From assembly GCA_963786955.1 (NCBI GenBank), contig CAWBAT010000005.1, positions 64,001 to 128,000 of the forward strand: 64,000 bases of DNA, in the 5' to 3' direction. This document shows positions 1 through 64,000 of this stretch, piece after piece. The stretch comes from an uncultured Acidimicrobiia bacterium. Lineage in GTDB: Bacteria; Acidobacteriota; Terriglobia; Versatilivoradales; Versatilivoraceae. The position numbers were made by a program, and so were the translations under genes. The notes beneath the pieces are model-generated. The model searched no databases, had not been told where the DNA came from, and saw nothing but the letters and a program-made list of their open reading frames with translations. Within the stretch, counting starts at the first letter, position 1, and each line of letters opens with the position of its first letter.

Positions 1-92
1 GGATCTGACGAGCACCGAATTTTCTGGATCGAGCGATCGAGCAGCGCGGGACGAATTTCCCGAAAAAGTGCATTGAGACAAAGGTTATCCAT
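1..92 (-). CDS. N-terminus of probable NFACT/Rqc2 (FbpA-like) ribosome quality-control protein, runs off window
   Basis: ATG at 92 overlapping the maf stop; reads MDNLCLNALFREIRPALLDRSIQKIRC, resembling the NFACT-N start (D..L.AL..E....L....I.KI). Only 30 codons visible. Confidence 0.5.
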   Translation of the reverse strand, partial: MDNLCLNALFREIRPALLDRSIQKIRCSSD

Positions 93-666
93 GATGCAGA
101 AACTCAGGCCTTCTCAAAATTCGATAGAGCAATGAAACGGGCAATCCCACCACGTTAAAAAAACATCCTTCGATACCCTCGATAAAGCGTGCAGCCTTCC
201 CTTGACTCGCATAGCCCCCAGCTTTATCAAATGGTTCGCCCGTCTCCAGGTAATCCTCAATTTCTTCCCCCGAGAGTTCAATGAACCTCACGATAGTGCG
301 CGCGGCATCGACAACGACGGTTTCTCCTTTTAGAACACATAGCCCCGTAATGACTTCATGGGACCGGCCACTGAGCCTCTGGAGCATCCACCTCGCTGCT
401 TCCGGGCTGCCCGGTTTCCCCAGGACATGACCTTCGCAGACAACGACCGTATCGGCACCGATGACTAAAGACTCAGGGCGGATAAGACGGATCGCCATGG
501 CCTTTTCTTTGGCTAAACGCTGCACCATCTGGGAAGGAGATTCCCCCGGCTGCTGAAATTCTTCAATCTGACTGGGAATCACTTCAAAATTGCTGCACAA
601 TAGGCCGAGCAAGTCCCGGCGTCGGGGAGAACTTGAAGCAAGAACCCAGGGTCTGTTTTCAATCAT
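85..666 (-). CDS. maf: Maf/YhdE nucleoside triphosphate pyrophosphatase
   Basis: LASSSPRR, IGADTVV, LGKP, DKAGGY and NVVGLP motifs. Confidence 0.95.
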   Translation of the reverse strand: MIENRPWVLASSSPRRRDLLGLLCSNFEVIPSQIEEFQQPGESPSQMVQRLAKEKAMAIRLIRPESLVIGADTVVVCEGHVLGKPGSPEAARWMLQRLSGRSHEVITGLCVLKGETVVVDAARTIVRFIELSGEEIEDYLETGEPFDKAGGYASQGKAARFIEGIEGCFFNVVGLPVSLLYRILRRPEFLHHG

Positions 667-749
667 TTGTTTTCGTCCGTAAGTTTAGTTTACAAGTCCA
701 AAAGCGGTATGATACAAAAACTTCTTAAGTCTTCTGCCGAAGGAGGGGG

Positions 750-2138
750 ATGAAAGATCTCAAGAGTGGTCTAAAAGTCATCATCTTGGTCCTGGTTTTA
801 GCCGCCCTCGATGCCTCATTCGAGGCGCAAACCAAAGAAGCGCCGAATTCTGCTCCCGAAGCTTCCAGTTTCGATATCAGCATTTTTTTTACGGGGAACA
901 TTCAAGGTAATATTGAACCTTGTGGCTGACCGCGCAATCCCGCGGGCGGTCTGGCTCGCCGTGCTCAGATTCTAAACGAAATTCACTCCGAATATCCGGA
1001 TAAGTTTAGGATAGAAGTGGAGATCGGGAATTACATGCAGAACCTTGGACCGGACCGGAGAGTGAAGAACAAATGGGTATTACAAGGTATGAAAAAACTG
1101 GGGGTTGAAATCCTGAACGTAGCCGAATCCGATATCGATGAACTCGAGGCTCAAGGGGTTGACTTCAATGCAGACGACCGATTTATTTCTGCGAATTTGA
1201 TCTCTTCCAAGACAAATTCTCCTCTCCTGAAACCATACCTTGTCAAGCAGATCGCCTTGCCAGAAACGCAAAAAAAATTCAGGCTCGGATTCTTGGGCCT
1301 CTCGGCGCGGGAAGGTTCCTACAAGACGGATAAGAAGGGTTATCTATGGGCCGATCCGATGGTAAGCGCCAAACAATGGATTCCAGAACTCCGGAAGAAA
1401 TGTGATTTTCTAATCCTTCTGGCCTGCATGCCTTCCAAAGACTCGGTACAATTGGCAGTCGATAATCCCGAGGTCGATGTTATTTTGAATGGTTTCAAGC
1501 ACCAGTGGAGTGACCCGCCCGCCAAGATCAATCAATCCACGATCATTTATGCAGAAGATGAAGGAAGAATTCTGGGTGAGTTGCGATTGCGTATCGCGGG
1601 GAAAGAAAAAGCGGAGGTGAATTCCGTCAATCATATCCTCACAAAAGTGGTGAAGGATGACCCCGAAATGGCCGCCTATGTAGCCCTTGCCAAAGAAGAA
1701 ATTACAGAACAACAGCGGATCCTGGCGAATGAGAAGCCTCTAATAACGGCCTCATCAGAACTTCGGGTCAACTCACCTTATCTCACCGCTAAGTCCTGTG
1801 AGAATTGTCACGCATCGGCTTACGAAGTATGGCAACACTCCAAGCATGCGAAAGCTATTGAAATTCTAAAGCAGGTGAAGAGAGAATTTGATTCATCCTG
1901 TGTGGGTTGCCATACGACCGGCAAGGGGAATGTCGGGGGATTCGTAGATCTCAATCAGACACCGGAATTGGCCAACGTCCAATGTGAGGCTTGCCATGGC
2001 CCGGGACAAGCCCATAGCGCCAAGCCGACCGAATCTAAAATGCTTAAACTCAATCCATCAGCCTGCTTGCAGTGCCACACAAGATCGAATAGTCCAGAAT
2101 TTGATTTTGCAACCTATTGGTCAAAAGTAAGACATTAG
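750..2138 (+). CDS. Secreted UshA-like selenoprotein fused to C-terminal tetraheme cytochrome c (c554-like); Sec at TGA 927-929
   Basis: RBS AGGAGG then ATG at 750, in frame with ORF 1017..2138. Signal peptide, then FTGNIQGNIEPCG-TGA-PRNPAGGLARR. SECIS-like hairpin 942-959. Four CxxCH motifs (CENCH, CVGCH, CEACH, CLQCH). 462 aa if TGA is read through. Confidence 0.88.
927..964 (+). promoter_or_regulatory. Bacterial SECIS element
   Basis: TGA, then stem GCGGGC(942-947)/GCTCGC(954-959) closing loop GGTCTG 18 nt after the UGA; possible lower stem GCGC(932-935)/GTGC(961-964). Confidence 0.82.
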
Positions 2139-2278
2139 CCGCTGTTACGCCTCGCCTTTGCTTGAATGATGGGGGGGGGCCGCCGAATGGTGCACTGGGT
2201 GCAGGGCGAATTTTCCAAACGGGCAGTAAGGGGTTCTGGTTCACCCTCCTTTAATGAGAAGAACGGAATGAGGCAATC

Positions 2279-2710
2279 ATGGATCAGTTAGGAACTCTCC
2301 TCCGTCAGGCTGCCAATTTACTCCCGCAACGACAGGAACTGAAGGAGTCCTTGGCTCTGGCACTCTGGGAACAGGCCGTGGGAGAAGCGCTGGCGAAGAA
2401 TACAAAACCACTGCGATTGTACCGCTCGACGTTGATCGTTATAGTGCCCTCGCAGGCATGGAGAAAAGAATTGCACCTCATGAGAACTGAGATCGTCACA
2501 AAAATAAACGAGAACGCCGGATTTCGATTGATCCAAGATGTTGAGTTCCGCGTCGACCCAAATTTTACAGTTCTCCCCGCTACCCCACCTCAGGTCGATT
2601 CAGAAACCCCTTCAAGGCCGCTGGATTTACCGATAGAGGCCATTTCCGACCAAGGCCTTCGCGACAGCTTGGTGGCAGCTGCCTCCAGTTACCTTCAACG
2701 AAGTAGATAA
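2279..2710 (+). CDS. dciA: DUF721/DciA family protein
   Basis: W..AVG..LA.NT.P, L.V.V.S.AW..EL, I..I.F.V pattern typical of DUF721. Confidence 0.8.
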   Translation: MDQLGTLLRQAANLLPQRQELKESLALALWEQAVGEALAKNTKPLRLYRSTLIVIVPSQAWRKELHLMRTEIVTKINENAGFRLIQDVEFRVDPNFTVLPATPPQVDSETPSRPLDLPIEAISDQGLRDSLVAAASSYLQRSR

Positions 2711-2719
2711 GGATTCACT

Positions 2720-3022
2720 ATGAAAATTGGCCCCAATGAAGTCGAATATGTAGCCAAGCTGGCAAATCTGGCTATAACCGAAGAAGAGAAAAATACGTTT
2801 ATCGGGCAATTGAATTCCATCTTGGAATATGTGGAACAATTGAATCGTGTAGACACGAGTCAGGTCGAACCCACCGCTCAAGTGGTTTACGCAAAAGCCA
2901 GCACAGAGTCCATGCGAAATGACTTGCCTCAGGTTACCTTCTCGCAAGAAGATTCGCTGCAAAACGCGCCCTCAAAAGGCGCGGGGCACTTTAAGGTCCC
3001 CAAAGTCATTGCGGATCGATAA
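2720..3022 (+). CDS. gatC: Asp/Glu-tRNA amidotransferase subunit C
   Basis: VAKLANL, IL.YVEQL..VDT..VEPT, LQNAP, FKVPKVI; upstream of gatA. Confidence 0.96.
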   Translation: MKIGPNEVEYVAKLANLAITEEEKNTFIGQLNSILEYVEQLNRVDTSQVEPTAQVVYAKASTESMRNDLPQVTFSQEDSLQNAPSKGAGHFKVPKVIADR

Positions 3023-3075
3023 TTCAGTTTTACCCGTATTCCATAAAATCTTAGGAAAAGTCGTTATAAAGGGGA

Positions 3076-4527
3076 GTGTTTGTGGATTCATCGGAAACAA
3101 GAATATCCAGAATCAGAGCCTCGATCGAGAAGGGAGAAATCTCTGCTGTTGAGGTCTGTAAATCTTACCTCAAGTCCATTGAGGAGCGCGATCCGCAAAT
3201 TCATGCCCTTATTCATTACAACCCCGACATCGCTCTAGCCCAGGCCGCTCAGATCGACAAACGGCGGGCAGCTCGGCAGCCTTTGCCCCCGCTGGCCGGA
3301 ATTCCCATTGCCATCAAGGATAATATTTTGATCGAGGGCCAGCGTTGTACTTGTGCTTCGAAAATTCTAGAGAATTTTGTTGCCCCGTACAATGCCACGG
3401 TCATTGAGAAACTCTCGTCGGCTGGGGCTGTATTTGTCGGCAAGGCGAATCTGGACGAGTTCGCGATGGGGTCTTCCACAGAAAACTCAGCCTTCTTCCC
3501 AACGCACAATCCGCTCTCCCTCGATTATGTACCCGGTGGGTCAAGTGGAGGTTCAACCGCAGCGGTTGCAGGTAAAATGGCCGTTGCCGCATTAGGTTCC
3601 GACACGGGTGGTTCCATCCGCCAACCTTCATCTTTTTGCGGCGTGGTAGGGCTTAAGCCGACTTATGGACGAGTGTCGCGTTACGGACTGGTGGCGTTTG
3701 GTTCATCCTTGGATCAAATCGGGCCGATCGCAAATCACGTTGAAGATGTCGCTCTACTTTTAGGGATTCTGGCCGGTAAAGACTCTCATGATTCGACATC
3801 TCTAAATGTCGAAATTCCGGACTATCTCGCCCAGCTCAACGCCGATATCAAAGGCACCAAGATTGGATTGCCTCGAGAGTACTTCCAAGCAGGAATTACA
3901 GCCGATGTGCATTCCAAAATTCGCGCCGGTCTTAAAGTGCTGGAGGATTTAGGTTGCGAATTAATTGAAATTAACCTCCCCCATACGGACTTTGCCATTG
4001 CCTGCTATTACGTCGTGGCAATGGCTGAAGCCAGCTCTAATTTGGCACGCTTTGACGGGGTACGATATGGCTTGCGGATTCAAGGTAATGGCAGTCTGAC
4101 CGAAATGTACCGTCAGACTCGTGACCTTGGGTTTGGGGCTGAAGTCAAACGCCGCATTATTCTGGGAACGTTCGTACTCAGTTCAGGATACTACGACGCT
4201 TATTACCTGAGAGCTCAAAAGGTGCGCACATTGGTCAAGCAGGATTTTGATAAAGCCTTTGAGAAAGTAGATGTCATTGTTTCTCCGACTTCGCCCACTC
4301 CGTCGTTTCGTTTGGGCGAAAAAAGTAATGATCCTCTGGCCATGTACCTTTCTGACATTTTTACGATAACGGCAAACTTGGCGGGAATCCCAGGGATCTC
4401 AGTTCCTTGCGGTAAAAATGCTCAGGGATTGCCAATCGGTATGCAATTACTGGGAAAGCATTTTGATGAATCGCGCCTACTCAATGTTGCGCACACCTTC
4501 GAAATGGCGGGTGGGTTTACGGTTTAA
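3076..4527 (+). CDS. gatA: Asp/Glu-tRNA amidotransferase subunit A
   Basis: Amidase signature PGGSSGGS, GSDTGGSIRQP, SSNLARFDG, EVKRRI, SSGYYDAYY. Confidence 0.97.
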   Translation: MFVDSSETRISRIRASIEKGEISAVEVCKSYLKSIEERDPQIHALIHYNPDIALAQAAQIDKRRAARQPLPPLAGIPIAIKDNILIEGQRCTCASKILENFVAPYNATVIEKLSSAGAVFVGKANLDEFAMGSSTENSAFFPTHNPLSLDYVPGGSSGGSTAAVAGKMAVAALGSDTGGSIRQPSSFCGVVGLKPTYGRVSRYGLVAFGSSLDQIGPIANHVEDVALLLGILAGKDSHDSTSLNVEIPDYLAQLNADIKGTKIGLPREYFQAGITADVHSKIRAGLKVLEDLGCELIEINLPHTDFAIACYYVVAMAEASSNLARFDGVRYGLRIQGNGSLTEMYRQTRDLGFGAEVKRRIILGTFVLSSGYYDAYYLRAQKVRTLVKQDFDKAFEKVDVIVSPTSPTPSFRLGEKSNDPLAMYLSDIFTITANLAGIPGISVPCGKNAQGLPIGMQLLGKHFDESRLLNVAHTFEMAGGFTV

Positions 4528-4765
4528 TCAGGTTGTGTCTTTTTCCGGTTCGACCTTATGCTGCCGAAGCAAGAACTTCCCTGGGGCGGTGATGTCCTTC
4601 AGAGTTCCTCGCCATTGCGAACGGAGGCCTTACTCTTTGGAATAGGTCCAGCCGTGTTCCAGGAGAAGACGTATTCGATAAGCGATGCTGAGTTGCGTCT
4701 CTCGGTAGCTGGAGAAGGCTCCGTCCCCACAGGATGGACTGGTTGGCCATCAAGTGTGGCTTCCT

Positions 4766-6757
4766 ATGGAACTGATCGCAGAACTTAAGTTCTACGGATT
4801 CGCTCTCAGTGCTGCACTGCAATTCACACTCCTTACCCTGGTCAAGCGCAATCGAAGGCTCGAACGGTTGGAGAGGGTCTTCTTTGTATTGATTGCCTCC
4901 TTCTTTGTCTGGAACTTCTCAAACTTTCTGTTGCTTCTGTTCAAAAAGACGGCCAACCCCCTGAGTGAGTTCCTCTTGGATTTGGTGGTCGCACCTATGG
5001 CCTTCTGTGTTTTCGCGCTCCTTCCTTCCCAACTGCTCCATTTTCATCTACTTCTGCAAGACCGGGTCTTAACTGCGCCTATCTTCAAGGTGAGAAGATT
5101 CTGGCAGACGATTCTTTATGCGCCAGTCCTGTTTTTGCCCTTTGCCTTTTGGAATTTTGTCGCTTCGTACATCCCGCAATCTTCAGTATTGGCTGGTTCT
5201 AAGTATGTGCAGCCTTATGCAGGGTGGTTTTGTATTGCGTTGCTCGTGTCGACGTGTATTCAACTGAAGATTCTGTTCCAGATCAGGGCACGCGAAGAAC
5301 GTATCTTGTTCACGATCTTAGCCTTGATTTTCATATCGGTGGCCTCCCTTTTCTTCTATGCCTATTTCATCTCTGACTTTTACGTCCAACTTCAATCCGG
5401 TGGAACACTAGAAGCGGTTTTGATGCTTTGGTCAATTTTGCCGAGCGCCCTATTAGGCTACTACGTCTTCCGACACAGTTTCTTGGAAATTGCTGTCCGA
5501 AGGGGGATTGGATTTCCCATTGCGGCCGCTTTCCTTTTATTGGTCTATCTCATTAGTGTGCGTTGGTTGAGGGACTTGATGACGTTCAATCAGTTGCCGG
5601 AGGGATTGGCAGAAGCAATCTTAATCCTCGTTTTGTTCCCATTGTTGCAGCCACTGACGCATTGGATTGACTTGTTTTTTGATCGACTTTTTTCACGCGA
5701 GATTTCTAAGTTCGAACGAATGGCAAAACGGGTGGAGGAAATATCCAGGTCCAAGATGGAGATCCATGAGCTATTGCCTCTGATCGAAAATTTGCTGCAA
5801 CAGGAACTGGGTCTCAAAAACCCCCATCTCACCCTGGAGTCCAAATCATTGGGTTCGAGCGAAGTGGCCGATGCGGAAAATGTGATGATTGCGGGGGCCG
5901 AAGAGGTTCTAGTCTTGAAAGGAAAAGGGATAAGCGGGAATATAAGGATTGAGGAAGATCCTGAAAAGCTCAGTAACGAACAACAAGCCGGTCTCAGATA
6001 CCTGATGCCGCAAATTGCTGCAGCCATTGAGACCTGCCAGCTCCTGGAGGGGAAAATTCGATTGGAACGTGAATTGGCAGAACATTCAAAAATGGCGAGC
6101 CTGGGACAAATGGCGGCATCTATTGCTCACAATATCAAGAATCCCTTGAGCTCTATTAAAACGATCGTACAGCTGATGCAGGAAGATGGTGAGCTCACGG
6201 AGAAATACAGCCGGGATCTCTCTCTGATCAATAGTGAAATTGATCGTTTGACTTCGAGCGTCACTCAATTACTTAAATTTTCGAAGCCTGGAATTCTTTC
6301 AAACACCAGCGTGGACCTGGCAGAGGTGCTGGAAAAGATTGTAAGAATTTTTGCTCCCGACGCAGAACAAAGAGCAATAAAACTCGAATTATCTCTGGCC
6401 GAGCGCCCTCTAAAGGTCAAAGGAAACGATGAAGTCCTGGTAGAACTCTTCCAAAATCTGATCGTCAATGCGCTCGAGGCAACTCCGGATCGAAGCCTTG
6501 TGACGATCAAGGGGGAGGTTGTACGGAATGAAAAGCAACCGATGATCCTGGTTAGAATAGAGGACGAAGGCCAAGGGATTCGCCCCGAGATTCTAAAACA
6601 GATTTTTAAACCATTTTTTACGACCAAGCAAAAAGGGACAGGATTGGGTCTGTCTGTGGCGCAGCGTCGAGTCTCAGACCTCGGGGGAAATATTGATTGT
6701 TTGAGCCCGATTTCCCATCGCGGAGGAACACGTTTTGAGGTGCGATTACCTGTCTGA
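4766..6757 (+). CDS. Multi-TM sensor histidine kinase
   Basis: Hydrophobic N-terminal half; H-box AHNIKNPL; N-box NALEA; G boxes DEGQG and GTGLGL. Start could be GTG 4754. Confidence 0.92.
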   Translation: MELIAELKFYGFALSAALQFTLLTLVKRNRRLERLERVFFVLIASFFVWNFSNFLLLLFKKTANPLSEFLLDLVVAPMAFCVFALLPSQLLHFHLLLQDRVLTAPIFKVRRFWQTILYAPVLFLPFAFWNFVASYIPQSSVLAGSKYVQPYAGWFCIALLVSTCIQLKILFQIRAREERILFTILALIFISVASLFFYAYFISDFYVQLQSGGTLEAVLMLWSILPSALLGYYVFRHSFLEIAVRRGIGFPIAAAFLLLVYLISVRWLRDLMTFNQLPEGLAEAILILVLFPLLQPLTHWIDLFFDRLFSREISKFERMAKRVEEISRSKMEIHELLPLIENLLQQELGLKNPHLTLESKSLGSSEVADAENVMIAGAEEVLVLKGKGISGNIRIEEDPEKLSNEQQAGLRYLMPQIAAAIETCQLLEGKIRLERELAEHSKMASLGQMAASIAHNIKNPLSSIKTIVQLMQEDGELTEKYSRDLSLINSEIDRLTSSVTQLLKFSKPGILSNTSVDLAEVLEKIVRIFAPDAEQRAIKLELSLAERPLKVKGNDEVLVELFQNLIVNALEATPDRSLVTIKGEVVRNEKQPMILVRIEDEGQGIRPEILKQIFKPFFTTKQKGTGLGLSVAQRRVSDLGGNIDCLSPISHRGGTRFEVRLPV

Positions 6758-6828
6758 AAAGTAGTAAGAAGAGGTCGCAGACGATTTCAGGCTATAGTAC
6801 CAGGAGAGCAAATCGTACTTTCACCCCT

Positions 6829-7034
6829 GAAGGTGTGAAAGAATTGGTTTCGGCGACGCTCTGCGAGAGTCCCCCTTGGTTAAGGGGGACTCTCGGGGGC
6901 AAGGTAGGGCGGTCTCGCTGAGACCGCCGACTATAGTTTCGGCATCGCGGCGCGCACGGCGTGCGCGCCCTACCAGAACGACCGCCCCCTCCTTATCAAG
7001 GAGGGGAACCAAAATTGAATTTTTTCACACATTC
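6829..7034. mobile_element. 206-bp MITE-like composite repeat, copy 1
   Basis: About 8 mismatches to 32694..32899; terminal IR GAAGGTGTGA...TCACAC(A/C)TTC; internal palindromes and a GTAG REP pair. Confidence 0.85.
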
Positions 7035-7119
7035 CCTCAGCGAGAGGATCCAGGGATGGAATGTACTGTGTGTCCAAGAAATAACTCTGCAATTTTCGCC
7101 TATCAATTGGGTGAGGCTC

Positions 7120-8517
7120 ATGATCAGAATTTTGATTGTCGATGATGAAGAAGCGGCACGTTACGGTATCCGTCGTGCCCTTGAAAACAAAACGATGGAA
7201 CTATTGGAGGCCTCCAGCGCCGAACAAGCACGGGATGTCATCAAGAACTGTCGTCCCCATATTATGCTCACTGACATCAATATGCCCGGTGAGGACGGCC
7301 TGTCTTTGCTTCACAGCTTGAAAGACGATCCTCAGAAGCCACTGTCTCTCATGGTTACAGCGTTCGGCAGCGTTAAAGTGGCCGTCGAAGCCATGAAAGC
7401 GGGGGCTTATGATTATGTCGTGAAACCATTCGAAATCGATGAGCTGCGATTGGTTGTCGACAGGGCCGTTGAGAGGGTTCGACTTGAAATTGAGAATCAA
7501 CAACTCAAAAAGCAAATCCTTTCCGAGGGTAATTTCGGTCGAATGATTGGGAAGTGTGCCCGGATGCAGCAACTTTTTGAGACCGCAAACCAAGTGGCAG
7601 CGAGTGATGTAACTGTCCTGATCTATGGTGAAAGTGGCACGGGAAAGGAGTTACTGGCAAAGGAGATTCATGATCGCAGTCCCAGGAAGAAAGGACCATT
7701 CGTCGCAGTCAATTGCGCGGCGCTTCCAGAAGCGCTGATCGAAAGTGAGTTGTTTGGACATGAACGGGGTGCCTTCACCGGTGCTCAGGACTTAAGAAGA
7801 GGGAAATTTGAATTGGCTCACGGAGGAACGATCTTCCTCGACGAGATTGGAGATATGAACCCACTCACTCAAGCCAAAGTTCTGCGCACCCTTGAAGAGA
7901 GAAGAGTTGAGCGGCTCGGAGGGAGCCAATCCATACCGGTCGATGTCCGTATCATTAGCGCAACTCATAAGAATTTAACAACAGAGGTCAACGACGGAAG
8001 ATTTCGCCAGGACCTTTATTACCGCTTGAAAGTTCTCACCTTTGAAATTCCACCTTTGCGGCAACGGCGGGAGGATTTGCCGATTCTGATCCAGACTTTT
8101 CTCGATTTGTATTCGGCACGTCACAAGAAAGACCCGGTCCGCCTGACTTCAGAGTCCTTGGGATACTTGAAGGAGTATGACTGGCCAGGCAATGTCCGTG
8201 AACTCAGAAACATCATTGAGGGATGTGTTGTTTTGAACCGCTCGGGGGAAATCGAGGCCGTGGATTTGCCCCAGGAACTTTTGAAGAACAGACCCGATCA
8301 AAGACCGATGGGAGCTATGGACAAGGATCACTCCAGTGTCGAAGGGCTCTTCACGTTACCCTATAAAGAAGCGAAACGCGAGTTTGAGGGACGCTATATC
8401 ACCGCAAGGCTTCAGGGGAATCGGGGGAATATCAGTCGCACAGCGGCTCAGGTTGGTCTACACCGTCAAAGTCTGCAGCAAAAATTGCGCGAACTCGGAA
8501 TCCAAAGAGGAGAGTGA
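7120..8517 (+). CDS. Sigma-54-dependent response regulator (NtrC/AtoC family)
   Basis: Receiver ILIVDDE...DINMP; GESGTGKE; GAFTGA; WPGNVREL; Fis HTH. True start is ATG 7120, not 6961. Confidence 0.95.
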   Translation: MIRILIVDDEEAARYGIRRALENKTMELLEASSAEQARDVIKNCRPHIMLTDINMPGEDGLSLLHSLKDDPQKPLSLMVTAFGSVKVAVEAMKAGAYDYVVKPFEIDELRLVVDRAVERVRLEIENQQLKKQILSEGNFGRMIGKCARMQQLFETANQVAASDVTVLIYGESGTGKELLAKEIHDRSPRKKGPFVAVNCAALPEALIESELFGHERGAFTGAQDLRRGKFELAHGGTIFLDEIGDMNPLTQAKVLRTLEERRVERLGGSQSIPVDVRIISATHKNLTTEVNDGRFRQDLYYRLKVLTFEIPPLRQRREDLPILIQTFLDLYSARHKKDPVRLTSESLGYLKEYDWPGNVRELRNIIEGCVVLNRSGEIEAVDLPQELLKNRPDQRPMGAMDKDHSSVEGLFTLPYKEAKREFEGRYITARLQGNRGNISRTAAQVGLHRQSLQQKLRELGIQRGE

Positions 8518-9680
8518 TATTGAACGATTGCCTTCGAAGACATCTGATCGTTTCCTTGAGTATTCTCTTCGGTTGTTGGCTATGCTCGAGCCAGCTTGTC
8601 GCAGATTCCCATCCTTTCGAGATGACTCCCGAAACGGCCCAGATTCTGCATAACGGTCTTAATCGGATGTACCAATACGACCTGAAAGAAGCAGACAATC
8701 TTTTTGACGACCTCATTCGGCGTTTCCCCGAACATCCGATCGGCTATATGCACAAGGCTGAGTTGGCCTGGTGGAAAGCTTTGATGGACACCAAAGATGA
8801 AGGGCTCAAAGAAACGTTTCGCCGTTTTAATGAACAGGCGTTGCTCAAAGGGGAAGAGAGCTTGGCTCGGAATCCCAAAGATTTCTATGCCCTGCTTTAC
8901 CTCGCAGGGACCTATGGCAATCAGACAAGATTCAATGTTTATATTACGAGAAGTTATTTTGGCGCTATGTCGTCAGGGCTAAAGGGGTATAAATATATCA
9001 AGTCGGCACACAGCCTCAGACCGAGCTATGTCGATTGTCTGATCGGGCTAGGTGCATACAACTACTTTGCAGGGGCCGTTCCTCTGGTCATTAAGCCCTT
9101 TGTCGGGATGTTCAGTGCTCCAGGCAACAAGACCGAAGGCATTAAGCAGTTGGAGCGGGTAGCAGCAAAAGGCGAATTCGGCCAAATTGAAGCGAGAACC
9201 GTGCTGCTTGGCATTTATTTGAACGAAAAAAGTTGGGGGCGGTATCAGAAAATCTTAAGGCAATTAATCGCAGAGTTCCCTTCAAATCCTGTCTTCTATG
9301 CTTGGCTAGCGGTCCCTTTCATCACGCAAAAGCGATGGAGTGAAGGAATCCAGCAGTTTTCAGAATTGATCGATCAAAGCAGCTCCAACAGCGCGCGGGC
9401 AGGCCAGGGTTACGCTTTTTACCAGAAGGGACGTCTCGAACTCGAGAAGGGAGATCTAGCGAGCGCGATCAAGAGCTTCAGCCGGATTCTCGATAGGCCA
9501 TCGAATGATGATAATCTGCTCGCCCGAACTCTCTTATTGCGGGCTTATGCCAATGATCTCTTAGGAAACCGGGATTCGGCTTTGGCAGACTATCATGCAA
9601 CGATTGGTCTGCCCAATGTGGAAGACACGCATCGAAAAGCTCAACAATTCTTGAGCAGTCCCTACCTCGGACCACATTAG
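8514..9680 (+). CDS. Exported TPR-repeat protein
   Basis: Signal-like N-terminus, helical TPR-like repeats; GTGA overlap with the regulator stop. Confidence 0.75.
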   Translation: MILNDCLRRHLIVSLSILFGCWLCSSQLVADSHPFEMTPETAQILHNGLNRMYQYDLKEADNLFDDLIRRFPEHPIGYMHKAELAWWKALMDTKDEGLKETFRRFNEQALLKGEESLARNPKDFYALLYLAGTYGNQTRFNVYITRSYFGAMSSGLKGYKYIKSAHSLRPSYVDCLIGLGAYNYFAGAVPLVIKPFVGMFSAPGNKTEGIKQLERVAAKGEFGQIEARTVLLGIYLNEKSWGRYQKILRQLIAEFPSNPVFYAWLAVPFITQKRWSEGIQQFSELIDQSSSNSARAGQGYAFYQKGRLELEKGDLASAIKSFSRILDRPSNDDNLLARTLLLRAYANDLLGNRDSALADYHATIGLPNVEDTHRKAQQFLSSPYLGPH

Positions 9681-9793
9681 AGACTGCCTTCTGAAGTTTG
9701 CTGACAGACTAGATCTAAGAGATACTGGAGGAAGTTATTCAGTCTACTTCACAATCAGGAGAAGAGAAGCTTCCTCTGTTCTCAAAAGGGGTA

Positions 9794-10660
9794 ATGATCT
9801 TCAACCCTCATGCTGGTGGAATGCGGGGAGGGAGCAGGAAAGTCGAGTTCATTTCAGATGCGCTCAGAGCACTGGGTATTAAGCTGCAGTTGCTTTCTAC
9901 TCGCGCACCAGGGGATGCAACGATTCTGGCACGAAGGTTGGTTGAGTCGGAATGCCAACTCGTCGTGGCGTGCGGGGGTGATGGCACGATTAATGAAATC
10001 ATTGGCGGAATGGCTGGGAGCCACGTGCCCCTCATGATTTTCCCGGGCGGTACAGCCAATGTGCTAGCCAATGAGATCGGTTTGCCCAAAGACATCAGAC
10101 ACTGCGTCCAGTTGCTTTGTACAGGAAGTCTGCGTCGAGTTTCGCTGGGGAAAGCCGGTGCTCGCCACTTTGCCGCGATGGCAGGCATCGGTGTTGACGC
10201 CGGAGTGGTTGAGGCAGTGAATCCCGCTTTGAAGCGGAAGATAGGGCAAGGAGCTTTCTGGTTGGCAGGTTTTCAACAACTGGCCCGATATCATTTTCTT
10301 CCCTTTGAAATACAGGTGGACGGACACTCTCATTCTTGTACATTTGCGATCATCAGCAAGTCTAGATGGTACGCTAGCCGGTTTCAACTCACCCCTCGCG
10401 CCAGTTTGTTTTCTGATACTTTCGAAATCTGCTTGTTCCACAGCACGAACCGCTGGCGGTACCTCACCTATTTGCTCTATTCGAGTTTTGGTAAACATGA
10501 GTTTCTACAGGACGTGACGATTCTTCAAGGAAAGAACATCAAGGCCGTTGGACCCGACCAGGTCATGGTTCAGGTTGATGGGGAGCTTATTGGAACCCTT
10601 CCACAGGAGTTCCAGATTCAAGAAGATGCACTCACACTAATCATGCCCAGCGACCTCTAA
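9794..10660 (+). CDS. Diacylglycerol kinase family lipid kinase (YegS/BmrU)
   Basis: NPHAG, GGDGTINE, PGGTAN and QVDGE motifs. Confidence 0.93.
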   Translation: MIFNPHAGGMRGGSRKVEFISDALRALGIKLQLLSTRAPGDATILARRLVESECQLVVACGGDGTINEIIGGMAGSHVPLMIFPGGTANVLANEIGLPKDIRHCVQLLCTGSLRRVSLGKAGARHFAAMAGIGVDAGVVEAVNPALKRKIGQGAFWLAGFQQLARYHFLPFEIQVDGHSHSCTFAIISKSRWYASRFQLTPRASLFSDTFEICLFHSTNRWRYLTYLLYSSFGKHEFLQDVTILQGKNIKAVGPDQVMVQVDGELIGTLPQEFQIQEDALTLIMPSDL

Positions 10661-10687
10661 TACAAATGTAATCAATAATGTTCCAAA

Positions 10688-10810
10688 ACCGGCGCGCGCC
10701 CCCCCTCAGGTCCCCGGTTCATACAGCACAAGGGGGGAAGCAAGTACCTCATTGTCCCCCATAGCACAAGGGGGGACTTTAGGGGTGTGAAGAATTAGTG
10801 GCAAACATCA
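10688..10810. repeat. C5/G6 palindromic intergenic repeat pair
   Basis: GTCCCCCATAGCACAAGGGGGGAC hairpin plus tail AATTAGTGGCAAACATCA shared with 28297-28346 and 31866-31923. Confidence 0.6.
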
Positions 10811-10849
10811 AATAGTGCGACTGCATTAGGAAAAGACACAAAGCCTCTA

Positions 10850-12337
10850 ATGAAGCTGAAAATATTGTTTTTTTTCATGGCCACCTTTTTATTATGGCTA
10901 ACCTTGGCAATCGTGAGGTGGGGGCAGCCTTTCCCCTGGCAGGTCATTCTTGCCGATCGAATCGATCGCAACCAGGACGGGAACGTTGATTGCTGGCGTC
11001 TTAAGGATACCAAGAGCGGTGAAACCATCATTGAAAATGACACCAATTCTGATGGCCGTGTCGACCAAATCCAGTGGGGGAATCCCCATGGAAGAGTTGT
11101 CGACCTCTCCGACACCGCGACGAGTGATACGAGGCGGAAGAAGCTGATCGTTTGTCTCGATGGGGTCCCTTATGAGGATATGGCTTATCTATGGGATCAT
11201 GGTTACTTTCGTGAATTTTCCCGGCCCGGTAAGCTCATTAGCGTATTCCCATCATTGAGCGACGTCGCCATAACGAATGTTTTGCACACAGCACCTGTAC
11301 CGGGTTATGAGAATCTTTATTTTGACATTGCCAAAAACAAAATTGGCGGGGGGGCATTCAGCACGGTGTCCAAAATTCGGATGCCTTATCTCGACGCTCT
11401 CGATTATGACGAACCAGGTATCTTCAAAGGGTTGGCTTATATTCTTCCCCTTAAGACCTATCATGCCGATTTAGGCCGATTCTCCAAAAGGCTCGCTGAG
11501 AAAGAGTTCCTGACTTTCAAGTCACACATCTGCTCTACCGATGCCATCTGTCATGTTCTAACCCGGGAGGCGTTTCTGAATTACATGGTCGAAACTGACC
11601 GCATGCTGAGGGAAATTTTTGTTCGTTATCATGGCAACTTAGACTTTTTGGTTTTTTCAGACCATGGTAATAGTCATGTCACAAATCATCGTGTAGACCT
11701 GGATGGATACCTAGCCCAGTTCGGTTTTCGAATCGAGTCTTCTATTCGAGATGAATGGAGCGTAGCGATCCCAAAGTTCGGCCTCGTGGGAGCGATGCCG
11801 GTTTATTCGCAGAGCCAGAATACGAAGCGACTGAGCCAAGTCCTGGCCGATTCCGAAGCAGTCGATTTCGTTGCTTATCTGGATGATGGGAAAGTGCGCC
11901 TGTTATCTTCGAAAGGGGAAGCGCTGATCCGTGCAACGGGTGAAGGAAATCGGCTGCGGTATGAAGTGCTCAAAGGAGACCCTCTTGACCTCAAGCCAAT
12001 AGTCGAGCAAATGACTCAGCGTGGTGTCATCGAATCCGATGGATATGCATCCCGAGAGAATTGGTTTTCCTACACGGCAGAACATGAATACGCGGATGCC
12101 TTGAACGCCCTTTATTCTGGCGTCACGAACCATGTCACGAACCGGGCAAGCCTGATTGTGAGTTTTAAAGACGGTTATCATTATGGCAGCCCTTTCTTTA
12201 ATAGACTCGTAACCATGCGCTCGACTCATGGAAACCTTCGCAAGAGTTCCATGACAGGATTTTATATGCGCAACGGCCCGATGCCGCAGAAAGTCATGGC
12301 TGCCCGGGACCTTTTGAGAGAAGAAATTGTACGATGA
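10850..12337 (+). CDS. Membrane-anchored alkaline phosphatase superfamily (nucleotide pyrophosphatase/phosphodiesterase-like) protein
   Basis: LDGV, SVFPSLS, SDHG and STHG motifs; N-terminal DxNxDG Ca-binding-like repeats. Confidence 0.8.
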   Translation: MKLKILFFFMATFLLWLTLAIVRWGQPFPWQVILADRIDRNQDGNVDCWRLKDTKSGETIIENDTNSDGRVDQIQWGNPHGRVVDLSDTATSDTRRKKLIVCLDGVPYEDMAYLWDHGYFREFSRPGKLISVFPSLSDVAITNVLHTAPVPGYENLYFDIAKNKIGGGAFSTVSKIRMPYLDALDYDEPGIFKGLAYILPLKTYHADLGRFSKRLAEKEFLTFKSHICSTDAICHVLTREAFLNYMVETDRMLREIFVRYHGNLDFLVFSDHGNSHVTNHRVDLDGYLAQFGFRIESSIRDEWSVAIPKFGLVGAMPVYSQSQNTKRLSQVLADSEAVDFVAYLDDGKVRLLSSKGEALIRATGEGNRLRYEVLKGDPLDLKPIVEQMTQRGVIESDGYASRENWFSYTAEHEYADALNALYSGVTNHVTNRASLIVSFKDGYHYGSPFFNRLVTMRSTHGNLRKSSMTGFYMRNGPMPQKVMAARDLLREEIVR

Positions 12338-12491
12338 AAAACTTTTTCACCCCACCGAGAAATCCTGGTGGGCGTCTCCAAGTATAGCGGGCGCTTTCAT
12401 CGGCGGTCTCGGCGAAATAGTCCTACCTGAAAGCCGTAGCGGGGCGAGCTGTTTATCCCCCGGGTGGCGCACATTGGTTCGCAACTTAGTA

Positions 12492-13373
12492 TCAATCTTC
12501 TTTGAGCTTGACGTCTGCAGTAAACCTTCTAAATTCACGGAACTCAATCAAGTTACGAGAACTCAATCGATTCTGGTTTTCTCGAATCACGAGTTCCGCC
12601 GCTATGGGAAGAAGAAAGGACTGATTTTCCAATCCGGCTATGGCCCTATAACCATACTCAGTCGTGGTTTCTGAGTAGAGAATTGGAAAGTTTCTGGGGA
12701 GTTGGAGTGTATGTTGACTGATTCTGAGAATGCTCCGATTTCGTGCATCAACCCAAATCCTTCCCTGATAGGCCACCTTGAGTGAATATGAGTTCTTGTA
12801 GGATATTGTCCAGGCAGAACTTTCCCGAGGCACTGAGAATCCAATGACTACAGTCTGAACCCCTCGGAACTGCTCCTCTCCTTCTTTCCTAAATTTCGCC
12901 TGAGTTTCGGGAATGAAGAGTGAACGCAAGATACTGCCAAATTCCCCGATCGAAATCACATTACCAAGCGATTCAAAACGCTTGGTAACCGGCCTTCCAT
13001 TAATCTTGATGTTGGAGTAATTCTCCTGCTTTTGGTTATAGCCCAATTCGGATTCCACAATGTCCTGGCTTTGCCATTGATTGCCCCCAAGAGGATCCTT
13101 AAAGCGACGGGTGATCTGCCGGCAAATAAAATCTGGCAGATCGTCGGTGAACTGCAGCGCTCTCTTCCGGACATCGTTTAAGAAAGCATTCCATTCCGTT
13201 GTCTGAGCTTCCGCCGTGTTTGTTGCAAGGCGTGGCAGTTCCTGCGGAGATAAGAGGAGGAAAGCAAACAGATTAATCTGCTGTACCCCACAAATAAAAA
13301 AGGTTCTCAAGAATCTAGAAAGGAAATGTTGGGGTGTCGGGATATGAAGCGGCGGCTGTTGTCCTGGTTTCAT
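12492..13373 (-). CDS. Conserved exported hypothetical protein (Acidobacteria-type, LPDFIC motif)
   Basis: 293-aa ORF, signal-like segment, LPDFICRQ...GEFGS...G.IWVD pattern. Confidence 0.65.
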   Translation of the reverse strand: MKPGQQPPLHIPTPQHFLSRFLRTFFICGVQQINLFAFLLLSPQELPRLATNTAEAQTTEWNAFLNDVRKRALQFTDDLPDFICRQITRRFKDPLGGNQWQSQDIVESELGYNQKQENYSNIKINGRPVTKRFESLGNVISIGEFGSILRSLFIPETQAKFRKEGEEQFRGVQTVVIGFSVPRESSAWTISYKNSYSLKVAYQGRIWVDARNRSILRISQHTLQLPRNFPILYSETTTEYGYRAIAGLENQSFLLPIAAELVIRENQNRLSSRNLIEFREFRRFTADVKLKED

Positions 13374-13390
13374 ACAATCGCAAACAAATA

Positions 13391-13482
13391 GTAGCGCCGT
13401 TTGACTCTGGGGTTTCTGGTTAGCCCTCTTGGGGAACTGTCTGTTTCTACAGCCGCAGAGTTAGAAAGCAACTCTGCGCTAC
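13391..13482. repeat. GTAG-type REP pair
   Basis: GTAGCGC...GCCGCAGAGTTAGAAAGCAACTCTGCGCTAC, nearly identical to 25403-25433. Confidence 0.7.
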
Positions 13483-13507
13483 GGTTATGGGACCGGGAAC
13501 ATGGGTG

Positions 13508-14218
13508 TTATGGGCAGGGACTCTGCCAAAGCGCGTGGCCAACAAAAAAAGGTCCGAGAGATTGGATAAATTCGGAGGTTTGGCGAGTCTTACGCATGGT
13601 CTGGACAATGTGTGAAAGGGGGTGAAGGTCCTTGCCAATTAGGCCAATCAAAAAATCGTTGTCGTGCGCATCCAGCCCGTGAGAAGCCAGTCGGATGTCG
13701 TGGGCGAGGTCGGCATCCCCGTAAGCTCTTCCTATTGTGCCATGTTCCTTCAAAATGCCGCCTTGCTCTTGAGGGGTTAACTTTGCGAAAGTTCCCGAGC
13801 GTCGCAGGGGATACCAAATAGCCCAGGGCCAAGAAGGATTCAGAGCCGTTCGCCGCGGTTTGTGCAAGAGCCAGTCTGCCAGATCCGGTTCATATCCGGA
13901 AGAGTAGGAGCGACCCATCATCGTGAATTCTAATTTTTGACTCAGGCTGCGGAAAGGGTCTGTATTCACAAGGTCCCTTAGGGTCGTTACAAAGAAGACG
14001 GGATCCTCGTGCATTGTGAGGAGCCCAACCCCTCGAGGATCGTTCACGTCCTGGTAGAGTACCGCCTGCGTGTGCCGCTGCTCCAGGGTTGAGGCCAGCT
14101 TTCCTGAATCCAAGCAGCCCCCAAATACTTGAAGTTGCATGAAAAGGCGACGGTCCAGTACTTGTTGGTTTGCACCGCGCTCTTGAACGTCCGTCTGACT
14201 TTCCAAAGTCTGAGACAT
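13508..14218 (-). CDS. Chlorite dismutase/coproheme decarboxylase (Cld/HemQ) family heme protein
   Basis: YEPDL, WYPLRR, EHG.IGR.Y and GLD..D motifs; directly downstream of ccmD. Confidence 0.85.
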   Translation of the reverse strand: MSQTLESQTDVQERGANQQVLDRRLFMQLQVFGGCLDSGKLASTLEQRHTQAVLYQDVNDPRGVGLLTMHEDPVFFVTTLRDLVNTDPFRSLSQKLEFTMMGRSYSSGYEPDLADWLLHKPRRTALNPSWPWAIWYPLRRSGTFAKLTPQEQGGILKEHGTIGRAYGDADLAHDIRLASHGLDAHDNDFLIGLIGKDLHPLSHIVQTMRKTRQTSEFIQSLGPFFVGHALWQSPCP

Positions 14219-14235
14219 AAGGTGTCCTTTTTCCT

Positions 14236-14376
14236 CTAGGATCTCGTTTTTTGACCCAACCGTTCTTGGACTTGAGTTAAATCTTCCTGAACCCGGCGTT
14301 GCCGTTGGGAGAGGCTAAAAATGTAGCCGAATAGTAAAATCCAAATCGCTGAGTACGCGGCAAACAAATAATTCAT
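14236..14376 (-). CDS. ccmD: Heme exporter protein CcmD (46 aa, not in ORF track)
   Basis: MNYLFAAYSAIWILLFGYIFSLSQRQRRVQEDL...; ATGA overlap with the ccmC stop. Confidence 0.9.
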   Translation of the reverse strand: MNYLFAAYSAIWILLFGYIFSLSQRQRRVQEDLTQVQERLGQKTRS

Positions 14377-15065
14377 AAGGTCCCCCTTCTTTGGGTTTCT
14401 AATTGTCGCTGCAAGGCTTCAACGGCCTCTTGTGAACTCTCCAGATCAGTCCGAATTCTCCACAAGTAGAAATACAAGAAAGTAAATGCGGCGAGTGAGA
14501 GAAAGAAAGCGATTTTCATATGGGGATCGAGTCCCGAACCCTGGCCTCCTGCCATGACCGGGGAAGGATGCTGTGTCCGCCACCAGCGATTAGACATGTA
14601 AACAATCGGGACATCTATCGCCCCAAGGATTCCGAAAATGGCCGACAACCTGGCCCGTTGTTCCGGAGCCTCGATCAGGCGTCGAAGCATGATGTAGCCC
14701 ATATAGATCAGCCAAAGGACGAACATCGACGTTAGCCGCGGGTCCCAAGTCCACCAAATTCCCCATACGGGTTTCGCCCAGAGGGGCCCAGTGACCAGCA
14801 CGATGGTGGCGAAAATAGCGCCGACTTCGGCAGCGGCGGCCGCCTTAATGTCCATCTTTCGCGTTCCTGTTATTAAGAAAAGAGCGCTATAAACAAAAAC
14901 GGAAAGGATGGCCAGGAAACAGATCCAGGCTGAAGAAACGTGGAAATAGAAGATCCTTTGCACGTCGCCCATGGAAGCCTCGGTAGGCGCGTAGAGAAAA
15001 ATTGCGTAGATGGCGCAGAGCATCGTAACAAAGGTTAAGAGTGCCAGGACTTTCTGTGATTTCAC
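14373..15065 (-). CDS. ccmC: Heme exporter protein CcmC
   Basis: QRIFYFHV, WAKPVWGIWWTWDPRLT (WWD domain), WRTQHP; GTG start behind AAGGAGG. Confidence 0.95.
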   Translation of the reverse strand: MKSQKVLALLTFVTMLCAIYAIFLYAPTEASMGDVQRIFYFHVSSAWICFLAILSVFVYSALFLITGTRKMDIKAAAAAEVGAIFATIVLVTGPLWAKPVWGIWWTWDPRLTSMFVLWLIYMGYIMLRRLIEAPEQRARLSAIFGILGAIDVPIVYMSNRWWRTQHPSPVMAGGQGSGLDPHMKIAFFLSLAAFTFLYFYLWRIRTDLESSQEAVEALQRQLETQRRGTL

Positions 15066-15193
15066 TTCAGCCTCCTTCAGAAAAGTCATCCCCCCATTCC
15101 ATGTGCACGGGCGATGGCCGGGAGCCAATTCTCCAATGACGCACCCCAAAGCCGAAGGGTCACTCTGGTTGATCCCCTCCAGTTTCTCATTTT

Positions 15194-15871
15194 TTATTCC
15201 TCTAATACAAAATCAAATAGAAGGAAAGGGAGGGTCACGAAGATCACATTGTAGACTACAAGAAATCTCAACCAGAATCCTAACGCTTCGCCTGGGGGAT
15301 CCGTAAAGACCGCGGCGGTGGATTCCACTGCCCCAACAACGGCTGGCAAAACGACGGGAATGAGCAACACTGGTAGCATGACCTCACTCATCCGGGTGTT
15401 CATGGCAATAGCGGACAGAATGGTGCCCACGGAGACAAAGGCGAGAGTCCCCAGAAGGGTAATCAGCGACAACCAGCCAATCCTTGGCAACAAATCAAAG
15501 TTAAAAAACAATGCGAAACAGAGAAGAATAACGCCGTCTGCGATCAGCATGAAAACTAAGTTGGCCAACATCTTACCTAAGAAAATAGTGCCCCAGCCTG
15601 TTGGAGCCATCAGCAAACCCTGCAGGGAATCGTTCTCCCTCTCTCCGGCAAAAGATCGATTCAATCCCAGTATCCCAGCAAAAATAAAGGTCATCCAGAG
15701 AAGTCCAGGACCGAATCTTTCCGTTTCCTGGCCATCCGGTTCAAAAGCAAAGTGAAACATCAAGATGACCAGCAGCCCAAACATCAACATAGACGTCAAG
15801 GCATCCTTTGTCCGGTATTCGATCAGGACATCTTTCCAGAAGATGGTAAACGATTGGCTAAGAAATTTCAC
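15194..15871 (-). CDS. ccmB: Heme exporter protein CcmB
   Basis: WKD..IE.R, F..ERE, LP.LL.P..LP motifs. Confidence 0.93.
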   Translation of the reverse strand: MKFLSQSFTIFWKDVLIEYRTKDALTSMLMFGLLVILMFHFAFEPDGQETERFGPGLLWMTFIFAGILGLNRSFAGERENDSLQGLLMAPTGWGTIFLGKMLANLVFMLIADGVILLCFALFFNFDLLPRIGWLSLITLLGTLAFVSVGTILSAIAMNTRMSEVMLPVLLIPVVLPAVVGAVESTAAVFTDPPGEALGFWLRFLVVYNVIFVTLPFLLFDFVLEE

Positions 15872-16595
15872 GTGGGCGCTCTCTTAGGAATCTCTTGTAT
15901 TTTTCGCGAACCGAAGCATAGCCTTCCCTCATTTCCTCCACAATCCTCCCGTGCTCAACGATGGCCCACCGCCCTGCGCCATCCAGGCCTTGTTCCAAAT
16001 CGTGCGTTGCCATGATTACCGTTTTTTGATTCCCTACAAAATCCTTAAGCCACTCCCCCAACAACTCAGCGGCTTCGAAATCCAGGCCCGCGAACGGCTC
16101 ATCCAGTAGCAAGATTTCCGGACCGTGAAGAACGGCTCTCGCTATCGCCAGCCGTTGCTGCATTCCTCGAGAAAACCCACCTATTTGACGATGAGCCTGC
16201 TTCTCGAGCCCAACCCAGTGCAATGTTTCCTGGATGCGGCCCTCAGGATGCCGCATTTGATACAGCTTGGCGAAAAATAAGAGGTTCTCGAAGGCGGTTA
16301 AATGACGATAGAGAAAGCTGCTATGGGCCACAAATCCGAGACGAGAACGGATTTTTTCGGGATTCTTGAGCACGTCGATTCCGCACACGTACACTCTGCC
16401 TACATTAGGTTTAACAATTCTAGCGATTACCCGAAGTAAGGTGGATTTTCCCGCCCCGTTTCGCCCCAGAAAAACGACGAAATCTCCTGGATGAACAGTC
16501 AGGCTAACTCCCTGAAGAGCGACCGTATGCCCGAACCATTTCTCGACGTGTTCAACCTGAACGCAGGGCTGTGCCTGATGATTTGGAGATTTCAT
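15858..16595 (-). CDS. ccmA: Heme ABC exporter ATP-binding protein CcmA
   Basis: GRNGAGKST, FSRGMQQR, LLDEP; overlaps ccmB. Confidence 0.92.
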   Translation of the reverse strand: MKSPNHQAQPCVQVEHVEKWFGHTVALQGVSLTVHPGDFVVFLGRNGAGKSTLLRVIARIVKPNVGRVYVCGIDVLKNPEKIRSRLGFVAHSSFLYRHLTAFENLLFFAKLYQMRHPEGRIQETLHWVGLEKQAHRQIGGFSRGMQQRLAIARAVLHGPEILLLDEPFAGLDFEAAELLGEWLKDFVGNQKTVIMATHDLEQGLDGAGRWAIVEHGRIVEEMREGYASVREKYKRFLRERPREIS

Positions 16596-16626
16596 GGAAA
16601 AAATGTTTGTCCGCTAAGTCCAAAGG

Positions 16627-16760
16627 GTAGCCACGATCAATCCCAAGGGGATTGATCGTGGGCCTTTTCAATCAGGTAGAATTTACTTGGACAAATAAGA
16701 TCTAAAATGCGGATACCTAAAACCTACGATGAACGAAGAAATCGCTTTCATCGTGGCTAC
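16627..16760. repeat. GTAG-type REPIN (inverted REP doublet)
   Basis: GTAGCCACGATCAATCCCAAGGGGATTGATCGTGG ... CTACGATGAACGAAGAAATCGCTTTCATCGTGGCTAC. Confidence 0.75.
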
Positions 16761-16872
16761 CAGAATATGTATATGCCGAGACTTGCCGGACAGCCAAATG
16801 TTTTCCGTATATGAACGCGCCAAATCCCTGGGGAATTGAAGATTTCTGCATGCGGAGTCCAATATCTCCTCT

Positions 16873-17988
16873 TTATCCTCGCTTGCGTTTCAGTTCCGTC
16901 TTGGACTGGGCTTTCTGCCATAAGGCAAAACCCAGCGCCAATGCGAACAAACCACCAAAACCTGCGAGGATATAATTCTTCATCTCGAAAACCGGGTTCG
17001 CGAGACGAACCACCTTAATCCCGGAAGTGTCTGGTTCTTGTTCCATACCTTCCGCCGAGCCCTTTTCATTCTCCTCGGAAACTTGTGGAGCATCCCCTGA
17101 GATTCTGAAACTCAATTGAGCTTCCTTCCCGGCCGAGACAACTTCGTAAGAGGCTGCTTTGGTAAGGGAATCCGGACCGGTTGGTTTTATCCCCTGGCCT
17201 GTGAGCTGAAGATCAGCCGGAAGGACCAGCAATCGGATTTTTTCCGGGCCGTAGAAAAACCGCTGTTTGAAATCTCGCTGATTGGTTGGATAGTTTACCT
17301 TGTAGGAAATCCTGATTTCATTAACCCCAGGCTTCATCGGAGAATGAACCGCATACCCGCCCTCCTTGCGCAGGGTAGGTTTCTGAGGCAGTGGAATTCC
17401 GGCAAGACCCACGACCGCTACACTGAGTTCGCTGACTAGGTCGGGAGTGGGAGTATCAAACAGAAACGTTCCGCCTGGAAGTACCAACGTCTTCTTGGGA
17501 TCCTTTTCGTTCGTGAACAGGTATTGCTGCTGAACAAAAAGTTGATTGCCACTTGCCTGAGCCAGCATCACGGGTAAAGAAACCCGGATTCCTTCCATAC
17601 TCTCGGTCGGTTCGTAAACGACCAATCTCACGGGAGCACTCAGATTCTGATCCGGCGTAATCGTGAGGTTGTAATTCACGCCATGATAGATTGCACGCAG
17701 CAACCAGTGCGGGGTTTGGACCCCTTCTGCCAGGGTAAAATGAAATTGACCATTGACGTTCGTTAAAGTATCCGAATTATTTTGCATGCCTTCACCGAGC
17801 ACTAGCAATTCCACCTTTTGACTGGGAACAGGATGATTGTTCGTACCGTTAATGAGCACGCCCTGCAAGGCTCTTTCGGCGCAAAGGTCGGCAGATGAAG
17901 CCAGGCAACCGAGGAAAGAAAGGAAGCAGAGAAAATATCGAACCAGCCAAGAAGAGGTCCTTGCGGCAAGAGGGTTATTAGGATTCAT
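16873..17988 (-). CDS. Ccm-cluster periplasmic protein with carboxypeptidase-regulatory-like domain and C-terminal TM anchor
   Basis: Signal peptide, G...NGT...P, T...G.F.F, A.Y.GV.Y; C-terminal TM; within the ccm operon. Confidence 0.7.
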   Translation of the reverse strand: MNPNNPLAARTSSWLVRYFLCFLSFLGCLASSADLCAERALQGVLINGTNNHPVPSQKVELLVLGEGMQNNSDTLTNVNGQFHFTLAEGVQTPHWLLRAIYHGVNYNLTITPDQNLSAPVRLVVYEPTESMEGIRVSLPVMLAQASGNQLFVQQQYLFTNEKDPKKTLVLPGGTFLFDTPTPDLVSELSVAVVGLAGIPLPQKPTLRKEGGYAVHSPMKPGVNEIRISYKVNYPTNQRDFKQRFFYGPEKIRLLVLPADLQLTGQGIKPTGPDSLTKAASYEVVSAGKEAQLSFRISGDAPQVSEENEKGSAEGMEQEPDTSGIKVVRLANPVFEMKNYILAGFGGLFALALGFALWQKAQSKTELKRKRG

Positions 17989-18026
17989 TCACAACCAATC
18001 GATTTGCTGAGATTTTCACGGGTGAG

Positions 18027-18386
18027 CTATTTCTTGGACTTTTTGCTACTCTTAAGAACTGCCACAACTTTGGACTCCCCCGGGCTCTGGAGACTTTCAG
18101 GCTTTAAGGATTCGATCTCACGCATGATTTGGTAAGCCTCGTGACTGAATTCTTCGCGTAAACGCTCATAGTCAAGTTCAGAAAGCTTGCCCATTTTATA
18201 TTCAAACTCAAGGTCTTTGATGTTTTCGTAGATTCTCTCTTTCCTTCTATGGAGACGTTTTAGAGGGCTCGGGTTCCCTTCCAGGCTTCCCATAAATGGA
18301 TTCTTCGCCGTAGCCAACATGGGGCGAAACACAAGCAACAAGGTCGCCAAGGTAACAAGAGAACAAACAATATAAACCGAAGTCAT
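18027..18386 (-). CDS. CcmI-N-like membrane protein
   Basis: N-terminal TM then IKDLEFEYKMGKLS..DY..LR motif. Confidence 0.7.
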   Translation of the reverse strand: MTSVYIVCSLVTLATLLLVFRPMLATAKNPFMGSLEGNPSPLKRLHRRKERIYENIKDLEFEYKMGKLSELDYERLREEFSHEAYQIMREIESLKPESLQSPGESKVVAVLKSSKKSKK

Positions 18387-18405
18387 CCTTGTCCTTCCGA
18401 TTCAA

Positions 18406-18933
18406 TCAAGAATCGAAGTCTTTCAGTTCCTTCTCAATCTGCTGCTGATAGGGTTCCGGGACAGCAGGGGCTGCACCATGACCTTCCACCGCCAAGGCCG
18501 GTTTCCGCCGAGCCCATACCCGGATCAGGAAGTACACTAGCACAAAACCAAGGAACAGCATCACAAACGGCATAGTCCAGGCCGTCAAATCAAACCCATG
18601 CGTCGTTGGGGCACTCAAAATCAAATTACTATACTTCGAAACAAAGATGTCCCGAATCTGCTGCCGGCTTTTTCCTTCTTTCAGATAGGCGGCTATTTCC
18701 TGTTGGAGTGGAACTCCTGACTCGCAATTGACCATTCCGCAAGCGTTGAGCTGATGATTACAGCCGCATTGGCAAACAAAATCTTCAGCCACTTTCTTAA
18801 CTTCGGGCGAAAAAGCCTGAGCGTACACAAGTGGGACAGATCCCATCACCAGAAGGATGAATATGGAAAATACCTGTCGGTATGTCCTTCCAGACGTAAG
18901 ATTTTGAAAGCACCAAGAAAATTGCATCTGCAC
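18406..18933 (-). CDS. ccmH: Cytochrome c biogenesis protein CcmH
   Basis: CQCGC...C...C, G.S..QI...FV.KY...IL.AP...GF...AW..P. Confidence 0.88.
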   Translation of the reverse strand: MQMQFSWCFQNLTSGRTYRQVFSIFILLVMGSVPLVYAQAFSPEVKKVAEDFVCQCGCNHQLNACGMVNCESGVPLQQEIAAYLKEGKSRQQIRDIFVSKYSNLILSAPTTHGFDLTAWTMPFVMLFLGFVLVYFLIRVWARRKPALAVEGHGAAPAVPEPYQQQIEKELKDFDS

Positions 18934-18944
18934 CGCACCACAGA

Positions 18945-20978
18945 CTACGCCTTTATGAGGAGTTCCTTGACATCCAGTTTGACTTCCTGCTCTTTCCGTA
19001 AGGTCTTTTCATGCCGGTCGGGAAGCAGACAAATCAATGTTCCCACCATAAATACAAAAGCCCCTAGCCAAACCCAGGCGACCAGAGGGTTCAGAAAGAC
19101 GTGAATAATCGCTCGACTTCCGTCCTGATTGAAACCCAGAACCACATACAGATCCTCTTTCAAGGTCGAGCGCAAAGCGACTTCGGTGGTCGCTTGTTCA
19201 CTGGAACGATAGAAGCGACGTTCAGGCTTCAACGTCTTAATCTCTTTTCCGTCTCGATAAACCTTGATGATGCCCACTTCAGAAACAAAGTTGGCATTTT
19301 CCGTTTCCTTAATATCCTGCAGTTTCAGCGTATAGCCGCCAATCTCAACTTTGTCGCCCTTCACCATTTCTTTCTGAACTTCACGATTAAACCCGGAACC
19401 TGCAAACCCTACGAAGAGGAATACCATTCCCATATGCACGACGTAACCACCGTAACGACGCGTGTTACGAAAGGTCAGAATCCAAAGCGCCTGTGCATAG
19501 CTTTCTCCTTGCCGGCGGCGAGCCACCGCACCTCGATGAAACTCAGCCAGGATCGTGCAAGCCACAAACACGCACAGGACCAGGCACATAAAGGAATAGA
19601 AATTTCGCATGCCAAAAACTAAAAATAAAATTCCAACCACAACTGAGACGAGGGTAGGCATTGTGAAATTTCTTCGCAAGCTTTGCACAGAGGTCTTCCG
19701 CCAGGCCAGTAATGGCCCAACGCCAGTCAAGAAAAGCAGGAAGAGTCCTATCGGCACTTCTACTTTATTGTAAAAGGGTGCGCTGACCGTCCGTTTTTCA
19801 TTTTGGAAAAACTCGGAAATGATCGGGAAGATAGTCCCCCACAGTACCGCAAACATGGAACCGAGCAATGCTAAGTTGTTGAAGAGGAAGCTGCTTTCGC
19901 GAGAGACCACGGAGTCGAGGCGATTTTCACTTTTCAGAGCGTCGAGCCGCGTCAGCAAAAGGTAGAGACAAGACCCAATCAAAATGAACAGGAAGCTCGA
20001 AAAGAAGGGGCCGATCGGAGACTGGGCAAAAGCATGGACCGAAGAAACAATACCACTTCGAGTTAAGAACGTCCCAAAGATGCAGAGCAAGAAGGTCGAT
20101 AAGATAAGAACCATATTCCAAATCTTCATCATCCCCTTGCGCTCTTGCATGATAACCGAATGGAGAAACGCCGTGGCCGTCAACCAGGGCATCAATGAAG
20201 CGTTCTCTACTGGATCCCACCCCCAGTAGCCTCCCCAGCCTAATACCACGTAAGCCCATTTGGCACCTAAGAGAACCCCGATGCCCTGAAAAAGCCAGGG
20301 GACCATCATCCAGCGGCGAGTAATTCGAATCCATTCGTCGTCTAGGTCACGCGTGATCAAGGCCGCGATAGCGAATGCAAATGGGATCGTGAATCCGACA
20401 TACCCGGTATAGAGGACAGGGGGATGAATCACCATGGCCCAATATTGCAGCAGGGGATTGAGTCCCCTCCCATCCATGGGCGTAAATGGAGTGGCTGCCG
20501 CTCCTGCCCGGATTACACCAATCTGGTCAAAGGGGTTAGCCACAAAGTTGTTCAAGAGCAAAAAAAAGCCGGCAACTATGGCAATCACGCCAACCACATA
20601 AGGCATGAGATGACGGTTTCTCTTCCGATTCTGCATTACGGTTATAAAGGCGTAAATGCATAGAATCCAGCACCAGAAGACCAGCGACCCTTCTTGCCCA
20701 CCCCAAAGAGCTCCAAACTTGTAATACCAGGGCATGGCCCGGCTACTGTTTTGAGCTACAAATTGAAGGTTAAAATTGTTACTTAACAGTTGATACCAAA
20801 GTGAGAAAACGGTGAGCGTCACAAGGATGGACATTGCGATCACTGAATTTTCAGCGGTTTCGACTAATCGCCGGTGTCCTATTGCCCCCCCCAGAAATGA
20901 TCCGACAGCAGCATAACAGGCAAGGCAAAAAGCAAATAATAAACAGAATTGCCCGAAATCACTGACTAAGGTGAGCAT
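18945..20978 (-). CDS. ccmF: Cytochrome c heme lyase CcmF
   Basis: WGGQEGS, GLNPLLQ, HPP, WGGYWGWDPVEN, SVHAF. Confidence 0.97.
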   Translation of the reverse strand: MLTLVSDFGQFCLLFAFCLACYAAVGSFLGGAIGHRRLVETAENSVIAMSILVTLTVFSLWYQLLSNNFNLQFVAQNSSRAMPWYYKFGALWGGQEGSLVFWCWILCIYAFITVMQNRKRNRHLMPYVVGVIAIVAGFFLLLNNFVANPFDQIGVIRAGAAATPFTPMDGRGLNPLLQYWAMVIHPPVLYTGYVGFTIPFAFAIAALITRDLDDEWIRITRRWMMVPWLFQGIGVLLGAKWAYVVLGWGGYWGWDPVENASLMPWLTATAFLHSVIMQERKGMMKIWNMVLILSTFLLCIFGTFLTRSGIVSSVHAFAQSPIGPFFSSFLFILIGSCLYLLLTRLDALKSENRLDSVVSRESSFLFNNLALLGSMFAVLWGTIFPIISEFFQNEKRTVSAPFYNKVEVPIGLFLLFLTGVGPLLAWRKTSVQSLRRNFTMPTLVSVVVGILFLVFGMRNFYSFMCLVLCVFVACTILAEFHRGAVARRRQGESYAQALWILTFRNTRRYGGYVVHMGMVFLFVGFAGSGFNREVQKEMVKGDKVEIGGYTLKLQDIKETENANFVSEVGIIKVYRDGKEIKTLKPERRFYRSSEQATTEVALRSTLKEDLYVVLGFNQDGSRAIIHVFLNPLVAWVWLGAFVFMVGTLICLLPDRHEKTLRKEQEVKLDVKELLIKA

Positions 20979-21097
20979 AACTCATAATCCTTACTCTGAA
21001 ATAGATTTGATGGAATTGAAATGGCAGCTACTAACGCGAGCGCAAACAGAGTGTCAGGTTTTCTCTATTGCAATCTAACAAGTCGATCGATGCTTAC

Positions 21098-21508
21098 TTA
21101 ACTCTTTCCCGGTTTCGTATAGCTGGCTTCGTATTTAGAAGCGCATTTTGCCTGGATTTTAAGGGCCTCGAAGCTTCCATCGGCCTTCAAATGCCCTTCG
21201 GCCAAAGCCTGGGCTCCGTCTTTGAAGGTGTCCGGCAGAAGATCCTTTCCTATGTATCGGACAGGAAGGATTTCACCCTTTTGCTCCAGTCTGAAATTCA
21301 CCCCACCTGGAACCTGCTCAATGCTTCCGTTGACAACATTTCCAGCCACCCGCAGACGTTTGTTGAAAGCCTCACCCTTCATTTGCCTGAGTTCATCAAC
21401 TGTTTTGTAGTAAGCGAGACTTTCATTGAAACCACTGAAGCCAAGCCAAATAATGGCCCCAACAATGATCAGACTTCCCACCAGGAATTTAATTGCCCGT
21501 TGATTCAT
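21098..21508 (-). CDS. ccmE: Heme chaperone CcmE, Cys-type (CxxxY)
   Basis: YY.TV.E, R.AG.V..GS, LPDTFKDG, AKCASKY. Confidence 0.95.
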   Translation of the reverse strand: MNQRAIKFLVGSLIIVGAIIWLGFSGFNESLAYYKTVDELRQMKGEAFNKRLRVAGNVVNGSIEQVPGGVNFRLEQKGEILPVRYIGKDLLPDTFKDGAQALAEGHLKADGSFEALKIQAKCASKYEASYTKPGKS

Positions 21509-21690
21509 ATTGTCATTTTCCCCTTAATCCATCCCTGCAGGAAACTCATGCCTTTGTGATAACGCAATTTCATTCTAACATCCTGCGGGAGATTTTTCCA
21601 AAATGAATCCATTGAATGACTTGGATGTTACGGGCCGATTCCCCCACCGAGGTCTAATTACAAGCGGCCAACTTCAAGGAATCGCCCAAT

Positions 21691-21844
21691 AGGTCGCTGA
21701 AAAACTCTTTGTAATCGGGGTCGCCGACCCCAGTTTATATTGCCGGGACCAACGGTCCCGGCTACAGCTGCAGACTTGAGAGAAGCATTTACTTTGCCAG
21801 TGTTTATTTTTTCTGCAATCTGTCTGGGTTTGTGCAGCGAAGCT
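21691..21844. mobile_element. Degenerate MITE-like element carrying a REP pair
   Basis: Imperfect terminal IR AGGTCGCTGAAAAACTC / GGGTTTGTGCAGCGAAGCT; internal GGGGTCGCCGACCCC and GCCGGGACCAACGGTCCCGGCTAC hairpins. Confidence 0.5.
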
Positions 21845-22047
21845 CAATTCCTACAGCGCCTTAAGAAGGTCACGCCTGTTCGCCTGAATGAGTTGTATCT
21901 CCTTGGGCTGTGTACAAATTGGTGAATCTTACACAGGGACCGCTGAGTTTGGCCCGAAAGATCGGGGGCAGGAGGGTGACCTTGCGAATAAGCGTTCATT
22001 TTTTTTGACTCACAGCGAAAGACAGGTATCATGTTTTCTTAAACCTT

Positions 22048-23985
22048 ATGATAGAAACACGAAAAACCATCTGCAATCGTGATTGTCCTGACGCCTGCAG
22101 TATTGTCGCCACTGTTGAGGATGGGAGAGTGACGAAGATACGCGGAGACAAGGAACACCCCGTCACACGCGGGTTCCTCTGTTATCGGACCAGTCTCTTT
22201 CTCTCAACCCAATACTCTGCAGACCGAATCAAAACCCCGCTCTTGCGCCATAACGGAAAATTCCATCCGATCACCTGGGATGAAGCATTGGATATGGCTG
22301 TCGATCGATTGACGCGGATTCGAAACGAATCCGGGCCAGCGGCGATTTTTCACTACCGGAGCGGGGGCTCACTCGGCATGTTGAAACTTTTGTGCGACTA
22401 CTTTTTCGAGCAGTTTGGCCCTGTGACGATCAAGCGCGGGGACATCTGTTCCGGAGCGGGAGACGCTGCTCAGGAGCTCGACTTCGGTGAAGAGGACAGT
22501 CATGACCTCTTCGATCTCCTCAATTCGAAAAATATCGTGCTCTGGGGGAAGAACGTCTTCACTTCCAGCCCTCACATCGTTCCAGTCCTCATGGATGCCA
22601 AGGCGAAAGGTGCGAAACTGATTCTGATTGATCCGGTCTCCCACAAAACAACCAATCTCTGTGAAAGATTCATCCAGCCGCGTCCAGCCAGTGATTTTGC
22701 GTTGGCGATGGCGGTTGCTCAAATTCTTTTTCGTGAGGGCTGGACGGATCCAGAGGCGTCAAAGTACTGTGAGCACTTCGATGAATTTCGAATACTCGCT
22801 GCCCGGAAGACCCTAGGCGAGTGGTGCGAAGAGGCCGATGTCTCTCCCGAAGTAGCTCTGGACCTGGCCCGGCGTCTGGGGCTCGAAAAACCGACGGCGA
22901 TTTTGGTAGGTTGGGGGATGGGTCGGCGGAGAAATGGAGGAGCAATCGTTCGGGCTCTCGATGCACTTTCATCGATCTCCGGCAATATTGGAATCCCCGG
23001 TGGAGGTGTTTCATTCTATTTTAAACGCCGTGGCGCCTTTGACCTCTCTTTTGTCAAGGGTGAGACCATTGCGCCGCGAACGGTCTGTGAACCTCTGTTT
23101 GGACCGGAAATTCTGAAGATGGATGATCCACCCGTCCGGGCCGTCTGGGTCACCGCCGGGAACCCGGTCGTGATGCTGCCGGAATCGTGGACAACTGTTC
23201 AGGCCTTAAGCTCTCGGGAATTCGTCGTTGTGGTCGATTCATTCCTCACCGACACGGCACGGCTAGCCCATTTGGTTTTGCCCACGACTACCTTGCTGGA
23301 GGATGACGATCTGCTGGGCGCCTACGGCCATCACTGGATTGGGGCATCCACGCCGGTGGTTCAACCTCCTGAGGGAGTCAAAACTGACCTGGAGATCATG
23401 CAAGGCTTAGCAACACGAGTAGGATTGAGCCACCTCATGGCTGGATCAGCACGAGAGTGGAAGCAGCGGCTGATTGCCTCCAAACTCAAACCGCGAGGTG
23501 TGACATTAGAAAAGCTTGAGCAGGGTGCCGTTCGCAACCCAATTCCTCCGAAAATTCTCTTCGAAGACCGGCGTTTCCCTACCCCCTCTGGCCGGGTCAA
23601 CTTGATCACAGAAAGCCCCGCTCCCAGTGAATCATGCTCCGAATTTCCTCTTTCCCTCATGTCAATATCGACGGAGAAGTCTCAGTCATCACAATGGGCG
23701 ATGAAACAAGACGGTTACGCCGTTGCCACAATTCATCCAGAGACCGTGCCGGAAATACCTGATGGAGAACTGGCTCGTCTCGAGTCGGCTGTTTCCTCAA
23801 TTGTCGTCCGAATTCACCACGATTCCAGGCAACGCCGGGACATCGTCCTGATCCCTAAAGGGGGCCACCTCCATGCGGGTCGCTGTGCCAATGCGCTCTT
23901 GCGCGCGCGGACAACCGACATTGGTGAAGGCGGTGCCCTTTACGATGAACGCGTCAGAATTGTTCAACTGCAAGAGAGTATCTAA
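22048..23985 (+). CDS. Molybdopterin (bis-MGD) oxidoreductase, DMSO reductase superfamily, cytoplasmic
   Basis: CNRDCPDAC...C [4Fe-4S] motif, WDEALD, DICS, D.F.TDTA..A..VLP, FPTPSG; no Tat signal. Confidence 0.92.
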   Translation: MIETRKTICNRDCPDACSIVATVEDGRVTKIRGDKEHPVTRGFLCYRTSLFLSTQYSADRIKTPLLRHNGKFHPITWDEALDMAVDRLTRIRNESGPAAIFHYRSGGSLGMLKLLCDYFFEQFGPVTIKRGDICSGAGDAAQELDFGEEDSHDLFDLLNSKNIVLWGKNVFTSSPHIVPVLMDAKAKGAKLILIDPVSHKTTNLCERFIQPRPASDFALAMAVAQILFREGWTDPEASKYCEHFDEFRILAARKTLGEWCEEADVSPEVALDLARRLGLEKPTAILVGWGMGRRRNGGAIVRALDALSSISGNIGIPGGGVSFYFKRRGAFDLSFVKGETIAPRTVCEPLFGPEILKMDDPPVRAVWVTAGNPVVMLPESWTTVQALSSREFVVVVDSFLTDTARLAHLVLPTTTLLEDDDLLGAYGHHWIGASTPVVQPPEGVKTDLEIMQGLATRVGLSHLMAGSAREWKQRLIASKLKPRGVTLEKLEQGAVRNPIPPKILFEDRRFPTPSGRVNLITESPAPSESCSEFPLSLMSISTEKSQSSQWAMKQDGYAVATIHPETVPEIPDGELARLESAVSSIVVRIHHDSRQRRDIVLIPKGGHLHAGRCANALLRARTTDIGEGGALYDERVRIVQLQESI

Positions 23986-23998
23986 TCCAAGCGCATTC

Positions 23999-24262
23999 GG
24001 CCCTGAAAGAGCCACGCCCTGGGTAGATGTAAAAAGGTCGATTTGCCCCCTATCCCTGAGGATTGAGCATGCCCAACAATTTTCGTGCTGGACGCCAGGG
24101 ATGTTTGAGACCCTCACACCGAGCCAAGCTTTTGGCTCTGAAAGGGCCATGCATTGTAGCCCAGGGCAAGCGCGTTAGCGCGCCGCCCTGGGTAGATGTA
24201 ACAACCGAATTGCCCCTCTCCCCACGCTCCCAGCGCTGGGGAGAGGGGATGGGGAGTGGGGG
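23999..24262. repeat. Composite palindromic repeat cluster
   Basis: GGC(C/T)CTGAAAG(A/G)GCC x2; direct repeat CGCCCTGGGTAGATGTAA (24015, 24184); CCCAGGGC...GCCCTGGG hairpin; CCCCTCTCCCCA...TGGGGAGAGGGG hairpin. Confidence 0.7.
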
Positions 24263-24394
24263 ATAGACATTTCTTGCACATTTTCTATTAAGGATTAAAT
24301 ATACAAAGGGGAATTGCCACAAAACCTATTGCGTCTGTAATAATACAGGGATGAAGAATGCCTGTATCCGTGTCGACCACCATCGGAGGCCACC

Positions 24395-25243
24395 ATGCGA
24401 AAACAAACTCTACTGTTTTGTCTCTGTTTCGTAATGGTCTTTTTCCTGTTACAAACCACACTGACCACGTCGCCTAGCGACGCAAATCTCCCACCCTCTG
24501 AAGACACTGCTCATGCCGCCTTGGAAAAGTCTCCCCGGCACGGCGAATACGTGGATATCAAACTGCCAGGCAGTCAGACGTCCATCAAAACCTGGGTAGT
24601 CTATCCAGAGCGAAAAGAGAAAGCTCCTGTGGTCATTGTCATCCATGAAATTTTTGGACTAAGCGAGTGGATTCGCTCAGTGGCGGATCAGCTTGCCAAA
24701 GACGGATTCATTGGAGTGGCGCCCGACTTGATTTCCGGCAAAGGACCCGGTGGAGGCAACACCGATTCCGTGACCAGCCGTGATGAGTTGATTAAAATGG
24801 TTCGAGGGCTGACACCCGATGAGACCACTGCCCGGCTGAACGCCGTTTATGACTTTGCGTTGAAAATCCCGGCTGGAAACCAAAAGATCGCGACCATCGG
24901 CTTTTGCTGGGGTGGAGCCACCAACTTTCTCTATGCCCCCCAGCAGCCCGGGCTCTCGGCTGCTGTGGTTTATTACGGCACCTCTCCCGAAATCAATGCT
25001 CTGACCGGGATCAAAGCTCCCGTGTTGGGCTTATATGGAGAGAATGATGCCAGAGTGAATGCCACCATCGACGCCGCCTCCTCTGAGATGAAGAAGCTGG
25101 GGAAGACTTACCAAGTCGAAATATTCAAAGGCGCCGGACACGCTTTCTTGAGAGCCCAGTCGGGACAGGATGGGGCTAATTTGAAGGCAGCAGAATCTGC
25201 CTGGCCCCAGATGCTGGCTTTCCTGCGCAAATACACGAGCTAG
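24395..25243 (+). CDS. Dienelactone hydrolase family protein (exported)
   Basis: HEIFGL, GFCWGG nucleophile motif, GHAF; signal peptide. Confidence 0.93.
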   Translation: MRKQTLLFCLCFVMVFFLLQTTLTTSPSDANLPPSEDTAHAALEKSPRHGEYVDIKLPGSQTSIKTWVVYPERKEKAPVVIVIHEIFGLSEWIRSVADQLAKDGFIGVAPDLISGKGPGGGNTDSVTSRDELIKMVRGLTPDETTARLNAVYDFALKIPAGNQKIATIGFCWGGATNFLYAPQQPGLSAAVVYYGTSPEINALTGIKAPVLGLYGENDARVNATIDAASSEMKKLGKTYQVEIFKGAGHAFLRAQSGQDGANLKAAESAWPQMLAFLRKYTS

Positions 25244-25271
25244 AGACAGCCCGCCGCGTCGCGGCTGGACC

Positions 25272-25530
25272 GTAGCGCGGACCCGATATGTGGGTCCGCG
25301 GCTTTTTACCCTATTTCAGGAAAAGTGTCTAGCGCACCAGAGTCGCATTCTGACTCTGCGGCCTTCTGAGGAAAGTGTTTTGCGCACCGCCCTTCCCCCA
25401 AAGCCGCGGAGTTAGACAGCAACTCCGCGCTACCTGCTTCTCATTTCAGGAAAATCCGCAGAGTCGAAAATTGACTCTGATACTTGCTTTTTGGATTAAC
25501 AAGACGACAGGCAAGGATGCCTGTCGCTAC
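25272..25530. repeat. Cluster of five GTAG-family REP hairpins
   Basis: GTAGCGCGGACCC...GGGTCCGCGGC; CAGAGTC...GACTCTG x2; GCCGCGGAGTT...AACTCCGCGCTAC; GACAGGCAAGGATGCCTGTCGCTAC; between convergent genes. Confidence 0.8.
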
Positions 25531-25543
25531 AATGTCTGGAACA

Positions 25544-26845
25544 CTACTCCAGTTCGGTTTGTCCAGGTACGGCCACAGGTGGAACAGGTAGATTCCCAAA
25601 AGTCAGATCCTTAGGCATCAATTCAATCTTAGAATTAAGAGCCTGCTCCCATGTGACCGCTTTGCCGGTGTAAGCAGACATCCGGCCCATGATAGCTGTC
25701 AGAGTGCTTTCAGCCACGTTTTTCAGCTCATTGATCGGCTTCCCACTGCGAATGCTGTCGATGAGATCAATATGTTCCTGTAAGTAAGAATCCACTTCTT
25801 TGTCCGTAAACTGCCAGTTTACGGCCCCTTTAATCACATATTGATGGCGATCTTCAAATACGGCACTCCCCTTTGTGCCCACTACCGCCTCAGAAACGTT
25901 TTTTTCACATCCTTCAATCTGGCGGGCCATACTCATCACGTGCACTCCCTTCGGGTACTCGTAATCGATGGCAAAGTGATCAAAAATTTGGCCGTATTCC
26001 GGGGCGGTGCGGACTTGTCTTCCACCCATGCCGACGGCCCGAACCGGATGACTTTGCGTTGCCCAATTGATGACATCCAGATTGTGAACGTGTTGTTCGA
26101 CAATATGATCCCCGGACAGCCAAGTGAAATAAAGCCAATTTCTGAGCTGCCACTCCACATCGCTCCAGCTAGGCTGGCGATCTTTTTTCCAAAGCCCCCA
26201 CTGGTTCCAGTAACAACGCCCCGCCACAATGTCTCCGATCGCTCCTTCATGAATCAATTTCATGGCTTCTTTGTAACTCCTCTGGTGCCGGCGTTGAGTA
26301 CCTACCGCAATGGATAGCCCTTTAGCGTTGGCTTCCTCATATACCTCCAAGCAAGTCCGGATGCCAGGACCATCCACGCCTACCGGTTTTTCTGCAAAGA
26401 TGTTCTTCCCTGCCGCAACGGCAGCCTTGAGATGCAATGGCCGAAAGCCGGGAGGGGTGGCAAGGATGACGTAATTGATGTCACAAGCCAGAACTTTCTG
26501 ATAGGCATCGAATCCCACAAAACAGCGATCTAGAGGAAGGTCTACAGTGCCGGGATTTTTTTCCATGAGGAACTTACGGCCATCATTTAAGCGATCCTGA
26601 AAGAGATCTCCCAACGCCACTAACTTGACATTGGGCGCCGCATGCAGTGCCTGGTCGGCCGCGCCTCGCCCGCGGCCTCCGCAGCCGATCAACCCGACTC
26701 GAATCATGTCGCTACCGGCCGCGTGCACGGCTGTCAATTCCCCTAGGCGAGAGGCAACTGACGCTCCGAGAGCCGCAGCCGAGGAATGCTTTAGAAATTC
26801 TCGACGGGAGGCAAGACTACCTTCCCTGACTATTTTTTTCTTCAT
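25544..26845 (-). CDS. Tat-exported Gfo/Idh/MocA oxidoreductase
   Basis: SRREFLK Tat motif, GLIGCGGRG, AEKP, EQHVHNLD. Confidence 0.93.
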   Translation of the reverse strand: MKKKIVREGSLASRREFLKHSSAAALGASVASRLGELTAVHAAGSDMIRVGLIGCGGRGRGAADQALHAAPNVKLVALGDLFQDRLNDGRKFLMEKNPGTVDLPLDRCFVGFDAYQKVLACDINYVILATPPGFRPLHLKAAVAAGKNIFAEKPVGVDGPGIRTCLEVYEEANAKGLSIAVGTQRRHQRSYKEAMKLIHEGAIGDIVAGRCYWNQWGLWKKDRQPSWSDVEWQLRNWLYFTWLSGDHIVEQHVHNLDVINWATQSHPVRAVGMGGRQVRTAPEYGQIFDHFAIDYEYPKGVHVMSMARQIEGCEKNVSEAVVGTKGSAVFEDRHQYVIKGAVNWQFTDKEVDSYLQEHIDLIDSIRSGKPINELKNVAESTLTAIMGRMSAYTGKAVTWEQALNSKIELMPKDLTFGNLPVPPVAVPGQTELE

Positions 26846-26912
26846 GACCCGTTGTTCTCCTTTTTTATTTTAGCTATGACAAAAAAATCGTCGATGAATG
26901 GTCTCTTCCATT

Positions 26913-27959
26913 CTACTCCTTAGTCACTTTCGATTTTAATCCCTTCAGATTCTCCTGCTCCTCCAAAGGCCGGACGACGCGGAAGCCTACAAAGGTCGCA
27001 TTGGTATGCCACCAAATGCTCTTCGGCTGTTGCGGGTCGAGCATACTCCAATCATCATTCGAAGCCCGACGGGCTGCCGACCGAAGCATAGATGCTTCAT
27101 CATCCCAGGAACCACCTCGGACCACATGGGGGTATTGCCTCTCCGTTGGGATGAAAACTGGAGAAAGCGCCGGGGTTCTATCCTTGAATGTCGAGTAGAA
27201 TTTAGGATCGTATTCATCCAGGACCCATTCGGCAGCATTTCCGTGCATATCGAATAAACCCCATGGGTTCGGCTTTCGCGTTCCAATCTTTTGAGGTTTG
27301 CCGCCCGAATTATCCACATACCAGGCATAGTCTTTGAGGCTGGCTGCATTGTCACCAAAAGAGTAAACCGTTTGGGTGCCCGCGCGGCAGGCATATTCCC
27401 ACTCCGCCTCCGTCGGCAGTCTATAAATTTTTCCAGTCTTTACGGAGAGCCACCGACAATACTCCATTGCCGCATGGTGGGTGATACAGATGACCGGCTG
27501 CCCCTCTCGACCCAAGCCAAAAGTTTCATCGGCATAAGGAGGAGTGGGGCGCGTCACGGCATCGGCAGACTTTTCACTCTCTGGCTGTGAATTCAAATCG
27601 ACTCCTTGCTGCTTCTTTTTCTTAACGTCGAAACTGAAGGCATAGAGGTCGTATTCGTTCCAGGTGACTTCGGTTGTGCTCATCCAGAAGGGGCGGATGG
27701 TTACCTCGTGTTGAGGGACCTCATCCGGAAAACGTTTAGCCTCACTTGGAGGGCTGCCCATCATAAAGGATCCACCCGGTATGGGGACCAGCTCGAATTT
27801 CACGGCAGTACCAGGGATGGTTTCGACATAAGGCTGCATTGACTTGGGACTTCTTGAGTCCTCACCGTAAACAACCATCCCAGGGCGTTCGTTGGCCGCA
27901 GCAAGGAATAGGACGAGAATGACAAGAAAAGTTCCCGAAATGAGAAAATGCAACTTCAT
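26913..27959 (-). CDS. Formylglycine-generating enzyme (SUMF1/FGE-sulfatase) domain protein
   Basis: F.MGS, EVT, RLPTEAEWEYACRAG, PNPWGLFDMHGN, RGGSW, GFRVV. Confidence 0.92.
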   Translation of the reverse strand: MKLHFLISGTFLVILVLFLAAANERPGMVVYGEDSRSPKSMQPYVETIPGTAVKFELVPIPGGSFMMGSPPSEAKRFPDEVPQHEVTIRPFWMSTTEVTWNEYDLYAFSFDVKKKKQQGVDLNSQPESEKSADAVTRPTPPYADETFGLGREGQPVICITHHAAMEYCRWLSVKTGKIYRLPTEAEWEYACRAGTQTVYSFGDNAASLKDYAWYVDNSGGKPQKIGTRKPNPWGLFDMHGNAAEWVLDEYDPKFYSTFKDRTPALSPVFIPTERQYPHVVRGGSWDDEASMLRSAARRASNDDWSMLDPQQPKSIWWHTNATFVGFRVVRPLEEQENLKGLKSKVTKE

Positions 27960-28398
27960 CGGATGGGCTCCTTGGTACACAGTTTTATAAATACGGTGAC
28001 CTTTCAGGTACGATGTGACAGAAGTCCGTGTTGTTGCTGGCCCCGCTGGTGAGATTTATGGCCGAATGGATGTAAGAGAGTGCTGAAAAACAGATCTGCC
28101 AAAGTCTAATCAAGTATTGCGTCACTTCGAGCTCGCTCGATCAAACGTAAATTCTAGCATCCACGGGTAACGCCTCAAAGAGAAACTTCGAGAGATGTGA
28201 ATGAATGGTTGAATACGGTTGTGCAGGTGAATCTGGCGGAGGTTATGCAGTTCCGTAATCCAAACGCAATAAGTAATGTTAAAAATACGGGGCGGACCCT
28301 TGTCAACGGGGGGACTACTGGGGGGAATAATTACAGGCAAATAACAAGTAATTCGTCTGCATTAGATTATAATTTCAGCCGTTAATAGGGTTTACAAA

Positions 28399-29607
28399 AT
28401 GGATCGTATTCCTCGGAAGGGAGCCGATGGCTCTTTGAATTACAACGCCGCTCCTCTTCTGCGAGTATTCCGCTCACTGGCGCTCTTTTTATTTTTTTGG
28501 TTGGCCATCGCGGACATCCCAATAGGCCACAATTCCCGAATTCCGTGTCAGGCCGGGGTCAACGACCCCGGCTACAGGAATTGGCCGGGATCAACGACCC
28601 CGGAAACAGTACTTACCATGAACTTATTCAACTTCGTACTAGGTTCTGAACGTCAAACCCCTTTAAGGCGTTTTGAATTTACCGAGCCTATCATGGGAAC
28701 GACTGCTCGAATTGTGCTTTATGCACCGGATGCGCAGTTGGCATTGGAAGCTTCGAGGACCGCCTTCGAAAGAATGGCAGCGTTGGAAAACAGGCTGAGT
28801 GATTATCGTCCTGAGAGCGAATTGAACCAGCTTTGCCACCATGCGTTGGAATCGCCCAAGCCTGTTAGCCCAGACTTGTTCGAGGTTCTGTGGGAAAGTC
28901 AGACTCTCGCAGAAAAAACCGGGGGGGCTTTTGACGTTACCGTGGGCCCAGTCGTTCAGTTGTGGCGTCGGGCTAGAAGGCAAAAAGAATTGCCCACCCC
29001 TGATCGATTGGCAGAAGCCCGGAAACTTGTGGGGTACAAGAAATTACAACTCGACTCACGGTCTCAAACAGCCCATCTTTTAATCCCTGGAATGAAATTG
29101 GATCTGGGTGGGATCGCCAAAGGCTATGCGGCCGACGAGGCGCTAAGAGCCCTTCAGCGTAAAGGGATTGAAATGGCTCTCGTAACCATTGGAGGAGATA
29201 TTGCACTGGGTGCACCCCCGCCGGAGAAATCTGGTTGGCGGGTTGAGATCAACCCCGGCCCAGCGTTCAAAGCGAAACCATTTAAACCCTTGTTGTTGAG
29301 CCATGCAGGGGTTTCTACCTCGGGAGATGCCGAGCAATTTGTTGAGATTTCAGGCAAACGTTATTCCCACATTGTTGACCCCAGAACAGGCATGGCTTTG
29401 TTAGGCAATCGCAGTGTCACCATCGTCGCTTCAAACGCGACCGCCTCAGATGCATTGGCGACCGCGCTCTGCGTGATGGGCCCCAAAGCTGGTCTGCGAT
29501 TCATTCAATCTCAACCACGCGCTGAAGCTCTGTACCTAGAAGTTGTCGATGCGAAAATTAGGGTGTACAAGTCGAAAAATTGGAAAACCTTGAAGACCGA
29601 AGAGTGA
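28399..29607 (+). CDS. apbE: FAD:protein FMN transferase ApbE
   Basis: MGT, GAFDVTVGP, DLGGIAKGYA.D, STSG, HIVDPRTG, ADALATA; start uncertain (alternative ATG 28618). Confidence 0.93.
   Translation: MDRIPRKGADGSLNYNAAPLLRVFRSLALFLFFWLAIADIPIGHNSRIPCQAGVNDPGYRNWPGSTTPETVLTMNLFNFVLGSERQTPLRRFEFTEPIMGTTARIVLYAPDAQLALEASRTAFERMAALENRLSDYRPESELNQLCHHALESPKPVSPDLFEVLWESQTLAEKTGGAFDVTVGPVVQLWRRARRQKELPTPDRLAEARKLVGYKKLQLDSRSQTAHLLIPGMKLDLGGIAKGYAADEALRALQRKGIEMALVTIGGDIALGAPPPEKSGWRVEINPGPAFKAKPFKPLLLSHAGVSTSGDAEQFVEISGKRYSHIVDPRTGMALLGNRSVTIVASNATASDALATALCVMGPKAGLRFIQSQPRAEALYLEVVDAKIRVYKSKNWKTLKTEE
28551..28607. repeat. Tandem REP doublet inside the apbE ORF
   Basis: GGCCGGGGTCAACGACCCCGGCTAC and GGCCGGGATCAACGACCCCGGAAAC; same family as 21741-21765. 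Confidence 0.75.
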
Positions 29608-29644
29608 TCCTTACCAGACTCAGGCTGAGTTGGCTGGAATCTGG

Positions 29645-29812
29645 ACTCTCATTAACCCCTCGATTCATCGAGGGGTCACCAAGTTACCCTGAGTTCTACC
29701 AACCGTTTTAACGGTTCCTTCACCGGACCACTGCAAAAAAAACCGTTAAAACGGTTCGCTAATGACATAAGACGTCGCTTACCCCTCGATGAATCGAGGG
29801 GTTAATGAGAGT
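29645..29812. repeat. 168-bp nested inverted-repeat element
   Basis: Perfect 32-bp outer IR (29645-29676/29781-29812) and perfect 16-bp inner IR (29701-29716/29741-29756), each arm self-palindromic. Confidence 0.9.
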
Positions 29813-30040
29813 GGGTGATGCGACGAGCCCTTTGAAGCGCGCGCATTCTACGTATGACAACGCGACATCCGGGACATCCCCCATGCAACCCTTCAAAGGG
29901 GAATTCTAGTGCGGCAGGTCGAGAGAAATTCAGGTGGAGCGGGCCTGCGCCTTCCACCAATTGCAACGGCGTCGCAGAGTTCCGCCCTCCAGCCACTATG
30001 TTCCGTTGGAGGGTCGAGCTCCTGCGAGACCGAGTTGCCC

Positions 30041-31756
30041 CTACAGTTCACCCTTTCGGATTTGGTCCACTGAATAATTCGCAGCTCGAGCCGTTAGCGC
30101 CATATAAGTTATGGAGGGATTTTGGCAGGCGGATGACACCATGCAAGAACCATCGGTCACGAAAAGGTTTTGGATGTCGTGCGTCTGATTCCATCTGTTC
30201 AGAACAGACTTCTTTGGATCCTCCCCCATCCGGGCGGTCCCCATTTCGTGAATTCCTTTTCCAGGAGGGGCGGGTTTTGATGTCCCAGTAGTCTGAATAT
30301 TCTTAATTCCACAGGCCTCCAGCATCTCTGCAGCCTGTACACGGATATCCTTGTACAATTGAAGTTCGTTCTCAAACCAATCTGCGCTGATGTGCAGAAC
30401 CGGGATGCCCCATTTGTCCACGACATTCTTATTAATCTCTACTTTGTTTTCAAAGTAGGGCAAACATTCACCGAAGCCTGACAGAGAAGCGTACCATTCC
30501 CCTGAATCTGTCATGGCCTCTTTAAATTCCACACCAAACCCCGATGGCATCGGACTATCCAATTCAGGCAGCTGGAACGCCCCTTTAAATCCTGGCCGAT
30601 GGCTCCCACCCTGAAATCCATAGCCTCTCAGAAATTTTGGATGCTTGGTTTTGACATTTTGGAATCGTGGGACATAAATTCCATTGGGGCGTCGCCCAAC
30701 GTCATGATATTTTTCGAGTCCTGGAAAATCTCCTTTGGCCCGCAAACCGTAAAGATGATCCATCAAGTAATGACCCAAGACCCCACTAGAGTTTGCCAGT
30801 CCATTGGGATAGCGGGGATTGGCCGAGTTCAGAAGAATCCGGGTCGATTCGAGTGTCGAGGCACATAAGAAAACCAGTTTCGCTCGGAATCCATATTCTT
30901 GCATCGAGACGCCATCGACCACTTGAGCCCCGGTGACACGGTTGGTGTTTTTGTCATAGGTCAGGCAGCGGACCACACTATAGGGCCGCAAAGTCAGCCG
31001 GCCTGTCGCTTGGGCCGCGGGTAGGGTTGAATTCAGTGTACTGAAGTACGATCGCGTGATGCAGCCTTGCTCGCAGGGACCACAGTAATGACATGGAAGA
31101 CGCCCGTTTAATGGTTCAGTCAAAATGGCTGTTCTGCCAATCGTCAAAATTCGTTCGCCCTTCCAATTATCTCGGATGCGATTGCGAAGCAGCCATTCAC
31201 CACAGCTCATCGCCATGGGTTTCTGAAACCTCCCATCCGGAAGGTGCGGGATGCCCTCTTTCATTCCGCTGATTCCGATGAATGATTCAACATAGTCGTA
31301 CCAGGGTTCAATGTCTTTGTAGCTAATCGGCCATGGAATCTCCCAACCATCCTTCTCATTGGCTTTGAAATCGAGGTCACTCCAGCGGTAGACCTGGCGG
31401 CCCCACATGATGGATCGCCCGCCGACATGTCTTCCGCGGAAGTAGAGATAAGGCTTATCTGCGGGAGTGGTGTAGGGATTCTCTTTGTCCTTTACGAAAA
31501 GATGATGGTTGTATTCACGGCAGGCGTAACACTGCCGTTGAATCGGATAATTCTCCTCCATGAATTTCAGATCTGTAAGTCCACGATACCGCACATCAAA
31601 GGGCATCTTGTGTTCGGAATAGTCAATGTTGGGATCTATGGTGCGCCCCGCTTCGAGCAGCAAAACTTCCAGACCTTTCTCTGTTAGCTCTTTGGCTGCC
31701 CATCCTCCTGTAATGCCAGAGCCGATCACGATTGCATCATAGAGCTTGGTTGCCAT
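30041..31756 (-). CDS. GMC family oxidoreductase (flavoprotein subunit)
   Basis: GSGITGG FAD motif, VGGRS..W, C.YCG.C..GC, HEMGTARMG, NPS.TYMAL. Confidence 0.94.
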   Translation of the reverse strand: MATKLYDAIVIGSGITGGWAAKELTEKGLEVLLLEAGRTIDPNIDYSEHKMPFDVRYRGLTDLKFMEENYPIQRQCYACREYNHHLFVKDKENPYTTPADKPYLYFRGRHVGGRSIMWGRQVYRWSDLDFKANEKDGWEIPWPISYKDIEPWYDYVESFIGISGMKEGIPHLPDGRFQKPMAMSCGEWLLRNRIRDNWKGERILTIGRTAILTEPLNGRLPCHYCGPCEQGCITRSYFSTLNSTLPAAQATGRLTLRPYSVVRCLTYDKNTNRVTGAQVVDGVSMQEYGFRAKLVFLCASTLESTRILLNSANPRYPNGLANSSGVLGHYLMDHLYGLRAKGDFPGLEKYHDVGRRPNGIYVPRFQNVKTKHPKFLRGYGFQGGSHRPGFKGAFQLPELDSPMPSGFGVEFKEAMTDSGEWYASLSGFGECLPYFENKVEINKNVVDKWGIPVLHISADWFENELQLYKDIRVQAAEMLEACGIKNIQTTGTSKPAPPGKGIHEMGTARMGEDPKKSVLNRWNQTHDIQNLFVTDGSCMVSSACQNPSITYMALTARAANYSVDQIRKGEL

Positions 31757-31800
31757 GAAGGTGGACTTCCTTCAACAATGAGATTTGACTGCAACGATTC

Positions 31801-31988
31801 AGGAGCAAGGAACAGGGAGCAAGGATCAAGCAAAAGACGAACGGAGCAGGGACGTACCCTCCTCAAGTCCCCCCTTGTCAGAGGGGGGACTACTGTTGGG
31901 TAAAGAATTACTGGCAAACAACATTTGACGCTTCTGCATTAGTGCTTTGTCCCTATTCCCTGTTCCCTGTTCCTTGTTTCTTGTTTCT
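31801..31988. repeat. Inverted heptamer tandem repeats flanking a C6/G6 hairpin
   Basis: AGGAGCA-AGGAACA-GGGAGCA-AGGATCA ... AGTCCCCCCTTGTCAGAGGGGGGACT ... TCCCTAT-TCCCTGT-TCCCTGT-TCCTTGT-TTCTTGT. Confidence 0.65.
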
Positions 31989-31995
31989 AAGCCCT

Positions 31996-32628
31996 TCAAC
32001 CTTGTCCTTCAGTACCTTGGTGTTCTGGATGCGTACAGCCTTTATAATCAACCCAGCCGTCAAACTTCAATTCCTGTTCGATGCCTTCCTTGGAAGTGTA
32101 ATAGCCCAAAACGGTCAGGATCTTGATGAGTCCAAAGAAATTCTGGCCTGTGACATCTTCCGCGGAATTGACTGCACTGATGCGAGTCAGTACATCTCTT
32201 TGCTGCTCGGGAGGACAGTCAACAAAAGAATGTCCAAAAAGTTCCTGGCTTCGTTTGTCCAGCCAATTCAGGCCTTCGAGGAATTTGGCTTGCTCCGACT
32301 TGGGCCTTGATGCCAGCAAGACGTCAATAAATTCATTCACTCGGGCGGCCTTAGCCCCCGGAGTGTTGCTCTGGGGAAGAATCTGTTCACTGAGTACGAT
32401 GACCGTGGCATTTTGGTGGGGGTCGAAACATAACAGCCCCTGAGAAGCCGCTTCGGCACTCCCCGTGACAGGTAAATGCTTGTGGATCTGCTGTCCTACG
32501 GCGAAGGCCGCCTCCGGGGAAAGCCCATCGAGTAAAGAAAAGGAGGAAACAGCCGCAGCAAAACGCGCAAAGGATTTCAACGCTTGCCGTCGATTGAATG
32601 GTGAACAGTGAACCAGATCCTGCATCAA
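31996..32628 (-). CDS. Gluconate 2-dehydrogenase subunit 3 family (Tat) protein
   Basis: NRRQALK Tat motif, TPGA..A.V..FID, T..GYYTS..G; upstream of the GMC gene. Confidence 0.9.
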   Translation of the reverse strand: MMQDLVHCSPFNRRQALKSFARFAAAVSSFSLLDGLSPEAAFAVGQQIHKHLPVTGSAEAASQGLLCFDPHQNATVIVLSEQILPQSNTPGAKAARVNEFIDVLLASRPKSEQAKFLEGLNWLDKRSQELFGHSFVDCPPEQQRDVLTRISAVNSAEDVTGQNFFGLIKILTVLGYYTSKEGIEQELKFDGWVDYKGCTHPEHQGTEGQG

Positions 32629-32693
32629 TATGCCGCTTTCGGAGTTCCGATCAAAAACACAAAATGAAATGTCTTCATCTCACCTATCAACAC

Positions 32694-32899
32694 GGAGGTG
32701 TGAAAGAATTGGTTTCGGTGTCGCTCTGCGAGAGTCCCCCTTGGTTAAGGGGGACTCTCGGGGGTAAGGTAGGGCGGTCTCGCTGAGACCGCCGACTATA
32801 GTTTCGGCATCGCGGCGCGCACGGCGTGCGCGCCCTACCAGAACGACCGCCCCCTCCTTATCAAGGAGGAGAACCAAAATTGAATTTCATCACACCTTC
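32694..32899. mobile_element. 206-bp MITE-like composite repeat, copy 2
   Basis: Same orientation and length as 6829..7034; ends GGAGGTGTGA...TCACACCTTC. Confidence 0.85.
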
Positions 32900-33136
32900 C
32901 CACTGAAAATTGGGCCACAGATTAACAGATTTCAATCTAAAACCGAATAGATTAGAGGGCCTTCTCGTGCAAAAGACTGTCTGTCGCGGAAACATTTCCC
33001 AGATATTCCAAGATCTTCCGCGGCAGGAATGGGGTGATCCTGGAGGGGGGCATCGAGTATGTGTGGTTGACAACAAAAAGGATGATACTGGATACTGGAA
33101 ACTAGGGAGGGTTCCTAGCTGAAGAAGGCATCCGCA

Positions 33137-36088
33137 ATGACACTCGAAAGATGGGCACCCAGAGCATTATCCTTTTCGAATGCCGTTCTCATCTGCATTT
33201 GTTGGTGCGCCCTTCCTATTGTCGCGTTCCCCGCCCCTCAACCGGTAGTTCAGAACGTCATACAAACTCCGTCAGACTCAGAATCCAAAGGCCTTCCTGA
33301 AGTAAGGAAAGAAGAGACCCAGGAGAATGGCCGGCTGGACGAAGAGAAGCCTGCAGAGGAGGAACTTGAGAAAGCCCTTGAGGAATTTAGAATACAGGCT
33401 GAAAGAGTCAGCTCCTCGAATCTGGAACCCAGTAGCAAGGTAAGCTCGAGAACCAAAGACTATCACGGAAATCTATACGAGTATGTACGCAACGAGGCGT
33501 TTGATGCCCTTCCGCATCAAGTCCGGCAGGCAGGCGAATCCAAATCGGTCCTGCGCAGAAACCAATTCGGCTTCAATTTGTCCGGCCCGCTGTGGATTCC
33601 CAAGCTCCTCAAAAAGCGCGAAAGCACGTTTTTCTCGGTAACCTATGAAGGGACTCGAGAAAAAATTGCCCGATCACGCCTTTTTAATATTTCGACAACC
33701 CAAGAGCAACAGGGTGATTTTAGCGACCTGGTTGACAATGCCGGGGAACCGATCACAATTTATGATCCCGCTACAACCCGGCCAAATCCTCAATTCAACC
33801 CTCAGGAACCCGTCTCGACTACGAATTTGCAGTATCTCCGCGATCCTTTCCCAGGGAACACAATCCCAAAAAATAGGATGGACCCGGTAGCGTTAAACAC
33901 CTTGCCTTACTATCCTTCGCCGAATACAGATGTCGGACCCTTTTTGCGCAACAATTATTTCGTCAATGCAGCTGAGATCAATAAACCCAATGGGATCGTT
34001 CTGAAAATTGATCATAGCCAGGGTCAGAAGCACAAGATGACATTTAGTGCGGGCTCCTCGAGCGGCCTGAGAGAAGCCGCTCCCATCTTTAATAATATTG
34101 CCAATCCAGGAACTCCTCCTCGCTTGATCAGTTCGAGGGAGGCAAGCTTCGTCGAGACATTCAATATCTCTCCCACTCTGATTAATCAGTTCAGCATGAG
34201 TGCCAACTATAATTCCAGGGCCCTAGCAGAAAACACCTCCCAAATCGATTACGCCTCAGAATTGGGATTGACCGGTGTGCAAGCGGGGGCTTTTCCTCGG
34301 TTTGATCTTTCCGATTATGTTTCGATTGGAAGCCAACCCGGCTCACTCGTCCATGACCAAACCGCTGATTACAGCTTCTCGGAGAATTTGAGCATTCGCT
34401 ACAAGAAACATAACTTGAAGTTAAACTTCACATCATTCTGGGGCCAGGTGAATTCGTATTTGCCTGAAAATCCGTCGGGCCAGTTCCAGTTTGATGGCAA
34501 GCTGACCGGATTGCCGGGAATTAATAATACCGGAAATTCCTTTGCCCAGTTTCTTCTAGGTTGGGTAAGCCAAGCAGGACAATCCATTGTGCCTCAGCCA
34601 TCCTATTTTCGATCGAATGAATACCAGCTCATACTCAGCGATGAATATCAGATTACTCCCAACTTCAGTTTAACCGCCACTATTGGACTGCAAATCGATA
34701 CCCCGCGTCGCGAGAAATACGACCAACAGTCCACCATCGACCTTTCCGTTCTCAATCCTGCCAATGATAAACCGGGGGCTCTAGTGTTTGCTGGAATCAA
34801 CGGGGTATCCAACACGTTCTCACACACGCAATACAATTGGGAACCCGCCTTGGGTTTCACATGGAATCCTTGGGGGAGCCGCCGGACAGTGATCCGCGCA
34901 GGTTATTCGTTAAATTATTCTTACTTCCCCCTCTACCCCACGGTATTTGGAACTCTTGGCTTTAACGCTTCGCCTGTCCTGGTTTCACCCAACGATCAAC
35001 TCGCCCCAGCAACAACTCTCCAGGAAGGGTATCCGCAAAACTTCGTTTATCCACCCGACCTGCTCCCTACAGCCGCCAATGGACTGCAAGCTGACTATGT
35101 GGACCCATCAGGAACTCTGCCTTATGAGCAACACTGGAGCTTAGAAGTCGAACGAGACCTGCCGGCGGATTTTGTGGTTAGAGCTGCCTATGACGGACAA
35201 CGAGGGGTCCACCAGTACACGGGGGGTGGTGTTGAGTTGAGCCCTATTGATCCTGTCAACCTCTCCTATCAAGATAGGCTGTATAACCTCCAATTCAACC
35301 TTTCCCTCCGACCATACCCACAATTTCTTTCCCTGACACCAGGTTGGCCTTACCCCATTGGCTCTAGCACGACCCATCGAGGGTTATTCAGGTTTGAGAA
35401 GAGATTTTCTCACGGCTTGAATTTTAGCGGGTCATATACCCTGAGCAAGACGCTGCAAGATGTCTTATGGGGCGCTCACCCCCAGAACTCGCTTGATCTC
35501 AAACCGGAGAAAGCAATTGCTCCGTACGATATTACTCATCAGCTCGCTTTCAACTTCCTTTATGAACTCCCTTTTGGAGAAGGTAGAACCTACGTCACTC
35601 AAGGAGGCTGGATCGGGGAGATCGTCGGCGGATGGAGTCTCAGTGGAGTCACCACCCTCCGTTCAGGAACACCCATCGATCTGGTACCCCTGTTTAATAA
35701 CACCGGCAATGTCACCCAAAGTCTCAGGGTGAACGTCGTTCCGGGGATCTCGGCACATGTTCAGAATCCGACTCCCTCCCAATGGTTCAATGCCGCTGCA
35801 TTTATCCAACCTTCCGACTTCACTCTAGGAGATGGACCCAGAACTCATCCGAGTCTGCGCAACCCTGGTTTTCAAAATCTTGATTTGTCCTTGAACAAAC
35901 GGATCTCAGTCACTGACGACTGGACGATGGAACTCGTTGTCGAAGCCTTCAATGCCTTTAATCATGGAAACTGGAACTACCCGGATCCAGTGATTGGCTC
36001 ACTTGAGAATCCTAATTTGAACGCGGGCCATATCATTGGCTCCACCGGGGGACGGGTTGTGCAAATTGGACTGAGGTTTAGTTTTTAG
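33137..36088 (+). CDS. Oar-like TonB-dependent-receptor-type outer membrane beta-barrel, apparently lacking most of the plug
   Basis: HGNLYEY.RN, RNQFG..LSGP, RDPFPGN.IP, VIRAGY, EAFN.FN, terminal Q.GLRFSF. Confidence 0.85.
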   Translation: MTLERWAPRALSFSNAVLICICWCALPIVAFPAPQPVVQNVIQTPSDSESKGLPEVRKEETQENGRLDEEKPAEEELEKALEEFRIQAERVSSSNLEPSSKVSSRTKDYHGNLYEYVRNEAFDALPHQVRQAGESKSVLRRNQFGFNLSGPLWIPKLLKKRESTFFSVTYEGTREKIARSRLFNISTTQEQQGDFSDLVDNAGEPITIYDPATTRPNPQFNPQEPVSTTNLQYLRDPFPGNTIPKNRMDPVALNTLPYYPSPNTDVGPFLRNNYFVNAAEINKPNGIVLKIDHSQGQKHKMTFSAGSSSGLREAAPIFNNIANPGTPPRLISSREASFVETFNISPTLINQFSMSANYNSRALAENTSQIDYASELGLTGVQAGAFPRFDLSDYVSIGSQPGSLVHDQTADYSFSENLSIRYKKHNLKLNFTSFWGQVNSYLPENPSGQFQFDGKLTGLPGINNTGNSFAQFLLGWVSQAGQSIVPQPSYFRSNEYQLILSDEYQITPNFSLTATIGLQIDTPRREKYDQQSTIDLSVLNPANDKPGALVFAGINGVSNTFSHTQYNWEPALGFTWNPWGSRRTVIRAGYSLNYSYFPLYPTVFGTLGFNASPVLVSPNDQLAPATTLQEGYPQNFVYPPDLLPTAANGLQADYVDPSGTLPYEQHWSLEVERDLPADFVVRAAYDGQRGVHQYTGGGVELSPIDPVNLSYQDRLYNLQFNLSLRPYPQFLSLTPGWPYPIGSSTTHRGLFRFEKRFSHGLNFSGSYTLSKTLQDVLWGAHPQNSLDLKPEKAIAPYDITHQLAFNFLYELPFGEGRTYVTQGGWIGEIVGGWSLSGVTTLRSGTPIDLVPLFNNTGNVTQSLRVNVVPGISAHVQNPTPSQWFNAAAFIQPSDFTLGDGPRTHPSLRNPGFQNLDLSLNKRISVTDDWTMELVVEAFNAFNHGNWNYPDPVIGSLENPNLNAGHIIGSTGGRVVQIGLRFSF

Positions 36089-36100
36089 AACGGAGTTTTT

Positions 36101-37108
36101 TTGGGAATGACCTTCCGACTAAGAAAATGGGGCCTGCCTGCGCGGTATCTTCTCACCGGGCTCTTCGCCCTCATCATGAGTCACGCGATGAATCTTGCTG
36201 CCAAGAAAGTGACCAATGCTTCGGCCTCTTTCCGGCTACCCATATGGATTCATACAAACGGGAACCCTCTTCCTCGAGATCTTTCCGCTAATGAATTCAA
36301 GATCAACCACGGGAAATTGATCATCGAGCCGATTAGCCTCCGAGGCCCCAGGAGCCCTACGATGCTTTTTGTCGCTTTGGACGCCGTAGGCGATGTCGCC
36401 AATATTACGGAAGCTCGCAACGCTGTGATCCATGAAATCCATGAGCTCGGAAGCCAGTATTGGGTGGGACTGATTTCTGCCAACGAGCAGATCACCGTTA
36501 TCCAGGAGCCGACTTCATCTCGGGACCTTTTTTCCGAGAAGCTGGAGCAGTTGAGCCAGATCGGTAAAGCCGGCCTGCTCGACACTCTTCTTCCAGTGGC
36601 GGATTTGGCCGCCAGTGTCTTGCTCAAAAGTGACGTTCGAGTGGCCGTGATTTTTATTACCGATAGCGATATTGGGAATTACAAGACCGACTATTTGAAT
36701 GCCCCTGTCAATGCCAGCGATAGCCGGGATCTCAGCAGACGTTTCGCCGGCAGAGCGTTGCAAGAGAAGATCACCCGGATGAGCAAAGCCATCTCAAAGT
36801 TTCAGGTGCCCATTCTTGTAGTTCACATTGCTCCCGGGGAGGATCCCTTAAATAGGGCTTATCAAAATGGGCTAAAACAGTTGGCAGAAATTGGAGGCGG
36901 GAAATGCCTGTTGTCTAAATCCATCGGGGACATCGCATCAACAATCCACGAGGCCTTTGAATGGGCTCAGAGTTTCTACCTCCTCGGTTTCCGACTGTCG
37001 GCAACCAAAGGGCGTTACGCCGATATCGAAATCACGCTAGCCCCGAAAGACGCTCATACAACGGGCACTTATCGCTTGGTCCATCCCAATAGAATCTACA
37101 TGCCTTAA
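36101..37108 (+). CDS. vWA-like domain exported protein
   Basis: Signal-like N-terminus; LFVALD, VIFITDS, L.QLAE..GG, Y.LGF pattern of acidobacterial VWA proteins with degenerate MIDAS. Confidence 0.6.
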   Translation: MGMTFRLRKWGLPARYLLTGLFALIMSHAMNLAAKKVTNASASFRLPIWIHTNGNPLPRDLSANEFKINHGKLIIEPISLRGPRSPTMLFVALDAVGDVANITEARNAVIHEIHELGSQYWVGLISANEQITVIQEPTSSRDLFSEKLEQLSQIGKAGLLDTLLPVADLAASVLLKSDVRVAVIFITDSDIGNYKTDYLNAPVNASDSRDLSRRFAGRALQEKITRMSKAISKFQVPILVVHIAPGEDPLNRAYQNGLKQLAEIGGGKCLLSKSIGDIASTIHEAFEWAQSFYLLGFRLSATKGRYADIEITLAPKDAHTTGTYRLVHPNRIYMP

Positions 37109-37224
37109 AATAGCCTCCGGCGGCGGAGCGAAGAAAAGACGGTTGTTTTGGAGGAGAAAGCCTAGATTGGACATCCCCTGACATCCCCTTCCAATGGGAA
37201 ATCGAATTGGTTGCGAACGAAAAA

Positions 37225-37724
37225 ATTCCCCCCTTGAGGGGGGTTAGGGGGATGTCCCCAAGGAGAATCGCAGCTCATTTGACAAACGAATCGGTTTAGG
37301 AGCTTCATGCAATATTACGATCCTAAATTGAAGTCTCTCTCACGTGAATTGCGAAATAAGAGTACTCTCGCCGAGGTTCTACTTTGGAACCAGCTCAAGA
37401 GTAGTAAGATGCCGGGATACTCTTTCCAAAGACAAAAGCCCATCTACAAATATATCGTCGATTTCTACTGTCCAAGGTTGGAGCTCGTAATTGAGATTGA
37501 CGGAGAAATCCACGGTGAGCAATTCCTAAAGGACCGTGCGAGAGAGGAGGACTTGGTCCAGTTAGGGATGAGTGTCTTGAGGTTTCCGGATCGCGATGTG
37601 AAAAAAGACATGAGGAATGTTTTGAATTGCATTCAAAATTGGATCGAGCGGCACGAGAAGAAAATTGTTTTGGGCAAGAAAATCAAGAAAGGACATCCCC
37701 CTACACCCCCTTCAAAGGGGGAAT
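37225..37724. mobile_element. Candidate DUF559 mini-element with ~33-bp hairpin-containing terminal inverted repeats
   Basis: Left ATTCCCCCCTTGAGGGGGGTTAGGGGGATGTCC; right GGACATCCCCCTACACCCCCTTCAAAGGGGGAAT; extra degenerate copies at 37169-37202 and 37787-37815. Confidence 0.6.
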
Positions 37725-37726
37725 AG
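37307..37726 (+). CDS. DUF559 (Vsr-like PD-(D/E)xK) endonuclease
   Basis: SRELR..ST.AE..LW..L, F.RQKPI..YIVDFYC, EIDGEIH, D..R...L...G..VLRF. Confidence 0.93.
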   Translation: MQYYDPKLKSLSRELRNKSTLAEVLLWNQLKSSKMPGYSFQRQKPIYKYIVDFYCPRLELVIEIDGEIHGEQFLKDRAREEDLVQLGMSVLRFPDRDVKKDMRNVLNCIQNWIERHEKKIVLGKKIKKGHPPTPPSKGE

Positions 37727-37870
37727 ATTGGTTCACGATCACCCTAGTGGTGGGATCGACTCCCTGGCAATTGGAACTCCCCCCAAGGATATTCCCTCGC
37801 ACCCCCTTGGGAGAGCGTCGCCCAAGGCTGGGAATATGTCACACTTCGTGGTGAGTCTGTAATCGGTTGA

Positions 37871-38839
37871 TTATGGCTTTTTCCCCGGGCTGGGATCGGC
37901 TTTGTCTTTTGCAGCTTCCGGGGCTTTACCATCAACCGACTTGGTCTGTTTTATGACGACTTGTCCATCCCTCAAGACTTGTTGGATTCGCTGGATTGAC
38001 CGTGCAATATCCGTCTGATGGGGAGAGTTCACTTCAAATTGACTTGAAATCAGTGTTGAGAGCCTTTGAATTTCCTGCTCCAAAGTCCAATCATTCCTTT
38101 CGCGCATTAAAAGCCCTTGCCGGAGCAAGTCGGATCTTCGCTCTTGGTCTTTGTAAAGGGCCCGGGACTTCGTATTTTCTTCTTTTAACCGTTTGAGCTC
38201 GGTATCGCTGGTTTTCAAACTACTGTCCAATTTTTGCTGTAGAGCCATCTTTTCGGACTGAATCAGTGACACCTTCGAATCGAGTTCCTGCAGTTTTGCA
38301 ACGGTCTGTTCGTCATCGTGGCGCAGTTTCTCGTAATCATTTTGCAATAATTCCAGTTTCTGCCGGGCTTCTCCCAAAGTTTTCGTGAGGCCTGAAATCT
38401 CTCTCTGACGCAGGCTTAGAGAAGCTTTCAGCTCCGCAGCCACATCATTCTTGCTGGCTAGGCCAAGTCCTTGTCTGCTGACAATCCCCTGGCAATCCTC
38501 TTTTTCTTTCGCCAGTATGTCCGATTGGACTTTGAGTCTTTCGAGTTCTTTTCGATTTTGCTCAAGAACCTGAACATATTCACTGAGGTCCACATTCTTC
38601 GGTACCCCCGCGGACCGCAGGAGATGATGGAGCGCTTCCGTTTTATGAAAAGAGTAGGCAAGCCCAAAAAAGGCGCCAGCAATAAGCACCATGCACCAGG
38701 CCCCTGCTTTAGATCTCACTCCTAGACCCAAAAGCCAAAATTCACGAGGCTGTTTTCGAGAGCGGATCATTTCTCCGAAACCCAAACACAAAAATAAAAT
38801 TCCCAAAATGATCATGAAAAAGAGGAGAGTTTTTTCCAT
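37871..38839 (-). CDS. Membrane-anchored coiled-coil hypothetical protein
   Basis: Two N-terminal TM helices, long K/E/Q/L-rich heptad region. Confidence 0.7.
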   Translation of the reverse strand: MEKTLLFFMIILGILFLCLGFGEMIRSRKQPREFWLLGLGVRSKAGAWCMVLIAGAFFGLAYSFHKTEALHHLLRSAGVPKNVDLSEYVQVLEQNRKELERLKVQSDILAKEKEDCQGIVSRQGLGLASKNDVAAELKASLSLRQREISGLTKTLGEARQKLELLQNDYEKLRHDDEQTVAKLQELDSKVSLIQSEKMALQQKLDSSLKTSDTELKRLKEENTKSRALYKDQERRSDLLRQGLLMRERNDWTLEQEIQRLSTLISSQFEVNSPHQTDIARSIQRIQQVLRDGQVVIKQTKSVDGKAPEAAKDKADPSPGKKP

Positions 38840-39093
38840 AAGCTATTCCTTATCGGAATTCGGGATCCGTCACGCCGTTCAGATGATAGACAATGGCATC
38901 ATACAACAAACCATCCGACTCGAGTGACTATCTCAATAGTACAATTTTCCCTGTCAAGGCTCAAAAAAACCTCTAGGTTGAATGCGCAGTTCGTGGTTTT
39001 TGAGGCTGATTTTCGCCTTTGTTCATTCTCACCTCCTCTCTCGATCCCACTTGTTCCCAGTGTTGATTTTCAAAACTAAGCCCTCCCCAAATA

Positions 39094-39133
39094 TTCCTTG
39101 CCCCTTGTTCCTTGACCCTTTTCCCTTAACCCT
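39094..39133. repeat. Heptamer tandem repeat (NNCCTTG-like)
   Basis: TTCCTTG-CCCCTTG-TTCCTTG-ACCCTTT-TCCCTTA-ACCCT. Confidence 0.55.
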
Positions 39134-39266
39134 CTTCATGGTTGCCCCTTGTTCCGATTGACTATTACCCGATTGATGGTATATTTTTAAAAGTCTTTAC
39201 TCGTTGATTCTCGCGCACCCCTTGAAAGTCACAATTTGAGATACAAGCGCTCCTTGAGGAGGGAGA

Positions 39267-39626
39267 ATGCTGCCACTGGATACGATTTCGCAGTTGGACA
39301 AGTTGGAGCCGAAGTCTGAAGGGATCAATACCCCTCGCAAGAAGAAACCGAAGGAAATTGCAATCATAACGGAGTGCTGCACCGGTTGTGCCGGTTCGCC
39401 TGCCTGTGTCCCTTATTGCCCAGTGGAAGACTGCATGTTTTGGGTACCTGACGAAGATCATCCTCCCTTTGGACACATCGAAGTTGACCCTTTCCTCTGT
39501 ATCGGTTGCAAGAAGTGTACTACAAAAGGACCTGATGGTTCGTTCTTGGATGGGTGTCCCTGGGACGCCATTGACATGGTCCCTACCGAGGAGATTGAAG
39601 CCGTAGTGGGGAAGATGACCATTTGA
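39267..39626 (+). CDS. 2x[4Fe-4S] ferredoxin
   Basis: CTGC....AC..YCP and CIGCKKC...CPWDAI; RBS GAGGAGGG. Confidence 0.9.
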   Translation: MLPLDTISQLDKLEPKSEGINTPRKKKPKEIAIITECCTGCAGSPACVPYCPVEDCMFWVPDEDHPPFGHIEVDPFLCIGCKKCTTKGPDGSFLDGCPWDAIDMVPTEEIEAVVGKMTI

Positions 39627-39672
39627 TTGGTAGATCGAAGCCAAGAAGCTTCTGTCCCGGTAGAGTCACTTC

Positions 39673-40533
39673 TCAGGGAGAAGTTCTTTTCTGGATGGCC
39701 TGAACGGTCAACCGTGCTTGTTGTCGGGTACGTTCTGCCATGTGAGGTGTCTTGCCCGTAAACGGTTCTATTTCAGCAATATCCTCCGGCTGGCCGACCA
39801 AATAAAGCGCACGCAGTGCTTCCCAAACTTCTTCTTCAGCAGGCGAGAGAAGCAGAATCTTTTCTCCCACCGCGATCTCCTTCCCGTCCGCTACCAATTT
39901 CTTCTCTAGAAAACCCGGAAGTGGTGACCGGAATTCATCGAGTTCGCCACCTCCCGTACGAATTCGGGCAATTAACGTGCCGGGGCTTACCGAATCATCT
40001 TCTTTGAGGCGGAAGGTGATGACCCCACTTTGGGGTGACGACACTGGCACGGGCCTGAGAACATTGACGAGCTCGGCTCTTCCGCTGCTATCCCCAAAAC
40101 GCACTAAAGACAAGGCCGCATTGCGACGTACTAGAGTATTGGGGTCCTTAAGAAGCACCTGTAGAGAATCATGAAAGGAAGCCTCTTGACTGTCCTGTCC
40201 CAGGCTCCAGGCAACGGTCACCCGCACTTCGGGCACAGGATGGTTCATCAATGCCAGCATGCGCGGATACCACTTCTTGACTTTTTCTTTCTGCCCTTGG
40301 GAAATCTTCTCTGAAATCTGCAGGAGCGCATGTTGAATGTTTCGTGGTTTGGCCTCTGGTGCTAAGTAATTGGCCATTTCCTGATCACTCAACGGTCTGC
40401 CAAACCAGGTTCCCTTCCAGAACAGAAAAGGGACGAGCACCATCAGGAACGCAACTCCATAAATGATCAGGGTGACACGTTTCCCCATTGTTTTCTCCGG
40501 AGGGTTCGATAGTGGGCTCGCTGTGCTTGTCAT
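39673..40533 (-). CDS. Membrane-anchored HEAT-repeat protein with inserted biotinyl/lipoyl-like domain
   Basis: TM, PEVR..VAW.LG, D...LVRRNAALSL; V.SP..G...SP.PG.L....V..G..I..G..I. Confidence 0.75.
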   Translation of the reverse strand: MTSTASPLSNPPEKTMGKRVTLIIYGVAFLMVLVPFLFWKGTWFGRPLSDQEMANYLAPEAKPRNIQHALLQISEKISQGQKEKVKKWYPRMLALMNHPVPEVRVTVAWSLGQDSQEASFHDSLQVLLKDPNTLVRRNAALSLVRFGDSSGRAELVNVLRPVPVSSPQSGVITFRLKEDDSVSPGTLIARIRTGGGELDEFRSPLPGFLEKKLVADGKEIAVGEKILLLSPAEEEVWEALRALYLVGQPEDIAEIEPFTGKTPHMAERTRQQARLTVQAIQKRTSP

Positions 40534-40539
40534 AAGCGT

Positions 40540-40959
40540 CTAATGATAAAGCATCCAGTAAATGACGACTCCAGTCACAGACACGTAAAGCCAAACAGGT
40601 AAAGTCCAACGGGCTATTTGACGGTGTTTTTCGATGCGGCCCTTGAGAGCACGCGTGACGGTGATCAGGACCATAGGGAGAATGACAACCGCCAGGATCG
40701 TATGAGTCAACAGGATTGAGAAGTAAACCGGGCGGGTCCATCCCGTCCCTCGATAACGAACTGAACCCACCTGAAACCCGATATGGTAGGTCAAATAAGA
40801 AACCAGGAAGAGTGTAGAAGAAACAAGAGCGAGAAGCATACAGCGACGGTGGAGGGAGACATTCTTATTACGGATAAAATAATATCCGATACAAAGCAAT
40901 GTCGCACTGGTTCCATTCAGCACGGCATTGATTAGAGGGAAGTCAGTCACAGCGATCAC
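40540..40959 (-). CDS. DUF420 membrane protein (CtaM-like oxidase assembly)
   Basis: P.INA.LN, H...M..A...S..FL.SY, H..LA, H..IARW..P.WLYVS.TGV. Confidence 0.92.
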   Translation of the reverse strand: MIAVTDFPLINAVLNGTSATLLCIGYYFIRNKNVSLHRRCMLLALVSSTLFLVSYLTYHIGFQVGSVRYRGTGWTRPVYFSILLTHTILAVVILPMVLITVTRALKGRIEKHRQIARWTLPVWLYVSVTGVVIYWMLYH

Positions 40960-41585
40960 GAGTCAACCTCTCGAAGTAGAAATCTTGTGTCGTGGATCAG
41001 TTTTTGGATGTCCTCTTCTTCCTGGCTATCATAATACCCGCGGACCCTTCCCTTACGATCAACCAGAATGAAACGAGTACTGTGGACGGTCACATCCTGA
41101 ATATCTCCGACAAGGAAACCTGATTGGGCCAGCGCATGAATTCTGGATTTTTCACCTGTCAAAAAAAACCATCGACCTTCCTTGGCCTGAAATCTCTCAG
41201 CATATTCACTCAACACCTCGCAAGTATCGAATTCGGGGTCCACGCTAATCGAAACCAGTCTGAATGAAGCCTCCTCTTTAAAGGCCTCTTGCAATTTGGA
41301 CATACGGGAACTCATCAACGGACAGGGTCCGGGGCATCGTGTAAAGATAAAATCTGCAATCCAGACCGAACCCTTGAGATCATCCAGACCAATTGGTTTG
41401 CGGCTTCTCTCCATTAATGAGAATGAGGGGAGCTGAACCAGTGCGGGAAGAGCTGGAGAGACGGACTGCTCCCGAAGCTGCCTTAATTTGAGGTTCAGCC
41501 AGAACAAGCCAATTAAGGATCCAAGCAACAAAACGACCCCGGTGCTCAGCAATACTCTGCGAATCCACCGACCTTTATCATCCAT
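40956..41585 (-). CDS. SCO1/SenC copper chaperone
   Basis: FTRCPGPCP, SVDP..DT, HSTRF.LVD..G.VRG.Y; start ATG 41585 coupled to the permease stop. Confidence 0.93.
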   Translation of the reverse strand: MDDKGRWIRRVLLSTGVVLLLGSLIGLFWLNLKLRQLREQSVSPALPALVQLPSFSLMERSRKPIGLDDLKGSVWIADFIFTRCPGPCPLMSSRMSKLQEAFKEEASFRLVSISVDPEFDTCEVLSEYAERFQAKEGRWFFLTGEKSRIHALAQSGFLVGDIQDVTVHSTRFILVDRKGRVRGYYDSQEEEDIQKLIHDTRFLLREVDS

Positions 41586-42388
41586 TAGATTCTTTTCCTG
41601 TTGGCCAGAATGCAAGAGACAAAAATTAGGGCGGCTCCAAAAACCATCGTTATCCCGATAGCCCAAGGCAGGCTGCAAATTTCCAAATTTTCCGGGTGGG
41701 GTTGACTGAGATACAAAGACTGACGCAATGCTGCCATTCCATATGTTAAGGGATTGACAATCATGATGAGTCGCATCCACGACGAAGCGCCTGAAAGAGG
41801 GAAAAGAGCTCCAGACAAAAGCCACATGGGTATCAACACCATATTCATGACGGCATGGAACCCCTGAATGGAATCGAGTTGCCAGGCAAACGCAAAACCT
41901 AAACTGCTGAGAGCCAAACTGATCAATATCATGACACTCCAGACAAAACTCAGCTGGAAGAAATTCAGTGAAATGCCCAGAAACGGCGCCAATAAAAGAA
42001 AGATCGTCCCTTGCAGAACTGCTAACGTCGTCACTCCTAAGATTTTCCCCAGAACCAAGCTTAGCCTTGAAAGCGGCGCCACCAGTACTCCGAGCAAGAA
42101 CCCTTCCCGTCGTTCTTCAATCAGTGCCATATTGGAAAAAATCGAGGTAAAAAGCAGCACCATCAAAATGGCCCCCGGGAAGAAATATGCTAGGTAGTCT
42201 CTATTGGCCGGACCTGGGCCCCCGTGAAAGGAATTCCCAAACCCTGAACCCATAAAAAACCAAAAGATCAGGGGAGTTCCAAGCGCCCCAATAACGCGGC
42301 TGGGCTGACGAAAGAAGCGAACCACCTCTCGCTTCCAAAGTGAGTACAGCGGAAGAAAAAAAATGGATGTCAACGATGGCGAAACCAT
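41585..42388 (-). CDS. ABC-2 type transporter permease
   Basis: W.RE..RF.R, ERREGFL..VLVAP, LSGALFP, NPLTYG. Confidence 0.92.
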   Translation of the reverse strand: MVSPSLTSIFFLPLYSLWKREVVRFFRQPSRVIGALGTPLIFWFFMGSGFGNSFHGGPGPANRDYLAYFFPGAILMVLLFTSIFSNMALIEERREGFLLGVLVAPLSRLSLVLGKILGVTTLAVLQGTIFLLLAPFLGISLNFFQLSFVWSVMILISLALSSLGFAFAWQLDSIQGFHAVMNMVLIPMWLLSGALFPLSGASSWMRLIMIVNPLTYGMAALRQSLYLSQPHPENLEICSLPWAIGITMVFGAALIFVSCILANRKRI

Positions 42389-42581
42389 ATTGGCCTAGAG
42401 GAAAATAAGGAGTAGAACCTGAATGGAGTTAACTCAAATCCCAAAGCTGCTTTAACATCACCTGTTGGCGCAGTCACGTGTTTATACTCGTACACGATCT
42501 GCTGGAATATTCGAAGGAACTTCTCTAACCACCTGAGAATGGCTGGGCCAACACACCTGATTCAGAAAGGCACATTACAAT

Positions 42582-42651
42582 GTAGGGTGGTCTCGCTGAG
42601 ACCGCCGTCCCCCATTTTGGTTTAGCGGCGCGCACGGCGTGCCCGCCCTAC
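42582..42651. repeat. Stand-alone 70-bp GTAG REPIN
   Basis: GTAGGGTGGTCTCGCTGAGACCGCC...GGCGCGCACGGCGTGCCCGCCCTAC; same as the core (6904-6973) of the 206-bp element. Confidence 0.85.
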
Positions 42652-42685
42652 CAACATCGTCTACGAATAACATCCTTAACGCGTA

Positions 42686-42922
42686 TCAATGGGCTTCCGA
42701 ATTCTTATTTCTGGAATTCAGCCATTGCCGAAACTCTTTGCTGCGCAAGCTCCAAGCTAGGTTCAGGAATGAGATGAGTGCCAGCAATAGGCACACCAAG
42801 GCCAAAAACATGCCGTCGAGGGTTGCAAACTGCTGGCTGATGACCAGCCAGCCCGCAACGATGAGACAGCCGAGCCCAAATACTGCGCTGAAAATCGTTA
42901 GAATGATTGATTCTAGCATCAT
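42686..42922 (-). CDS. Small two-TM membrane protein
   Basis: 78 aa, RBS AAGGAG, two hydrophobic helices. Confidence 0.65.
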   Translation of the reverse strand: MMLESIILTIFSAVFGLGCLIVAGWLVISQQFATLDGMFLALVCLLLALISFLNLAWSLRSKEFRQWLNSRNKNSEAH

Positions 42923-43168
42923 GTTTATCTCCTTCTGCGATTCTTCAAACTCCTGTCCCACATGGAATCTCCGGGATCGGTGGTCTTCCTTCGACCAGGG
43001 CGATCCTCTTGATCTTCCCTTTCAGGCATCGAAACAGCAACGGATCGATTTTCATGTTACACGAAGGAGATGCTCATTGTCTCTCTTTGGAGTCATCTCA
43101 TTGATCCGGATCAGAAAAAACTATCGGGCAGGCCGGAGCCCTAACTTGCACCGGCATCCAAATTCGGG

Positions 43169-44128
43169 TCACCCATCGGCCACCCCATTTTCAGGCCCAT
43201 CAAACCCGGCCCCTGTCACATGGATAAACACGTCTTCCAGGGTCGGTCTTGCAAGACTAATCTCATCGATTTGACCAGGAAAAGATTCCACGAGCCGGGG
43301 AATCCATTCGTGCCCATCCTGACATTCGATTCTTAGCATACTACCCAACACGCTCACGGGAACGTCGAGCTTCCTTTTGATAGCTGTGTAAAGAGAATCC
43401 GCATCGCGGGTTCGAATGGTAATCACATCTCCGCGGACAAGCTCCTTGAGTGCCGAAGGAGAGCCCATGGCCACCAACTCGCCGCGGTTAAGAAAGGCCA
43501 ACTGGCAGCACTTCTCCGCTTCGTCCATTAAATGAGTAGTGACAAGAATGGTCACCGATTCACTCAGGTGGATTGCGTCTAACCATTTCCAAAATTCAAG
43601 CCTTGCCCTCGGATCCAGCCCGACCGTTGGCTCATCCAGAATCAACACTCGAGGTCGATGCAAAAAGGCCTTGGCCAACTCAACTCGCCGTTTCAGCCCT
43701 TCTGACAAAGTTTCCACTCGCTCGGTAGTCCTGTCTGCCAGATCAAATCGAGCCAGGACTTCTTCGGCCTGCTTCTTCAGATGCCGTCCTCGCATGGCGT
43801 AGAGATGACCGTAGCAGACCAAGTTTTCAAAAACCGTGAGTTTCTGATCCAGGCTATGCTTCTGGAAGACAACGCCTATACTCCCCCGCACAGAATGTGA
43901 AGCGGCCGCGACATCCAGTCCCAGGATCTGGGCTTTCCCAGAGGTGGGAGTGAGTAGTGTCGCCAGGATTCGAAACAGGGTTGTTTTTCCCGAACCGTTG
44001 GGTCCCAGAATCCCGAACACTTCTCCTTCATGGACCGTCAAGTTGATGCTTGACAGTGCAGGCCGGGCCCGGGTTGCGGGGTATGAAAAACAAACGTTTT
44101 CAAGGACAACGGCAAGAGATTGGCTCAC
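43169..44128 (-). CDS. ABC transporter ATP-binding protein (DrrA-like)
   Basis: GPNGSGKTT, LSEG, ILDEPT, TTH.MDEA, PTLEDVF; likely GTG start at 44128. Confidence 0.92.
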   Translation of the reverse strand: MSQSLAVVLENVCFSYPATRARPALSSINLTVHEGEVFGILGPNGSGKTTLFRILATLLTPTSGKAQILGLDVAAASHSVRGSIGVVFQKHSLDQKLTVFENLVCYGHLYAMRGRHLKKQAEEVLARFDLADRTTERVETLSEGLKRRVELAKAFLHRPRVLILDEPTVGLDPRARLEFWKWLDAIHLSESVTILVTTHLMDEAEKCCQLAFLNRGELVAMGSPSALKELVRGDVITIRTRDADSLYTAIKRKLDVPVSVLGSMLRIECQDGHEWIPRLVESFPGQIDEISLARPTLEDVFIHVTGAGFDGPENGVADG

Positions 44129-44148
44129 GTCTGGGTCATAGCAGAACT

Positions 44149-44388
44149 CTACGGGCGGGGCGAATTGCAACAGCGGAAAGCAAAAACAAGAATCACACTC
44201 ATAATAGTCACTGGAGGAGCCAACAATAGCAAGATCCCCCGATTGAGTGCTTGAGTCGCCTGGCTGGACTGTGCGGCAGCCGATGTCTTGCACATAGGAC
44301 ACCCCTGCGCAAAGGCGGGAGTTGCGGCACAGCAACAGAGCAAAACCCAAAGAAATATCGGAATGAGTCTTTTTACAGTTCGCCGCAT
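44149..44388 (-). CDS. Small oxidase-cluster membrane protein with CxMC motif
   Basis: Signal peptide, AQGCPMCK, ALNRGIL.LL..P TM. Confidence 0.75.
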   Translation of the reverse strand: MRRTVKRLIPIFLWVLLCCCAATPAFAQGCPMCKTSAAAQSSQATQALNRGILLLLAPPVTIMSVILVFAFRCCNSPRP

Positions 44389-44464
44389 GATAATTCCCTT
44401 CAATCTCCACCTCCTACTGTGTTCCGCGGTGAGTGACCGGCAGACAGTGGCTGGCCCCAAAATT

Positions 44465-44782
44465 CTACTTGGGCCGCATGTTTAACAATCGAAGACTATC
44501 TGGGAAGAATACCACCAAAGTTGAAGCGACGACGACTAAGGCCGGAATCAAGGTCAGGACCAGGCTCTGCTTCTCGAAACGCAAGTGCATGAAATATGCC
44601 ACGATCAACGCGGCTTTCACCAGTGAAATCCCCATGAGCAAAATCAGCATGAGATTTAATGGTAAATGCTCGTAGGCCAGGAATACCTCAAGTCCGGTTA
44701 GAAAGAGCAGCGAGCCCCAAACACCAAATACCAACCCGTTCCCTATGATATGCGGTTCACCGTGTTCAGAATGTGCGCTCAA
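44465..44782 (-). CDS. Cytochrome c oxidase subunit IV
   Basis: LT..EV, KA.LIVAYFMHLRFE; three TM; TTG start behind GGAGG. Confidence 0.9.
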   Translation of the reverse strand: MSAHSEHGEPHIIGNGLVFGVWGSLLFLTGLEVFLAYEHLPLNLMLILLMGISLVKAALIVAYFMHLRFEKQSLVLTLIPALVVVASTLVVFFPDSLRLLNMRPK

Positions 44783-44844
44783 AATTTGCCTCCAGAAATA
44801 GATGTGATCGCTTCAAATTTGTGGTTTCATGCTTCAGCCAGGAA

Positions 44845-45483
44845 TCAGTGCATCTTCACGGACATTAAATAAATCAAGGGAAACACAAACATCCAGACCA
44901 GGTCCACGAAATGCCAATAAAGCCCGCAGACTTCGACATGGTCCGCATTGAATCGTTTTTTCCCGACTCCGATTGCGATTGCGCCCAGGTAGAGGACTCC
45001 GGTAAACACGTGAAACATATGAAGTCCAGTAATTCCAAAGAACGTTGCGCCGAATAAGGGGACATCTTTTGCCCAGGGATTGTTAGTGAGCGTGAGTCCT
45101 TCTTCCATCAGAGTTTTCCACTCGTTGGCGTGCAACAGAATAAACAAAAGACCAAATAACATTGTGAATCCCAGCCAGCGTATGGTTGCACTCCGGTTGC
45201 CATGCTGAGACGCCTTCACGGCAAGCACCATGGTGAGGCTGCTGGAAAGGAGGAAGAAAGTCATTAGGGTTGAGATGGCGATGCTGGGCCAAAGGTGGAA
45301 CGGGGTCGGCCAATCCGCTGTGGCCATGCGCAGATAGCTGTAACCGATCAAAATCGCTGTGAAGGTCAGAGCATCCGACACGATAAACAACCACATTCCA
45401 AGTTTCTTGTGATTGACCGCGTAGGGGGAAACTCCTCCACTCCATTCTTGTAATGTGAATTCTTCGGCATGCGCGTTGGCCAT
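44845..45483 (-). CDS. ctaE: Cytochrome c oxidase subunit III (second copy)
   Basis: KLGMWLF, LL.SS.TM, TGLH..HV, GLYWHFVDLVW. Confidence 0.93.
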   Translation of the reverse strand: MANAHAEEFTLQEWSGGVSPYAVNHKKLGMWLFIVSDALTFTAILIGYSYLRMATADWPTPFHLWPSIAISTLMTFFLLSSSLTMVLAVKASQHGNRSATIRWLGFTMLFGLLFILLHANEWKTLMEEGLTLTNNPWAKDVPLFGATFFGITGLHMFHVFTGVLYLGAIAIGVGKKRFNADHVEVCGLYWHFVDLVWMFVFPLIYLMSVKMH

Positions 45484-45487
45484 GCAT

Positions 45488-46174
45488 TCACCTCCAGAAA
45501 AACAACAATAGAAATAAATAAATCCACAACCCGTCCATAAAATGCCAGTAGATTGAAGTGACGTCCATCAGAGTTCGCAAAGACTCAGTGGCGAATACTT
45601 GTCTTTGAGCCTTGATGGAAAGAATGGAGAGCACGATGACTCCGCCTGCGAGATGAAGGCCGTGTGCCCCCGTCATCAAATAAAAGAATGAACTGTGAGA
45701 ATTAGAACTCAAGTAAATGCCCTGCGCCGACAGTTCCTTCCAGATGAAGATCTGGCCGATCAGAAAGCCGGCTCCGAGTAAAGTCGTCAGGCTCAACCAG
45801 AATTTCACGGCCGAAGTGAGCCCATCCTTCTTCAACAGATTTCTCGAACGCTTGAGCGTGACACTACTGGCGACGAGCAAGAGGGAATTGGGAATCAATA
45901 ATGGCGGAATCGCAATCGGAACCCAATCGCCGGATGCACCCTGCCGGACAATGTAGGCACTACTCAGACCGGCAAAAAGCATGAGGATCGAAGCCACGCC
46001 GAGCCACATAGCCAGACGGTAGCTATCTGGCGAAGTCCGCGGAGCGACACCTCCTGAATCCCAGCCATGACGGTCCCCATCCCATCCGTTTGATCCGGAC
46101 CCAGCGCCGCCTCCTGAACCATGATCCGGTTGAATCGCGATACCCACTTCCTGAGGTGATAGGACTGTCGGCAT
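45488..46174 (-). CDS. ctaE: Cytochrome c oxidase subunit III (first copy)
   Basis: MLF.GL.SAY, SFFY..TG.H..H, YWHFMD.LW. Confidence 0.92.
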   Translation of the reverse strand: MPTVLSPQEVGIAIQPDHGSGGGAGSGSNGWDGDRHGWDSGGVAPRTSPDSYRLAMWLGVASILMLFAGLSSAYIVRQGASGDWVPIAIPPLLIPNSLLLVASSVTLKRSRNLLKKDGLTSAVKFWLSLTTLLGAGFLIGQIFIWKELSAQGIYLSSNSHSSFFYLMTGAHGLHLAGGVIVLSILSIKAQRQVFATESLRTLMDVTSIYWHFMDGLWIYLFLLLFFWR

Positions 46175-46249
46175 AATGTTTTCAGATCTAAAGGTTCCTT
46201 CCCGTAAAGTCGCCCATGGCTAAGAAGAACTACAGGAGAAAGGGATCTC

Positions 46250-48019
46250 TCATGTTTTAGTCTGAAACGGTGGATCCGTCTGCATTACATAATCCGTAGG
46301 CGCGCCTGGAACAGAGTATTCATAAGGTCCGTGGTAAACCACCGGGATTTTGCCACCAAAATTATCATGAGGAGGTGGAGACGGAACGGTCCATTCCAAG
46401 GTTGTTGCCTGCCAAGGATTGTCTGAAGCTTTCTTCCCTTTAAAGAGGCTCCAGAACAAATTGATGAGGAACAGGAGCTGAACCGCCGCCGTCATCAGAG
46501 CCGCAATGGTGATGAACAGATGGTATCCCTGAGTCCCGGCTAGATATTTAAATTCCGTAGCCTGAGCGTATCGGCGCGGATGCCCCATAATTCCCATGAT
46601 GTGCATCGGCATGAAGATTGCGTTAACTCCCACGAAAGTCAGCCAGAAATGAATCCTGCCCATCGTTTCGTTCATCATCCGTCCAAACATTTTGGGGAAC
46701 CAGTAATAGATCCCGGCGAAGATCCCGAAGATGGCCGCTACACCCATAATCAAATGGAAGTGACCGACCGGGAAATAGGTATCGTGTAGCGGGACGTCCA
46801 GCGAGGTTTGGCCGAGAAAAAGCCCTGTAATACCTCCGGATACAAACAAGGAAACAAAACCAACGGCAAACAGAGAGGCGGCACAAAAACGGTATTTCCC
46901 CCCCCACAAAGTCCCCAGCCAATTGAAAGTTTTCACTGCAGATGGAACTCCAATGGTCAAAGTCAGCATGGAGAAAACCAGCGCTGACATGGGGCTGAGG
47001 CCGCTGACAAACATATGGTGTCCCCACACAAAGAATCCCATCAGACCAATGGCAAAAACGGCATACACCATCACCCGGTACCCGTAAATGGGTTTACGGG
47101 CGAAGGTTGACAACAGCTGCGATGTCACTCCCATTCCAGGAAGAATGGCGATGTAAACTTCCGGATGACCAAAGAACCAGAAAAGATGTTGCCAGAGGAT
47201 AGGCGACCCACCCGAGTGCGCGATCTGCCTGTCACTGATGACCAGTCCGCCTGGAATGAAAAAGCTGGTCCCACCGAGCCGATCCAACAAAAGCAGGATC
47301 CCGCCAGCCAACAACACAGGAAAGGAGAGCAACGCCAAGATGGCTGTCGTAAACCATGTCCAGACGGTCAAAGGCATGCGCATCAAAGACATCCCTTTAA
47401 CGCGCATGTTAAGCACAGTGGTGATGAAATTTAAGGCGCCCAACAGCGAGGCCACGCAAAAGATGGCGATACTAATGATCCACAAGGTCTGCCCTGCCCC
47501 CAACCCTGGGCCCGCAATTTGACCAACCGCGCTTAAGGGGGCATAGGCCGTCCATCCGGAAATCGGAGCCCCACCCGTCACAAACAAGGCAGCCACCATC
47601 ACCATCATGCTGACAAAGGTCACCCAGAAGGAAAGCATGTTCAGCGTAGGGAAGGCCATATCATCGGCCCCGATTTGAATGGGCAGAAAGTAATTTCCGA
47701 ACCCGCTTTGTGGAGCTGTAGTCAAGACGAAAAAAACCATAATGGTTCCATGCATCGTCAGCATCGCGAGATAGAATTCGGGGGTCATCGGCCCGCCTTC
47801 AAATCCCGCCGGAAAAATCTTGGCCAGCAGGGGCCAGGTCTCGGTAGGCCAGGCCAAACGCAGCCGGAAGATGAGGGATAAGCTCATCCCGAGAAAAGCT
47901 GCAACCAGAGCCAGAAAAATGTATTGGATACCGATTACCTTATGGTCAAGGCTGAATATATATTTGCGAATGAACCCTGTTGGGGCCTTATGTACTGCTG
48001 CGTGGGCAGTCTCAGACAT
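46250..48019 (-). CDS. ctaD: Cytochrome c oxidase subunit I, A1 type
   Basis: DHK.IG, HGT.M, WFFGHPEVY, WGHH, VPSAVK, HDTY, HFH. Confidence 0.97.
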   Translation of the reverse strand: MSETAHAAVHKAPTGFIRKYIFSLDHKVIGIQYIFLALVAAFLGMSLSLIFRLRLAWPTETWPLLAKIFPAGFEGGPMTPEFYLAMLTMHGTIMVFFVLTTAPQSGFGNYFLPIQIGADDMAFPTLNMLSFWVTFVSMMVMVAALFVTGGAPISGWTAYAPLSAVGQIAGPGLGAGQTLWIISIAIFCVASLLGALNFITTVLNMRVKGMSLMRMPLTVWTWFTTAILALLSFPVLLAGGILLLLDRLGGTSFFIPGGLVISDRQIAHSGGSPILWQHLFWFFGHPEVYIAILPGMGVTSQLLSTFARKPIYGYRVMVYAVFAIGLMGFFVWGHHMFVSGLSPMSALVFSMLTLTIGVPSAVKTFNWLGTLWGGKYRFCAASLFAVGFVSLFVSGGITGLFLGQTSLDVPLHDTYFPVGHFHLIMGVAAIFGIFAGIYYWFPKMFGRMMNETMGRIHFWLTFVGVNAIFMPMHIMGIMGHPRRYAQATEFKYLAGTQGYHLFITIAALMTAAVQLLFLINLFWSLFKGKKASDNPWQATTLEWTVPSPPPHDNFGGKIPVVYHGPYEYSVPGAPTDYVMQTDPPFQTKT

Positions 48020-48038
48020 GCGTTTTTCTCCCCCCCTC

Positions 48039-48830
48039 TTAGTTTAAGGCTCTCTCTTTGAGCCAGGCATTGAATTCTTCTTCCGGTAAAACCATCAAAT
48101 AGCCTTTCATCTTGTAATGCCCGAGTCCACACAACTCAGCACAGGCGATTTCGTATTCACCTGTTTTCAATGCTTTGAAGTGGATCGGGATGCGAAGCCC
48201 TGGGACGGTATCTTGTTTAAAGCGCAATGCAGGGACAAAAAAACTATGCGTGACATCTTTGGATCTCAAAAACACCTGGATATTACGATTCACGGGTATG
48301 GCCATCCGATTGATGCTGACAATATCATCTTTCGACGCAGGGTCTTTGGGGTCAAGCCCAACCGGGTTCTCTTGATCATTAATCAATTTCGGATCGGTGC
48401 GACCGAAGACTCCGTCTGGTCCGGGATATCGGATGTTCCACACAAACTGCTGCCCCGTGACCTCCATCTGGAGAGCATTGGCAGGGGGCTCCGACAAATG
48501 CAGTTGCGCCCATACTCTCTGTCCCAATATGGCAATGATGACGAAAGTAACGCCAGTCACCACCATGACAAGCACTTCGAACTTTGTGTTGCCGTGGGTA
48601 TAAACAGCCTTGCTATTCGGACGGTCACGGTACTTCCAGACATAGAGCCCCAGCAGTACCTGAGACGACACAAAGCCTATACCCACGACCACCAAAGTCC
48701 TTATAAACTGAGCATCAATCGCAGGCGCAAATTCCGAAATTCCTTCCGGAAACCAGCCATATCTTCCCGAAAAGAGCACTATGGCAGACAATGTAATGAG
48801 CCAGATGATGACAGCAAGAGCGCGTGACAT
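48039..48830 (-). CDS. ctaC: Cytochrome c oxidase subunit II (CuA, no fused cytochrome c)
   Basis: QF.W..RY, DVTHSF, CAELCGLGHYKM. Confidence 0.96.
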   Translation of the reverse strand: MSRALAVIIWLITLSAIVLFSGRYGWFPEGISEFAPAIDAQFIRTLVVVGIGFVSSQVLLGLYVWKYRDRPNSKAVYTHGNTKFEVLVMVVTGVTFVIIAILGQRVWAQLHLSEPPANALQMEVTGQQFVWNIRYPGPDGVFGRTDPKLINDQENPVGLDPKDPASKDDIVSINRMAIPVNRNIQVFLRSKDVTHSFFVPALRFKQDTVPGLRIPIHFKALKTGEYEIACAELCGLGHYKMKGYLMVLPEEEFNAWLKERALN

Positions 48831-49005
48831 CCTATAATCTCCTTTTACTCAAAAGGATAGACACCCTGCCCGGCAGCTTTCTGAGCAACCGAAGCACGAG
48901 CAGTAGAAGGCAAAAGAAGCAACGAAGAGACTGTTATTCGCCCAGTAGCCCGGATTCGAGTGAACACGATGGCAAACGAGCGAAATTTATCGATATCCGC
49001 TCACT

Positions 49006-49932
49006 TCATGCTTTGTCAATGACCATCATCGCGTAAATGAGAGGAAGGTAGATGACAGTCACATGCAAAAGGACCCTGGCCTGCAATCGGGATCGAAGGA
49101 CCGAGGCCCTCAGGGCAAAAAAAAGCAAGCTCAAACTGAGCAGAAGAGCCGCGCAAAAATAAAGGCTTCCGGTCATGCCAAGCATTGTCGGGGTCAGGCT
49201 CAGCGGGATCAAGACCAACGACGTCGCCAGGACTTCCAGAAACGCCAGGTTACCCTCAGGGTCCCGCTGCGGGAGCATGAGCATACCGGCGCATGCATAA
49301 TCCTCTTTATACATCCACGCAATTGCCAGGAAATGTGGGAATTGCCAGGCAAATAAGAGAGCATACAGCACCCACGCCTCGAGCCCGGCACTGTTCCTGA
49401 CAGCCGTCCAGCCCATGAGCACTGGGGCCGCCCCGGGGAAGGCCCCGACAAACGTAGCCCAACTGGTCTTCCTCTTAAGTGGCGTATAGACAAGCAAGTA
49501 ACTCAGCAGCGTCAGAAGTCCAATAACACTCGTCAAAAGGTTTACAAAGACGGCGAGGTACGCTCCCCCCAATACCGACAAGGTAATCCCGAAATTCAAT
49601 ACCTCGCTGGGTTTGAGTCTGCCTGAAGGCAACGGTCGCTGGGCCGTGCGTCGCATACGGCCATCCAAGTCACGTTCCATATAGTGATTTAAGGTGGCAG
49701 TACCACCGGCAACCAGCGCGGTTCCAAGAACCGCATGGAAAAGAGTCCAGAGACTCAGAGCACCTTGGGCTGCCATATAACAGCCAAGGCCCGTAGCAAT
49801 AAGGACGAGAAAAGTAACTTCGGGCTTAATCAGACAGAAATAATCCGACACCCGGGACAACGTGGAATCGGCCCGACTCGAAATGCCCGAAATCTCAACC
49901 TTAGTTATTTCTCCCTCAACCTTCATGATCAC
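49006..49932 (-). CDS. ctaB: Heme o synthase (protoheme IX farnesyltransferase)
   Basis: N...ERD.D..M.RT..RPLP.GR, YTPLKR, WQFPHF. Confidence 0.96.
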   Translation of the reverse strand: MIMKVEGEITKVEISGISSRADSTLSRVSDYFCLIKPEVTFLVLIATGLGCYMAAQGALSLWTLFHAVLGTALVAGGTATLNHYMERDLDGRMRRTAQRPLPSGRLKPSEVLNFGITLSVLGGAYLAVFVNLLTSVIGLLTLLSYLLVYTPLKRKTSWATFVGAFPGAAPVLMGWTAVRNSAGLEAWVLYALLFAWQFPHFLAIAWMYKEDYACAGMLMLPQRDPEGNLAFLEVLATSLVLIPLSLTPTMLGMTGSLYFCAALLLSLSLLFFALRASVLRSRLQARVLLHVTVIYLPLIYAMMVIDKA

Positions 49933-50834
49933 GATGCCTCTTGGGTTGCCCGAGATAGATTAAGGGGTGCGGCCGCTGGCGCCATTATCCGGAACACCTG
50001 AATGGTCAACACGACACAGGTTGCCAAAAGCAATGCTCCTACGGCTAAGTGCGCAGTGGTCACGGCCACCGGAAGCGGCAACGGTTGAACATCTTCGCGG
50101 CCTGTGAGTCTGACCAAATAAGATCCGACCCCCAGGGAAATTTGAATCATCAGGAGAAAGCCTAGCATTAGTGCAGGGTTGAAGAGTTCTGAACGATGCT
50201 CAAAGAATTTATAAATCCGCCCGATATACCAGAGAATTAAGATGGCGACCAGGAATGCCCCCGCCACATGAAATACAATTCCCGATTTCGAATGCCGGAG
50301 AGCTGCCCCCAATATCAGCTGCAAATAAACAGCAGCCGTGGCCCAAACACCAATTTTTCTTAATGAAAGTTGCTTCCTGTCCTCGGCCTCCAATTCAATC
50401 TTATTTTGCCAGCCTTTCGATGTCAGTAGGGCTAAGCTCGCAATGAGACAGAAAAAAGTCTGCGCCAGGCAAGCATGCATCACGGAGACCGGCGCCGGCA
50501 GGAATAAAAGGACTGTGAGGCCACCCAGTAAGCCTTGAGCAATGACTGCCCCCAGAGCGGAAAATGCCACGATGCGAACGAGCCTGCGTTTCTCCTGTTT
50601 CCAAACCCAGAAAGCCAGAATAACGGTCAGAAGGCCAACAAAACTGGCAATCATTCTGTGCCCATGCTCATAGAAAATTCCTCCGATCATGGGAGGAGTG
50701 AGGGATCCATAAGAAAGTGGCCAGTCGGGCACAGACAGGCCTGCCTCATTGCCGGTCACTAGGGCTCCGGCAATGAGGAGCAGGAAAGTGCAAAAGGCCG
50801 TGAAAAGAATGTATCTGTGCAGCCAGAGATTCAT
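49929..50834 (-). CDS. ctaA: Heme a synthase (CtaA/COX15)
   Basis: GA.VT...AGL..PDWP, EHGHR, QG.LGG.TV, H..LA. Confidence 0.92.
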   Translation of the reverse strand: MNLWLHRYILFTAFCTFLLLIAGALVTGNEAGLSVPDWPLSYGSLTPPMIGGIFYEHGHRMIASFVGLLTVILAFWVWKQEKRRLVRIVAFSALGAVIAQGLLGGLTVLLFLPAPVSVMHACLAQTFFCLIASLALLTSKGWQNKIELEAEDRKQLSLRKIGVWATAAVYLQLILGAALRHSKSGIVFHVAGAFLVAILILWYIGRIYKFFEHRSELFNPALMLGFLLMIQISLGVGSYLVRLTGREDVQPLPLPVAVTTAHLAVGALLLATCVVLTIQVFRIMAPAAAPLNLSRATQEAS

Positions 50835-50835
50835 A

Positions 50836-51642
50836 CTAAGACACGGTTTTTGCGGAAAGCGTGAAATCAACGGTTTTGGTTTCCTGCGGGCCAACGGTCA
50901 CCTTTTGGGTCGTCGCTCCGAGCTTTTCATGCCAGGCCTCAATCGTATATTCTCCAGGAGGCAGACCCTTAATCGTAAAGGATCCGTCTTTGCCTGTGAC
51001 TGCAAAAAACGGGTGTTTCACAACTCCGATGTAGCTCTTCATCCAGGGGTGCACGTTGCACTTAACCGGGATCATGACCTCTTCTCTCTTAAAGGTCCGG
51101 TCGAGTGGCTGGCCACCGGGAGACATCGAAGTATTCCATTCCTGATTGTTAGCAGGAACCGGATGAATATTGTGAGTCGTGGGGTCGCTATTCAAGATTT
51201 TGACCGGCTGGTTGGTTTGAACTCCGATCATATGAGGATGATACTGGCATCCTTTCTGATCCAGAGTCGCTGGCTCAGTCGGGGTTTCAAACACCTTGTC
51301 CCCTAGTCCATCCTTGACATAAACGAAGACGTATTCGAGAGTCTTATTGTCATTGACGACGATTTCTTCTCCATATACTGGCTCCTTGTGAAGTGCTGCA
51401 CAGGAAGCCTCTGCATCCATGCGAATCTGACGGGGCTTGGGGGCTTCTCCTTCGAAATTGATCTTCCCGGTAATCGTTCCCGCCGTTGCCGGATCAATCT
51501 TGGTTACGGCTGCCGCTGGCGCTCCAGATTCGGCTGGTTTGGTCTCTCCAGACTCAGTTGGCTTTTGACCTCCGCCACAGGCAACGAGAATGAGAATCGT
51601 CAGCAAAAATGCCAGGTAGATAAAGCGATTTTTTCCTTTCAT
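50836..51642 (-). CDS. Lipoprotein with cupredoxin-like copper site and carboxypeptidase-regulatory-like domain
   Basis: Lipobox LVA-C; LDQ.GC.Y.PH; HNIH; KCNVHPWM; G.F.I..LPPG.Y. Confidence 0.82.
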   Translation of the reverse strand: MKGKNRFIYLAFLLTILILVACGGGQKPTESGETKPAESGAPAAAVTKIDPATAGTITGKINFEGEAPKPRQIRMDAEASCAALHKEPVYGEEIVVNDNKTLEYVFVYVKDGLGDKVFETPTEPATLDQKGCQYHPHMIGVQTNQPVKILNSDPTTHNIHPVPANNQEWNTSMSPGGQPLDRTFKREEVMIPVKCNVHPWMKSYIGVVKHPFFAVTGKDGSFTIKGLPPGEYTIEAWHEKLGATTQKVTVGPQETKTVDFTLSAKTVS

Positions 51643-51685
51643 GGAATTGATTAACCTCTCCTTAAAATTTAGAAAACGGAACAGT

Positions 51686-54600
51686 TTACCTCTTTGCAAC
51701 CTTTGTTGGGGAAGAATTACCTCCACCGAGACGTCTTTGTTCTTCCGGGGTAAGCTGGAATATGTATCGAACCAGCAGCTGGGATTGGTCCTTTTCGTAC
51801 CCGGTAAAACTGGCGGGAAGCGGTCCAGCAAATACCCAGCGCTCGCCTTCCCGACGGAACAACCCCGAAGGCATTGACGTCCCCGGGGCGATCATAGCCG
51901 GCTCTGTAATCCATCGCTGAGTCCAACCTGGCTTGAGACGATCTTTGGCAAGCAGAAAGTTGGGAGCCGTCGCGTTACGGTCATGAGCAGGATCTCCCGT
52001 CGCATGGCATTTGAGGCACGGAGCGGCCTTGGAAGTAAATAAGTCGCGGGCCATCGATCTCTCTTTTTCCGTGAGCGGTTCCAAGTTGGGTGGCAGATAG
52101 GGCTGCGCTTGACCTGCAAGAGCGACAAAGAATCTCACAATTTTTCCAATCTCGCTATCGGAAAAGCTAAAAGTGGGCATTCGGACTTTCAAGTAAGTCC
52201 TCACCCCGTCCCGGTTCAAATCGGTCGAACTCAGTGCCGGATTGGCCAAGAAACGCACGAGCCAGTTGGGGTCCACCCGGGCGCCTTCTCCAATGAGTGT
52301 CGGCGGCAACTGTTCTTTCCAATCGGGGTCTTGATAGCGCGGAAGTCCTGACAAGACTGACTTCTGAATGGTCCTCAGCTGGTGGCATCCCATACAATTG
52401 TACTTATTAATCAACCACCAACCTTCCCGGATATCTTTTCCCTGACCCTTCGGGTTATAGAAGTAATGGGGGGGGAGATTGGAGTCCACACTCCCCAAGA
52501 GAAATGAGGTTACCGCGTTGAGATCGTCCCGGTTCAGATTGAAATTGGGCATCCGCAATCTTTCCAGCGGATCCTTGATTTTTCCCTCGTCATAAATCTC
52601 CGGCTTCTCCAGCTTGTGCTCAATAAACCCAACGTGGTTGTACCAACCTTTCTTCTTGGCGTCCTCCGTGAGGAGAGCAAAGTCCATCCTTTCGATCGGT
52701 TTGCTCCCTTCTTTGGTCAACTCGGTTCCAATGCGCCCTTCATCTTCAAGTCCGGAGATTTCATGGCAACCGGCGCAGCCATAATGCCTAACCAGCTTAA
52801 TTCCTTTTTCCTTCAACAAAGGATCATCCAGATAGCTGGCCGCTGGATAAGACGCATCAGGCCTTTTCAAAGTGATCAAGTAACTGGCAATATCCTGGGA
52901 CTCTTCCACGGTCAAACGGAGGTTGGGCATCACCGTCATCTGCTGCACTTGAAGTTCATGCCCATCATTGGGACAGAGTGTATGGTCCAAGTCGAAGACA
53001 AAGGGCAGGCCCTTTCTTGCGTAATCTTCAGGACCGATATCTTTTTTCTCAAAAGTACAGTAGGGACGAGTTCGCTCCCTTGGATTATGAATCCAGCGCA
53101 CGAGGTATTCGTAATGATCTTTTTCTCCCACGCGCGCTAGGTTTGCCGCAAATCCCCCCCCCATCATCTTATCCCCTTCGCCCACGGAGTGGCAGCCAAG
53201 GCAACCTCGTATCTCAAACAGCTCCTTCCCATGGACAGGATCACCTGTCTTCTGAGCTTGGAGAGTCCCCTGGACTCCCGATTGCCAGATAAAGGCAGCA
53301 ATGGTTTGGCGGTCCGCTTGACTGAGCCGGAAGGCTGGCATCCGGGTAGTGGGGCGAAAGGCATGAGGATTCTCCAACCAAACGGGAATCCACTCCTTCT
53401 TAATTTTGACTCGCACTTCCTTCAAACTCGGTCCCACCTTCTTGACTTCGCGTAACAGACTCTTCGCTTCAACGTCGAGTTGCTCAGCCTGGTTATTGAT
53501 ATTGCTAATACTTTGCCGCATGCCGTCAGCACGAGCATAGAGGCGCTGGGCCTCTTTGTTATCCGAGGCGGCATCCGCATCCAGGAGGCTTTGGTTAATG
53601 TCTTTCTCCAACCCTTTTTTGTCGGTCTCGAAGTGCCGGAGGGTGTTGCGATTAAGAGATAACGCTTCAGACTCCGTATCGAAACCTTCATAGCGATGAC
53701 AGCCGTTGCAGCCTCGCACACGGAAAAACTCTTTTCCCCGATTCAGGTTAGGGGCATGATCCAACACCAGATCGCTGACATGACACTGATTGCAGCCCGC
53801 TTCTGTATTCACTTTCGGAAACATGGGCCACAGCCAATGCTCGTAACGTCCGTGGGCCTTTTCGACACTGGTCGTTGCGGCGCCATTCCCATTATGGCAT
53901 GGGGTGCACCCAAATGATTCCGGATCGTGGATCTGCAACAATTCCTTGGTGGGGTGACTGGTAAAGGCCCGCTCTCCTCCCATCTCCTTTGCCGTAATCG
54001 TGACGGGTTCTCGAATCCCCAAATGACAACTTTCGCAGCGGTCCACCAGATCCACGGATTTCACATGGATCTGCTTGATATCGAAGCTAAAATTCCGCAT
54101 CTTCCGGATCAAACCGTCCACTTGTGCCGCTGTCAATCCATTCAAGTGATCTTTCATGAACGCGTCAATTTCTTGCTTGATTTCTGAGGATCGCTGGGTG
54201 AGTTCGCCGCGCTGGATCGTAAGCTGTGTCTTCCGTTGCTGCAAGCGATTGAATTCGTCTTCAAGCTCGCGAAAATTCATCCGCACGCTCTCTTCCTCTC
54301 CGGTCTCAAGCTTCGGGAGTGTTAGTTTGAGAGAGCGAACCTTAATCTGCTCAATGTCTGTTTTCAAAGATTCCCGGGCCCCTTGGGAAGAGGCCGTTTC
54401 CATGCGATACATCAAGGCTGAAATTTCGCTGCGCGTCAAGGCAAAGGGTTCCGTAATCGCGGCCAAGCGGCGGGTTGTGAGGTCAACGGCGTGATCAATT
54501 TCTTTCCGTTTAGGGGCAATTGAAGCTTCCGCCTGATTCATTTTCTCTTCGAGCTGGCGGTATTCGTCGGACTGGCGTACAGCCTTTTCAGCAACGGACT

Positions 54601-54805
54601 GGCGGGGCTTCATCTTCTCCAATAATAAAGTGTATTTCGAAACGAATTGGTGTTGGAAACGCTTCCAGGGGCGCAGCCCATAGATTTCGTCATAGACCGC
54701 CCATACCAGCGAAAGGATCAACAGCAGAGAAAAGAGAACAATGAGGGCACTCAGAGACTGAGCTACAACCGGATCTTTTTCATCAACTGAAGGGGTGTCT
54801 GGCAC
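51686..54805 (-). CDS. Membrane-anchored octaheme cytochrome c subunit of Rieske/cytochrome b complex
   Basis: N-terminal TM; eight CxxCH (CESCH, CTPCH, CNQCH, CNGCH, CLGCH, CAGCH, CMGCH, CLKCH); two coiled-coil stretches. Confidence 0.92.
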   Translation of the reverse strand: MPDTPSVDEKDPVVAQSLSALIVLFSLLLILSLVWAVYDEIYGLRPWKRFQHQFVSKYTLLLEKMKPRQSVAEKAVRQSDEYRQLEEKMNQAEASIAPKRKEIDHAVDLTTRRLAAITEPFALTRSEISALMYRMETASSQGARESLKTDIEQIKVRSLKLTLPKLETGEEESVRMNFRELEDEFNRLQQRKTQLTIQRGELTQRSSEIKQEIDAFMKDHLNGLTAAQVDGLIRKMRNFSFDIKQIHVKSVDLVDRCESCHLGIREPVTITAKEMGGERAFTSHPTKELLQIHDPESFGCTPCHNGNGAATTSVEKAHGRYEHWLWPMFPKVNTEAGCNQCHVSDLVLDHAPNLNRGKEFFRVRGCNGCHRYEGFDTESEALSLNRNTLRHFETDKKGLEKDINQSLLDADAASDNKEAQRLYARADGMRQSISNINNQAEQLDVEAKSLLREVKKVGPSLKEVRVKIKKEWIPVWLENPHAFRPTTRMPAFRLSQADRQTIAAFIWQSGVQGTLQAQKTGDPVHGKELFEIRGCLGCHSVGEGDKMMGGGFAANLARVGEKDHYEYLVRWIHNPRERTRPYCTFEKKDIGPEDYARKGLPFVFDLDHTLCPNDGHELQVQQMTVMPNLRLTVEESQDIASYLITLKRPDASYPAASYLDDPLLKEKGIKLVRHYGCAGCHEISGLEDEGRIGTELTKEGSKPIERMDFALLTEDAKKKGWYNHVGFIEHKLEKPEIYDEGKIKDPLERLRMPNFNLNRDDLNAVTSFLLGSVDSNLPPHYFYNPKGQGKDIREGWWLINKYNCMGCHQLRTIQKSVLSGLPRYQDPDWKEQLPPTLIGEGARVDPNWLVRFLANPALSSTDLNRDGVRTYLKVRMPTFSFSDSEIGKIVRFFVALAGQAQPYLPPNLEPLTEKERSMARDLFTSKAAPCLKCHATGDPAHDRNATAPNFLLAKDRLKPGWTQRWITEPAMIAPGTSMPSGLFRREGERWVFAGPLPASFTGYEKDQSQLLVRYIFQLTPEEQRRLGGGNSSPTKVAKR

Positions 54806-54830
54806 CTAAGGTGTCCTCCTACCTTGATTC

Positions 54831-55766
54831 CTAGATGTTAAACCAGGGCGTAATCCAAATATATTTGATCCGAAAAGCAAGCCTGGCAATGATCTTTACA
54901 GGCAAAAGCATCATCGTAATCAGAAAAAACTGCAGCGTTACATATTGGATAAAAGTCATTCTCCGATAGATCTTCTTGTTGAACTCATTCCAATTCATGA
55001 GTTTGTGAATACCGATTGCGGTCAGGACGCCATAAATCCCCGTGACAATCGCTCCGAAAATTCCCTTTCCCCACGCCCCGGTAATCCCGAAGAGATCCGG
55101 AAGATCGCGGTTTGCCTCAAAGACAACGCGATTGTGATCCCAGGTTTGCCCCGGCCAGAACCAGACCCAGCCCGGCCCCCGAATAAAAGTCCCAATCACG
55201 ACCATGGCTAGCCAGAGAAAGAGGAATCCGAAACAGAAGGTGAGAATGGAAAACTTGCGCTGCTTGTAGGTGTAGTAACCATTCCCCAATGGGTTGGCAT
55301 CAATGTAAGGAATGGCCATCAAACCCACTAAAATGAGGCTGGGCAGAACAACCCCTGCCATCCAGGGATCAAAGTAAACCAACATCTCCTGCAACCCCAG
55401 GAAATACCAGGGCGCCTTGGAAGGGTTCATCGTGAGTGTCGGGTTGGCAGGCTCCTCTAGCGGGGCATTGAGCGTAATGGACCAAACCATGAGAATCAAG
55501 GTGACGATAACCGCGGCGAGAAATTCGATTCTTAACAGGAAAGGCCAGACGTGTACTTCCTTATCCCAGCCTGGTTTCCAGGGCTGGACTTTGCGGTGGT
55601 GCGTCTTGGCCATCTGTGGATCGGCCTCGAGCTGCACAATAAGCCGGTCATTCGCAAACGACTGACGCAGGCCGTACCAGGTATAAAAGGGCACCAAGAT
55701 AATGAGCGCAACAATCGGCACATTATCCGGAGCCGACCCAATCTCCCACAATTGGCCCCAGTCCAT
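54831..55766 (-). CDS. Cytochrome b C-terminal / subunit IV-like protein, extended
   Basis: WP.L, APLEEPANP..T.NP.KAPWYFL, P.ID. Confidence 0.88.
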   Translation of the reverse strand: MDWGQLWEIGSAPDNVPIVALIILVPFYTWYGLRQSFANDRLIVQLEADPQMAKTHHRKVQPWKPGWDKEVHVWPFLLRIEFLAAVIVTLILMVWSITLNAPLEEPANPTLTMNPSKAPWYFLGLQEMLVYFDPWMAGVVLPSLILVGLMAIPYIDANPLGNGYYTYKQRKFSILTFCFGFLFLWLAMVVIGTFIRGPGWVWFWPGQTWDHNRVVFEANRDLPDLFGITGAWGKGIFGAIVTGIYGVLTAIGIHKLMNWNEFNKKIYRRMTFIQYVTLQFFLITMMLLPVKIIARLAFRIKYIWITPWFNI

Positions 55767-55878
55767 GAATCAATCCTCCCTTCCCCATGCGGATGACGGA
55801 CTACTGAAATCGAAAAGTCCCAAACCCATAACGCTATTCAATGCTCCTGCCGTTTTTCCGTTTTTCGAGCGTGAATAT

Positions 55879-56787
55879 TTAGATCTTTTTTTCCTCTTTG
55901 ATCTCGGAAGCCAGCATCATTGGAGCTGGACCCGAGATTCCGCCATCTTTGCGTATTCTCCAGAAATGGACGACCATGAATGCTGAAGCAATGATGGGGA
56001 TAGCGATACAGTGCCAAATGTACGCTCTCAGCAAAGCGTTGGAATCAACAATCGAGCCACCTAGTAATCCAAATCGGATGTCGTTATAAGGGGTCATTCC
56101 CAACAGCGGCCCGAATGGCCCTTCATGCCCCAAGAGGGGAGTCGCGCGGGCCATGTTGGTGCCCACGGTGACCGCCCAGAAACCCAATTGGTCATCCGGC
56201 AGGAGATACCCCGTAAAGGAAAGAAGCAAGGTAAAGAGCATGAGAATGACTCCGACGCCCCAATTGAATTCTCGAGGTTTCTTGTAGGAACCGGTCAGGA
56301 AAACACGGAACATGTGCAACCAAACCGTAATAATCATCAAATGCGCTCCCCACCGATGCATGTTCCGGAGCAGCTTGCCAAACGGGACATCGTGCTCGAG
56401 GTACAAAATGTCGCGAAAAGCCTGGACCTTGGTGGGATGGTAGTAAAACATCAGCAAAGTGCCCGTGAAGGTCAGAACGATGAACAGATAAAAGGTAATT
56501 CCACCCATCCCCCAGGTAAAATTGTACGCTACGGCATCTCGATTAATCTTCGCAGGGTGCAAGTGGAGGAAAACGTTGGAGAGCACGCCAAGAGCCCGGC
56601 TTCGAGGCTTGTCATCGTGCTTGACCCGGAAAATGGACTTATAAAGCTGAGTCTTTTCAACGGCCTTGAGAGCATTAAGGTCTTCGATTCCCTTTTGCTT
56701 CAGGACATTGACTTCCTCACGGACCTCTTCCAAAAAGGCCGTCATCCCTTTTTTTTCCGCATTCTGATCCCTGGGTTCGTCTGCCAT
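55879..56787 (-). CDS. qcrB: Cytochrome b6-like N-terminal subunit
   Basis: GG.T, R.MHRW.AH.M......H..RV, FTGY.LP.DQ..FWA, H-x14-H in helix D. Confidence 0.94.
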   Translation of the reverse strand: MADEPRDQNAEKKGMTAFLEEVREEVNVLKQKGIEDLNALKAVEKTQLYKSIFRVKHDDKPRSRALGVLSNVFLHLHPAKINRDAVAYNFTWGMGGITFYLFIVLTFTGTLLMFYYHPTKVQAFRDILYLEHDVPFGKLLRNMHRWGAHLMIITVWLHMFRVFLTGSYKKPREFNWGVGVILMLFTLLLSFTGYLLPDDQLGFWAVTVGTNMARATPLLGHEGPFGPLLGMTPYNDIRFGLLGGSIVDSNALLRAYIWHCIAIPIIASAFMVVHFWRIRKDGGISGPAPMMLASEIKEEKKI

Positions 56788-56844
56788 AGCTAAGTTCTCC
56801 AGAGGTGATTATAGGATTCGACTTGAGACCGGGGAACCCCCTGA

Positions 56845-57483
56845 TTACACCGCAATGAACGCACCAGGATCCCTAAAATGGGTGCGGCCGCCCTTGGGCC
56901 AATCATAGAGGACACTGGTATCCACAACGATCTGGCCTTCAGCATCCAGTTCGACTTTGGCACGATCCAGTGGCCGGGGCGCGGGACCTTCAAAGTTGAT
57001 TCCGCCGCTGTCATAGCCACTGCCGTGGCAGGGGCACTTGAATTTGTTCTCACTGGGTTTCCAGTCAGGCGTGCAACCAAGATGAGTGCAACGGGCATAG
57101 AGCACAAAAACGCTCTCTGCGTCTCGAACCACCCAAATTCGAAAATCCTTTTGAAATTTCGTGTCGACTCCAAAGGAAAAATCCGACGGGTAGCCAATTC
57201 GGAACACGGTCTTCGGTTCGTACAGGGTGCGTGGGAAGAAAAAGCGAAGGAACATGAAGAAGTTGGTTCCCAAAAAGCCCAGGATGCAGGCGGTCGCGAT
57301 ACGCCTTCTTCTTGGCACCACATCCATGGCTTCTCCGCTCTTGAAAAAACTCTTGAACCTGGTCATCAGAACGGACAACTTGCCAGGCTTCGGCATGACC
57401 TCAGGGGATTCGGCGGACACGACAGGGGGGGTATCAATAGGAGCTGAGGGGGCCGTCTCACCCTTGCTCTCGGAATTTGCCAT
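56845..57483 (-). CDS. qcrA: Rieske iron-sulfur subunit
   Basis: RR plus TM, CTHLGC, CPCHGSGY, GPAPRPL; ATG behind GGAGGAG. Confidence 0.95.
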   Translation of the reverse strand: MANSESKGETAPSAPIDTPPVVSAESPEVMPKPGKLSVLMTRFKSFFKSGEAMDVVPRRRRIATACILGFLGTNFFMFLRFFFPRTLYEPKTVFRIGYPSDFSFGVDTKFQKDFRIWVVRDAESVFVLYARCTHLGCTPDWKPSENKFKCPCHGSGYDSGGINFEGPAPRPLDRAKVELDAEGQIVVDTSVLYDWPKGGRTHFRDPGAFIAV

Positions 57484-57610
57484 TCTCTCCTCCAGTGGAA
57501 TCTGAAAACCTACCCACAAAGATCTGCAATGGCTGAATCTACACGATTGAAATGCTGAAGATTGAGGCTCAGAAAAAGTCGCGCAATCGAGACGATCTGG
57601 AAGCAAGCGC

Positions 57611-57638
57611 ATTGTAGTTGAAATAAAGGTTTTGTCAA
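57611..57638 (-). promoter_or_regulatory. Sigma70-type promoter for the respiratory operon
   Basis: TTGACA-N16-TACAAT on the minus strand ~130 nt upstream of the Rieske ATG. Confidence 0.65.
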
Positions 57639-57734
57639 TACGTTGCAATTTTTTTTTGTCGCCTACCAAACTTGCCTGTCGTTCCGCTCCCTTGTGTTAC
57701 ACTTTTTGCTGATTGTTCCAGAGGAGCACCTTCA

Positions 57735-58430
57735 TTGAAACCACGAATCCTCCTGATCGAAGACGAGCGTGACATTCAGGAGTTACTGCGGTACAACCTC
57801 GAAAAAGAGGGCTTTGATTTAGCTTGCTGTGTCGAAGGAAATACCGGGTTGGAGATGGCACGCAAACTCAGGCCGGACCTCATCCTGCTCGACGTCATGG
57901 TCCCGGGAATGAGTGGAAAAGAGGTTTGCAAACGGTTGAAATCGGATGGATCCACAGAACCGATTCCGATCATATTTCTTACCGCGCGTTCGGAAGAGAT
58001 TGACAAGATGATCGGCTTTGAATTGGGCGCCGATGACTACGTTACCAAGCCCTTTAGTCCCCGAGAACTGATAGCCAGGATCCGGGCAGTCTTGAAACGA
58101 GCAATGCTCGAACGGTCACCAGAAAAAGTATTGATTCATGGTGATCTCGAAATTAACTTCATGCAACGCCGTGTCTTATTTGCCGATCTTCCCGTCTCCT
58201 TAAGCGCCCGTGAATTTGAGATTTTTTATCTGCTCGCTTCAAATCCAAACCGGGTCTTTACCCGCGAGGAACTGCTGGAACGGATTTGGAAGAATGAATC
58301 ATTTGTCACGCCGCGGACAGTGGATGTTCACATCCGCCGGCTCCGCGCCAAATACTCAGCCCTGCCGGGGTTCCCACTTTGCATCAAAACTTTTCGAGGG
58401 GTGGGGTATAAATTCGAATGGCCATCATAA
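57735..58430 (+). CDS. phoB: OmpR/PhoB family response regulator
   Basis: ILLIEDE, PDLILLD, GADDYVTKPFS, RTVDVHIRRLR; TTG start behind AGGAG. Confidence 0.85.
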   Translation: MKPRILLIEDERDIQELLRYNLEKEGFDLACCVEGNTGLEMARKLRPDLILLDVMVPGMSGKEVCKRLKSDGSTEPIPIIFLTARSEEIDKMIGFELGADDYVTKPFSPRELIARIRAVLKRAMLERSPEKVLIHGDLEINFMQRRVLFADLPVSLSAREFEIFYLLASNPNRVFTREELLERIWKNESFVTPRTVDVHIRRLRAKYSALPGFPLCIKTFRGVGYKFEWPS

Positions 58431-60190
58431 AAAGCCGCCTTTTTTTCAAAATCATGGCCTCCTATGTCATCCTGCTATTGGGGATGATGTTGGCCGTGCT
58501 GACTGCCGTTACAGTCCGCATCCATGAAAATTATCTGCAATTTGAACGCAGCCGGTTGCAGAGCATGGCTCTCATCCTCGCAGGGAGTCTCCCGCAACCC
58601 TCTTCCCCATCCACTCTCCAAGCGTGGAGTGAAGAATACGGGCAGCGGACGGGATTCCGGATCACGCTCATTGACGCACAGGGAATTGTCCTGGCGGACA
58701 ACCAGGGTATCCCGGAACAGATGGACAACCACTCGAACCGGCCTGAAGTTCGCACGGCTTTTCAACTGGGCACTGGACATAGCATCCGTTTCAGTCACAC
58801 CCTTAAAAAGAACGAACTTTATGTTGCCTCACTCGTTTCGGGGGCAAATCAGGCGCCGATTGCCTTGCGTTTGGCCCTTCCACTCCAAGAAGTGACTGAA
58901 GGGTTTCGAACCGCGCGGCAGGACCTCTTCCTCATTTCTTTTTTCTTCTTCTTTATTGCGGTATGTCTTGGCTACCTGTCTGCCCGAACGCTAACGAATC
59001 GAATTGAAAAAATCCGCCAGTTCGCGGAAGACATCGAGACGGGGAATCTGGATGCCCGGATCCACGTGGACGCCAGTGATGAACTCGGAAGGCTTGCCCA
59101 TGCTCTCAATGCAACGGCCACAAAGCTGCAGGGTATGATTGTCGAGCTCGGCTCTGAGAAACAGACCATTACAGCGATTCTGGAAGGGATGCAGGCGGGC
59201 GTTTTGGCAACCGATTTGGATGGACGCGTGACCTTAATGAATCCCGCTCTCGAGCGGATCCTCGGGATCGATGAAAAGACGTCATTAGGCAAAAAAGTCA
59301 TCGAGGTCGTCCGGAATGCAGAACTTAAAGGTATCTTTGACAAGGCCCTCAGGGAAAGAAAAGAGATCGTTTCGACTATCGACATCACGCTGAACAACAC
59401 CCAAAGTTTTGAGGTAGTGGCGGTCCCGTTGAGCGACTTCAATCAAGAAAATGGTGGGGTCGTCACCGTGTTGCATGACATCACTCGCCAAAAAGAGCTG
59501 GAAACGGTTCGAAGGGATTTTGTGGCTAACGTTTCGCATGAGTTGCAGACCCCGCTGACCGCAATCCGGGGTTTTGCCGAAACCCTTCTGGATGGAGCCC
59601 TGAAAGACGAGGTTCACAACCGGCGTTTCATAGAGGTCATCAAGTCCCAGGCTATTCGTCTCTCCGACCTCACTAAAGACCTTCTGAAACTGGCCAGCCT
59701 GGAATCCCAATCGATTCAGCTGAAATACGAAGATATCGATTGCCCCTCCCTATTGCACGAAGCCATCGAGAGTGTAAAACCTCTGGCTGGGGAGAAACGG
59801 CAGACCATCGCTTGTTTGATCCCTGAAGCTTTGCCTGGGATTCGTGGAGACCGGGAGAAACTCTTTCAAGTCCTGTTCAATCTTCTGGATAATGCGATCA
59901 AGTTTACCCCGGAAGGAGGAAAGGTCTCGCTGGAAGCGAGTTTGCATCCGGATACCCATGCCGTCGTCATTCATGTCCTGGACAGCGGTACGGGCATTCC
60001 CTCTTCAGACCTATCCAGGATTTTTGAACGATTTTACCGAGTCGACAAGACCCGTTCGCGTGAACCAGGAGGAACAGGATTGGGTCTGGCCATCGTCAAA
60101 CATATCGTTGAGGCACACAAGGGAAAAGTCGAAGTCAAAAGTACATTGGGACAAGGTTCGGATTTTTATTTTAGTTTGCCGTTAGGCTAA
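58418..60190 (+). CDS. phoR: PhoR-like sensor kinase (HAMP-PAS-HisKA-HATPase)
   Basis: NH..RPE, DFVANVSHEL.TPLT, NAIKF, FERFYRVD, GGTGLGL. Confidence 0.88.
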   Translation: MAIIKSRLFFKIMASYVILLLGMMLAVLTAVTVRIHENYLQFERSRLQSMALILAGSLPQPSSPSTLQAWSEEYGQRTGFRITLIDAQGIVLADNQGIPEQMDNHSNRPEVRTAFQLGTGHSIRFSHTLKKNELYVASLVSGANQAPIALRLALPLQEVTEGFRTARQDLFLISFFFFFIAVCLGYLSARTLTNRIEKIRQFAEDIETGNLDARIHVDASDELGRLAHALNATATKLQGMIVELGSEKQTITAILEGMQAGVLATDLDGRVTLMNPALERILGIDEKTSLGKKVIEVVRNAELKGIFDKALRERKEIVSTIDITLNNTQSFEVVAVPLSDFNQENGGVVTVLHDITRQKELETVRRDFVANVSHELQTPLTAIRGFAETLLDGALKDEVHNRRFIEVIKSQAIRLSDLTKDLLKLASLESQSIQLKYEDIDCPSLLHEAIESVKPLAGEKRQTIACLIPEALPGIRGDREKLFQVLFNLLDNAIKFTPEGGKVSLEASLHPDTHAVVIHVLDSGTGIPSSDLSRIFERFYRVDKTRSREPGGTGLGLAIVKHIVEAHKGKVEVKSTLGQGSDFYFSLPLG

Positions 60191-60244
60191 ACCTCCCTCG
60201 TGGAAGGTGCTGATTCCTTCGGGGGCATTAACATTGGAGGATTG

Positions 60245-60751
60245 ATGAATATCCATTTACTGCGACACGGGATTGCCGCGCCTTTGGCGGAAGAGAATGA
60301 TTTTCGAGATGAGAAAAGACGCCTGACGCCTGAAGGAGAGCTTAAGTTGCGCCGGGCAGCCCAGGGGTTGAAGCTCTTGCAGGTTTCTTTCGACCTGATT
60401 ATCAGTAGTCCGCTGATCCGCGCGAAGGAAACGGCGGAAATCGTCGCGGAAGTCCTCAAATTCAAACCCACCATTGAAATTTGGGATGAATTGGAACCCG
60501 AAGGAACCGCCGAATCTGTCTGTTTGCGGCTTCGCGCCCACTTGGAGAAAGGGTCTCTCCTGCTAGTCGGACACCAGCCGAGCATCGGGACTCTTGCCTC
60601 GTATTTGCTAACCGGCGACTCGAGCCGCTCCTTGCCTTTTAAGAAGGGTTCGATTTTTTCTCTGGAAATGACCGAGCTTCCTCCCGTCGGCATCGGAAAT
60701 CTTAATTGGATGCTCAGTTCCAGAATGTTAAGACAGATTGCTGGTCGCTAG
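60245..60751 (+). CDS. sixA: Phosphohistidine phosphatase SixA
   Basis: LLRHG, R.LT..G, SSP..RA.ETA, LVGHQP. Confidence 0.92.
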   Translation: MNIHLLRHGIAAPLAEENDFRDEKRRLTPEGELKLRRAAQGLKLLQVSFDLIISSPLIRAKETAEIVAEVLKFKPTIEIWDELEPEGTAESVCLRLRAHLEKGSLLLVGHQPSIGTLASYLLTGDSSRSLPFKKGSIFSLEMTELPPVGIGNLNWMLSSRMLRQIAGR

Positions 60752-61892
60752 TGGTATGCGTCATAAATAACTTTACTTATATTACTGACTTGGCTATGAT
60801 GTCGAGTCATGAGAATAGCCCCGACGATTTTCCTTTCGACCGAAGAACACTCTATTTTGGAAACCTGGGCACGGAGTCGAAGCATGCCGCTGCGAGTCGT
60901 TCAGCGGGCGCAGATCATTCTGATGGCGGCCGAGGGTATGCAGAGTCAGGCGATCGCGCAGGCGCTGCGAGTATCTCGCCCACGGTGCAACTCTGGCGCG
61001 AGCGGTTTCTGGCGCTTCGCCTGGCGGGTCTGGAGAAGGATGCGCCGCGTCCCGGACGGCTTCCCAGAATTCCGGACGCCAAGATTCGAGCCGTCGTAGA
61101 AGCGACGCTGCATAGCACGCCGCCGAATGCGACGCACTGGAGCACCCGCACCATGGCCGAGGCTCAGGGCTCAGCGAAGCCACGGTCCGGCGCATCTGGC
61201 AGCAGCACCGTCTCAAGCCCCACCTGACGAAGACCTTCAAGCTCAGCCGCGACAAGCGGTTCATCGAGAAACTGTGCGACGTCGTGGGCCTGTACCTGAA
61301 TCCGCCCGACAAGGCGCTGGTGCTGTGCGTCGACGAGAAGAGCCAGATCCAGGCGCTGGACCGAACTCAGCCCGGGTCTGCCGTTGAGGCAGCGGGCGTT
61401 GCGGCACCCAGACCCACGACTACAAACGCCACGGCACCACGACGCTGTTGCCGCCCTGAGCATGCTCGACGGCAAGGTGATCGGCGACTGCATGCCGCGG
61501 CACCGCCATCAGGAGTTCATCCGGTTTCTCAAGCGGATCGACGTGCCAGACGCCCGACGAGCTGGACCTGCATCTGATCGTCGACAACTACGGCACGCAC
61601 AAGCATCCCCGCGTCAAGTGTCCTGGCTGCGACGGCATCCCCGGTTTCATCTGCACTTCACTCCGACATCCAGTTCTTGGCTCAATATGGTCGAACGCTG
61701 GTTTCGCGAGATCACCGACAAACGCATTCGCCGCGGTTCTTTCGGCAGCGTTCCCGATCTGATTGCCGCCATTCGCAGACGTACTTGCGAGAACCACAAC
61801 CAGAATCCTCAGGTCTTCGTTTGGAAGCCACCGCTGAAAAAATCCTGGCCAAAGATCGCCAAATGTAAAGAAGCGTTAGACGCACTACACTA
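60749..61892 (+). mobile_element. IS630-family insertion sequence
   Basis: Imperfect TIRs CTAGTGGTATGCGTC..CTTTAC / GTAAAG..GACGCACTACACTAG; TA at both ends; inserted at the sixA stop codon. Confidence 0.9.
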
Positions 61893-61893
61893 G
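60809..61893 (+). pseudogene. IS630 transposase, multiply frameshifted
   Basis: Fragments across frames: [57 protein letters not shown]. Confidence 0.9.
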
Positions 61894-61935
61894 ATTGGAA
61901 TTTGGATTTATCATTCATAATCGCTTTTGAACTCA

Positions 61936-62994
61936 ATGAGGACTCAGCCACTTCACTCATGGATCCTCGATTCGGGAGGAGCAGGTCGCGGGGCATGGCA
62001 AGGCGGAGTCATTTATGAACTCATGCGTTGGGCACGCCAGAACGATTGCTACCCCCACATTTCGATGGGCGCTTCAGCAGGTGGGTATGCAGCCGCTGAC
62101 GTCGCTACAGAAACAGAGGAAACGGTCATCAAAGGGTGGACGAAATGGGGAAAGGAAATACTCCCACCCGCAAACCAGGCGCCGGAGGAATTCAAGAGTT
62201 TCTGGGGGCTCAGCCAATTCCGTTTGCATTTAATCAAGTCCATTGAATATGTCATGGGTCCCCGCGAAGTCAGAGCTGTCTTTAACAACCGAGCGGGAAA
62301 AAAACTATTGATCTTTACAACGCGTGTCCGGAGAAAAGATGGAGGGCCCTTCACGCAGCAAGACAGTTTTCGTCTTTTTATTCAGTCCTTACTTCGAAAG
62401 ATTCCCAAACCGCTAAAGTACCTTCCGAGCCTTTATCGACAAGATCCCGTCGTGTTCGCCCATCCGCTTCCGGATCCATTGCACTCGGATTTCGTTCGTC
62501 CTCTCACCCCCGCAAACTACCACCGCGTCATCGAAGCCTCCTGCCTGGTTCCCTTAGCCATGGGAGTTCCTTTGCAACCCCATCAGATCGGCGCGAATGA
62601 TACCATTGACCATCCCGTTTTTGCCGGCGACGCAAAGGCTATTTTTATGGATGGAAGTTTTGGACTTAAGATGCCGATGGCACTTTTTCAAGAGGATGTT
62701 CGATTTAGACCTGTCGCAGAGTGGGCCAAGGCTGAAAAGACAATCATTTTTTCCTGCGATCCACGCGGGAAACTTTGGGAGACCAGCTCGCGACTGCGAA
62801 GCCTGAATCATTACCCTTCTGTCCAGGAAGACAAGAAGGGAAGTCGGCTCTTGGTCATTTATCCAGACCACAAAGTCGAAGCCGGTTTCCTCTGTTATAA
62901 CAATCCGGTCATCCTAAGAACTTTTCAGCGGGGGCAAGAGCAAGCAGGTCGGCTGATGAAATCGGATGAATTTCAGCGATTTTTTGGAATCTAA
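61936..62994 (+). CDS. Patatin-like phospholipase
   Basis: GGAGRG, GASAG and DGS motifs. Confidence 0.8.
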   Translation: MRTQPLHSWILDSGGAGRGAWQGGVIYELMRWARQNDCYPHISMGASAGGYAAADVATETEETVIKGWTKWGKEILPPANQAPEEFKSFWGLSQFRLHLIKSIEYVMGPREVRAVFNNRAGKKLLIFTTRVRRKDGGPFTQQDSFRLFIQSLLRKIPKPLKYLPSLYRQDPVVFAHPLPDPLHSDFVRPLTPANYHRVIEASCLVPLAMGVPLQPHQIGANDTIDHPVFAGDAKAIFMDGSFGLKMPMALFQEDVRFRPVAEWAKAEKTIIFSCDPRGKLWETSSRLRSLNHYPSVQEDKKGSRLLVIYPDHKVEAGFLCYNNPVILRTFQRGQEQAGRLMKSDEFQRFFGI

Positions 62995-63363
62995 GGAAAG
63001 GATGGATCTTTCATACCAAGTCGCATTCAAACGGTGACAGTCTAAATTCCCTTCCGCTGGAGACATTCAATGTCAAGCCCAAATTGTACTTGTCGAATTT
63101 GTCAGACCGTAGATAGAAACTTTAGCGCTGAATTCGACATTTGAGTTTAGTAACAGGTCTGGTCCCCTAATGGTACGGCGGGATTCCGTCTGAAAAGGTG
63201 AGTGAAGTTCAAGGATCTGTGGGTGGATCTTCTCATTCGTATGTGGGTTCAGCTCCAGCCACTGGTCTGATCCTCGAGATGGCCGGTAAAACCGAATTGG
63301 ATAACGGAAGAAAGATTCGGCAGGGACAGGTTAGCGAGCCAAAAGAGAAAATTAAAGCGTCCC

Positions 63364-63410
63364 TTGACTGGTGCCGATTTGATGGCTAGAATATGCATGA
63401 ATGCGCAAAT
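63364..63410 (+). promoter_or_regulatory. Sigma70 promoter with overlapping candidate ArsR operator
   Basis: TTGACT-N17-TAGAAT followed by imperfect palindrome ATATGCATGAATGCGCAAAT. Confidence 0.55.
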
Positions 63411-63447
63411 TCTTGGATTTGCACCCACTGTGAGGAGAGAAACTGGG

Positions 63448-63798
63448 ATGAGGCAACAGCTAAGCAACTTCAAAGCGGATTTCTTCAAAGCGCTGGCACA
63501 CCCCCTCCGCATTTCCATCCTGGATGCCCTGCGGGATGGCGAACTGACTGTGAATGAGATTAGCCAGAAATTCTCGGTGGAGCCCCCTAATGCCTCCCAA
63601 CAGTTGGCCGTGTTGCGGAATAAGAACATTATTATGGCGCGCAAAGATGGGGCCAATGTTTACTACTCCATCAGTGATCCCACTCTTTTCAAGCTGTTGG
63701 ACGTGGCCCGGGAAATATTCAACCACCACCTGATCGGAGTGCGCGGCATGCTGGAGGCGATGAAATTGGAACGACCTGGAAAGACGGCGCGCTATTAG
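63448..63798 (+). CDS. ArsR/SmtB family transcriptional regulator
   Basis: FKALAHPLRI.IL..L..GE..V, SQQLAVLR, G..VYY; RBS GAGGAG. Confidence 0.93.
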   Translation: MRQQLSNFKADFFKALAHPLRISILDALRDGELTVNEISQKFSVEPPNASQQLAVLRNKNIIMARKDGANVYYSISDPTLFKLLDVAREIFNHHLIGVRGMLEAMKLERPGKTARY

Positions 63799-63971
63799 GT
63801 TGGGAGTTTTGTTCCGGATCGCATTGGGGTCCGGACTTTTTTAACTTAACTATCTGCAAACTTGTGCACTTTCGCAGATTAGAGCAGTTGGCGGAGATCG
63901 GGTCATTTCGCGAACGGCCGCCGCTAACAGACCCGCACATTAAACATTCCTGCGAAGGGAGGAGATTGCGA

Positions 63972-64000
63972 ATGCCGGATTACATTCTCGAGGATCGTCT
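63972..64000 (+). CDS. Start of a downstream gene (truncated by window)
   Basis: GGAGGAG RBS then ATG; reads MPDYILEDR. Confidence 0.45.

Follow-up and report, generated by a model that had tools for sequence, protein, structure and literature searches.

The window, which is the whole stretch of 64,000 nucleotides that was analysed, holds on its forward strand (750-2138) a single reading frame that opens at an ATG and closes with a TAG, and whose sole interruption is a TGA at 927-929. The AGGAGG upstream of the ATG is separated from it by 3 nt, a spacing below the usual one. Default listing of open reading frames breaks this region into two, 750-929 and 1017-2138, the second starting at a GTG that is in frame with the ATG at 750. 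An earlier note on this DNA had described a frame open from the ATG behind the AGGAGG, with one TGA in it and with the called ORF beginning only at 1017, and each of these points is confirmed in the sequence. The encoded peptide reads ...FTGNIQGNIEPCG up to the TGA and PRNPAGGLARR after it, with E-P-C-G-U-P as residues 56-61.

The 462-residue precursor comprises, in this order, a predicted signal peptide, a domain of 5'-nucleotidase fold, a linker helix and a cytochrome c554-like tetrahaem domain (Table 1). With a probability of roughly 0.9, the region is one gene for a periplasmic UshA-like selenoprotein of the CxU family, clipped by gene finders at its selenocysteine (Sec) codon.

Table 1. 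Features of the locus and their positions in the window
Feature	Position	Strand	Description
Shine-Dalgarno-like AGGAGG	741-746	+	Read directly; presumed function
Full coding sequence	750-2138	+	462 codons, UGA-60 almost certainly read as Sec; stop TAG 2136-2138
Predicted Sec-type signal peptide	750-818	+	Residues ~1-23: three Lys, hydrophobic VIILVLVLAAL, then ALDAS; predicted from sequence
Degenerate 5'-nucleotidase/UshA/SoxB-type metallophosphatase-fold domain	870-1661	+	Residues ~41-304; AF2 model pLDDT 88.1
Cys58-Gly59-Sec60 (TGT GGC TGA), CxU redox motif (Sec predicted)	921-929	+	C58, G59 and C60 at least 90% conserved in alignment A1
Candidate SECIS hairpin	942-959	+	6-bp stem GCGGGC 942-947 / GCTCGC 954-959, loop GGTCTG 948-953
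Long linker helix	1662-1733	+	Residues 305-328; secondary structure of the AF2 model
Cytochrome c554-like tetrahaem domain	1794-2135	+	Residues ~349-462; PF13435 E 1.2e-17, 65.1 bits against a gathering cut-off of 20.8
CxxCH motifs (four)	1797-1811, 1899-1913, 1983-1997, 2064-2078	+	From the sequence

The in-frame UGA and the hairpin behind it

Comparison between genomes indicates that the TGA at 927-929 is almost certainly a selenocysteine codon. C-G-TGA-P stands at the same position in all 31 genomes compared within the window's taxonomic family, which span 11 genera and protein identities of 48-100% (the window's own genome and 30 relatives, with 30 loci aligned and one, G029, read separately). 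Amino acids are conserved on both sides of the TGA, and synonymous changes occur upstream of it (alignment A2, columns 3, 6, 9 and 12). The earlier note had proposed looking for cysteine at this position in homologues, and it is found in the distant database proteins of alignment A1, where 20 of the 22 have C-G-C and the remaining two begin downstream of the motif. The note's other concern, that the triplet is a misread TGC or TGT, is excluded by the presence of the same TGA in 31 independent assemblies; public reads (four runs, as contigs) cover 927-929 with one 51-nt piece of X1 that has no difference listed, a coverage too thin to count. The best 68 database matches (46-99% identity) are 259-392 aa long, cover no more than 84% of the query and are truncated at the 5' end, a pattern that gene callers would produce by starting again beyond the TGA. 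Elsewhere in the window TGA serves as an ordinary stop, ending 12 of 38 long open frames, so the codon has not been reassigned across the genome.

The organism is equipped for selenocysteine. The four genes whose presence the earlier note had made a check on its reading (selA, selB, selC and selD) all occur in the genome above their curated cut-offs, with 540.2 bits for selA (cut-off 268), 364.3 for selB (242), 382.2 for selD (125) and 68.7 for the tRNA-Sec, which ARAGORN also calls as tRNA-SeC with the anticodon TCA (UCA). selA is present in 29 of 30 relatives from the taxonomic family. G029 was considered as a possible cysteine form without selA and was rejected as such on reading the locus, which has C-G-TGA-P.

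Bacterial SECIS models have a hairpin shortly downstream of the UGA with a G in the apical loop. At the present locus 18 nt lie between the TGA and the loop of the hairpin at 942-959, and GGUCU, at nt 22-26 when the U of UGA is nt 1, tops the hairpin both here and in fdhF (fdhF locus of E. coli K-12). The stem-loop GCGGGC-GGTCTG-GCTCGC and its likeness to the fdhF loop, as first proposed, both hold. The two elements differ in that the window hairpin has a 6-nt loop and an uninterrupted, G+C-rich stem of 6 bp with no bulged U. In the 30 orthologues 96.6% of the cells of the hairpin are paired, and, with the first 13 nt that follow the U of UGA masked, it has the lowest energy of all folds in 24 of them. 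All 30 encode the Gly-Gly pair by GGC GGT, whereas four different codons occur at each of these two positions among 18 Sec forms from other families. The hairpin at 942-959 is most likely the SECIS that recruits SelB.

Several further comparisons bear on this assignment. None of three candidate helices shows covariation within the window's family, and no compensatory change occurs in the 30 orthologues, because the region is nearly invariant. Folding energy around the UGA shows no gain over shuffled sequences (z -0.02 to -0.47); the authentic fdhF element is also no better than its shuffles (z +0.38), and so the folding-energy test does not discriminate. In the free RNA the hairpin has an ensemble probability of about 8%, and a competing helix directly after the UGA dominates. 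A scan of 700-1100 against Rfam gave no family match, with snoRNA and lncRNA hits at chance level only (E 3.7-9.6). The Sec forms of other families use another hairpin, so likeness across the protein family gives no support to 942-959.

It is unlikely, though conceivable, that the functional SECIS is instead a register offset by 2-3 nt (stem nt 19-23/30-34, window positions 945-949/956-960; loop UCUGGC) or some different element downstream. Pairing in the offset register amounts to 98.5%, and it accommodates three sequences in which G28 is changed to C, a substitution by which the 942-959 stem loses its closing pair. However, the offset register is the less stable of the two (mean -8.9 kcal/mol, against -10.3 for 942-959), under masking it gives the minimum-energy fold in only 2 of the 30 orthologues where 942-959 does so in 24, and, unlike fdhF, it does not have the invariant GGUCU in its loop.

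Two explanations do away with selenocysteine altogether. Readthrough of the UGA could insert cysteine carried on tRNA-Sec under selenium scarcity, or a near-cognate tryptophan or cysteine, and cysteine does work at position 60 in many homologues. This is very improbable in a genome that holds the complete Sec machinery, at a codon followed by a conserved hairpin at an fdhF-like distance, and in a protein family that is catalogued as Sec/Cys. It is scarcely credible that the TGA is a true stop, with the 373-aa ORF from the GTG at 1017 as the real gene and 750-929 as a separate small ORF or a decayed remnant, a pseudogene. Gene callers do treat the TGA in this way, as the split default listing and the truncated form of the best 68 database matches illustrate, but 930-1016 shows in-frame conservation and can be aligned with Cys homologues of full length, the TGA is kept without drift in 31 of 31 genomes across the whole range of identity, and the truncated product would have no export signal despite its four CxxCH motifs.

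The 5'-nucleotidase-type domain and the tetrahaem domain

With selenocysteine as the preferred reading of UGA-60, the protein on either side of it can be considered as a whole. The kinship of the N-terminal domain with 5'-nucleotidases is clear from structure and from profiles. A Foldseek search with the AF2 model matched UshA, CD73 and SoxB (best E 3.6e-19), a profile search of the PDB gave matches down to E 8.1e-26, and hhalign against a genuine 5'-nucleotidase, a protein with PF00149 and PF02872 from another genome of the phylum, gave a probability of 99.5%. PF00149 has no match in the protein at E ≤ 0.1, PF02872 is absent from the 462-aa protein and from its whole genome, and a PDB search with the single sequence of the domain reached E 1.4e-4 only, leaving the motif region uncovered.

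The metal-ligand signatures of the 5'-nucleotidases are DxH, GD, GNH[ED], H and GHxH. Their equivalents in the hhalign alignment are N50/Q52 for DxH, G93-N94 for GD, A125-E126-S127-D128 for GNHE, C226 for the motif-IV histidine and F249 for the first histidine of GHxH. Seven of the eight signature positions compared are thus replaced (N50, Q52, N94, E126, S127, C226 and F249), H251 alone being kept, and those of the metal-motif positions that are visible in alignment A1 are not conserved across the protein family. Judged from these replacements, the domain has evidently lost its two-metal centre. Cys58-Gly59-Sec60 lies in the loop immediately after what was once the first metal-binding motif.

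UshA is periplasmic. To enzymes of the UshA/CD73 type (E. coli UshA and others with PF00149 and PF02872) the window protein is similar in the fold of its N-domain and the linker that follows (Foldseek E ~1e-19, TM ~0.5 over 314-347 columns), the homology also being seen by profile. It differs from them in its replaced metal ligands, in its Cys-x-Sec motif and in the absence of the substrate-binding 5_nucleotid_C domain, the place of which is taken by the tetrahaem domain. SoxB carries a two-manganese site, which has no counterpart in the window protein. SoxB thiosulfohydrolase (TIGR04486; PDB 2wdc), a periplasmic enzyme of sulfur chemistry, belongs to the same fold family, but the window protein reaches 34.8 bits where the cut-off is 550 and so lies below membership. 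That the N-domain is still a phosphoesterase (a 5'-nucleotidase, a cyclic-nucleotide phosphodiesterase or a SoxB-like hydrolase) with CGU as an accessory can be set aside as highly improbable. In its favour are the clear homology to UshA, CD73 and SoxB, the fold shared with them, and database names such as '2',3'-cyclic-nucleotide 2'-phosphodiesterase' among the matches; these are outweighed by the seven replaced signature positions, the lack of family-wide conservation at the motif positions visible in alignment A1, the lack of a PF00149 match, the exchange of 5_nucleotid_C for a cytochrome domain and the low SoxB score.

The C-terminal domain is of the cytochrome c554 type. In cytochrome c554 three haems have bis-His ligation, and at the fourth the sixth ligand is open or different. 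The four CxxCH motifs that had been claimed for the protein are present at their positions in the sequence, as many as in Nitrosomonas cytochrome c554 (PF13435), and the structure of that protein (PDB 1bvb) is matched by profile at E 3.5e-19. All four motifs, together with H366, H422 and H462, are invariant in alignments of 23 and of 72 sequences. These three histidines could mean that the present domain has the same arrangement, with bis-His ligation at three of its haems and an open or different sixth ligand at the remaining one. The two proteins differ in context, c554 being a free electron carrier, whereas the domain is here fused to a selenoprotein module.

The predicted signal peptide has no lipobox cysteine in its region (750-818). 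An in-frame ATG upstream of the TGA and a comparable hydrophobic stretch are found in 26 of 30 orthologues. Three cytochrome c assembly genes (PF01578) are present in the genome, two of them in the window.

Family membership and a proposed mechanism

The closest curated profile is NCBIfam NF041198, 'UshA_like_PCGU', an UshA-like (seleno)protein, to which homology at this level of sequence likeness is beyond doubt (E 5e-77). The score of 259.6 bits falls about 15 bits short of the curated equivalog cut-off of 275. Profile positions 11-276, the UshA-like part, and 357-518, the C-terminal multihaem part, are matched, and 277-356 are unmatched. All 23 proteins in the alignment of the clade match the profile at E ≤ 1e-5, the best of them at 1.6e-79. 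The sub-threshold score, the unmatched stretch and a best value in the clade of only 1.6e-79 together mark this as a divergent subfamily of NF041198 with a shorter linker. Features shared with that family are the P-C-G-U motif, the UshA-like N-domain followed by a C-terminal multihaem region, and the alternation of Sec and Cys. A second NCBIfam entry, NF049981 (UshA-like selenoprotein family 2, CxxU), has a weak likeness to the N-terminal 90 residues (E 1.2e-7); membership was rejected, since the score is 31.5 bits where the cut-off is 140, and the motif is CxxU there and CxU here.

A selenoprotein family named 'COG0737, UshA-like, CxU' has been listed since 2008 (PMC2398784; also PMC9312934), and a 2026 review pairs NF041198 with the 'UshA-like protein, CxU' family (PMC13188914). 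COG0737-type homology, a CxU motif and pairs of Sec and Cys homologues, by which the 'COG0737 UshA-like, CxU' family of the GOS selenoproteome is recognized, are all found for the window protein. The earlier note called UshA-like proteins with a CxU motif a predicted selenoprotein family whose function is unknown, which agrees with these three sources (PMC2398784, PMC9312934 and PMC13188914), and literature searches found no functional study of the UshA-like CxU family. The gene is therefore a member of an already catalogued family, and the tetrahaem fusion too is part of that family (profile positions 357-518).

The likely course of events at the locus can be put together from these elements. 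At the UGA, SelB with Sec-tRNA(Sec) would be recruited by the hairpin just downstream, and Sec would be inserted as residue 60. The predicted signal peptide would then direct export of the 462-aa precursor, to which four haems would be attached by the cytochrome c maturation system. The mature protein would consist of a metal-less 5'-nucleotidase-type fold bearing CGU, a long helix and the c554-like tetrahaem domain. The most likely mechanism, at about even odds, is that its Cys-Sec pair cycles between a selenenylsulfide and the reduced form, trading electrons with the haems. The protein would then work as a haem-coupled oxidoreductase on a small substrate in the periplasm, plausibly one containing sulfur or selenium. 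A bolder version is possible, if doubtful: that this would be a new kind of periplasmic redox enzyme in which a disarmed 5'-nucleotidase pocket holds a Cys-x-Sec centre wired to a c554-type chain of four haems, one of them without an invariant sixth-ligand histidine, with a sulfur or selenium substrate, and in which the SECIS has shifted by about 10 nt between clades while the peptide GGLARR stayed unchanged.

Genes near the locus were clustered on 8-kb flanks, since antisense shadow ORFs dominated those of 1.5 kb. The neighbours within the 8-kb flanks show housekeeping synteny only, with no partner for redox or selenium chemistry among them, and are uninformative on function. Contigs from X17, a run of an RNA library, match 700-857 and 974-1269 with 95-99% likeness; they are no more than a weak sign that the region is transcribed in some close relative, and contigs cannot reveal RNA ends.

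The gene itself adds no new principle. As a family, these proteins would join selenium and haem chemistry outside the cytoplasm. The practical value of the locus lies in the repair of annotation: the best 68 matches in the public database are truncated forms, and as a result the export signal and the presumed catalytic Sec are missing from these records. The protein family is common in the phylum, being present in 97 of 301 sampled genomes (E ≤ 1e-30) and in all 30 relatives from the window's taxonomic family. Single-contig genomes are among these relatives.

Probable read-through of the in-frame TGA

The gene as called runs from a GTG at 1017 to a TAG at 2138 and specifies 373 residues. Upstream, the same frame is open to an ATG at 750, with the TGA at 927-929 as its sole interruption. 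Decoding this TGA as U gives a product of 462 residues; residue 60 is the U, in the context ...FTGNIQGNIEPCGUPRNPAGGLARR..., and there are four CxxCH motifs (C350, C384, C412, C439). The 68 nearest database proteins (P0002-P0069, 46-99% identity) are 259-392 residues long, and none spans more than 84% of the query, a pattern typical of gene calls that start afresh past the TGA. All 68 are 5'-truncated gene calls, under names that include 'hypothetical protein', 'Cytochrome c554 and c-prime' and '2',3'-cyclic-nucleotide 2'-phosphodiesterase'. No terminator-like site was found 3' of the gene.

Features of the UshA-like selenoprotein gene, its product and its surroundings
Feature	Position	Strand	Remarks
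maf	85-666	-	opposite strand, divergent from the UshA-like gene
AGGAGG	741-746		upstream of ATG 750; read in the sequence
Hairpin of the earlier note	942-947/954-959 (stem)		loop GGTCTG 948-953, 18 nt after TGA
dciA	2279-2710		neighbour of the UshA-like gene
PF01578 match	14577-15071	-	cytochrome c assembly, CcmC/CcmF-type; open frame 279 aa
PF01578 match	20055-20705	-	cytochrome c assembly, CcmC/CcmF-type; open frame 678 aa
Alpha/beta domain	residues ~41-300		AlphaFold2 model
Long helix	residues 305-328		AlphaFold2 model
Small helical domain	C-terminal		AlphaFold2 model
HTNDHHG in genuine enzyme	N50, Q52		FTGNIQG; hhalign
DAGD in genuine enzyme	N94		EIGN; hhalign
GNHE in genuine enzyme	E126, S127		AESD; hhalign
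VHLG in genuine enzyme	C226		ACMP; hhalign
GHTH in genuine enzyme	F249		GFKH, H251 kept; hhalign

A six-frame search of 60 relatives (E <= 1e-20) found the gene in all 30 genomes of the family Versatilivoraceae, spanning 11 genera, and in 0/30 genomes from ten other families of the class. Protein identity of the family orthologues to the window protein ranges from 48 to 100%, and C-G and P are separated by a TGA codon in 30/30 loci (own genome and 29 relatives). In G029, the 30th family relative, the search match began at residue 118; direct reading gave C-G-TGA-P, then an internal deletion. The residues 5' of the TGA, FDFSIYFTGNVRGNLEPCG, are conserved among the orthologues with synonymous differences, which argues that translation passes through the TGA. 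A true stop, or a pseudogene, is much less likely beside this conservation.

C-G-C stands opposite C-G-U in 20 of 22 distant full-length database homologues (28-35% identity), and the other two begin downstream of the motif. The genome encodes selB (364.3 bits), selA (540.2) and selD (382.2), all scoring over their curated cut-offs, and a tRNA-Sec (68.7 bits) that ARAGORN reports as tRNA-SeC with anticodon TCA. selA turned up in 29 of the 30 family relatives, G029 (530 contigs, 93% complete) being the exception. Within the window TGA ends 12 of the 38 open frames of at least 250 codons, so it is without genome-wide reassignment. Insertion of some residue other than selenocysteine would also keep the frame open, but it sits poorly with the complete Sec machinery, the conserved hairpin at an fdhF-like distance and the listing of the family as Sec/Cys, and is much the less likely reading, although many homologues do have Cys here. 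The gene structure and recoding are well supported, with a probability of about 0.9. The earlier note had described the open frame with its single TGA, the four CxxCH motifs and a hairpin, all of which are there, and had looked to Cys in homologues and to selA, selB, selD and tRNA-Sec for corroboration, which both provide; it was right on observation and interpretation alike.

The tRNA-Sec locus (G000:C5:686741-686833; L015 1497-1593, - strand) is on the same contig, ~559 kb past the window's end. In some relatives the orthologue match is split into two or three pieces (G002:C2:838459-839846, L057; G029:C23, L129; G004, G021 and G030). That of G002, from the same genus, has one extra TGA and one TAA, and that of G029 lacks ~45 residues after GGLARRAN. 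Frameshifts, decay or assembly errors may account for the splits.

A candidate SECIS and its shift between clades

The 48 nt 3' of the TGA are nearly invariant in the 30 orthologues, over which three helices can be drawn: the hairpin of the earlier note (96.6% paired), a version of it shifted in register by 2-3 nt (98.5%) and a helix taking in the GA of the UGA (97.0%). Each has zero compensatory changes, so covariation gives no choice among them. In free RNA, a fourth helix immediately 3' of the UGA reaches ~77% and the hairpin of the earlier note ~8%. A ribosome paused on the UGA shields the first dozen or so nucleotides downstream; with the first 13 nt masked, that hairpin becomes the minimum-energy fold in 24/30 orthologues. 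Its loop had been likened to the GGUCU of fdhF, and the likeness extends from letters to distance: at the E. coli K-12 fdhF locus, read around its TGA, GGUCU occupies nt 22-26, numbered from the U of UGA, at the hairpin top, and the window gene has identical letters equally far from its UGA. The two Gly codons supplying GGUCU are GGC GGT in 30/30 orthologues, whereas 18 Sec forms of other families use four different codons at each; this contrast points to selection on the RNA. The hairpin at 942-959 is the most likely candidate for SelB binding, and the shifted register is an unlikely alternative.

Sec forms of other families of the phylum (L061, L063-L064, L066-L074, L076-L078, L080, L087 and L088; alignment columns 37-53) have another hairpin, which spans UGA+24 to +40 and overlaps the codons of L-A-R-R-A-G. 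It is 98.4% paired, with six double-change cells in two pairs; none of 500 shuffles matched the real alignment in pairing, in number of double-change cells or in covariation score, and RNAalifold independently recovers the helix. Reciprocally, pairing of this helix drops to 65.0% in the window's family, and that of the window-type helix to 62.0% in the other families. Thus one gene has candidate SECIS elements ~10 nt apart in two clades, that of the window's family being the nearer to the UGA.

A 5'-nucleotidase fold joined to a tetrahaem domain

The N-terminus (K2, K5, K9, then a hydrophobic run) appears to be a Sec-type signal peptide. In 26/30 orthologues an in-frame ATG 5' of the TGA precedes a similar hydrophobic segment; the other four have no ATG in the open frame upstream of the TGA. 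In the AlphaFold2 model (72 sequences; mean pLDDT 88.1, pTM 0.84) the N-domain finds UshA, other 5'-nucleotidases, CD73 and SoxB by Foldseek (best E 3.6e-19), and the family profile matches 5'-nucleotidases (E 8.1e-26) and cytochrome c554 (3.5e-19) in the PDB. Only PF13435, in the cytochrome part, exceeds its Pfam cut-off (65.1 bits); PF00149 and PF02872 gave no match in the window protein. The four CxxCH motifs, H366, H422 and H462 are invariant in both the 23 and the 72 aligned sequences; with three spare His for four haems, one haem is without an invariant sixth His. The genome has three PF01578 cytochrome c assembly genes, two of them within the window, their matches lying 12-18 kb 3' of the selenoprotein gene.

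The reference for the metal site was a genuine PF00149+PF02872 protein encoded in a different genome of the phylum, with which the family profile aligns by hhalign over 242 columns (probability 99.5%, E 5.5e-23). Metal-ligand positions are replaced (table), and those visible in the 23-protein alignment vary among family members too. Judged by these alignments, the two-metal centre of the 5'-nucleotidase fold is gone, and the N-domain is therefore predicted not to be a phosphoesterase; that it is still an active one, as its fold would allow, is much less likely, as are a true stop or the insertion of another residue at the TGA. Sec60 is eight residues past the former DxH motif. The Cys-x-Sec pair would lie at the entrance to a disarmed hydrolase pocket. 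True 5'-nucleotidases have a second domain that shuts over the active site; in the window protein a four-haem wire would occupy its place. The simplest reading, whose chemistry we infer and to which we give even odds, is a haem-coupled selenenylsulfide oxidoreductase with a small periplasmic substrate. Given the kinship with SoxB, sulfur or selenium compounds may be a reasonable first guess at that substrate.

The window protein is a divergent member of an already catalogued selenoprotein family. It matches NCBIfam NF041198 ("UshA_like_PCGU, UshA-like (seleno)protein"; E 5e-77) at 259.6 bits, ~15 below the curated 275. The match is split between profile positions 11-276 and 357-518, so the cytochrome part falls within the profile. 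All 23 aligned proteins match NF041198 at E <= 1e-5 (best 1.6e-79), and these scores with the sub-cut-off, split match mark the clade as a diverged subfamily whose linker is shorter. In the GOS selenoproteome, "COG0737, UshA-like, CxU" is entered with 76 Sec sequences alongside 92 Cys homologues, and the paper places it with the handful of major families that lack a Cys-based redox motif (PMC2398784). Two reviews name the family (PMC9312934, PMC13188914), the later one with NF041198. No functional study of it was found in the literature searched. The value of the present analysis lies in the corrected annotation, the fdhF-like position of the candidate SECIS loop, its clade-specific shift and the demonstrated loss of the metal site.

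Neighbours and distribution

Further neighbours of the gene, besides maf and dciA, are gatC, gatA and a histidine kinase. Among 35 loci (the window and 34 others, 8-kb flanks), an opposite-strand maf homologue adjoins the gene in 17, from many families and with Sec and Cys forms alike (the window, L091, L095-L098, L100, L102, L103, L105, L107, L109, L113, L114, L119, L121 and L124); in three of the loci the clustered ORF is a long shadow ORF that overlaps the target, and in two of these the geometry is unreadable. dciA recurs in eight loci, gatA in nine and gatC in six, and the 8-kb flanks of the 35 loci hold no recurrent redox or selenium gene. The adjacency of maf is probably ancient synteny, and the maf/dciA/gat neighbourhood resembles a housekeeping region whose gene order has long been inherited vertically, not a functional operon.

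A match (E <= 1e-30) was obtained in 97 of the 301 genomes sampled across the phylum, a tally that takes in two unpublished genomes, G208 and G106, which carry no other claim. The best 30 loci comprise 20 with C-x-TGA (own genome and G208 among them), seven with C-x-Cys and three outside the motif pattern. Shorter matches to the UshA-like domain only, lacking the cytochrome part, are frequent across the phylum, and four of them have an in-frame TAG in place of the TGA (G072:C16:38985-39851, G216:C1:1412044-1413105, G107:C20:112293-113234 and G277:C65:11234-12238).
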